Below are positions 1 to 37,119 of a stretch of 37,119 nucleotides of DNA, one piece after another. A program made the translations under genes and the position numbers. Under the pieces are notes generated by a model. The model ran no database searches and had not been told where the DNA came from. It saw only the letters and a program-made list of their open reading frames with translations. The DNA is from Acidobacteriota bacterium (GTDB lineage: Bacteria; Acidobacteriota; Terriglobia; Terriglobales; Acidobacteriaceae). The number at the start of each line of letters is the position of its first letter. The stretch's first letter is position 1. The stretch lies in assembly GCA_025353435.1 (NCBI GenBank), contig JANXQR010000171.1, positions 1 through 37,119 of the forward strand, read 5' to 3'.

Positions 1-497
1 AGCGAGATGGCGATGGCGTCGACTTGGGCGCCGCGGATTTTTTCGACGAGTGCGGCGAGGTCGGCGGGATCGATGGGCAGGATGCATTCGCCTTTGGCGG
101 AGGTGCGCTCCGCGATGCCGAAACGAAGGTCTGCTGGGACGAGGCACTCAGGCGCTGGTTGGAACCAATCGTAGAGGAGGGGGCGTGCCTGACGGCCGAT
201 GGCGAGGGTGTCTTCAAAGCCGCGCGTAGTGATGAAGGCGACGCGGGCACCGGTGCGCTCGAGCATGGTGTTGGTGCCGACGGTGGTGCCGTGGCGGACG
301 ACGACGCCGGAGCCCGCGCCGATTTGGTTGAGTCCTTGAAGGACGGCAGTGCCGGGATCGTGCGGCGTGGAGAAGACTTTGAGCGCGACAAGTTTGCCGT
401 CACGCAGCGTGACGCAGTCGGTGAAGGTTCCGCCAGTGTCGATGGCGACGCGCGGGGTTCGGTTTTGTTGTGGAGGTGCGTAGGCGCTTGTCGGCAT
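1..497 (-). CDS. Hydantoinase A / 5-oxoprolinase family protein (N-terminal part, runs off the window start)
   Basis: Not in the ORF track. Manual translation from ATG 497: MPTSAYAPPQQNRTPRVAIDTGGTFTDCV...KVFSTPHDP...RHGTTVGTNTMLERTGARVAFITTRGFEDTLAIGRQARPLLYD. DTGGTFTD, HGTTxxTN and ITTxGFxD are family hallmarks. The frame stays open to position 1. Confidence 0.93.
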   Translation of the reverse strand, partial: MPTSAYAPPQQNRTPRVAIDTGGTFTDCVTLRDGKLVALKVFSTPHDPGTAVLQGLNQIGAGSGVVVRHGTTVGTNTMLERTGARVAFITTRGFEDTLAIGRQARPLLYDWFQPAPECLVPADLRFGIAERTSAKGECILPIDPADLAALVEKIRGAQVDAIAIS

Positions 498-729
498 GTG
501 TTTTCGGCGAGGAGGTTGCGAACGATGCTCGTGTGAATTATTGCAGATTGGAAGAATGGGGTTGATCGCCACGTCCGGTGGAGCCAGCTGGTGTTCCGCA
601 AGGGGCCGGATGCATGGGCGGCCGACGGGTGAAAACTCATGGAACGCCTGCAAAGGATCAAGTCAATCTCAAGTAAGGGAATGCCCTATCGCATAGAAGC
701 AAGCAGATTCGTCTAGAATCGGCCTTAAT

Positions 730-1644
730 ATGGACAAGCTTTCGCAGGTTGGCGCATTGAATGCGCGATTCGGGATTGCCGGAGTGGCGCAGGTGGTTGC
801 GGGCAAAGGCGGATTGCCAATGGTGCGCGTGATGACTGGGGTGGCAACGGCGGAAATCTCACTTTACGGGGCGCAGGTAACGAAGTGGAAGCCGGCGGGC
901 GCGGCGGAGGTGCTGTTCCTGAGCGAAAAATCGTATTGGGATGTAGGGCACCCGATACGCGGAGGGATTCCGGTCTGCTTTCCGTGGTTCGGCGACAAGG
1001 CGGATGATGCAAGCGCGCCGAAGCACGGATTTGTACGCACCAAGCAATGGCGACTCGATTCGTTGAGTGCTCTCGATGATGGATCGGTGACGGTGATGTG
1101 CATCACGGAGAGTGACGCAACGACGCGCCCGAGGTGGCCGCACGATTTCTGCGTGGCGTATCGCATTACGGTGGGGACCAGGCTTCGGCTTGAGCTTACG
1201 GTAATCAACAGGGGCAAGACCGCGATGCGATTCGAGGAGGCGCTGCACAGCTATCTTCGCGTGGGCAAGGTGGGCGAAGTGGCGGTGCGGGGGCTGGACG
1301 GGGCCGCATACCTGGACAAGAACGATGAATTCCGCGAGAAGATACAGACTGGTGATATAAATTTGACAGGCCCAACGGACCACATCTATCTAAAATCGAG
1401 TGGAACCGTCGAAGTAATTGATGCTGTTCTGAAACGGATTGTACGCACGGAAAAGGTGAACTCCGCTACCACGGTGGTGTGGAATCCGTGGGCGGAACAG
1501 GCGGCGAAGATCTCTGATTTTGGCAACGACGAATGGCAGGGGATGGTGTGTGTGGAGGGCAGCAACGTGCAGGCTGCGGCGATTGAACTGAATCCGGGAG
1601 AAGAACATACGCTGCGCGTCACGCTTAGCGCGCTACCCGCATAG
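730..1644 (+). CDS. D-hexose-6-phosphate mutarotase (aldose 1-epimerase family, YeaD-like)
   Basis: Motifs GAQVTKW, IRGGIPVCFPWFG, HGFVR, ALHSY, TVVWNPW, MVCVE. Confidence 0.92.
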   Translation: MDKLSQVGALNARFGIAGVAQVVAGKGGLPMVRVMTGVATAEISLYGAQVTKWKPAGAAEVLFLSEKSYWDVGHPIRGGIPVCFPWFGDKADDASAPKHGFVRTKQWRLDSLSALDDGSVTVMCITESDATTRPRWPHDFCVAYRITVGTRLRLELTVINRGKTAMRFEEALHSYLRVGKVGEVAVRGLDGAAYLDKNDEFREKIQTGDINLTGPTDHIYLKSSGTVEVIDAVLKRIVRTEKVNSATTVVWNPWAEQAAKISDFGNDEWQGMVCVEGSNVQAAAIELNPGEEHTLRVTLSALPA

Positions 1645-2531
1645 GCGGCATGGGATGCGAGGCGCAAAGGGACGAATAAGTGGCTGAGCAGATATGGGCG
1701 GGATTGGGGCGGACGCCGGAGTTAAGGAATGTCTGTCTACGGCCGTTAAGATACAGAAACACAGAAGCCAATTTCGCGGGAAGTTGACGCCGTTGGAAAA
1801 CAGCGGAAGGGGTTGGTGCGGGCAAGCAGATTTCTGTGCTGTCTTTTGTGTCGTCTCCGGGAGTCTCAGTTCACCTATTGGGACTATTTCTGATTGGCAC
1901 TGAAATAATAATGTGAAATTTCGATCAATCATGTTCATGCATCACAGCGGATTGATGAGTGGATCAGAGATGATGAGATTTCGGGATTTGCAAAATGATG
2001 GAAAGAATCCTCACATCATTGAGCTTTCAACAATGCGGTTGAGGGAAAGGGTTACAGGATCGATAGCCGTGAAAGCGACGTTGATCGAAGAAGTGAACAT
2101 GATGCAGTTGTAATCAACGATGCGTATCCTGAATGATGCGACTAACATGCAAGTATCTGGCATTCGTGCTGGGATTGTGATTCGCACCAGTTAACAAGGA
2201 CGCGGAGATTATGTTTGCGGAGTGAACATCAAAGCGATTATTCTTGACTTTGCGGTTGAGTGGTGGGGAACCGGGGCTAACAGACTGAATTAAGGATCAC
2301 GATTACGTGTTTTTTGACACAGGGAGAGAAGTCTGTGCAGGTGTAAGAAGGGGATCGCACACGGGTGTATGCGCTGGAAATAGATACGGGCTTTGCGAGG
2401 TCGGGATGTATAAGGGAGTTAGTCACTCAAAGTGGCATTTGTAAGTTCCGAGCCTTGAATGTGCGAAGTGTAAGGTGTTCGCCGAAGAAGCAATGAACGA
2501 CTGATTGTTCAACATGTGGCTGGGCAAGTTG

Positions 2532-2544
2532 CAACACTGTGTTG
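2532..2544. promoter_or_regulatory. Palindrome CAACAC-T-GTGTTG, candidate operator upstream of the sugar transferase
   Basis: Perfect 6-1-6 inverted repeat, flanked by GCAA...TTGC, about 160 bp upstream of ATG 2701. Function is inferred only. Confidence 0.3.
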
Positions 2545-2700
2545 ATTTGCACGTTTACGATCATCCCCGGAGGCAATCAGGCCTGACGCGTAGTTAAGAA
2601 TTTGCGTCTAAGTTAATAGTGGTGCGCACCAATTAGTAATTTGGTTACGCAGATTTTGGCGCGCCTTCGCTGATAGCAGCATGATCGATTTGGAGGGATC

Positions 2701-3594
2701 ATGAGCTCCAATCCGGGGTTTTCCGGTGTATCAGAAACATCTAAGCTTAAGGTCATATCTAATCACGGTGCAGAATCTTCAGTATGGGGCGCGCAATCGT
2801 CGTTTCATGCAGAAGTGAATGGCGTCGACAAGGCGTTTGTAAATCAAGCGAAGCCGCTGAGCGTGTGGTCAGCTTCTGCGTGGAAGCGGAAGTTCGATAT
2901 TGCGTGTGTACTCTGCTCGCTGCCCTTGACGGTGCCAATTTTCCTTTTGATAGGCCTGGCGGTACGGATCACTTCGCCGGGACCGGTACTGTTCCGCCAA
3001 TTACGGATGGGCAGAGATGGGCAGCTGTTTACGATTTTCAAGTTCCGCACGATGCCGGTGCGTCGCAGTACCACCAATCGTCCTTCGGTTACGACCTCGA
3101 TCAACCAGAGGTTCACGCCTGTTGGTGCGTTTTTGCGCCGCTGGAAGATGGATGAGCTGCCACAATTGATCAACGTACTGCGCGGGGATATGAGTGTTGT
3201 TGGTCCGCGGCCGAAGCTGACGGATCACCAGACCAGGCGATTGAACTGCCGGCCCGGGATTACGGGGCGAGCGACAATCGTGTTTGCACGCGAAGAGATG
3301 GTGTTATCGCCGTTACCGAGCTGCGAATTGGAAGGGGTCTACCACAAGGTGGTTTTGCCCCTGAAGCAGCTGCTGGACGAAGGGTATATGGCCGAAGCAA
3401 CCTTTGTTTCCGATATAAAGCTCATCTTTAACAGTGTGTTCCGCCGGTGGGAAGATCTTGAGTTGCGCCATCTTATCCAGATGCACCCGGAGTTTGCCTT
3501 GCAGATGCGGAGGCAGGCAGAGAAGCCGGTGAACGTTCCCGTGGTGCTGGCTCATACGCAGTCACCGTTGCGCGGTGAGTTTCAGGCCGACTGA
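2701..3594 (+). CDS. Bacterial sugar transferase (monotopic phosphoglycosyl transferase, PglC/WbaP C-terminal type)
   Basis: KRKFDI followed by a hydrophobic helix, SPGPVLFRQ, FTIFKFRTM, DELPQLINVLRGDMSVVGPRP, RPGITG. GGAGG RBS precedes the ATG. Confidence 0.92.
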   Translation: MSSNPGFSGVSETSKLKVISNHGAESSVWGAQSSFHAEVNGVDKAFVNQAKPLSVWSASAWKRKFDIACVLCSLPLTVPIFLLIGLAVRITSPGPVLFRQLRMGRDGQLFTIFKFRTMPVRRSTTNRPSVTTSINQRFTPVGAFLRRWKMDELPQLINVLRGDMSVVGPRPKLTDHQTRRLNCRPGITGRATIVFAREEMVLSPLPSCELEGVYHKVVLPLKQLLDEGYMAEATFVSDIKLIFNSVFRRWEDLELRHLIQMHPEFALQMRRQAEKPVNVPVVLAHTQSPLRGEFQAD

Positions 3595-3676
3595 CGAACG
3601 GGATGCGAGGCGATTTGGCCGAATCCGCGCTAGTTCTGGAATTTGCCGACTGCTGAAGCGGATTAACCGTAAGCTA

Positions 3677-3712
3677 CGATGGCCCAGCTTAATCGCTGGG
3701 CCATTGCTTTTT
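3677..3712 (+). terminator. Intrinsic terminator between convergent genes
   Basis: 10-bp stem ATGGCCCAGC / GCTGGGCCAT, 6-nt loop, followed by TGCTTTTT. Confidence 0.7.
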
Positions 3713-4104
3713 CAGCAGACTGTCCCCTGATTCGGGTGCGGAAACGTGTCGTGATTTTCCGGCGCGGACTTGTCCAGACAAGCGAAGTCTTTTTCCACGG
3801 CGAGTTCGAGTTGGCCAACGCCGGTGTTGATGGTCGCGTACAAACCTACTTCGGTTCCTGCTGCCCAGGCGCGGGCTTGGCTGGCGGCGAGCACGACCAC
3901 AACCTCCTGAGGTTGATAGCGGACAGTCATTGCGGTGCCAAGCGCGGGATCTCCTGAAGCAGTGAGGAGTGCGTAGGTAAGTCTTGCATCGCGCTGCGGG
4001 CCGAAGTGGATTGTCTCTTCGATGCGGCCGGACTGGAGCAGTTGGGACATCTCGCCAGGTGAGATGCGCAGCCGCAACGAGTCTCCCTTGATTCGCAATT
4101 TCAT
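3712..4104 (-). CDS. Conserved hypothetical protein (about 130 aa, MKLRIKGDSLRLR N-terminus; DUF7009-like from memory)
   Basis: Start reassigned to ATG 4104. The N-terminal MKLRIxGxSLRLR and C-terminal VEKDFACLD...DTFPHP pattern resembles a conserved uncharacterised family. Family name is uncertain. Confidence 0.75.
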   Translation of the reverse strand: MKLRIKGDSLRLRISPGEMSQLLQSGRIEETIHFGPQRDARLTYALLTASGDPALGTAMTVRYQPQEVVVVLAASQARAWAAGTEVGLYATINTGVGQLELAVEKDFACLDKSAPENHDTFPHPNQGTVC

Positions 4105-4257
4105 CTTGCTTCCCCGTGAATCCGTGGCGAGACGCCAGTATTCCTCGCACACTCTGTGTGACTGGATGCTAACGAACGGCGGGGTCGCGGAGCAACTCGC
4201 CACTGATTCTGGCACGGGCGACGACTGTACGCGAGGGCGCAGGGTATCATGGCATCC

Positions 4258-5544
4258 ATGCCGCCTTGTTTGATGCTTTTCAGGGCAATCATCTTCAGTG
4301 CGCTTTTCCTATTTCAACTGAACTCAGCGTGTACCCAGGAGACAGCGGCTTCGCGCTCCCCGATCGACGAACTCCATCGACGCTTCGACGCCGAATTGAT
4401 TGCTCATGGAGTTGTCGGCGGCGGATTCACGTTGGTGCGGCAAGGCAAGCCGGCTGAGGCGTTCTTCGCCGGCGAGGCGAATCGCGAGACGCACGAGCGG
4501 GTCGATGCGGCAACAACCTATAACTGGGCATCGATCACCAAGACCATGACGGCGATCGCGATTCTGCAGTTGCGCGATCGGGGCAAGCTCTCGCTCGATG
4601 ATCCAGCGGTGAAATATGTGCCGGAGTTGCGTCAGGTGCACGATGGGTTTGGATCGATCGATGCGGTCACGATTCGCGAATTGCTGACGCACAGCGCGGG
4701 GTTTCGCAATCCGACGTGGCCTTGGGACTGCGACGACGCGAAGGACTGCGATTGGCAGCCGTTTGAACCCACCAAGTGGGCGCAGGTGGCGGCGATGCTT
4801 CCCTATACGCACATTTCATTCAAGCCTGGCAGCAAGTGGAGCTATTCCAATCTTGGATACGTTTTTCTTGGGCAGGTTATCGAGCGCATCAGCGGCGATG
4901 ACTTTGAAGTGTACGTCGACGAGAATATCTTGAAGCCACTGGGGATGACGGAGAGCTACTTCGATCGCGCTCCGTACTTTCTTGAGAGCCATGTGGCGGC
5001 AAGCTATCTGCGGGCGGGTGACAAACTTACGCCGCAGCCGGTGAACTTTGACACGGGCATTACCACTTCGAACAGCGGATTGAAAGCGCCGATCACGGAT
5101 ATGGAAAAGTACGCGCGCTTCCTGATCGGCGCTCCGGGTAACGAGCGGTATGAGGAGGTGCTGAAGGGGAGTTCCCTGGAAGAGGCGTGGACGGGCGTGC
5201 TGCCGGCCAAGCAAGAGGGGCAGCCCGCGACACCGTACACGTCCGGGTCGCACGGATCGCCGCCGCAGATGGGGTTGGGATTCTTCGTCCTGAACGTGGA
5301 CGGACATCGCTACGTTTATCACGACGGTGACCAGGGCGGGTTTTCGGCGGAGTTGATTGTGGATACTGGAGGCAAGTGCGCAGCCATGCTGGTGGTGAAT
5401 ACGACGGACACCGGTGCTCAGGCAGCGACCGAAGCGACGCACGCGGTTTCGAATACAGAGCCCGATCCGCGAAGCGATCTTCGGCTGGCGATACGGGCCA
5501 CTCTGATCGATTCTTTTTTTGCGGCGTATGCCGGCGGGAAATGA
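4258..5544 (+). CDS. Secreted serine hydrolase, beta-lactamase/D-peptidase-like fold (class C / Pfam Beta-lactamase)
   Basis: SxxK (ASITK), LLTHSAG, YxN (WSYSN), HxG (YHDG) and an N-terminal hydrophobic signal. The start could be 4249, 4258 or 4273. Confidence 0.9.
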   Translation: MPPCLMLFRAIIFSALFLFQLNSACTQETAASRSPIDELHRRFDAELIAHGVVGGGFTLVRQGKPAEAFFAGEANRETHERVDAATTYNWASITKTMTAIAILQLRDRGKLSLDDPAVKYVPELRQVHDGFGSIDAVTIRELLTHSAGFRNPTWPWDCDDAKDCDWQPFEPTKWAQVAAMLPYTHISFKPGSKWSYSNLGYVFLGQVIERISGDDFEVYVDENILKPLGMTESYFDRAPYFLESHVAASYLRAGDKLTPQPVNFDTGITTSNSGLKAPITDMEKYARFLIGAPGNERYEEVLKGSSLEEAWTGVLPAKQEGQPATPYTSGSHGSPPQMGLGFFVLNVDGHRYVYHDGDQGGFSAELIVDTGGKCAAMLVVNTTDTGAQAATEATHAVSNTEPDPRSDLRLAIRATLIDSFFAAYAGGK

Positions 5545-5550
5545 ATCGAA

Positions 5551-6219
5551 CTATTTCGAATCGCTGCTGTTGCCGATGTCCATGGAAGGCGAGATGGGAT
5601 TGCCCTCGTCGATCATGGATTCGATGCAGTCGCTGAGAATGCCTTTGGCGTCGAGGATGAAGTCGATGGCGTCGCGACCTGCACCGTAGCCACCACGGTT
5701 GGGGGTAATGTAATGTGCTGCGGCCTTCACTTGCTCACGGGCGTTGGCAACCGCGATCGCAAACCCGCACTGGCGCATGACGGGAAGATCGATGACATCG
5801 TCGCCGACGTATGCAATTTCGTCAAGGGTCACGTTTTCTTTCTCCATGATTTCGCGAATCGGCTTCATCTTGAAGGCCTGGCCCATGTAGACATATTCGA
5901 TCTTGAGATCGCGCATGCGGGTTGTTACAGTCTCGCTGATGCGCTTGGTGATGACGCCGCACTTGATGCCGCCGATGCGGGCAAGCGAGATGCCGGCTCC
6001 GTCATGCGCGCTGTAACCTTTGGCTTCCATCATGGTGTCGGATTGGATACCGAATCCGGCGCCGCCGTCGTTGCCGGGGAACTGATGCTGTGGCGGCTGA
6101 GAAGCTCCCTCTTTTGCGGGTGCGGGAACGAGCCAGATGGTGCCGTCGGTGAGGACGCCGTCTACGTCGAAAATAATGATCTTGATGCGGCGCGCGCGTT
6201 CGGTCGCGGTTTTCGTCAT
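5551..6219 (-). CDS. kdsC: 3-deoxy-D-manno-octulosonate 8-phosphate phosphatase (HAD, KdsC/YrbI family)
   Basis: FDVDGVLTDG, HDGxGI, YVGDDVIDLPVM, GGYGAGRD. Confidence 0.88.
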   Translation of the reverse strand: MTKTATERARRIKIIIFDVDGVLTDGTIWLVPAPAKEGASQPPQHQFPGNDGGAGFGIQSDTMMEAKGYSAHDGAGISLARIGGIKCGVITKRISETVTTRMRDLKIEYVYMGQAFKMKPIREIMEKENVTLDEIAYVGDDVIDLPVMRQCGFAIAVANAREQVKAAAHYITPNRGGYGAGRDAIDFILDAKGILSDCIESMIDEGNPISPSMDIGNSSDSK

Positions 6220-6221
6220 AA

Positions 6222-8599
<2,378 letters not shown>

Positions 8600-8623
8600 C
8601 AAAAATCCTTTTCCCGATTCGAA

Positions 8624-11600
8624 CTAGAACCGGAAACGCGCGTTGAACTGGAACGAGCGCATGTTGGCGACGGAGCTTACCTGGCCAAAGTTGGAACTGC
8701 GCTGCGACTCGAGGCCTGAATAGAGGGTGGTGTACACGCCACTGTATTGCACGGTGTTGAAGACGTTGTCGGCCGTGGCGCGAAGCTCTATGCTGCGTGT
8801 GTCGCCAAACTGAATGGTCTTGGAGAGCGACATGCTATTGGATACTGTGCCGGGCCCGGTGATGGAGTTGCGCGATGCCGTACCGTAGAGGCCGGCGGGT
8901 TGCGTGAAGGCCGCGGTGTTGAACCATTGCTTCAACGAGCCGCCGCCCGCGGCGAGCGATACGCCGGGCACACGGTCGGGACGCAATGTGCCAGTAGTGC
9001 CGCGCGCTACATCAGAAATGCTGGCCTGATAAGTGGGCGTGAGCGGTGTACCGGTAGCGAAGGTGAAATTGCCGGAGACCGAAAAGCCTTCGAAGATGTG
9101 CGACGGCCGTCCGGTGGTGAGCCAGAACTTGTCTTTGCCGAAGGGAAGTTCATAGATGTAGTTGCCGCTGACTTTGTGGCGCTGATCGAATGTGGAATTG
9201 CCCTCGTCGGCAGCGATGTCCAGCCAGTTTTGGGCGACGATGCTCGAAGTGCCGCCGACCGAGCCGGCATCGTCGATGGAGTGCGAGTACTGGTAATTTG
9301 CGCCGAGCGAAATGCCGCTGGACATGCGCTTGTTGACGCGCAGCGTGCCCGCATTGAAGCGCGAGAACGCACCGTATTCCTCGAAGAAGAACGGGATGTT
9401 TGCGTGATCGGTGTTGGGGCTGCTTGGCACGGCGCGCGGCGCGATCTTCACATCGAGGTTGCTTCCGCGAGAGCCGTTATAGCCCACATTCATTACGATG
9501 CCCCAGGGCAGCGTCTTCTGCACATCAAGGTTGAATGCCTGCACGTAAGGCAGGTGGTAGTGCGGATTGACGGCGTAATTGCCGATGGCATTGGGCGCGG
9601 GAAATCCATTGGCGAGCGAGTAGCAGGCGACCTGCGGATTGGGGCAGGTGGTAGTGGCCTCGTTGGTCTGCTGGTTGGCGAAGGGCGGCTGGTGGGCCAT
9701 CGTGTTGGCAAAAGTGGAGTACTGGCTGACCGTGTAATTGATGCCGTAGCCACCGCGGATCACGGTCTGTTTGGGCAGGCGTAGCGCGAAGCCAAGGCGC
9801 GGAGCGATTGCGTACGGATAGGGCGAGACCAGCCCTCCAGGAAGCTTGCCGTAGTTGGGGCTGGTGGCACCGGCCTGGACTTGAGAGACGCTCGTGAATC
9901 CTTCGCTTGGATTGGTATCGACCATGGAGAGTCGGTTGTGTTTCTCCGTGTATGGCGCATAGAACTCGTAGCGAATGCCGTAGTTGAGCGTGAGCTTCGA
10001 GCTCGCGCGCCAGTCATCCTGCGCGTAGAGGTCGAATACGTTGTCGCGCAAGTAGCTTTTGTTTATTGAGGAATTGATGGAGGATTCCTGCGCCTCGCCA
10101 AGCAGGAAGTCTCCGAGAGAAGAGCCCGTGTAGAGGCCGGTGAAGTAGAAGGTGCCGGTGGCATTGCTGCCGCCAAGGAAGTCGCGATGCACGCGGCGAT
10201 AGTCGCCGCCGAAGCGGAAGTTGTGCTTGCCATGGATCCAGGCGAGCGTCTCGGAGAGCGAAATGGTTTGCCCGATGGAGAAGCTTGGTTGCGCCTGGTT
10301 AATACCGGTGAAGCTGGAAAGCACCACGCTTGGCAGGCCGTAGTTGAGAGGGCTTGCATTGAGCGCGCTGCCGCCGGGGCCGAGAATGCCCACCTGCGTG
10401 GCGATGTCATTGGCGCTGGTGAAGAAGTTGGTGGTGTGGGAGTTGGAGCGGTTCCAGTTGGCGTTGAAGATGCTGGTGAGCTTGCCCTTGCCCAGCGTGT
10501 ACCCGGCTTGGACGGAGTCAGAGTCCGAAGCAGTTTTGCCGCCGAGAGCCGGGACGATGTTTACATTGTCAGAGGCGGAGTGCGACCAGTTGTAATTGAC
10601 GTTAATGCTTTGGCGCAGTCCCGGCTGCGTTTGTTGCGCGTTTCGCCCGGACCGGCCACCGCCAGCACCACTGCCCATGCCGAAGTTCGAAGCGTTGGCG
10701 CCGAAGCTGCGCATGTAACGCACGCCGCCCTGCGTGGAGTTGGATTGCTGCGTGGTGAGGAGGTGGAAGTTCTGCGTATCGCCGGGCAGGTTTGGCTCGG
10801 GAATGTAATTGAGAAGCGCTACGGCCTGCGGCACCGGCGAGATGGGCGTTGCAAGGCCGGGAATATTTCCAGCGCGCTCAGCGAGTGTAGGCACGGTGGC
10901 GTATTGGTCCAGGGGGTTGGAGTTGCGCGAGCCTGAGATATTCAGGAACACAGAATCTTTGCCGCTGGGTTTGGTGACGCCGGGAATGAATGGCGCTCCC
11001 ATGAGGGTGAGACCAAAGCGATTGGTTCCCGATGCGGGCTGCTGCTGGGATTGTCCGCGCAGACTGAATGGTTCCGCATTGAGCGCGGAGTTGCTGCCGG
11101 ACCAGAAGACGGCTCCGTGGGGCTGGCTGGGGTTGAAGTTACGGAAGTTTCCGAAGCCACCACCGCCGCCGGGGCCGCCGCCGCCGAACATGGGACCGCC
11201 TCCACCAAAGCCACCACCGCCAAATCCGCCACCACCGCCGAAGAGGCCTCCCCCCGGGCCGCCGCCCTGCCCGCCAAATTGCGAGCGCATGGTTTCCATC
11301 ATGTCGCGCAGGCGGTCCATATCGACGCCGGCCATGGGGCTGACGGAGCCGGCCTGGCCCGAGATGGCTACCGAGTCGCCGCTGAAGTCGGAATTGCCGG
11401 CAGCGGAAGGAAGTACGGCTCCACTTCCGGACCCGCCTGACGCCGACCCGCCAGCGGCGATGTCTCCTGTGACTGTGCTCAGCAAGCTCAGGTTTTGCGG
11501 GCCGTTGGCTGCAAGCTGGCGAATGGCCTGTGCCATTTGATTCTGCTGTCCTTCCTGCTGCTTCTCCTGTGCGGCGGCGCGCGACGCCAGCATCAGGTCG

Positions 11601-12013
11601 AAGTTGACGGGCTGGTCATGGCTCGTCGCGTTGAGCAATGCCTCCCCTGATCCTTGCGCGAAAGCCGCGAACTGGGTGCGGAGAACGTAGCGTCCGTTTT
11701 GAGGAATCTCCATGGACCAAGCGCCGGTAATATCGGTGGTCGTGGCGTAGCGCTTACCCGTCAACGTGTTCTGCGCGGTCACGGTGACGCCGGGCAGCGG
11801 AATATTTCCACTCTTCACTGTGCCGTGGAGTTTGCCGCCGATTACGGTGTCGGGAGAAGGTACCGGGGCAGTGGGCGGCTGCGGGATGGCTTGTTCCGGC
11901 TGACTGGCTGAGGGTGCGTTTTGCTGAGTCGGAGGGACCTGCGAAGTCGCGGCAAGGGTCATGCCCATGCACAACAGCATCGACAGTATCCCCAGCCTGG
12001 CCCTTCGCAGCAT
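8624..12013 (-). CDS. Oar-like TonB-dependent receptor family outer-membrane protein with carboxypeptidase-regulatory-like N-domain
   Basis: Signal peptide; GTVKSGNIPLPGVTVTAQN...TDITGAW; YAQDDWRASSKLTLNYGIRYE; APRLGFA; VIRGGYGI; YELPFG; C-terminal QFNARFRF beta-signal. GGGAG RBS precedes ATG 12013 (the track starts at TTG 12046). Confidence 0.9.
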   Translation of the reverse strand: MLRRARLGILSMLLCMGMTLAATSQVPPTQQNAPSASQPEQAIPQPPTAPVPSPDTVIGGKLHGTVKSGNIPLPGVTVTAQNTLTGKRYATTTDITGAWSMEIPQNGRYVLRTQFAAFAQGSGEALLNATSHDQPVNFDLMLASRAAAQEKQQEGQQNQMAQAIRQLAANGPQNLSLLSTVTGDIAAGGSASGGSGSGAVLPSAAGNSDFSGDSVAISGQAGSVSPMAGVDMDRLRDMMETMRSQFGGQGGGPGGGLFGGGGGFGGGGFGGGGPMFGGGGPGGGGGFGNFRNFNPSQPHGAVFWSGSNSALNAEPFSLRGQSQQQPASGTNRFGLTLMGAPFIPGVTKPSGKDSVFLNISGSRNSNPLDQYATVPTLAERAGNIPGLATPISPVPQAVALLNYIPEPNLPGDTQNFHLLTTQQSNSTQGGVRYMRSFGANASNFGMGSGAGGGRSGRNAQQTQPGLRQSINVNYNWSHSASDNVNIVPALGGKTASDSDSVQAGYTLGKGKLTSIFNANWNRSNSHTTNFFTSANDIATQVGILGPGGSALNASPLNYGLPSVVLSSFTGINQAQPSFSIGQTISLSETLAWIHGKHNFRFGGDYRRVHRDFLGGSNATGTFYFTGLYTGSSLGDFLLGEAQESSINSSINKSYLRDNVFDLYAQDDWRASSKLTLNYGIRYEFYAPYTEKHNRLSMVDTNPSEGFTSVSQVQAGATSPNYGKLPGGLVSPYPYAIAPRLGFALRLPKQTVIRGGYGINYTVSQYSTFANTMAHQPPFANQQTNEATTTCPNPQVACYSLANGFPAPNAIGNYAVNPHYHLPYVQAFNLDVQKTLPWGIVMNVGYNGSRGSNLDVKIAPRAVPSSPNTDHANIPFFFEEYGAFSRFNAGTLRVNKRMSSGISLGANYQYSHSIDDAGSVGGTSSIVAQNWLDIAADEGNSTFDQRHKVSGNYIYELPFGKDKFWLTTGRPSHIFEGFSVSGNFTFATGTPLTPTYQASISDVARGTTGTLRPDRVPGVSLAAGGGSLKQWFNTAAFTQPAGLYGTASRNSITGPGTVSNSMSLSKTIQFGDTRSIELRATADNVFNTVQYSGVYTTLYSGLESQRSSNFGQVSSVANMRSFQFNARFRF

Positions 12014-12111
12014 TGTCGCTCCCGGCCTCTTCGCGCCCGTACTCAAAGAGACGCAGCCGGAGCCGCCAAGGTTTACGACCGCAGCTGAAGGGTCCGTCGT
12101 AAACTCGGGCC

Positions 12112-12642
12112 ATGCACCCTATCGATGACCGCGGCTGCGACGTCCAGTTAGTTGAGCTGACCGACACTTCACCGCCAGAATTGCTGACGCACGGGCGCGA
12201 ACTTTTGCTCGAATATGGGCGGTTCGTCATAAGTCAGCCGGCGGCTGCACGGTTCTGCTTTGGCACGCTCGAGTCGGAAGCCAGGCGGCTGCCGCTGAGC
12301 TTTCAGGAGCAGGGCGGCGGGGCGCTTGTCGGACTGGTGAATGGAAGGCCCGCCGGCTTCGTTGCGTGGCGATTGGCGCCTGGACACTTAGCGGAAAATT
12401 CGTGGGAGTTGAAGCGGCTATGGGTTCGCCCGGAGGGACGCGGAACCGGGTTGGGGCGCGCGTTGACCCAGGCCGTTCTCGACAAGGCCATGACTGCCGG
12501 GCGAAACGCCGTGTATCTCGACACTGTGCCCAGTGACATGGCGGCCGCGCATCGCCTGTACCTTGCGATGGGTTTTGTGCCCTGTGTTGCGTATGGTGAC
12601 AACCCCATTGAAGAGGTGGAGTATCTTGTGAAGCGTTTCTAA
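12112..12642 (+). CDS. GNAT family N-acetyltransferase
   Basis: ELKRLWVRPEGRGTGLGRAL (acetyl-CoA motif A), VYLDT, AAHRLYLAMGF. Confidence 0.92.
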   Translation: MHPIDDRGCDVQLVELTDTSPPELLTHGRELLLEYGRFVISQPAAARFCFGTLESEARRLPLSFQEQGGGALVGLVNGRPAGFVAWRLAPGHLAENSWELKRLWVRPEGRGTGLGRALTQAVLDKAMTAGRNAVYLDTVPSDMAAAHRLYLAMGFVPCVAYGDNPIEEVEYLVKRF

Positions 12643-12718
12643 TCCGCGCGCGCCTCCAGATAGTCTCAACAAGGATTTTGTCAGTTGGATTCTGGTTTCA
12701 GCATGAAAAGAACCCGCA

Positions 12719-12853
12719 ATGAAATTCATGTGAATTGCGTTGTGTGCTGTGGTGTTGCTGCTGGTCTTGCTTGGAATCAAGGCGAACGCGCAACAGGAGG
12801 CCAGTTTCCAAAGCGGCGATGGGAGGCGCACGGCGCGCTTTATCTTCCCCTAG
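12719..12853 (+). pseudogene. Remnant of a secreted-protein gene (signal peptide interrupted by TGA)
   Basis: The frame from ATG 12719 reads MKFM*IALCAVVLLLVLLGIKANA-QQEASFQSGDGRRTARFIFP*. It has a full n/h/c-region with an A-N-A cleavage site. Confidence 0.5.
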
Positions 12854-12972
12854 ACCTCGGCCCGCATGAGCAAGTTCTTTCATGGAAGCCTGAATCGGTG
12901 TTTCGAATTTTCACACAGTTGAGTAACACTTTCGTTGCAAATTGGTAATTATCTTGTTGCGCTTCGGAAACC

Positions 12973-13000
12973 TGTATGTTAACTCTTATGTCAACATACA
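12973..13000. promoter_or_regulatory. Inverted repeat TGTATGTT-N12-AACATACA, probable operator upstream of the XRE gene
   Basis: Perfect 8-bp arms with two further inner pairs, about 50 bp upstream of the regulator start, in an AT-rich stretch. Confidence 0.55.
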
Positions 13001-13049
13001 AAACTTAGTCGGCGGGCTCGTTGAGCCGCCGCGAATAGGACTCCCCGTG

Positions 13050-13397
13050 ATGAAGATTGGTACCACGATCCGTACGCACCGCCTCCACAAGGGGCTGTCG
13101 CAAGGTGACATAGAAAAAAAGACTGGCCTGCTCCGTTGTTACCTGTCGCGCGTTGAGAACGGTCACACCGTTCCGTCGCTCGACACCTTATCCAAGATCG
13201 CGCTGGCACTTGAACTGCCCATCTCGCAGTTTTTTGCAGATGACGCTCTTGGCAAGCACGTGGAAACACACAAGCTATCTGATGAGGAATTGAAGTTCCT
13301 TACCCAGATACGGCGCTACTCTACCAATTTGAATGAGAGCGACCGCAAGCTATTGTTGGCCATGGTAAGGAAGTTTGCAGCGACGGCAACGCGATAA
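13050..13397 (+). CDS. XRE family helix-turn-helix transcriptional regulator
   Basis: IGTTIRTHRLHKGLSQGDIEKKTGLLRCYLSRVENGHTVPSLDTLSKIALAL. Start reassigned to ATG 13050 or GTG 13047 after AGGA. Confidence 0.92.
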   Translation: MKIGTTIRTHRLHKGLSQGDIEKKTGLLRCYLSRVENGHTVPSLDTLSKIALALELPISQFFADDALGKHVETHKLSDEELKFLTQIRRYSTNLNESDRKLLLAMVRKFAATATR

Positions 13398-13541
13398 AGC
13401 TGAATCGATCCGGTGGGTAAGTTAGTCTCGATCGATCAAGAAGGCGGCTTCTTCAGGGAGAGCTATGTCCTTCGGTCGGGCATTGCTTCCGTTGAGTTGC
13501 TTCAGTGAGCGACTGCGGATTGAGTTGGAAATTCCTGCTCA

Positions 13542-14501
13542 CTACACGTCGTTGCCAAGATGGAAGATGGGCTCGACACCCTTGCCGCCAGAGAGCAGCG
13601 CCTGCTCTTCGTGTGGATCAAGCGGCTTGTAGTTCTGCGCAACGTCCATTGCGAGGCGGAAATATTTTTCGTCGCCCGGCGGAAGTGCAGCCGTGATGGG
13701 GTGACCGAGCGTCCAGCGCAGACCAAGTGCGGCTTCGTCAGGATAACCAGCGGGCTGATACCAGCATTTCGGCTCGGGATGATTCTGCTTTTGCTCCGCC
13801 GCCCACGTGGTTTTGGCCATGCCCTTCAGCGCCAGGATTCCCATTTGCTTTTCCTGTGCTCGCTTGAGAATCTGCGGGCCGAAGTTTGCTTGCGAAAACA
13901 AGACCCAGTTCACCGGGAAAAGCACGGTGTCGAAGTTATAGCGATCGAGCGCGGCCAGCGCGGTCTCCACAGAGTGTACTGAGAATCCGATGTAGCGGAT
14001 CTTGCCTTCTTTCTTCGCCGCCTCCATGGTCTCCATCGCGCCGCCAGGGCCCAGCACCCGGTCCAGTTCCGTCATCTTGGTGAGCGCGTGGAATTGGTAA
14101 AGATCCACGTGATCGGTCTTCAGCAGGCGCAGGGATTCCTCGAGCTGCTTGCGGCTGTCGTCCTTCATGCGGCCTTCGGTCTTGCAGGCTAGAAAACAAT
14201 TCTTGCGATAGGGCGCGAGCGCGGCCCCCAGACGCTCCTGCGCGTTGCCGTAGCTTGGTGCCACATCAAAGTAATTGATGCCGCGATCGACGGCTTCGGC
14301 AACGATGTTAGAGGCGGTGCCCGTTTCTTCGTTCATCACCACGATACCGCCGAAGCCGATGATGGAAAGCCGCTCGCCGGTCTTGCCGAGGGTGCGCCGG
14401 GCGATGGGCTGCGCTGGAGTTTTCGCGCCGTGAAGCTGGTTGGCTGACGCAACGGTGGCTGCCGTGATGGCGGCTTGCTTAAGGAAAGCGCGGCGTTCCA
14501 T
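13542..14501 (-). CDS. Aldo/keto reductase with twin-arginine leader
   Basis: MERRAFLK leader; RRTLGKTG, GINYFDVAPSYG, SLRLLKTDHVDLYQFH, GKIRYIGFS. Start reassigned to ATG 14501. Confidence 0.92.
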   Translation of the reverse strand: MERRAFLKQAAITAATVASANQLHGAKTPAQPIARRTLGKTGERLSIIGFGGIVVMNEETGTASNIVAEAVDRGINYFDVAPSYGNAQERLGAALAPYRKNCFLACKTEGRMKDDSRKQLEESLRLLKTDHVDLYQFHALTKMTELDRVLGPGGAMETMEAAKKEGKIRYIGFSVHSVETALAALDRYNFDTVLFPVNWVLFSQANFGPQILKRAQEKQMGILALKGMAKTTWAAEQKQNHPEPKCWYQPAGYPDEAALGLRWTLGHPITAALPPGDEKYFRLAMDVAQNYKPLDPHEEQALLSGGKGVEPIFHLGNDV

Positions 14502-14595
14502 GGGGGACTCCCTTCTGATTGAGAGCGAACTCAAAGACGGGCGAGCCGCTTATGCGAGTCATTGTTGCACAGACTTGGCATTGCGGGCAGGGCGC

Positions 14596-15507
14596 CTAGC
14601 GCGGGGGTTGTTGCGCGAGGAAAAAACCGAATAGCGACAGCACCCCCGTCACAATTCCGACGGCGACGCGAAGGCGCAGGTTGAAGGTGTTCCGCGACGA
14701 TCCTATGCGCGGGATCATTGGCGCGGCGAAGAGCAGGCCGCAAGCAAATCCACCCACATGAGCCATGTTGTCGACGCCCATGCCAACTCCCATGGCGCTG
14801 GTGCCCACGTTTATTGAGAAGCCGATTACCAGGTTGATGGCAGCGAAGTAGATAACCGAACGGCGCAGCTTCTTCAACTCGTCCGGAGGAACCGGCAGGC
14901 GATCCGACTTGAGCAAGACAATAAGCGCGCCCGCGATTCCGAAAATAGCACCTGAAGCGCCGACGCCCACGTGCCCGACCAATCCGACCGCGCCGCCATC
15001 CAGGTTGTGAAACTTGAACCAGTTGTAGCAGATCGACAGGAGATTTCCCGCCGCACCGGTAAGCAGGTAAACAGCCACCACGCCAAAGGTGCCCATGAGC
15101 GGTTCGGCCAGCATGCCCAGGTTCCACAGGCACCACATATTTAGCGCCAGGTGCAAAATGCCGCCGTGAATGAACATCGCAGCGACAATTCGCCACCAAT
15201 GGTTGTAGTAAAGCACTAACCCGGCGTTATCGGCCCCCCAAATCAGCAACTTTTCCAAACTCGGTTTGATCGGGTTCGTACCAGTAAAAACCATCAGCAC
15301 ATAAACCGCGCAATTGATCCCCATTAACCCATAGGTGGCAGGCGCGGCGCCAAAGCGGCGGCGGGAGCGTTTCGGCGGTGGAGGTGGAGCGACTGTGTAG
15401 CCGCCGCCGTTATAGCTCGGCATCGGGTAGCCGTTGGAGACAGACCCGGGAGGCAGAATCTCCGGAACAGGTCCTTGTCCAGGCGAGGTTGGGGGCGTAC
15501 TTCCCAT
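14596..15507 (-). CDS. Rhomboid family intramembrane serine protease
   Basis: WWR motif, FIHGGILHLALNM, GASG catalytic Ser, AHVGG catalytic His, Pro-rich N-terminus. Confidence 0.93.
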   Translation of the reverse strand: MGSTPPTSPGQGPVPEILPPGSVSNGYPMPSYNGGGYTVAPPPPPKRSRRRFGAAPATYGLMGINCAVYVLMVFTGTNPIKPSLEKLLIWGADNAGLVLYYNHWWRIVAAMFIHGGILHLALNMWCLWNLGMLAEPLMGTFGVVAVYLLTGAAGNLLSICYNWFKFHNLDGGAVGLVGHVGVGASGAIFGIAGALIVLLKSDRLPVPPDELKKLRRSVIYFAAINLVIGFSINVGTSAMGVGMGVDNMAHVGGFACGLLFAAPMIPRIGSSRNTFNLRLRVAVGIVTGVLSLFGFFLAQQPPR

Positions 15508-15654
15508 ACCCTTCTACTGTAATTGATTACCGCATCAGGACGGGGTAATGGGAGTCACATTGGGCCGGGCTTGGGGATGTAGTCTGGAGCTTGGCTTGCG
15601 GGTCGCCGGTTGGATTCACAAGACGGCGATGGGAGCAGCTGCTAAGGAGAGATA

Positions 15655-17244
15655 GTGAGCGCGGAAAAGAAGATTCGGCGGGCCCTGCTGAGCGTGACGG
15701 ATAAGACGGGCCTGGTGGAGTTTGCGCAGGCGCTGGCGGGCTTCGGGGTGGAATTGGTCTCGACAGGCGGGACGGCACGTGCTCTGCGCGAGGCCGGCCT
15801 GTCCGTGAAGGACATCAGCGATCTGACCGGTTTTCCGGAGATGCTGGACGGCCGCGTCAAGACGCTGCACCCCAAGGTGCACGGTGGGCTGCTCTACATT
15901 CGCGGCAACGCGGATCACGAGGCTGCCGTGGCCGCGCATGGCATTGAGCCCATCGACATGGTAGTTGTGAATCTCTATGCCTTCGAAAAGACCGCCGCTC
16001 AGCCGGGCGTCGCCATCGGCCACCTCATTGAGAACATCGACATTGGCGGGCCTTCAATGGTTCGCTCCGCGGCCAAGAATTTTGAGGATGTGGCGATTGT
16101 GACGCGGGTGGCTGACTATTCCGCACTTGTTGAGGAGATGAAAGCGTGCGGCGGATCACTTGGCCGCGAGACCCGCTGGCGGCTGGCAAAGCAAGCGTTC
16201 GCTACGACCGCCGCTTACGATTCCGCCATCGCCGGCACCCTGGAGCGGATTGCGGAAGCGCCCGCGCCCGAGAAGCCGGCGGCACCTGAATTAGATGCCT
16301 TCCCGACGACGCTGCGGATTAACTTCGGGCTGGCGCAATCGTTACGCTATGGGGAAAATCCCCACCAGCGGGCGGCGCTTTACGCTGACGGTTTCGGCCT
16401 GGGCGTTGCTGGTGCTAAACAGTTGCAGGGCAAAGAGTTGAGCTTTAACAATCTGGTGGACTTGGACGCCTGCTGGGAGCTGGCCCAGGAGCTGAAGCCA
16501 AGCGAGTCAGATCTGCCGGCGGTGGCCATCATCAAGCACACCAACCCCTGCGGAGCAGCAACCGGAGCCACGGTACTCGAAGCCTACCGGAAGGCTCTTG
16601 AGTGCGATCCGGTTTCGGCGTTCGGTGGCGTCATCGGCATCAACCAGACTGTCGACGGCGAGGCAGCAGAGGAGATCGCCAAGCTGTTCGTCGAAGCCAT
16701 TGCAGCGCCCGGATTTACCCCTGAGGCTCGCGAGCGATTTGCAGCGAAGAAAAACCTGCGGCTGGTCGAAATCCACTCCGCGCCGTCGAAGCCAGTCTTG
16801 AAGCAGGTTTCTGGCGGGCTATTGCTACAGGATGCAGACACCGGCAAAGTGACCGAATCAGAGCTGAAGGTGGTCACCTGGCGCCCCCCGTCCGCCGCGG
16901 AATTGCGCAGCCTGATCTTCGCCTGGCGAGTGTGCAAGCATGTGAAATCAAACGCGATAGTCTACGCGCGCGACGGGCAGACAGTGGGCATCGGGGCCGG
17001 ACAGATGAGCCGGGTGGACGCCGCCCGATTCGGCGCCATGAAGGCAGTTCTGCCGCTTCAGGGCACCGTCGCCGCTTCAGACGCCTTCTTCCCCTTCCCG
17101 GACGGTCTCGAGGCGGTTGCCCAGGCCGGGGCCACGGCGGTCATCCAGCCGGGCGGCTCGGTAAAGGATCAAGACGTGATCGCAGCGGCCGATAAGCTTG
17201 GTATTGCCATGGTGCTTACGGGAATTCGCCACTTCCGCCATTGA
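15655..17244 (+). CDS. purH: Bifunctional AICAR transformylase / IMP cyclohydrolase
   Basis: [83 protein letters not shown]. Confidence 0.98.
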
Positions 17245-17480
17245 TTGGGCCGGGTAAGATGCAGCCCGGCGGCGTTCGTTCCCGAAATGTGCTCTATCTC
17301 ACTCTTCCTTGCCTTTCGTCAGCCCAAATTGGCAAAAAAGGCTCATTCTGGAATCGATCGTACTAATTGGCGCGTAGAATCGTCTTTAATGACAGGCGCC
17401 TACATAGTTGGCTGCCTGAGCAGCCGTTGGGCCCTGCCTTTTGGGATACATTTCCCCACGCCGCGACTGCCGAGGCCTGA

Positions 17481-19634
17481 ATGTCTAGATTGAACATGAT
17501 GAATCGAAACCGTTTGTCTCTTCTTTGGATGCCGCTCGCAACCGCCCTTTTGGTGGTCCCGCCGATCAGCGCCGTTGCCCAAACCCCCGAAAAGCCTCCG
17601 GTCGCAGACTCCGGTTCCGCCGCTGCCACACCCGCGACAACGGACACGACGCAGCCCAACCGCGCACAGGCCTACTATCATGCCGCGTTGGCTGCCCTCT
17701 ACGAGGAGCAGGCTGTGAACACGGGGAAACCCGAGTTCGTGCAGCACGCCATCGACGAATATAAATATGCCCTCAATGCGGACCCAGGCTCGGCGGAGCT
17801 GCACGGCGGCTTGGCCGATCTCTACTTCAGGACGGGTCGCGCCCGCGAGGCGGAAGCTACGGCCCGGGAATTGCTGAAATCGCATCCCGAGGATGTGGCC
17901 GCACACAAGCTCCTGGGACGGATTTATCTGCGCCAACTCGGCGAACAGCAGAACTCCGTTTCTTCGGCGTCACCTTCCGGCAATACGCTCGATCAGGCCA
18001 TCACTGAGTTCGAGAAAATTGTTTCGCTGCTGCCAAAGAGCGTGGAAGACCACATGGTGCTGGGGCAGCTCTACACGGTGAAGCACCAGGCAGCCAAGGC
18101 GGAAGCGCAGTTCAAGTTGGCACAGGATATCGAGCCGGAGTCGGAAGAAGTGGTGCTAAACCTGGCCCGCGTCTACGCCGAGTCCAGCGATCTTGACCAC
18201 GCCGCAAAGGTGATTGAAGCGGTTCCTGAAGCCGACCGTACCGGCCGTATGGAATTCACCCTGGGCGCGACCTATGACCAGTTGAAGCGTCCCAAGGATG
18301 CGATTGCCGCCTACAAGCGAGCTGCCGATTTGCAGCCGGGCGACGTACCTACCATGAATGCACTCGGGCAGGCCCTGCTCAACGACGGCCAGCTTGAGGC
18401 CGCGCTGAAGAATTACAAATCACTTTCCCAAGCCGATCCCGACGATGCCGGCGCGTTGATTCACATTGCTGAAATCCAGCGCCGCATGAGCAAATACGAA
18501 GACGCGCTCACCACCATCCGCAAAGCCCGTAAGAAGGACCCCGAGAATCTGGAAGCCGGCTACAACGAAGGCCTGCTGCTTGACGTGCTGGGCCACTATG
18601 ACGAGGCCGCTTCCACTTACGACAAGATGGTGGACCAGACCTCCCATGCCAATGGCGCCTATACTTCCGAGGAAAAGAATAATCGCGGCATCTTCCTTGA
18701 ACGCCTTGGCGCTGTGTATCACGAGCAGAACAAGGTGGACGAGGCCATCGCCACCTATCAGAAGATGATTGAAATGGGCGGCGACGCTGCAACCCGCGGC
18801 TATCAGCTCGAAGTGGATACTTACAACGACGCGCGCATGTTTGAAAAGGCGGTCGAAATCTCCCGCAAGGCAGTTGCGGCTAACGCCGACGATCGCGAAC
18901 TGAAGCTGATGCTGGCCGGCGAACTTGTGGATGAGGGCAAGACCGACGATGGCCTGAACATGGCCAAATCCTTGCTCGACAACTCCGACAAGGATCGCCC
19001 TGTCCATTTCGCGCTGGGTAACATGTACACCCGTCTGCGCCGCTGGAAGGAAGCTGACGACGCCCTTTCCAAGGCGACTCCCATGACCGCCAAAAAGGAA
19101 GACAAGATCTATTTGCTATTCCTGAAGGGAGCGCTTGCAGACCGCCAGAAGCACACCGACCAGGCCGAAGCGTTCTTCCGCCAGGCGCTGGAAATTGACC
19201 CGAATAACGCGATGACCCTCAACTATATGGGCTACATGTTCGCGGACAAGGGCCTCCGCCTTCCTGAAGCGTTGAAGCTGGTTCGCAAGGCTGTCGAGCA
19301 GGAGCCGATGAACGGCGCCTATCTCGATTCGCTTGGCTGGGTCTACTTCAAGATGGGTGAGTTCGAGATGTCGGAAGAGAATCTTCGCCAGGCTGCGGAG
19401 CGCGATCAGACCGATCCAACGGTTCACGATCATCTCGGCGATCTGTACGAGAAGACAGGCCGCATCCGCCTCGCCGCTGCCCAATGGGAGCTCTCCCTGA
19501 CCGAATTCCAGAAAACCCCGGCAACCGACATGGAGCCCGGTGACGTGGCCAAAGTCCAGCACAAGCTGGAAGGTGCCCACGTGAAGCTGGCTAAGCAGGA
19601 GAATGCTTCCGGCGCCCCGACTTCCAAGCCCTAG
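17481..19634 (+). CDS. Secreted tetratricopeptide-repeat protein (C-terminus resembles the LbcA/PA4667 type)
   Basis: Signal peptide (AVA-Q), many 34-aa TPR units, LNYMGYMFAD...YLDSLGWVYFKMG...DHLGDLY. Confidence 0.9.
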   Translation: MSRLNMMNRNRLSLLWMPLATALLVVPPISAVAQTPEKPPVADSGSAAATPATTDTTQPNRAQAYYHAALAALYEEQAVNTGKPEFVQHAIDEYKYALNADPGSAELHGGLADLYFRTGRAREAEATARELLKSHPEDVAAHKLLGRIYLRQLGEQQNSVSSASPSGNTLDQAITEFEKIVSLLPKSVEDHMVLGQLYTVKHQAAKAEAQFKLAQDIEPESEEVVLNLARVYAESSDLDHAAKVIEAVPEADRTGRMEFTLGATYDQLKRPKDAIAAYKRAADLQPGDVPTMNALGQALLNDGQLEAALKNYKSLSQADPDDAGALIHIAEIQRRMSKYEDALTTIRKARKKDPENLEAGYNEGLLLDVLGHYDEAASTYDKMVDQTSHANGAYTSEEKNNRGIFLERLGAVYHEQNKVDEAIATYQKMIEMGGDAATRGYQLEVDTYNDARMFEKAVEISRKAVAANADDRELKLMLAGELVDEGKTDDGLNMAKSLLDNSDKDRPVHFALGNMYTRLRRWKEADDALSKATPMTAKKEDKIYLLFLKGALADRQKHTDQAEAFFRQALEIDPNNAMTLNYMGYMFADKGLRLPEALKLVRKAVEQEPMNGAYLDSLGWVYFKMGEFEMSEENLRQAAERDQTDPTVHDHLGDLYEKTGRIRLAAAQWELSLTEFQKTPATDMEPGDVAKVQHKLEGAHVKLAKQENASGAPTSKP

Positions 19635-19651
19635 TTGCTTCGCACCCATTC

Positions 19652-19698
19652 AAACGAAAGGCCCGCATCCCGATGAAGGGGTGCGGGCTTTTCGTTTT
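19652..19698. terminator. Bidirectional intrinsic terminator
   Basis: AAACGAAAGGCCCGCATCCC-loop-GGGGTGCGGGCTTTTCGTTTT between the convergent TPR and SBP genes. Confidence 0.88.
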
Positions 19699-19722
19699 CT
19701 GGCAATGACTTGCTGGTTGGAA

Positions 19723-20706
19723 TTACTTGCTGCCCGCAGCTGCTGAAGACAGGTAGAAGTCCACGTTATTCTTGTCCACCAGCAACGTGCCCGTGTCGAC
19801 AAACATTGGGTAGGGCGAGAACGAGTCCACGCCGAAGTCCTTGTCCATGTGCGCCGGCGGCGCGTGGAATACCTCGTCGAGTGCCTTCAATCCGACGAAG
19901 CCCATGGTGTAGGGCTTCTGGGCAATCGTTGAATCGATGGAACCTCCTTTAATGCCGTCGAGCGTGTCCTGGTTCACGTCAAATGCCACTAGCAGCCGGT
20001 CCGTAGCATTGGCCCGCTTGATCGCATCAGAAACCATCTTGCCTGATGCCGAATCGAGGCACACGAATCCGTCGATCTTCTTAGCGCCGGTCTGCCCGAG
20101 CAGTTCCTGGGACTTGTCGAAGGCCATCCGCGCGTCGCCCTTGATGTCGATGACCTCAACGATGTTGATTTGCGAATTGCCCAGTGCATCCCTGAAGCCC
20201 TTCAGACGATCCTCCGTGTTGGGCTGTCCGGTGATTGTGAACACGATGAGGTTGCCTTTATTCTTGAGTTTCTCAACCACACGCTTTCCGCTCAGGTGGC
20301 CTGCGTCCAGGTTATTGGTGCCGATAAAGAAGAGCCTGTGGCTGGCCGCCGCATCGGAGTCAATCGTAATGACCGGCACGCCAGCCTGCACCGCGGCATC
20401 GATGCCCGGCTGCAGGATTGCCGCGTCCGCCACCGAGATCAGGATGCCGGCCGGCTTGGCCGCGACCGCCTGATTCAGAGCGGCAAGCTCCGCCTGGGCA
20501 TCGTAGCCGTCAGGACCCACCACCTTGGACGTTACCTTGTATTGAGCCGCCGCATGGCTGAATCCGTCCGCTGCTGTTTTCCAATACGGAAGCGCTGAAT
20601 TGGCGCTCACCATGTAGTAGGTTTCTTTGAGGGAGTGCCGCTCGCACCCACAAACCGCCAGTGCGGTTACAAGTCCCACCCAGGCCACTGCTGAATTCCT
20701 CGTCAT
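19723..20706 (-). CDS. Periplasmic sugar-binding protein (LacI/RbsB-like type I fold), probable lipoprotein
   Basis: Lipobox-like AVCGC, PYWK, AGVPVITIDSD, FIGTNN, RLKGF, IAQKPYTMG. GGAGGA RBS before ATG 20706. Confidence 0.88.
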   Translation of the reverse strand: MTRNSAVAWVGLVTALAVCGCERHSLKETYYMVSANSALPYWKTAADGFSHAAAQYKVTSKVVGPDGYDAQAELAALNQAVAAKPAGILISVADAAILQPGIDAAVQAGVPVITIDSDAAASHRLFFIGTNNLDAGHLSGKRVVEKLKNKGNLIVFTITGQPNTEDRLKGFRDALGNSQINIVEVIDIKGDARMAFDKSQELLGQTGAKKIDGFVCLDSASGKMVSDAIKRANATDRLLVAFDVNQDTLDGIKGGSIDSTIAQKPYTMGFVGLKALDEVFHAPPAHMDKDFGVDSFSPYPMFVDTGTLLVDKNNVDFYLSSAAAGSK

Positions 20707-20950
20707 ATGCTCCTCCGGTCCAGTCATGAAATGCAAGCGGGGCCGCAGAGATCAAGCGAGACCGGCCCCGGAAATTCGGCAGGATTATCAACCTCTACCC
20801 GACGAGTTGTCCATCCTAAACCATTTGGCGAATTTATACGGGCTTAGAGCGCTCCACACCGGTGACCACCGACACGTCCATTTTTCCATGCTGCCTAAGC
20901 ATGCTCTGCAGGAGCGCCCGCACCCGGCGTTGCGGTATAACCAGACTTGC

Positions 20951-22105
20951 ATGGCCAGCTACGCAAACACCACTCTGAAGGTACCAATCGCCGTTCCGCA
21001 GGCAGGCGAGCTTACCCGTCGCGCATACGCCGAGCCGCCTCATGCCTACCGTGCGCCATTCGCTCGCGACGGAGCTCGCGTGCTTCACGCCAAGGCGTTT
21101 CGCCGCCTGGCCGGCAAAACCCAGGTGTTTACCCAGTTGCCAGGAGAGCATTCGGGCGATCACTTCCGAAGTCGCTTGACGCACACGCTCGAGGTGACGC
21201 AGATCGCGCGAACGCTGGCCACCGCGCTGGGCTTGAATGTGGAACTGGCCGAGGCGCTGGCCCTGGTCCACGACATCGGACACCCCCCTTTTGGTCACGC
21301 CGGGGAAAAGGCTCTCGATCATGCCCTCAAGGCAAACGGTCTTGGCTTCGATCATAATCTGCACGCATTGCGCATCGTTACCTGGTTTGAAGAACGCTAC
21401 GCCGCGTTTCGGGGGCTCAATCTCACCCTCGCCGTGCGAGAAGGCATCATCAAGCACTCGCGCGACTACGCTCCGGCTGAGCACCCCGAGCTGGCTGAAT
21501 ATCTTCTCGATCAGAGGCCGCCTATCGAGGCGCAACTTATCGACCTTGCCGACGAGATCGCGTACCTGACAGCCGACCTCGACGACGGCCTCGACTCCGG
21601 AGTCCTCACGCTGGAACAGGTGCGCGCCGGGGTGCCGCTGTTCCGCGGGTTCCACGATACCGTTCTGTTGAAGTACCCCAATGCAGGCGTGCGGCTCACC
21701 ATAAGCGAAACGCTCCGGCTCGTCCTGAATGCGCTCGTGACCGACCTTTTGCGCGATGTGCATGCGCGGGTCGCGGGGTTGGGAATCGCCACCCTCGACG
21801 ATGTGCGCCGCACGCCGGGCCGAATCGTGGCATTGAGTGAATCGATGGAAGCCCAGCGCGCGATTGCGAAGAACTTTCTCTACCTGAATCTGTATAACTC
21901 GGCTGGCATGGAAGAAGTGCATCGCCACGCAGAAACAGTGGTGGAGAGCCTATTCGCGCTCTTGATGGCCGACCCGACCCTGCTGCCGGAGGATCACCGC
22001 GCGCTGATCCCATCAGAAGGCTTGGCGCGCACCGTGACGGACTACATCGCAGGCATGACGGACAGTTTTATCGAGCAGATGTGGGTGCGGCTGCAGAGGG
22101 CCTGA
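20951..22105 (+). CDS. dgt: dGTP/dNTP triphosphohydrolase (HD domain, short Dgt type)
   Basis: FRRLAGKTQVF, RSRLTHTLEV, HDIGHPPFGHAGE, GLNLT, ADEIAY..ADLDDG, DYIAGMTD. Start reassigned to ATG 20951. Confidence 0.92.
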   Translation: MASYANTTLKVPIAVPQAGELTRRAYAEPPHAYRAPFARDGARVLHAKAFRRLAGKTQVFTQLPGEHSGDHFRSRLTHTLEVTQIARTLATALGLNVELAEALALVHDIGHPPFGHAGEKALDHALKANGLGFDHNLHALRIVTWFEERYAAFRGLNLTLAVREGIIKHSRDYAPAEHPELAEYLLDQRPPIEAQLIDLADEIAYLTADLDDGLDSGVLTLEQVRAGVPLFRGFHDTVLLKYPNAGVRLTISETLRLVLNALVTDLLRDVHARVAGLGIATLDDVRRTPGRIVALSESMEAQRAIAKNFLYLNLYNSAGMEEVHRHAETVVESLFALLMADPTLLPEDHRALIPSEGLARTVTDYIAGMTDSFIEQMWVRLQRA

Positions 22106-22122
22106 AGTATGAAATCAAGAAG

Positions 22123-22533
22123 CTACTTGGTGGGCAGGAATTCAATCCGGGCCAGGTCTTCGACAGCCTTGAAACCGTAATCAGCCGTGACAAGCACGTG
22201 CTCCGAAGACCGCATGGCAAGATCGAGCGCAAAGGCATCCGCGTAGGAGATCTTTCGATCCACCTTTAGGTGTGCTGCTCGAACCGCCTGCTCTCCGCTT
22301 GCGGGAACGATCTCGACTTCTGTTGGCAACAAGGCGCTCAGGATTCCAATCTCTTTATGGGCTCCTTGGTGCACTCGGACTCGGCCGGCCACTTCACCCC
22401 ATTGAACGGCGGAGATTAAGATTTGAGCTCTGCCGGTAACCCCTGCCTTGAGAATCTCTCCCATTCGTTCGGAACCAGCCTCATTGTCGGCGAATCTCAA
22501 AACTGCGGAAGAGTCCAGCGTGTAGACAATCAT
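22123..22533 (-). CDS. vapC: PIN-domain ribonuclease toxin, type II TA system
   Basis: LDSSA, WGEV, SYADA and VTAD acidic residues; about 136 aa; directly downstream of an AbrB-fold gene. Confidence 0.88.
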   Translation of the reverse strand: MIVYTLDSSAVLRFADNEAGSERMGEILKAGVTGRAQILISAVQWGEVAGRVRVHQGAHKEIGILSALLPTEVEIVPASGEQAVRAAHLKVDRKISYADAFALDLAMRSSEHVLVTADYGFKAVEDLARIEFLPTK

Positions 22534-22539
22534 CAATAC

Positions 22540-22809
22540 CTACCAGCCCTCTTCCCTCAACTCGCGCTCACGCTCAAGTCGCCGGTCTTCAAGCAGGGAA
22601 TCGGTCATGGACGGCCCTCCCGCGGTGATGCCACGCGCCGCATCGATCATGCGCAACTTCGCCGCGATTGAATCTGGCACAAGGACCAGCTTTGGGCCTT
22701 CTTCAATGAATTTCACTCTGGTCCCCGCTTCAATCCCAAACTTCTGGCGGATCTCCGCCGGAATCACCAGTTGCCCTTTGCTGCTGACGCGCGTGTATGC
22801 CGGTTTCAT
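22540..22809 (-). CDS. vapB: AbrB/MazE/SpoVT-fold antitoxin
   Basis: VSSKGQLVIPAEIRQKFGIEAG.RV.F swapped-hairpin motif and a charged C-terminal tail. Confidence 0.88.
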   Translation of the reverse strand: MKPAYTRVSSKGQLVIPAEIRQKFGIEAGTRVKFIEEGPKLVLVPDSIAAKLRMIDAARGITAGGPSMTDSLLEDRRLERERELREEGW

Positions 22810-22855
22810 GTCTTACATATTAGCATAAGTAAGCCATCATAGGTAAGTAAGACAT
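22808..22855 (-). promoter_or_regulatory. TA promoter/operator: extended -10 (TGcTAATAT) inside a 9-bp inverted repeat
   Basis: ATGTCTTAC (22808-22816) / GTAAGACAT (22847-22855); direct repeat TAAGTAAG at 22826 and 22844; the -10 sits 7 nt before the ATG. Confidence 0.65.
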
Positions 22856-22885
22856 TTCTAAGAGTAAGCCGAGCCTTCATGCGCC

Positions 22886-23911
22886 TTACTGTACCGTCCC
22901 CTGCGGCCTTAGCCGACGCAAGTCCAGTGCGCATTCCACCGCATTCTGCGCGTAGAGCCGCAGATTGTCCGAGGCAGCCCACAGCCAGAAGCGCGTCGTC
23001 TGGGCCGGGTTGCGGCCTTCCTTAAAAGGACGCAGGCGTACCAGCACGTCGTTCTGCCCAGTCGCAGCCAAGTTCGAGGGCGAATCAGTGTCTTCAAGCA
23101 CCAGGTCGATGCGGGAGCCGCTCAGCGCCTCTTCGAGCACGGTGATGTCGACCGCCCGCTCCAGTTCGACAACAATCGAGAATATGTGGCCGTGAAAAAC
23201 CGGTGCAGCAATGGCTTGGAGCGCGATGGCTGGCCAGCGCCCGCCACCCAGCGCTTCATAGTGGCGGCGAATGCGGGCCTCCAGGCTCTGCAGGCTGAAT
23301 TGCGCAGCCTCGCCCAGCCCGGAGAGCAGGTTGAATGTGGCCTGGGCGTCGTAAATGGCGCGGGGAAGGTCCTGGAAGCTCAGCAGGTTAACAGTCTGCT
23401 GATGCAGTTCGTCCATGGCTCCACGACCAAATTCGCTGGCGGGCGCCATCACCGTCGCCGCCGCGAATCGAACCGGCGCAACGTCCTGCACGCGCTCCAG
23501 CAACAGTGAAAGCGCAAGAGCGGCAGGGTGGGCAGGAACCACCGCCGGGGTGAACAGGTCGGCCGTGCCTGGGCCGGAACCCAGCCAGGGCGCACGCACC
23601 AGGACACCCGGCTCCTGATCGAGCGCGCCGGAAAGGTCCAGGACCGTCGAGCCTGCACGCAGAGCATCCTTCCAGTGGCGTCGAGTCAAGGTCTCCGAGC
23701 CGCAAAAGAAGCTGAAGTCCACCTTCTCAAAAGAGTCTGACAAGATTGGTTGCACAAACGTGATCTCGTCGCCAACCTGGTCGAGTTGGCCTTGCGCGTC
23801 AGTGTCGTCGAGCAGCGTAAACGTGGCTTCCGCCAAAGGCGACTCGGAGATAACGTCCTTGAGTTCCTTGCCCAAAAGGCTCGACGCGCCGGCAATTGCG
23901 ATCTTGTACAC
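22886..23911 (-). CDS. Aspartate-semialdehyde dehydrogenase-like (Asd/Usg fold) protein lacking the catalytic Cys
   Basis: KIAIAGASSLLG, VLDLSGA, AMDELHQQT, PVFHGH and DNLR match the Asd fold. The NPNC motif is replaced by PAHP. Confidence 0.85.
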   Translation of the reverse strand: MYKIAIAGASSLLGKELKDVISESPLAEATFTLLDDTDAQGQLDQVGDEITFVQPILSDSFEKVDFSFFCGSETLTRRHWKDALRAGSTVLDLSGALDQEPGVLVRAPWLGSGPGTADLFTPAVVPAHPAALALSLLLERVQDVAPVRFAAATVMAPASEFGRGAMDELHQQTVNLLSFQDLPRAIYDAQATFNLLSGLGEAAQFSLQSLEARIRRHYEALGGGRWPAIALQAIAAPVFHGHIFSIVVELERAVDITVLEEALSGSRIDLVLEDTDSPSNLAATGQNDVLVRLRPFKEGRNPAQTTRFWLWAASDNLRLYAQNAVECALDLRRLRPQGTVQ

Positions 23912-23919
23912 GAAAGTCC

Positions 23920-24834
23920 TTAGAGGATTGGTTGTGAGGGTTTGACGGGGTCAGAGGATTCAAGATCAGTGCCCGGCTTGCGCCTCCGCCGGCGCTGCCA
24001 GGAATAGGCGGCCCGCGCCCAGATGCCTGAGAACATGTACACCAGCGCCGCCGCGAACAGCACACCCTGTGAGAACCGGACGACGGCAAACAGAATGATG
24101 GCAAGAAAAAGAAGCGTCTGAGAACGGTGACGGCGAGAGAAGTTGATTTCCTTGCCAGACCAGAATCGCCAGGTGCTTACCATGAGGAACCCGCAGGTTC
24201 CTACCAGTCCCAGCCAAATGACGGCAATCCACCATGCCTGGTTGGGATAACCGCCAAAGAAGTGCACCGTGGCGGCGAGAATGGCTGCCGCCGCCGGAAT
24301 CGGCATCCCCACAAAGTACTTGCGATCGGGACGGCCCGGGTTCCGTGGCTGGGGGTTGTGGCTGATGTTGAAGCGCGCCAGACGCGATGCCCCGCCGATG
24401 AGGTAAAGGAAGCACAGAAAGCCGCCGACGTGGAGCAGGTCCTGGCGCAATTCGGGGTTTTTCGACATCGACTCGGGCAGAAAATGGAAGCACCAGATAT
24501 AGGCGAGGAGGCTGGGTGCCACACCAAACGTAATTACGTCCGCCAGCGAATCCAGCTCCTTGCCAAACTCGCTGGTGGTGTTGGTCATGCGCGCAATGCG
24601 CCCGTCGAGCGAGTCGAAGGGAATGGCGAGCAGGATGGCCATCGCCGCCCAATCCAGGTGCGTATGGGCATCGGCATTTGCGCCGATTGCCGCGAACGTC
24701 TGGATGATTGCGAAGTAACCCGCACCAATGTTGCCCACCGTAAACAGCGACGGCAACAAATACATGCCTCGGCGCAGCCGGGCGCGTTTCTGGGCGGGGG
24801 TCAGGGGCACGCCGTTATTCACGGCGATCCCCAT
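23920..24834 (-). CDS. pssA: CDP-diacylglycerol--serine O-phosphatidyltransferase (CDP-alcohol phosphotransferase)
   Basis: [17 protein letters not shown]....[38 protein letters not shown]. Overlaps psd by 20 bp. Confidence 0.92.
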
Positions 24835-25519
24835 TTTCAGGGTCGGGAAGCACGCTGGCGCTGGCAGAGCGATTTCGGTGGCGGTCCGGGGTCACGCCGG
24901 CGCCCGCCATCATGACCGCAATCACGCTGGCGCCGCCTTTGACGCGCTGGCCGACCTTCACCTGAAACTCAGCTTCGGCCGGCAACACGACGTCAGTCCG
25001 CGAGCCGAATTTGATGAGGCCCACGCGTTGCCCGCGCTCCACGCGGTCGCCTGCCTTGAGATGAAATACGATTCGGCGCGCCAGCAATCCCGCAATTTGC
25101 TTGAAGGTGACTTCAATGCCCTCACCGTACATGGTCACGATGTTCCGCTCGTTGCTCTCGGCCGACTTGGGGTTCATGGCGTTCAGGTATTGGCCCTTGT
25201 AGTAGCGGACTTCGCGCAATTCGCCCGCAATGGGCGCGCGGTTCACATGCACGTCGAACACGCTCAGAAAGATGCTGATGCGCTTGCGGGGACCTTCAGG
25301 AGTGGAGATGGTGGTTGCCTCTGTAACAAGGCCGTCCGCAGGGGACACGATCAGACCAGGTTCCGAGGGAATGGGCCGCTCGGGATCCCGAAAAAACCAC
25401 AGAAAGAAGGCAGCGAGGAGGACAGGGACGATAGCCCACGCCCAAGTACCCGTGGCCCATACAACCAGCGCAGCCACTGCAAGCAAGCTCAAACCGTAGA
25501 TGTAACCGTCACGAACCAT
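24815..25519 (-). CDS. psd: Phosphatidylserine decarboxylase proenzyme
   Basis: [37 protein letters not shown] and the self-cleavage motif FGSR. Confidence 0.95.
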
Positions 25520-25633
25520 TGTCCCAACGATTATACGGTTTGAATGCGTGCGGAACGCAGGGTCGGCTCGCGCGGACCTGCAATTGCGCCGCTCCGCCCT
25601 TCGCTTTACCAGTGATCGACGACCCGGCTATCC

Positions 25634-25840
25634 CTACGCCATTACGACTGAACGGCGTTCCAGGGCGTAGATCAGATCCTTGGCGTGAAGTTTCAGTTTT
25701 TTCAACCGCACTTCTTCGAGCTGCTCGTCATCGGACAAGTAAGGTTTCTCAATCAGCTCTTCCAACCGCTGAGCGTAGCGACGGTGTTCGGCATGCAGAC
25801 GGTTCAGTTCTTCGCTCAGCGGATCGTGAATCTCTTCCAT
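25634..25840 (-). CDS. Small coiled-coil protein, YdcH/DUF465 family
   Basis: L.RL..EH.....RLEEL......E.....RLKKLKL..KD.I pattern; GGAGG RBS before ATG 25840. Confidence 0.85.
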   Translation of the reverse strand: MEEIHDPLSEELNRLHAEHRRYAQRLEELIEKPYLSDDEQLEEVRLKKLKLHAKDLIYALERRSVVMA

Positions 25841-25968
25841 AGGCGCCTCCCTGGGATTCGATATTAACCGGACATTAAGATATAGACCCACGGCTAAGGG
25901 GTCTGCAAGTGGAGGGACGCACGAAAGTTACGCGACCCTGTGGAATTTCGGACTCCATTGGCCGCAAT

Positions 25969-25984
25969 TGTGATGCAAATCACT
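25969..25984. promoter_or_regulatory. CRP/FNR-family-like box TGTGA-N6-TCACT
   Basis: AATTGTGATGCAAATCACTTAT matches TGTGA-N6-TCACA at 9/10 positions, with AT-rich flanks, in the rimI-ydcH intergenic gap. Confidence 0.5.
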
Positions 25985-26012
25985 TATAATTCGCTATTTG
26001 CGCCAGGGCAAT

Positions 26013-26483
26013 CTATTTTCGGGACAATGGGAGTAGGGCGCGCATTATCACTGCGTCCTCGCCGGTATCGGGATAGTATCCCTTCCTTCGTGAAAATGTG
26101 ACAAAGGAATGGGCGCTGTAAAACGTCTGGGCGGGGAGGTTGGAGGAGCGAACTTCCAGAGTGATTTCGTTGACGTCGCGGGATACGAGTTCTCGAAGCA
26201 GGGCGGACAGGAGCGCGCTCCCTGCTTTGCAACGTTGAAATGGTTGAGAGATGGCGATGGTCTCTAACTCGGCCTGGGGAGAAACCAGAGAGGCGATTGT
26301 GAAGCCGATGACCACGCTGGAAATTTCAGCGACGAGAGCGATGCGCAGGGGAATTGCGACGGTGTCAAGTGCGGCCTCGTAGGCTGAGGGTGGCCAGTGC
26401 GGCGCTGCCTCGATGCTTGCGGCGATGGCCAAGACGGCGTCGAGGTCTGCGTCGGCCATCGGACGAACTTTCACTTCGCTCAT
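26013..26483 (-). CDS. rimI: Ribosomal-protein-alanine N-acetyltransferase
   Basis: AELETIAI, ITLEVRSSN..AQ.FY, RRKGYY...GEDAVIM. The ATG overlaps the tsaB stop (ATGA). Confidence 0.9.
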   Translation of the reverse strand: MSEVKVRPMADADLDAVLAIAASIEAAPHWPPSAYEAALDTVAIPLRIALVAEISSVVIGFTIASLVSPQAELETIAISQPFQRCKAGSALLSALLRELVSRDVNEITLEVRSSNLPAQTFYSAHSFVTFSRRKGYYPDTGEDAVIMRALLPLSRK

Positions 26484-27139
26484 GCGCGGTGGGCCGGAGT
26501 TGCTGATGGGTCGCCGAAGATCTCTGCGTCTGAGCGGCGGAGATAGTGGCCGTCCAGCAGCGCGATGTCGGCAAACTGGCGTATCCGGATACGAGGAATG
26601 GCCAGGCGGAGCGCGTCGGCGGCATTGGGAGCAGCCGTCGTCAGGAGATTTGCAGAGGGCCAGGCGGATCCGATCAACGCGCTTGCGCTTGGATCGCAAA
26701 CTGCAATGTCTGGAGGGGGATTGAGGGAGGCAAGCTCGGCAGCACTGGCGAGCAATTCCCTTCCCTCGAGTCGGAGATAGACTTCGTGCCGGTGGGCATC
26801 GAGTGCCGCGTTTGCGATGCCGGCTTTCGATGCCACGACTTCAAGGCGCGACACGACAATTACGGGGATTCCCGCGCCATCCGCAAGGCCTTTCGTCGCG
26901 CCAAGCCCCACGCGGACGCCTGTGAAGCTGCCCGGACCGTTCACTGCGACGATGCAGAAAATCTGTGCCAACGCGACACTGTGTTGACTCAGAATTTCGC
27001 CTACCGCAGCGACAAGTGTGGCCGAATAGGTGCGTCCTTCAAGCTCGACCTGCGAGAGCACTTCGATTTCATCGCCGGTCAACTGCCCGAGGGCGACCGA
27101 TCCCGCGGGGCCACATGTGTCGATGCCCAACACCAGCAT
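26480..27139 (-). CDS. tsaB: tRNA threonylcarbamoyladenosine biosynthesis protein TsaB
   Basis: MLVLGIDT, GPGSFTGVRVG, LDAHRHEVY, YLRRSDAE. The true start is ATG 27139; the ORF-track extension to 27988 is antisense to the MFS gene. Confidence 0.93.
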   Translation of the reverse strand: MLVLGIDTCGPAGSVALGQLTGDEIEVLSQVELEGRTYSATLVAAVGEILSQHSVALAQIFCIVAVNGPGSFTGVRVGLGATKGLADGAGIPVIVVSRLEVVASKAGIANAALDAHRHEVYLRLEGRELLASAAELASLNPPPDIAVCDPSASALIGSAWPSANLLTTAAPNAADALRLAIPRIRIRQFADIALLDGHYLRRSDAEIFGDPSATPAHRA

Positions 27140-27301
27140 GGAAGGCTCCGGCGTCGCTGAAGTTGAGCTGTTGGTCGTCACCTTATCAGGATGACACACG
27201 GCAAATCGGAGCTTCCAGTTCGCACGCACCCAGACGATTTCCGATAGTCTGAGAGCTGCACTTCCTACCATCATCTCTATACCGGCAATTAAGGAGCAGG
27301 C

Positions 27302-28897
27302 TTGGCGGCCGCGGCGGCGACTCTCAGCTTTCATGAAACATGGCGCCCGCGCGCTAATCCGTGGCTCATCGCCATCACGGTGACGCTGGCGACGTTTATG
27401 GAGGCGCTCGATACCTCGATTGCCAACGTGGCCATGCCACACATCGGCGGTTCGCTCTCCGCCAGCCGCGATGAGGCCACATGGGTGCTGACCAGCTACC
27501 TGGTAGCGAATGCCGTGGTGCTGCCCATCAGCGGCTGGATTGCCAACCGCATCGGACGCAAGCGCTTCTACATGAGTTGTGTCACGCTCTTTACGCTGAC
27601 CTCGCTCATGTGCGGCCTGGCGCCTTCGCTCGGAGTTCTTGTGGTCTGCCGCGTGCTTCAGGGCGCTGCCGGCGGCGGCCTGCAGCCTAGCGAGCAGTCG
27701 ATCCTCGCGGACACGTTTCCTCCGGAGAAGCGGAGCATGGCCTTTGCGGTGTACGGCATGGCAGTGGTGCTGGCGCCGGTGCTGGGACCCACAGTGGGCG
27801 GCTGGATTGTGGACAACTACAGCTGGCGCTGGATCTTCTTCATCAACATTCCGGTCGGCATTCTCTCGCTTTACCTGACTAACCGCGTGGTTGAAGATCC
27901 GCCCTATCTGGCGGCCATCCGCAAGAAGCGCGAGAGCATCGATTACTGGGGCCTTGGGCTGCTGGTAGTGACCATTGCCGCGCTGCAAACGATGCTCGAC
28001 AAGGGCCAGGAGGAGGACTGGTTCAGCTCGCGCTTTATCACCACGTGCTTTGTCGTCTCGGCAATCGGCTTAAGCATCTTTGTCTGGCGGCAGCTTCACG
28101 TCGAACACCCTATTCTCGATTTGCGGCTCTTCAAGCGGCGCAACGTGAGCACCACCATGTTTGTGATGTTTATGGTGGGCGTATCGCTTTATTCGTCGAC
28201 TGTTCTGATCCCGCAATTTTTGCAGGAGATCATGGGCTACTCCGCGGAACAGGCTGGCATGGCGGTTTCGTCGGGCGGGCTTGCCCTGATGTTTCTGTTC
28301 CCGGTGGCAGGAGCGCTAGCGCCCAAGTTTGATCCGCGATGGCTGGTTGCGATGGGTTTCAGCGTCACGACGTTCGGACTGTTTCGCATGACGGGCCTGA
28401 GCTTGAACACGAGCTTTGGCACGGCCGTGAGCTGGCGCGTGGTGATCGCGCTGGGCCTGCCGTTCTTATTTATTCCGATTAATACGCTGTGTTACGCGGG
28501 CATCCCGCAGGAGAAGTACAACGAGGTGAGCGGCCTTTCCGCTCTGATGCGCAACCTGGGCGGGAGCGTGGGGATCAGCTTTGTGATCACTCTGCTGGCG
28601 CGCCTGACACAAAAGCACATGGCCATGCTGGGAGCGCATACCGCGCCGGGCAATGGACCTTTCGAGGCCACTCGCCAGGGACTTGCGGGTGCGATGCACC
28701 ATCAAATGGGCGGCTCGGCCGGCGATGCGATGTACCGGGCGGGTGCACAGATTTATGGGATGGCGCAGTTGCAGGCGCGGCTGCTGTCATATGTCGATGC
28801 GACCTGGGTGATGGTGGCGTTGACGGCGATTTTGATTCCGCTGCCGTTTTTGATGAAACGGCCGGCGAAGGCAGGCAAGGTGGTTGTGGGGCATTAA
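27302..28897 (+). CDS. DHA2 family MFS efflux permease (EmrB/QacA-like)
   Basis: LDTSIANVA, WVLTSYL, IGRKR, RVLQG.GGG, LGPTVGGWI, WRWIFFINIPVG, RNLGGSVG. AAGGAG RBS with a TTG start. Confidence 0.93.
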   Translation: MAAAAATLSFHETWRPRANPWLIAITVTLATFMEALDTSIANVAMPHIGGSLSASRDEATWVLTSYLVANAVVLPISGWIANRIGRKRFYMSCVTLFTLTSLMCGLAPSLGVLVVCRVLQGAAGGGLQPSEQSILADTFPPEKRSMAFAVYGMAVVLAPVLGPTVGGWIVDNYSWRWIFFINIPVGILSLYLTNRVVEDPPYLAAIRKKRESIDYWGLGLLVVTIAALQTMLDKGQEEDWFSSRFITTCFVVSAIGLSIFVWRQLHVEHPILDLRLFKRRNVSTTMFVMFMVGVSLYSSTVLIPQFLQEIMGYSAEQAGMAVSSGGLALMFLFPVAGALAPKFDPRWLVAMGFSVTTFGLFRMTGLSLNTSFGTAVSWRVVIALGLPFLFIPINTLCYAGIPQEKYNEVSGLSALMRNLGGSVGISFVITLLARLTQKHMAMLGAHTAPGNGPFEATRQGLAGAMHHQMGGSAGDAMYRAGAQIYGMAQLQARLLSYVDATWVMVALTAILIPLPFLMKRPAKAGKVVVGH

Positions 28898-28952
28898 CGC
28901 CGGCATTCGTCGAATTGAAGAGATGCGCGATATCAGCGCAGAGGGCATACTT

Positions 28953-29014
28953 CAGGGGCTAAAGCCCAACCCGTCAAACGATCTCACAATGTCAGGGCTA
29001 AAGCCCTGACCTAC
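28953..29014 (-). repeat. REP-like element: two GGGCTAAAGCCC hairpins, one a GTAG-type REP
   Basis: GGGCTAAAGCCC at 28956-28967, and a perfect hairpin GTCAGGGC-TAAA-GCCCTGAC at 28991-29010 followed by CTAC (GTAG 5' of the hairpin on the minus strand). Confidence 0.7.
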
Positions 29015-29651
29015 CAGCCGTGCCTTCTTTCAGCAATCGCAGAATTTCCTGCTGTTGAGTTTTTGCCTCTGGTGAGCCGGAGCCGCCACGGCCCGTATTC
29101 AGCGTGGCGAGGAGCATGGGCGTGGAGCCGTTCTTGTTAGTGCAGGCGGGGTCGGCGCCAAGATCGAGCAGCGTGCGGACGGCGCCTGCGCAGCGTGTTC
29201 TTACCGCGATGTGCAGCGGAGTCACGCCACGTTTGCTGGTTGCGTTTGGATCGGCACCGGCATCGACAAGGCAGGTGATGGTGGCAGCCTGAGCGCTCGG
29301 ATTCCAACGGTGCGAGCCCGGACCACCGGCGGCAGCAGCATGCAGCGGTTCGTCTCCGAAGCGATTGCGAGCGCGCACGTTTGCGCCTGAGGCGATTAGT
29401 TGACGGGCGATTTCGGGCTGGTAGGCCGCGGCAGCAAAATGCAGCGCGGTGTCGCCTGCCACGATGTAGCGCATAACGGCGTCTATGAACGATCCCTTCG
29501 CGGCAGCCCGTGTTGCGCCGCTCTGGAACGATGCCGTAGCCAGGAGGGGCGCGGAAGTGAGCAGCTGGCTGACGGCTAGAGAGTCGCCAGCGACGATGGT
29601 CGTCACCAACGCGCGAAGAGGCCGATCCGAATCTAAACTCGTCTCGACCAT
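28998..29651 (-). CDS. Ankyrin repeat protein
   Basis: GDTALHFAA, GDEPLHAAA, GVTPLHIAV, GSTPMLLA with GANV/GADP linkers; GGAGGA RBS before ATG 29651. Confidence 0.92.
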   Translation of the reverse strand: MVETSLDSDRPLRALVTTIVAGDSLAVSQLLTSAPLLATASFQSGATRAAAKGSFIDAVMRYIVAGDTALHFAAAAYQPEIARQLIASGANVRARNRFGDEPLHAAAAGGPGSHRWNPSAQAATITCLVDAGADPNATSKRGVTPLHIAVRTRCAGAVRTLLDLGADPACTNKNGSTPMLLATLNTGRGGSGSPEAKTQQQEILRLLKEGTAGRSGL

Positions 29652-29686
29652 GCAATCCTCCGAGCGACGCAATGCTCAGGTAGCGA

Positions 29687-30835
29687 CTAGACTGCGGCCA
29701 GCGCCTGCTCCAGGTCAGCTATGAGATCTTCCTTGTCTTCGAGGCCAATGGAGAGGCGGATGCGGCCCTCGGTAATGCCCATTTCTTCACGCTCTTGCGC
29801 GGAGACTGAACCGTGCGTGGTGGTAGCCGAGTGCGATGCGAGCGACTCGACGCCGCCGAGCGATTCCGCATTAAGGAAGATCTTGATGGCGCCGAGGAAT
29901 TTGGCGGCGTTGGTACGCGTACCGATGTCGAAGCTCATCATGGAGCCGAAGCCCTTCTGCTGCTTGACGGCGAGAGCATGCTGCGGATGGCTCGCGAGGC
30001 CGGGGTACGCAAGCAGGTTGACCTTGGGGTGCTGCGAGAGGAACTCTGCGACGGCGCGGCCGTTCTCTTCGTGCTGCTTGATGCGGAGAGGCATGGTCTT
30101 GATGCCGCGCAGAACAAGGAAGCACTCAAATGGGGACATGATGCCGCCGGCGGCCTTCTGCACAAAGCTGAAGCGCTCCTTGTGCTCGGGTTTGGAACCG
30201 ATGAGCGCGCCACCGATGCCGTCGGAGTGACCGTTGAGATATTTCGTGGTCGAGTGCATCACGATGTCGGCGCCGAGCGCGATGGGGCTTTGCAATGCGG
30301 GCGACATGAAGGTGTTGTCGACGCTGACTTCGGCGCCTTTGGCGTGCGCCACTTCACTGATGGCAGCGATATCGCTGAGGACCATGAGCGGGTTGCTCGG
30401 GGTTTCGATGTGTACGAGCTTCGTATTGGGCTTGATGGCCGCGGCAACCGCCTTGACGCAGGCCGTGTCGACGTACTCGATCTCGATGCCATAGTGGCTG
30501 ACGATCTGATTGAAGAGGCGCGCGGTGCCGCCGTATACGTCCTTCGAGCAAATCAAATGATCGCCGGTGTGGAGCATGGCCACGAGGCCGGAGATGGCCG
30601 CCATGCCGCTGGTGAAGGCGTGGCCGCTGTGGCCGCCTTCGAGCGCGGCGAGGGCTGTTTCAAGCCGGTCGCGCGTGGGATTGCCGGCGCGGGAGTAGTC
30701 CCAGCCGCGGTCTGTTCCCACGCCGGTTAACTCAAATGTCGAGGAAAGATAGAGCGGCACATTGATCGCTCCCGTGAGGGGATCGGGATGCTGGCCGGCG
30801 TGCACGGCAAGGGTCGAGTATCTGTACTGGGACAT
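29687..30835 (-). CDS. Cystathionine gamma-synthase/gamma-lyase family PLP enzyme
   Basis: YSRAGNPTR, SGMAAI, YGGT, ETPSNP, VDNTF, HSTTKYLNGHSD (PLP Lys), AESLGGVESL, RLSIGLE. Exact specificity (MetB vs MccB) cannot be resolved. Confidence 0.93.
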   Translation of the reverse strand: MSQYRYSTLAVHAGQHPDPLTGAINVPLYLSSTFELTGVGTDRGWDYSRAGNPTRDRLETALAALEGGHSGHAFTSGMAAISGLVAMLHTGDHLICSKDVYGGTARLFNQIVSHYGIEIEYVDTACVKAVAAAIKPNTKLVHIETPSNPLMVLSDIAAISEVAHAKGAEVSVDNTFMSPALQSPIALGADIVMHSTTKYLNGHSDGIGGALIGSKPEHKERFSFVQKAAGGIMSPFECFLVLRGIKTMPLRIKQHEENGRAVAEFLSQHPKVNLLAYPGLASHPQHALAVKQQKGFGSMMSFDIGTRTNAAKFLGAIKIFLNAESLGGVESLASHSATTTHGSVSAQEREEMGITEGRIRLSIGLEDKEDLIADLEQALAAV

Positions 30836-30895
30836 GAAGGATGAAGGCTCCTGGCAGATGGCTTCTAGGTAATAGCTTATCGTGCCGAGGCCCGA

Positions 30896-31267
30896 TCAGC
30901 CGCCGATCGGCAGAGTCAAAAGGACAGTCTTCTTTGTGAAATGGCCCAAGGAGATTGTTACGCGGAGGGGGTTGAAGCCGCGAGCCCTCAGTTCCAGATG
31001 GTGCGAGGTCCCCGACTTTGCTCGAGGGAAGCTGAATCGCCCATTCGGATCTGTCTCGACTGTTGCGAGAACGTGGCTGAAAGTCTGATCGCGCTCCTCC
31101 ACCGTCGCGCCAGCTACAGGCACTCCATCCGGCCCGAGCACGACTCCTGAGAGTGTCCTGGCATGAAAGGGCTTCTCGATTTCCACTGTCTCGACCACAG
31201 CCAGGCTTTTTGCGAGGACCACAAGCAGTAGCGGAATAACGAAAAACAGCCGCCAACAAAGTCTCAA
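30896..31267 (-). CDS. Small secreted carboxypeptidase-regulatory-like (transthyretin-like) domain protein
   Basis: Hydrophobic signal; LSGVVLGPDGVPVAGATV...TDPNGRFSF...LELRARGF. Confidence 0.8.
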   Translation of the reverse strand: MRLCWRLFFVIPLLLVVLAKSLAVVETVEIEKPFHARTLSGVVLGPDGVPVAGATVEERDQTFSHVLATVETDPNGRFSFPRAKSGTSHHLELRARGFNPLRVTISLGHFTKKTVLLTLPIGG

Positions 31268-31358
31268 GTTGGCACCTCGATTACGGTTTTGCTTCGAGTA
31301 TACCGACGGACGTTCGATGTTCCCGGTCCGCGATCGACCCCGCGCCTAAGATTCTCTA

Positions 31359-33755
31359 CTAAGCCGCCTTCTTCGGCGCCTGGGTGAGCAGGTTCTTGAT
31401 AGAGTCGGCACCGAAGCCGAGCGCGATCACGGCGATGGTTCCGGCGAGAAAGTCGAGTTTGCGCAGTTGATCAATTGCGCCCGCTTCGATGCCGGCGAGA
31501 GCCACGCCGAACGCGAGGCCGAAGCGGACGATTTCGACCCATGCGCGCGACCGGCCCTGGCGCTTGCGGGGGTCAAGCTTGATCTGCTCATGAATCTTGG
31601 CGGAGACGGAAACCTCGTCCAGTTTCTGCACGGTTAGCAAAATCCGGGTAGTGAAACCGCGCTTTTGCCGCTTGCGTTTTTGCTGCCATTTCTTCCACTG
31701 TTTTGAGAGCCAGGATCTTTCCTCCTTGTCATGTTTGGTGTGGTGTTGGTGGTCGGCGGACTTGTGCGTCGTTCCTTCGTCGGGTTGATCGCCATCCCAT
31801 CCGAAGACGGTTTCGGGCTCGTTTCCAACGAAGTAGTGGCAGACCTTCGATCCCTCTTCGAACATGTCGCCAGGAAAGGTCCATCGGAAGCTGAGGCAGT
31901 TGAGGGCGGCGGCGTTTTTGAATCGTGGATTGTCGAACGACAAAGAAAAGTAGATAGGCAGGTAGGGCCTGGCACGTTGCGTGTCGAATACGATTCTAGC
32001 CACCGGCTTCTTGTCGACTTCGCGCTTCCAGATCGCCTCAATCACGTCTTCTTCGTAGACGTTCTCGCGCATCTCCTGCACCAGGATGCGGGCCTCACGC
32101 AGACATTTCCAGGAGAGGGTGCCGAGTTGCTCGATGAGCCGGCACTCGCGGGCCATTAAGCGCTCGCAGGCGTCTTTCCCTGCGTTGGGGCATTGGGGGG
32201 TCCCGCCCTTGGCAATGCAGGCGCGCACCATGGCGTAATCCAGGATGATATGACCGGCCGCGATGGCGTGGTCGATGGAGAAGAGCATGGGTGGAACAAT
32301 GTTGGTGGGATCGTCGAATGCGAACCCGAAAAACCTGAAAATTCCGGGGAGGGCGGCCTGCAGATCGGGGTACAAGTCCTTGGGAAATACGGCGAGGCGC
32401 GTGGTCAGTTCCTTGAAGTTGGCCGCGACGCGCTTGGCCTGCTGTGCGCTATCGGCAAGCGCGTCCATCTCGCTGTCGGCCTTGGTGACTAGATTGTTGG
32501 CTTCAGCCAGAACATCGGCCGGGAGGTTGAATGAGTGAAGTTGCTCGCAGGCGGACTGCAGGACCTGGTCGACAACATCGGTTGCGGAAGGCGGCGCGGT
32601 GGCGGCGATGTCTTCAAATCGGTGGCTCAGTTCGTCGATTTGCTCGGCGATGGTGAGGCGCTTGTCGAGTCGGGCGATATCGATGGCGACGGCATCGATT
32701 TTTTCCGCGATGGAGAGCGAATACCAAGTGGCCTCCCTGAGGGCGAACTCGATTTTTTTGCGCTCTAGCCGCAACAGGACGCGGACATAGGAATCGACGC
32801 GATAGGTCACGCTGCTGGTGCGGTCTCCCAATGCGGCAAGCTGCTTTTCGTAAGCGATGCGCTTGAGCATGTTGGGGAGGATGGAATTGGCCAACAGGGA
32901 CAGTATCCCCCCAAGAAGAAGGAAGCCCATAACGTAGAGGGCAAAGAGTGACTCCGTGACCTCCGGGCCAAGGCGATTCATGCGCAGGCTCACCGGGATG
33001 GGATGGAGGTCGAACAGCCGGACGTCAACTCCGGATAGGGTATGCGGCCTCAGCACCAACATGCCGGTCTTGCTTTGGGGACGGAAGAAATCGATGGGAG
33101 AATAAACTTCCTCGCTAGGCTTGAATACGATGCGAGACTCACCACCGGGTGGAAGGGTGGTGATGCCCTTTCCTTCCTCCGTGCCGCCAAGCACGAACCG
33201 CCAGTCAAGAGCGAGATAGTCCTTGCTGCTGTTCTTGAGAGCGATGACTACGGATCGATCGTAGGTAAATTCGAGCGGTTGATCGGAAGTGCCGTGACCT
33301 TCGAGCGCCACGTTGAGAGGTGTATCAACGGCGACCACGCGGAGCGGGCCAAGCGAATCGCCGCCGCTGAACAGCGGAGCTTCCGCGCTCATGGCGCCGG
33401 CCATGCCTGCGATCTCGATTGCGACGTCGACGGATTGGCCGGGTGCGAGGGTGGTTGGCAAGTCGCCGCCAGATTCGGAGACGAATTTCACCTTTGGCGT
33501 TTCAACTCTGGCGTGCGATGTTTCGTCGAGGAAGATGCCGACATCGAGTTTGAGGGGCTGAGCCGAAGATCCGGCATTGGTCAGCTTGAGCCGAGCGGCG
33601 CCAGTTCCGCTTCTGACCACGACCGGCTGAGACGCCACGAGCTTGATTTGAGCTTGCGCCGGGATGCCGGGCCCAAATAGGCCGAGCAATCCGGCAACTG
33701 CCGCAATCGATTTGTGTGCACGAAAAGTGCCAGGACGAGTGCCTTGCGTACCCAT
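31359..33755 (-). CDS. Hypothetical multi-domain membrane protein (798 aa)
   Basis: Long ORF filling the gap between neighbouring genes; signal peptide (AQA-Q), beta-rich N-region, central TM helix, helical region and two C-terminal hydrophobic helices. No family recognised. Confidence 0.82.
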   Translation of the reverse strand: MGTQGTRPGTFRAHKSIAAVAGLLGLFGPGIPAQAQIKLVASQPVVVRSGTGAARLKLTNAGSSAQPLKLDVGIFLDETSHARVETPKVKFVSESGGDLPTTLAPGQSVDVAIEIAGMAGAMSAEAPLFSGGDSLGPLRVVAVDTPLNVALEGHGTSDQPLEFTYDRSVVIALKNSSKDYLALDWRFVLGGTEEGKGITTLPPGGESRIVFKPSEEVYSPIDFFRPQSKTGMLVLRPHTLSGVDVRLFDLHPIPVSLRMNRLGPEVTESLFALYVMGFLLLGGILSLLANSILPNMLKRIAYEKQLAALGDRTSSVTYRVDSYVRVLLRLERKKIEFALREATWYSLSIAEKIDAVAIDIARLDKRLTIAEQIDELSHRFEDIAATAPPSATDVVDQVLQSACEQLHSFNLPADVLAEANNLVTKADSEMDALADSAQQAKRVAANFKELTTRLAVFPKDLYPDLQAALPGIFRFFGFAFDDPTNIVPPMLFSIDHAIAAGHIILDYAMVRACIAKGGTPQCPNAGKDACERLMARECRLIEQLGTLSWKCLREARILVQEMRENVYEEDVIEAIWKREVDKKPVARIVFDTQRARPYLPIYFSLSFDNPRFKNAAALNCLSFRWTFPGDMFEEGSKVCHYFVGNEPETVFGWDGDQPDEGTTHKSADHQHHTKHDKEERSWLSKQWKKWQQKRKRQKRGFTTRILLTVQKLDEVSVSAKIHEQIKLDPRKRQGRSRAWVEIVRFGLAFGVALAGIEAGAIDQLRKLDFLAGTIAVIALGFGADSIKNLLTQAPKKAA

Positions 33756-33910
33756 GCGGAGCCGCTCCTGTTCCGGATCGGGGGAGAACAGTCGATTGGA
33801 AGGTTTTTAATTTCCGCAGGGCTGGGAAGGAACTGCAAAGGGAACGCTGGTCGGCCGTTGAACGGCTCTTGAATCAACAAGATTGTACGCTGGGCGGCAC
33901 GAAAATGGCA

Positions 33911-34975
33911 CTATTCCTGCGGCGCGGTCGGTTTCTTCGTCTTACGCACCACGGGGAAGTAGCCTGTGCGGGTGCGGACGTTGAGCTTGCCCAGACCCTT
34001 GGACTCTGCGCTCACCTGGACTCGCCGAAAGCCAGGCTCGGTGCTCGGCTTGGTGGAGTGATAAACGATGGTGTATTGGCTGCGGATATCGCGCGCAACT
34101 TCGGCGGCAATCTGGTCAACCTGCTCGAGCGATTTTGGGAAGAATGCGATGCCGCCAGTTTCGGTGGAAAGCATCTCCATGGCGCGGCGGGCATGTCGCA
34201 CTTCCGAGTGGCTCATCTCGTCACCAAAAAGCAGGCCGATGGAGTAGATGACCGGCCCGGAAAGTTGCTGCACGCGGCGGATGGTCTGCTCCAGGTTGAG
34301 CGTGGATGCATTGTCTTCGCCGTCGGTGATGAGCACCAGGACCTGCTTGGGTCGCTTGGCATCGATTGACAGCTTGTCTGCCGAGGCCACCACTGCGTCG
34401 TAAAGCGCAGTGCCGCCACGTGACTCAATGTGGCTCAAGCCTTCGCGCAGTTTGTTCACGTTTGAAGTGAACTCCTGGTCGATGAATGCTTCGTCGGAGA
34501 AGTTCACGACGAAAGCTTCGTCCTGAGGATTCGAAGCAGCGATCAGGTCAAGGGCGCTCTTGTTGACCGCAGGGCGCTTCTTCGACATGGAACCGGAGTT
34601 ATCGACCACCAATGCGATTGAAACCGGCAGGTCAGAATGCTGGAAGCTGATGATGGACTGCTTGACGCCGTCCTCAAAGACCTGAAAATCGTCTTTGGTG
34701 AGGGTCTGCACCAGGTGGCCCTTATCGTCGAGGATTGTGGCATTCAACACCACTTCTTCCACGTCGGTATGGAGTATGAACCCGCTGCCCTCCTTCTGCA
34801 CGGTCTCACGTGAAGGCGCTGGGGCGTTTGCATCCGGCGACCGCACCGGATCGCGATCCACCGTGAGCGGAGGCGCTTGATCGGGGGCCGCCGGCTTGGT
34901 GGTCTGTTGCGCTGATAACGAAAGTGCCGCTCCGGCGAGAACGATCGCGAGGAGGGCGTTATTGCAATGGCGCAT
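33911..34975 (-). CDS. Secreted acidobacterial VWFA-related domain protein (intact MIDAS)
   Basis: DNSGS, GGTALYDA, ITDGEDN, ETGG, RTRTGYF and a signal peptide. Start is 34975 or 34993. Confidence 0.9.
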   Translation of the reverse strand: MRHCNNALLAIVLAGAALSLSAQQTTKPAAPDQAPPLTVDRDPVRSPDANAPAPSRETVQKEGSGFILHTDVEEVVLNATILDDKGHLVQTLTKDDFQVFEDGVKQSIISFQHSDLPVSIALVVDNSGSMSKKRPAVNKSALDLIAASNPQDEAFVVNFSDEAFIDQEFTSNVNKLREGLSHIESRGGTALYDAVVASADKLSIDAKRPKQVLVLITDGEDNASTLNLEQTIRRVQQLSGPVIYSIGLLFGDEMSHSEVRHARRAMEMLSTETGGIAFFPKSLEQVDQIAAEVARDIRSQYTIVYHSTKPSTEPGFRRVQVSAESKGLGKLNVRTRTGYFPVVRKTKKPTAPQE

Positions 34976-36038
34976 AGTAGCCGGTGCGTGCATGAACGGT
35001 AAGCGGCGGCAGCCCCTGAGGTGGATTCAACTTGACCTTAACTTTACGCCACTTGCCGTCGCGGCGCATCTCTTTGGGTGTATATCCGATCACGTATTGG
35101 TTGCGCAGCTCGGTTGAGATTTTCTCGGCAATGTCGCTCATTTCGCTCAGGTCGTCGACACGGAACATGCGGCCGCCTGTCTCCTCGCACAGTTCGTTGA
35201 GCAGGATGGGGCCGGAGCGCTCCTCGGGCGTGGCAGCATACGCATCGAAGATGCCGATCGAGTAAATCTCCACATCCGACTCGCGGACCTGGGAGCGAAC
35301 TTCCCCCTCGGTGTAGCGGGAGCGATTGTCGCCGCCATCGGAGACCACCAGCAGGGCCTTGCGCTCGTGGCGTGCGTCCTTCATCTTTGACACACCGTAG
35401 TAGATGGCGTCGAGCAGCGCGGTGCGGTGTCCGCTGCGAACCGTGGCAAGGCGCGCCTGAATGTCCTCCACCGAGTTGGTGAAGTCTTCAATGAGTTCGG
35501 GTCGGTCATTAAAGCCGATCACAAAGAATTCATCCTGCGGATTGGCCGTTTTTACGAACTGCACAATCGACTCGCGCGCACGGATGAGTTTGGAGGTCAT
35601 GGAGCCGCTCAGGTCGAAGATGATGCCGATTGATACCGGGGCATCTTCGCTGGCGAATGTCTTGATCTTCTGCTCCCCGTTGTTCTCGAAGACCTTGAAG
35701 TCCTCCTGCTCGAGGCCGGTCACGAGGCGGTTCATGGGATCGGTCACGGTGATGGGGACCAGGACCATGTCCACATTCATGCGGATCACGCTGCCCGGCC
35801 GCACCTTGCCGGCCGTATCCGCCGCGTTGAGGGCGGGCGCTTCAGTGCCCTTAGGTTCTCCAGGGGCGGTTGTGCTTGTGGAAGGTGGGGGCACGTGCAC
35901 AGTGTTGAGCGGATCGTCCTGGGCTTTGGAAGCTTGGGTACAAAGGAGCGCAACGAAACTCAGCAGGCAAACAGCACCCGAGAATCGAGGGACACACGCG
36001 GTTTGATTGCGAGTCGAGGGTAAAATATCCGTCTTCAT
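34959..36038 (-). CDS. Secreted acidobacterial VWFA-related domain protein (intact MIDAS)
   Basis: DLSGS, TALLDA, VSDGGDN, ETGG, DGKWRKVKV, ARTGYYAP. Start taken at ATG 36038 (uncertain). Confidence 0.9.
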   Translation of the reverse strand: MKTDILPSTRNQTACVPRFSGAVCLLSFVALLCTQASKAQDDPLNTVHVPPPSTSTTAPGEPKGTEAPALNAADTAGKVRPGSVIRMNVDMVLVPITVTDPMNRLVTGLEQEDFKVFENNGEQKIKTFASEDAPVSIGIIFDLSGSMTSKLIRARESIVQFVKTANPQDEFFVIGFNDRPELIEDFTNSVEDIQARLATVRSGHRTALLDAIYYGVSKMKDARHERKALLVVSDGGDNRSRYTEGEVRSQVRESDVEIYSIGIFDAYAATPEERSGPILLNELCEETGGRMFRVDDLSEMSDIAEKISTELRNQYVIGYTPKEMRRDGKWRKVKVKLNPPQGLPPLTVHARTGYYAPLQ

Positions 36039-36251
36039 ACCGCCGCACCGATAAGTAGTGAGTGATGGTAGCACGGCAGACGCGACACGCGCGTGAAGTT
36101 CATCCCACCGCTGTTATCTCTTGACAGGGCAACACCCTGGCCTATTGCGGCGCTGGGATACAATCGAGGCTGGATCCTAAGGCAGTTCTCTCGAAAAAAG
36201 AACGGAACCGGCGGAACTGCCGCCCTTTTCCCACGGAGCAAGTCTTTCCGC

Positions 36252-37119
36252 ATGGCCAACATTTATCCCTTTCGAGCCTGGAGATATAACTCGGGCACTG
36301 TCCGGTTGGAGGCTGTTGTCACCCAACCTTATGACAAAATCTCCCCGGCCATGCAGCAGGCATACTACCAAAGCAGCCCATACAATCTGGTTCGCATTAT
36401 CCTCGGGCTGCCTGAACTCTTCGATGCCGAACGCGGGGAAAGCGTGTACTCCCGCGCGGCCCGGGATTTCCAATCGTGGCGCGAACAGGGAGTCCTGGTC
36501 CAGGAGAAAACTCCCTGCGTGTTTGCTTATTCGCAGCGCTTCCAGGTACCGGGCTCCGATGCGGTAAAAGAACGCCGTGGTTTCATTGCCCTGGGAAAGC
36601 TGCACGACTACGCAGACGGAGTGGTCTTCCGTCATGAACAGACGCTTTCCAAGCCAAAAAGTGATCGACTCAATCTGCTAAAGGCGACGCGGGCGCACTT
36701 TGGCCAGATTTTCATGCTGTATTCCGACCCTGGCTGCAGCGTGGAACAGATTCTTTACGATGGCAACGGATCAGCGGACGCCGAAGTGACCGACGAGTAT
36801 GGTGTGGTCCATCGCATCTGGCGCATCAGCGATCCTTCGGTTATCCGGTTGCTGGTGAGCACCATGGATGACAAAAAGCTGATTATTGCCGACGGCCACC
36901 ACCGGTATGAAACCGCACTCGCCTATTCCAAGGAACACGGCCACGCCGAGGAGTGCAAAACGGAATCAAGCGTAAATCAGTTGCCGCACCCCGCTTTTCC
37001 TGAAGCGGCGGTGATGATGACGTTTGTGAACATGGATGCGGACGGGTTGGTGATTCTGCCGACTCATCGCGTGGTCCACAGCCTGCCTGGGTTCGATCCC
37101 GCGGCGTTTGCAGAGGCTG
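36252..37119 (+). CDS. DUF1015 family protein (runs off the window end)
   Basis: Not in the ORF track. Manual translation: MANIYPFRAWRYN...VVTQPYDKIS...SPYNLVRIIL...VFRHEQTL..PKSDRLNL...IIADGHHRYETAL...ILPTHR. GGAG RBS upstream. Confidence 0.92.
   Translation, partial: MANIYPFRAWRYNSGTVRLEAVVTQPYDKISPAMQQAYYQSSPYNLVRIILGLPELFDAERGESVYSRAARDFQSWREQGVLVQEKTPCVFAYSQRFQVPGSDAVKERRGFIALGKLHDYADGVVFRHEQTLSKPKSDRLNLLKATRAHFGQIFMLYSDPGCSVEQILYDGNGSADAEVTDEYGVVHRIWRISDPSVIRLLVSTMDDKKLIIADGHHRYETALAYSKEHGHAEECKTESSVNQLPHPAFPEAAVMMTFVNMDADGLVILPTHRVVHSLPGFDPAAFAEA

Follow-up and report, generated by a model that had tools for sequence, protein, structure and literature searches.

A plug-less Oar-type barrel paired with an exported VWA-domain protein in Acidobacteria

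We found that the window (the whole stretch of 37,119 nucleotides analysed here) encodes a genuine and novel form of Oar-type transporter, a protein of 1129 residues (P0001; 8624..12013, minus strand, intact reading frame with an ATG start) for which our analysis supports the loss of the folded plug. The next gene, which starts 24 nt past the barrel stop, encodes an exported VWA protein of the TIGR03436 type (P0002; 6443..8599, minus strand). Since the family is widespread, has lost the folded plug and has kept the partner gene, its large pore must be sealed in another way. We give an even chance to the reading that the VWA protein is the gate of a two-protein channel, replacing the plug, with a Gly/Phe-rich chain acting as a variable soft filler. 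The first-pass annotation had offered two options for this barrel, a flexible FG mesh and plugging by a partner protein, and the second fits best.

The barrel and its missing plug

P0001 begins with a signal peptide, as judged by eye, and a CarboxypepD_reg N-domain (aa 62-140; 11594..11830, minus strand; PF13620, 34.9 bits, above the cut-off) that is confident in the structural model. Most of the remaining chain is a predicted 22-strand TBDT-type barrel (aa 298-1129; 8627..11122, minus strand), assigned from the model and from a Pfam match to PF25183 (aa 298-1122, 499 bits), and it ends in the C-terminal Phe, in agreement with the earlier description of an intact barrel. AlphaFold2, run with a 70-sequence alignment, gave a confident barrel (mean pLDDT 78) with 22 long strands, counted by hand, and with long extracellular loops that were also modelled with confidence. 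Comparison of this model with solved structures returned the TonB-dependent transporters YddB, FusA and BtuB as best matches (Z 13.0, rmsd 4.9, 595 aligned). A sequence search of solved structures with the barrel alignment gave low-complexity matches only, and the ESM Atlas, queried with a barrel homologue, gave nothing beyond the same family.

The low-complexity linker between N-domain and barrel, previously put at about 160 residues, measures 157 (aa 141-297; window 11593-11123). No Plug domain was found in P0001 by the Pfam scan that had been suggested as a check, though PF07715 alone is a weak test, as it matched 8 of 9 plugged Oar controls and just 1 of them above its cut-off. Its absence was therefore dropped as sole proof of plug loss and, because PF07715 is a weak judge of Oar plugs, we made our own plug profile from 16 plugged Oar paralogues of this genome. 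This profile scored plugged controls at 102-145 bits and all plug-less family members at no more than 7 bits, and it found a plug in 0 of the 66 full linkers of the family. The plug motifs LDG.DN, DAVQEF, AEYG and TKSGTN, already reported missing, occur nowhere in P0001, and residues 149-292 were predicted with pLDDT below 50, the alignment of the linker being poor. The profile and the model thus bear out the claim that this Oar-like receptor has lost its folded plug.

When the N-terminal region was used as query, 2605 relatives received a score. None of the 120 matches listed is annotated with a plug, and those that have a name come from Acidobacteria, chiefly Terracidiphilus. The 150 top-ranking cluster representatives included 107 in which the N-domain and the start of the barrel were both present; 105 of these lack a plug, the other 2 being ordinary plugged Oars, and the family representatives have linkers of 53-293 aa. 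A tree of 39 barrels, made with a quick method, split 22 plug-less rows from 17 plugged ones with an SH-aLRT of 100. This genome holds a second plug-less barrel, on contig C696, which belongs to a paralogous group that we call subfamily B and has an 83-residue Pro/Ala-rich linker with one FG; two DUF3738 genes lie upstream of this barrel and its VWA gene (L031:1504-4611 and 2-1630, respectively, minus strand). Three records with the pair are labelled Verrucomicrobia or Acetobacteraceae (L199, L202, L185), probably wrongly. Their sequences are close to Acidobacteriaceae and two of them have DUF5666-type and TPR-type neighbours, so that they were not taken as evidence of a wider range.

In another set of relatives (L095-L100; genomes G148, G102, G124, G180, G136 and G055) the N-domain is swapped for a domain of about 250 residues with no Pfam match, and in G136 and G055 the barrel gene has a split reading frame. 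The replacement domain, which has a G/F/R loop of its own, gave a weak MucB/RseB match in one of four cases (E 0.077), and it looks LolA-like.

Conserved motifs and the Gly/Phe-rich chain of the linker

The linker opens with a Q-rich predicted helix (aa 143-165; 11519..11587, minus strand; from DSSP of the model and the alignment), which in the alignment occupies the place of the TonB box of plugged Oars. Two short motifs follow, motif 1 of the GxQNLSL type (aa 171-178; 11480..11503, minus strand), similar to GRNF-x-x-L, with which the Oar plug begins, and motif 2, DSVAISG in P0001 and DGFLVNG in subfamily B (aa 213-219; 11357..11377, minus strand), which was defined by a strict pattern and PSSM comparisons. 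A helix predicted with low confidence from the alignment and the model (aa 231-245; 11279..11323, minus strand) stands ahead of the G/F-rich chain, and an FGN-x-R-type anchor closes this chain before strand 1. Using patterns that were written after the sequences had been seen, an FQxLxV-like motif 1 was found in 35 of 77 linkers (4.6 in shuffled sequences), the strict heptamer of motif 2 in 75 of 105 (2.5 shuffled), an L/V/I/M-Pro pair between the two motifs in 32 of 77 (8.4 shuffled) and the anchor in 50 of 105 (3 shuffled); the Gly of motif 2 is kept in 49 of 50 members. In subfamily B just 29 conserved residues follow motif 2 (14/14), with no FG repeat.

These motifs come in the same order as GRNF..L, LVPG and FSVNG in the N-terminal half of the Oar plug. 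FSVNG is the sole plug window to which motif 2 can be fitted, with about 5 bits, in each of the three sequence groups. Alignment of the upstream motifs to the plug beat 100 of 100 column shuffles, and motif 1 reached an hhalign score of 14.8 against 7.4±1.4 for shuffled columns (P=0.06), with linker-plug P values of 0.06-0.17 overall, picked after several comparisons. The whole-linker profile-profile comparison was not significant (P 0.15-0.17), 24 of 100 shuffles reached the score of the subfamily-B linker, and the C-terminal half of the plug and the TonB-box segment gave no signal above reversed sequences against the linker. The plug-remnant reading is thus statistically weak. As a TonB-box-like site, DSVAISG scored best in 26 of 50 members, all of them among the 36 with long linkers and none among the 14 of subfamily B; across the groups, motif 2 agrees better with the plug strand FSVNG. 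The short motifs GxQNLSL, DSVAISG and FGNxR are probably remnants of a plug or a TonB box, and the linker may be a decayed plug whose second half has been replaced by the helix and the G/F chain.

This chain (aa 246-293; 11135..11278, minus strand) contains 31 G, 8 F and 6 FG dipeptides in 48 residues, is predicted to be disordered from its composition and a pLDDT below 50, and is richer in FG than any other of the 17 glycine-rich windows in the open reading frames of this genome. The first-pass annotation had compared it with the FG mesh of nucleoporins. A predicted disordered FG chain is indeed present and is kept in close relatives, with 2-7 copies of FG in all 114 scored homologues (of 119), but the FG count runs from 0 to 10 across 105 distant members, and 19 of 107 scored linkers have none; in 63 further linkers with a match to the motif pattern it runs from 0 to 8, with zero in 4. 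Among 71 long distant linkers 11 lack FG altogether, and PG is more enriched (278 vs 186±10 shuffled) than FG. Conservation of FG spacing across orthologues, proposed earlier as a check, was not seen, nor was that of FG density: successive FG stand anywhere between 2 and 74 residues apart with no fixed rule, and the repeat is absent from subfamily B. An FG mesh of the nucleoporin kind is therefore a weak reading, possible but secondary. A strongly glycine-rich linker was seen in 85 of 125 members and not in the other 40; the Gly-rich chain is not required and follows no repeat rule. Its presence in those 85, often alongside a second such chain, argues for some selection on it; flexible Gly-rich chains are widespread, and many lineages probably keep them under selection. 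A plugged TonB-type barrel of this genome (G000:C742:25-3240, minus strand) also has a glycine-rich run of its own, with 2 FG near the C-terminus.

The second chain is a G/R/F-rich insert (aa 441-461; 10631..10693, minus strand; pLDDT below 50), predicted to be disordered, in the periplasmic turn that joins strand 4 to strand 5. The median length of this turn is 17 aa; in plugged Oars (30) and subfamily-B barrels (16) it is 3 aa. The median lumen charge is +6 versus +2.5, a small difference with overlapping ranges, and charge complementarity of the lumen was set aside as an argument for this reason.

These features could also be read as a main gate made by the G/F chain and the second insert, a soft plug tethered to strand 1 that TonB would pull through DSVAISG, with the VWA protein as a separate or accessory element. 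The chain occupies the usual position of the plug, and in the 71 long linkers FG is enriched (207 vs 143±9 in shuffles) and F is the dominant aromatic (5.3%, versus 0.2% W and 0.1% Y). In addition, of 51 barrels whose turn is G-rich, 47 have a G-rich linker too, although these kin are not independent, and untrimmed structural alignments lay some of the low-confidence linker over solved plug regions, which is weak evidence. A role for TonB would be consistent with the high rank of DSVAISG in long-linker members, with its E..I spacing, shared with residues E118/I122 of the Oar box as given in PMC6434023, and with the 18 TonB_C matches in this genome, none of which was found among the window proteins scanned with Pfam. 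However, the chain is missing in subfamily B and in about a third of the members, its FG content obeys no rule, similar G/F/R runs occur in adjacent exported proteins and in the unrelated N-domain of other lineages, and the motifs of subfamily B score negative or near zero as TonB boxes in 14 of 14 cases. We consider this reading rather unlikely.

The barrel-VWA gene pair and the proposed gate

A VWA gene lies directly downstream of the barrel gene in 27 of 27 readable loci (30 in total, 3 of which end at a contig edge) and in 19 of 20 hand-picked second-tier barrel loci, the exception being plugged. Starting from the VWA protein, a barrel was found upstream in 79 of 79 readable loci (80 in total, 1 without upstream DNA). 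Additionally, in a sample of 151 genomes of the phylum, in which scoring covered 5 and 7 candidates per genome and copies may be missed, the 20 top VWA loci (at least 593 bits, the next tier reaching at most 313) adjoin the 20 barrels of the family in the same 16 genomes. Thirty loci of this sample comprised 15 plug-less barrels with VWA, 13 plugged ones without it, 1 VWA with a cut barrel N-terminus and 1 that gave no result. No VWA gene was found in the 1.5-kb flanks of the 13 plugged controls, and none of 14 weaker VWA paralogues is immediately preceded by a barrel gene on its own strand.

Each barrel subfamily keeps its own VWA copy, and the pair persists without the FG chain, in subfamily B, and with the replaced N-domain, in 6 genomes. 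A natural barrel-VWA fusion was not found among longer proteins at E 0.001, which is weak evidence, and terminator-like hairpins between the two genes were at chance level (4 found, 7.2 expected). Other neighbours seen around the pair are DUF5666, DUF3738 and TPR genes; a DUF5666 gene precedes it in several lineages (L083, L088, L092) and a TPR gene follows it in some, and neither flanks the pair in this window. No claim is based on the unpublished genome G063. We found no description of the pair in the literature within our reach, most subscription papers and supplements lying outside it.

P0002 matches TIGR03436 with 249.2 bits (cut-off 81.25), and its model predicts a beta domain into which a VWA domain is inserted, followed by two Ig-like domains. 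The VWA fold was matched to solved structures with Z 15.8, and a sequence search of solved structures with the VWA protein found nothing. Two conserved loops of the VWA protein, both of low confidence and unstructured in the monomer model, are candidate barrel-binding sites: an acidic one (7895..7999, minus strand) with a net charge of -6 to -13 in 35 of 35 sequences, and one rich in invariant residues that starts D-x-R-G-L (7640..7720, minus strand), selected on conservation and the model. The barrel chain past the motifs ranges from neutral to basic in each of 50 members.

Several other genes were recorded beside this subject. Two more tandem VWA-domain genes, distant paralogues of P0002, lie at window 33911-36074 (minus strand), with an open reading frame of 798 aa without Pfam matches downstream of them (31359-33755), and the gene at 4249-5544 (plus strand) encodes a protein similar to serine beta-lactamases (PF00144) that falls well short of every class C cut-off. 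Elsewhere in this genome, the C-terminal piece of a subfamily-B-type VWA gene (G000:C777:9126-9776, minus strand) lies less than 3 kb from a plugged Oar gene; it may be the end that the C696 gene lacks, or a remnant. The VWA matches L108 (G054:C28) and L116 (G055:C24) contain one in-frame TAG each.

Under the gating reading, to which we gave an even chance above, the VWA protein would dock at the periplasmic mouth of the barrel as a separate gate or cap, and the G/F-rich chain would be a variable floppy filler between the remnant plug motifs, which in turn may attach to the wall of the barrel or to the VWA protein. In this arrangement the acidic VWA loop would contact the Arg-rich chains and a lumen that is mildly basic. 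As the VWA domain is larger than a plug, we infer that at most its loops would enter the lumen, and opening would follow movement or release of the VWA protein, possibly with TonB acting on DSVAISG. A joint version, in which a disordered Gly/Phe/Arg seal at the periplasmic mouth would be controlled by the VWA protein as an integrin-I-like cap, is a tentative one and probably not correct as it stands.

The pairing of the genes fits the roles of cargo and lid equally, and the barrel could instead be a dedicated exporter or surface anchor for a VWA-Ig adhesin or lid. M. xanthus Oar secretes PopC (PMC6434023), which sets a precedent for this reading, and the strict one-to-one pairing also speaks for it; that Oar secretion needs the plug and the TonB box (PMC6434023) speaks against it. 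The model of P0002 resembles the VWA and Ig domains of adhesins, among many others, but its metal site looks incomplete: the first and last Asp of the MIDAS are kept in 32 and 35 of 35 sequences, and the fifth DxSxS position is hydrophobic (M, L or A) in all 35. Typical surface adhesins are not highly conserved, contrary to the VWA protein, which is 84-94% identical between close relatives versus 64-91% for the N-terminal part of the barrel. We hold the exporter role to be unlikely.

It is quite improbable that the remnant motifs fold as a mini-plug and leave a size-limited pore like that of the Type S transporters, with a VWA protein that would be co-expressed and non-gating. Bacteroidota are reported to have transporters whose plug is reduced or absent, and a transporter from which the plug was deleted still worked (bioRxiv 2025.11.13.688124); subfamily B keeps a fixed conserved segment of 29 residues, and the confidently modelled extracellular loops could narrow the pore. 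Against this, the AlphaFold2 model of P0001, in which the linker alignment was poor, contains no confident mini-plug, and the strict VWA pairing would be left unexplained. Finally, an artefact or decayed gene, suggested by low complexity alone, is practically out of the question and is refuted by conservation across families: the frame is intact, there are 2605 scored relatives with conserved motifs, and an assembly slip was dismissed because contigs from 4 runs (one study, possibly the source of this DNA) span the barrel gene with no indels and 114 close homologues have the same type of segment.

Comparison with known systems

If the VWA protein caps the pore in soil Acidobacteria, this would be an undescribed way of gating such channels, and an unexplained Acidobacterial VWA family gains its first testable partner. 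Since this genome has both subfamilies, one with the G/F chain and one without it, it provides a natural control for gating by a disordered chain.

FG nucleoporins carry disordered chains of FG dipeptides at a channel, and P0001 has likewise a predicted disordered FG chain at its channel, with the 6 FG in 48 residues. Unlike nucleoporins, there is one chain per barrel, with 0-10 FG and Gly/Arg/Pro spacers, it is missing in about a third of the members, and we know of no receptor-mediated passage for P0001-type barrels. LptD-LptE and SprA-Plug/PorV are barrels of 26 and 36 strands, respectively, plugged by a separate protein. The gate proposed here would similarly come from a second gene product, whose gene is tied to the loss of the plug, but the LptD and SprA barrels are unrelated in sequence to P0001 and their partners are not VWA proteins.

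Among TIGR03436 VWA proteins, P0002 belongs to an orthologous subgroup tied to the barrel, in contrast to the 14 lower-scoring paralogues described above. In the parts of PMC3174227 available to us, TonB receptors and VWA proteins appear solely as expanded paralogue families. Bacteroidota transporters with small or absent plugs, as reported in bioRxiv 2025.11.13.688124, give plug reduction itself a precedent, and their Type S resembles P0001 in its TBDT-type barrel and its reduced or unannotated plug. Type S belongs to another phylum, is lidless and is associated with CAZymes, as far as that source describes it, whereas the P0001 family has a full-size barrel and a dedicated gene for a soluble partner.

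The closest comparison is with Oar itself. TBDTs are defined by a barrel and a plug, and Oar requires plug and TonB box for the secretion of PopC, according to the available text of PMC6434023; P0001, which fails the plug test, would for that reason work at most like an Oar. It shares with M. xanthus Oar (MXAN_1450) the CarboxypepD_reg extension, the PF25183 barrel, with 22 strands as predicted here, and the C-terminal Phe. It differs from Oar in having no folded plug and no TonB box directly past the N-domain, and in carrying a predicted disordered G/F chain and an obligate VWA neighbour.
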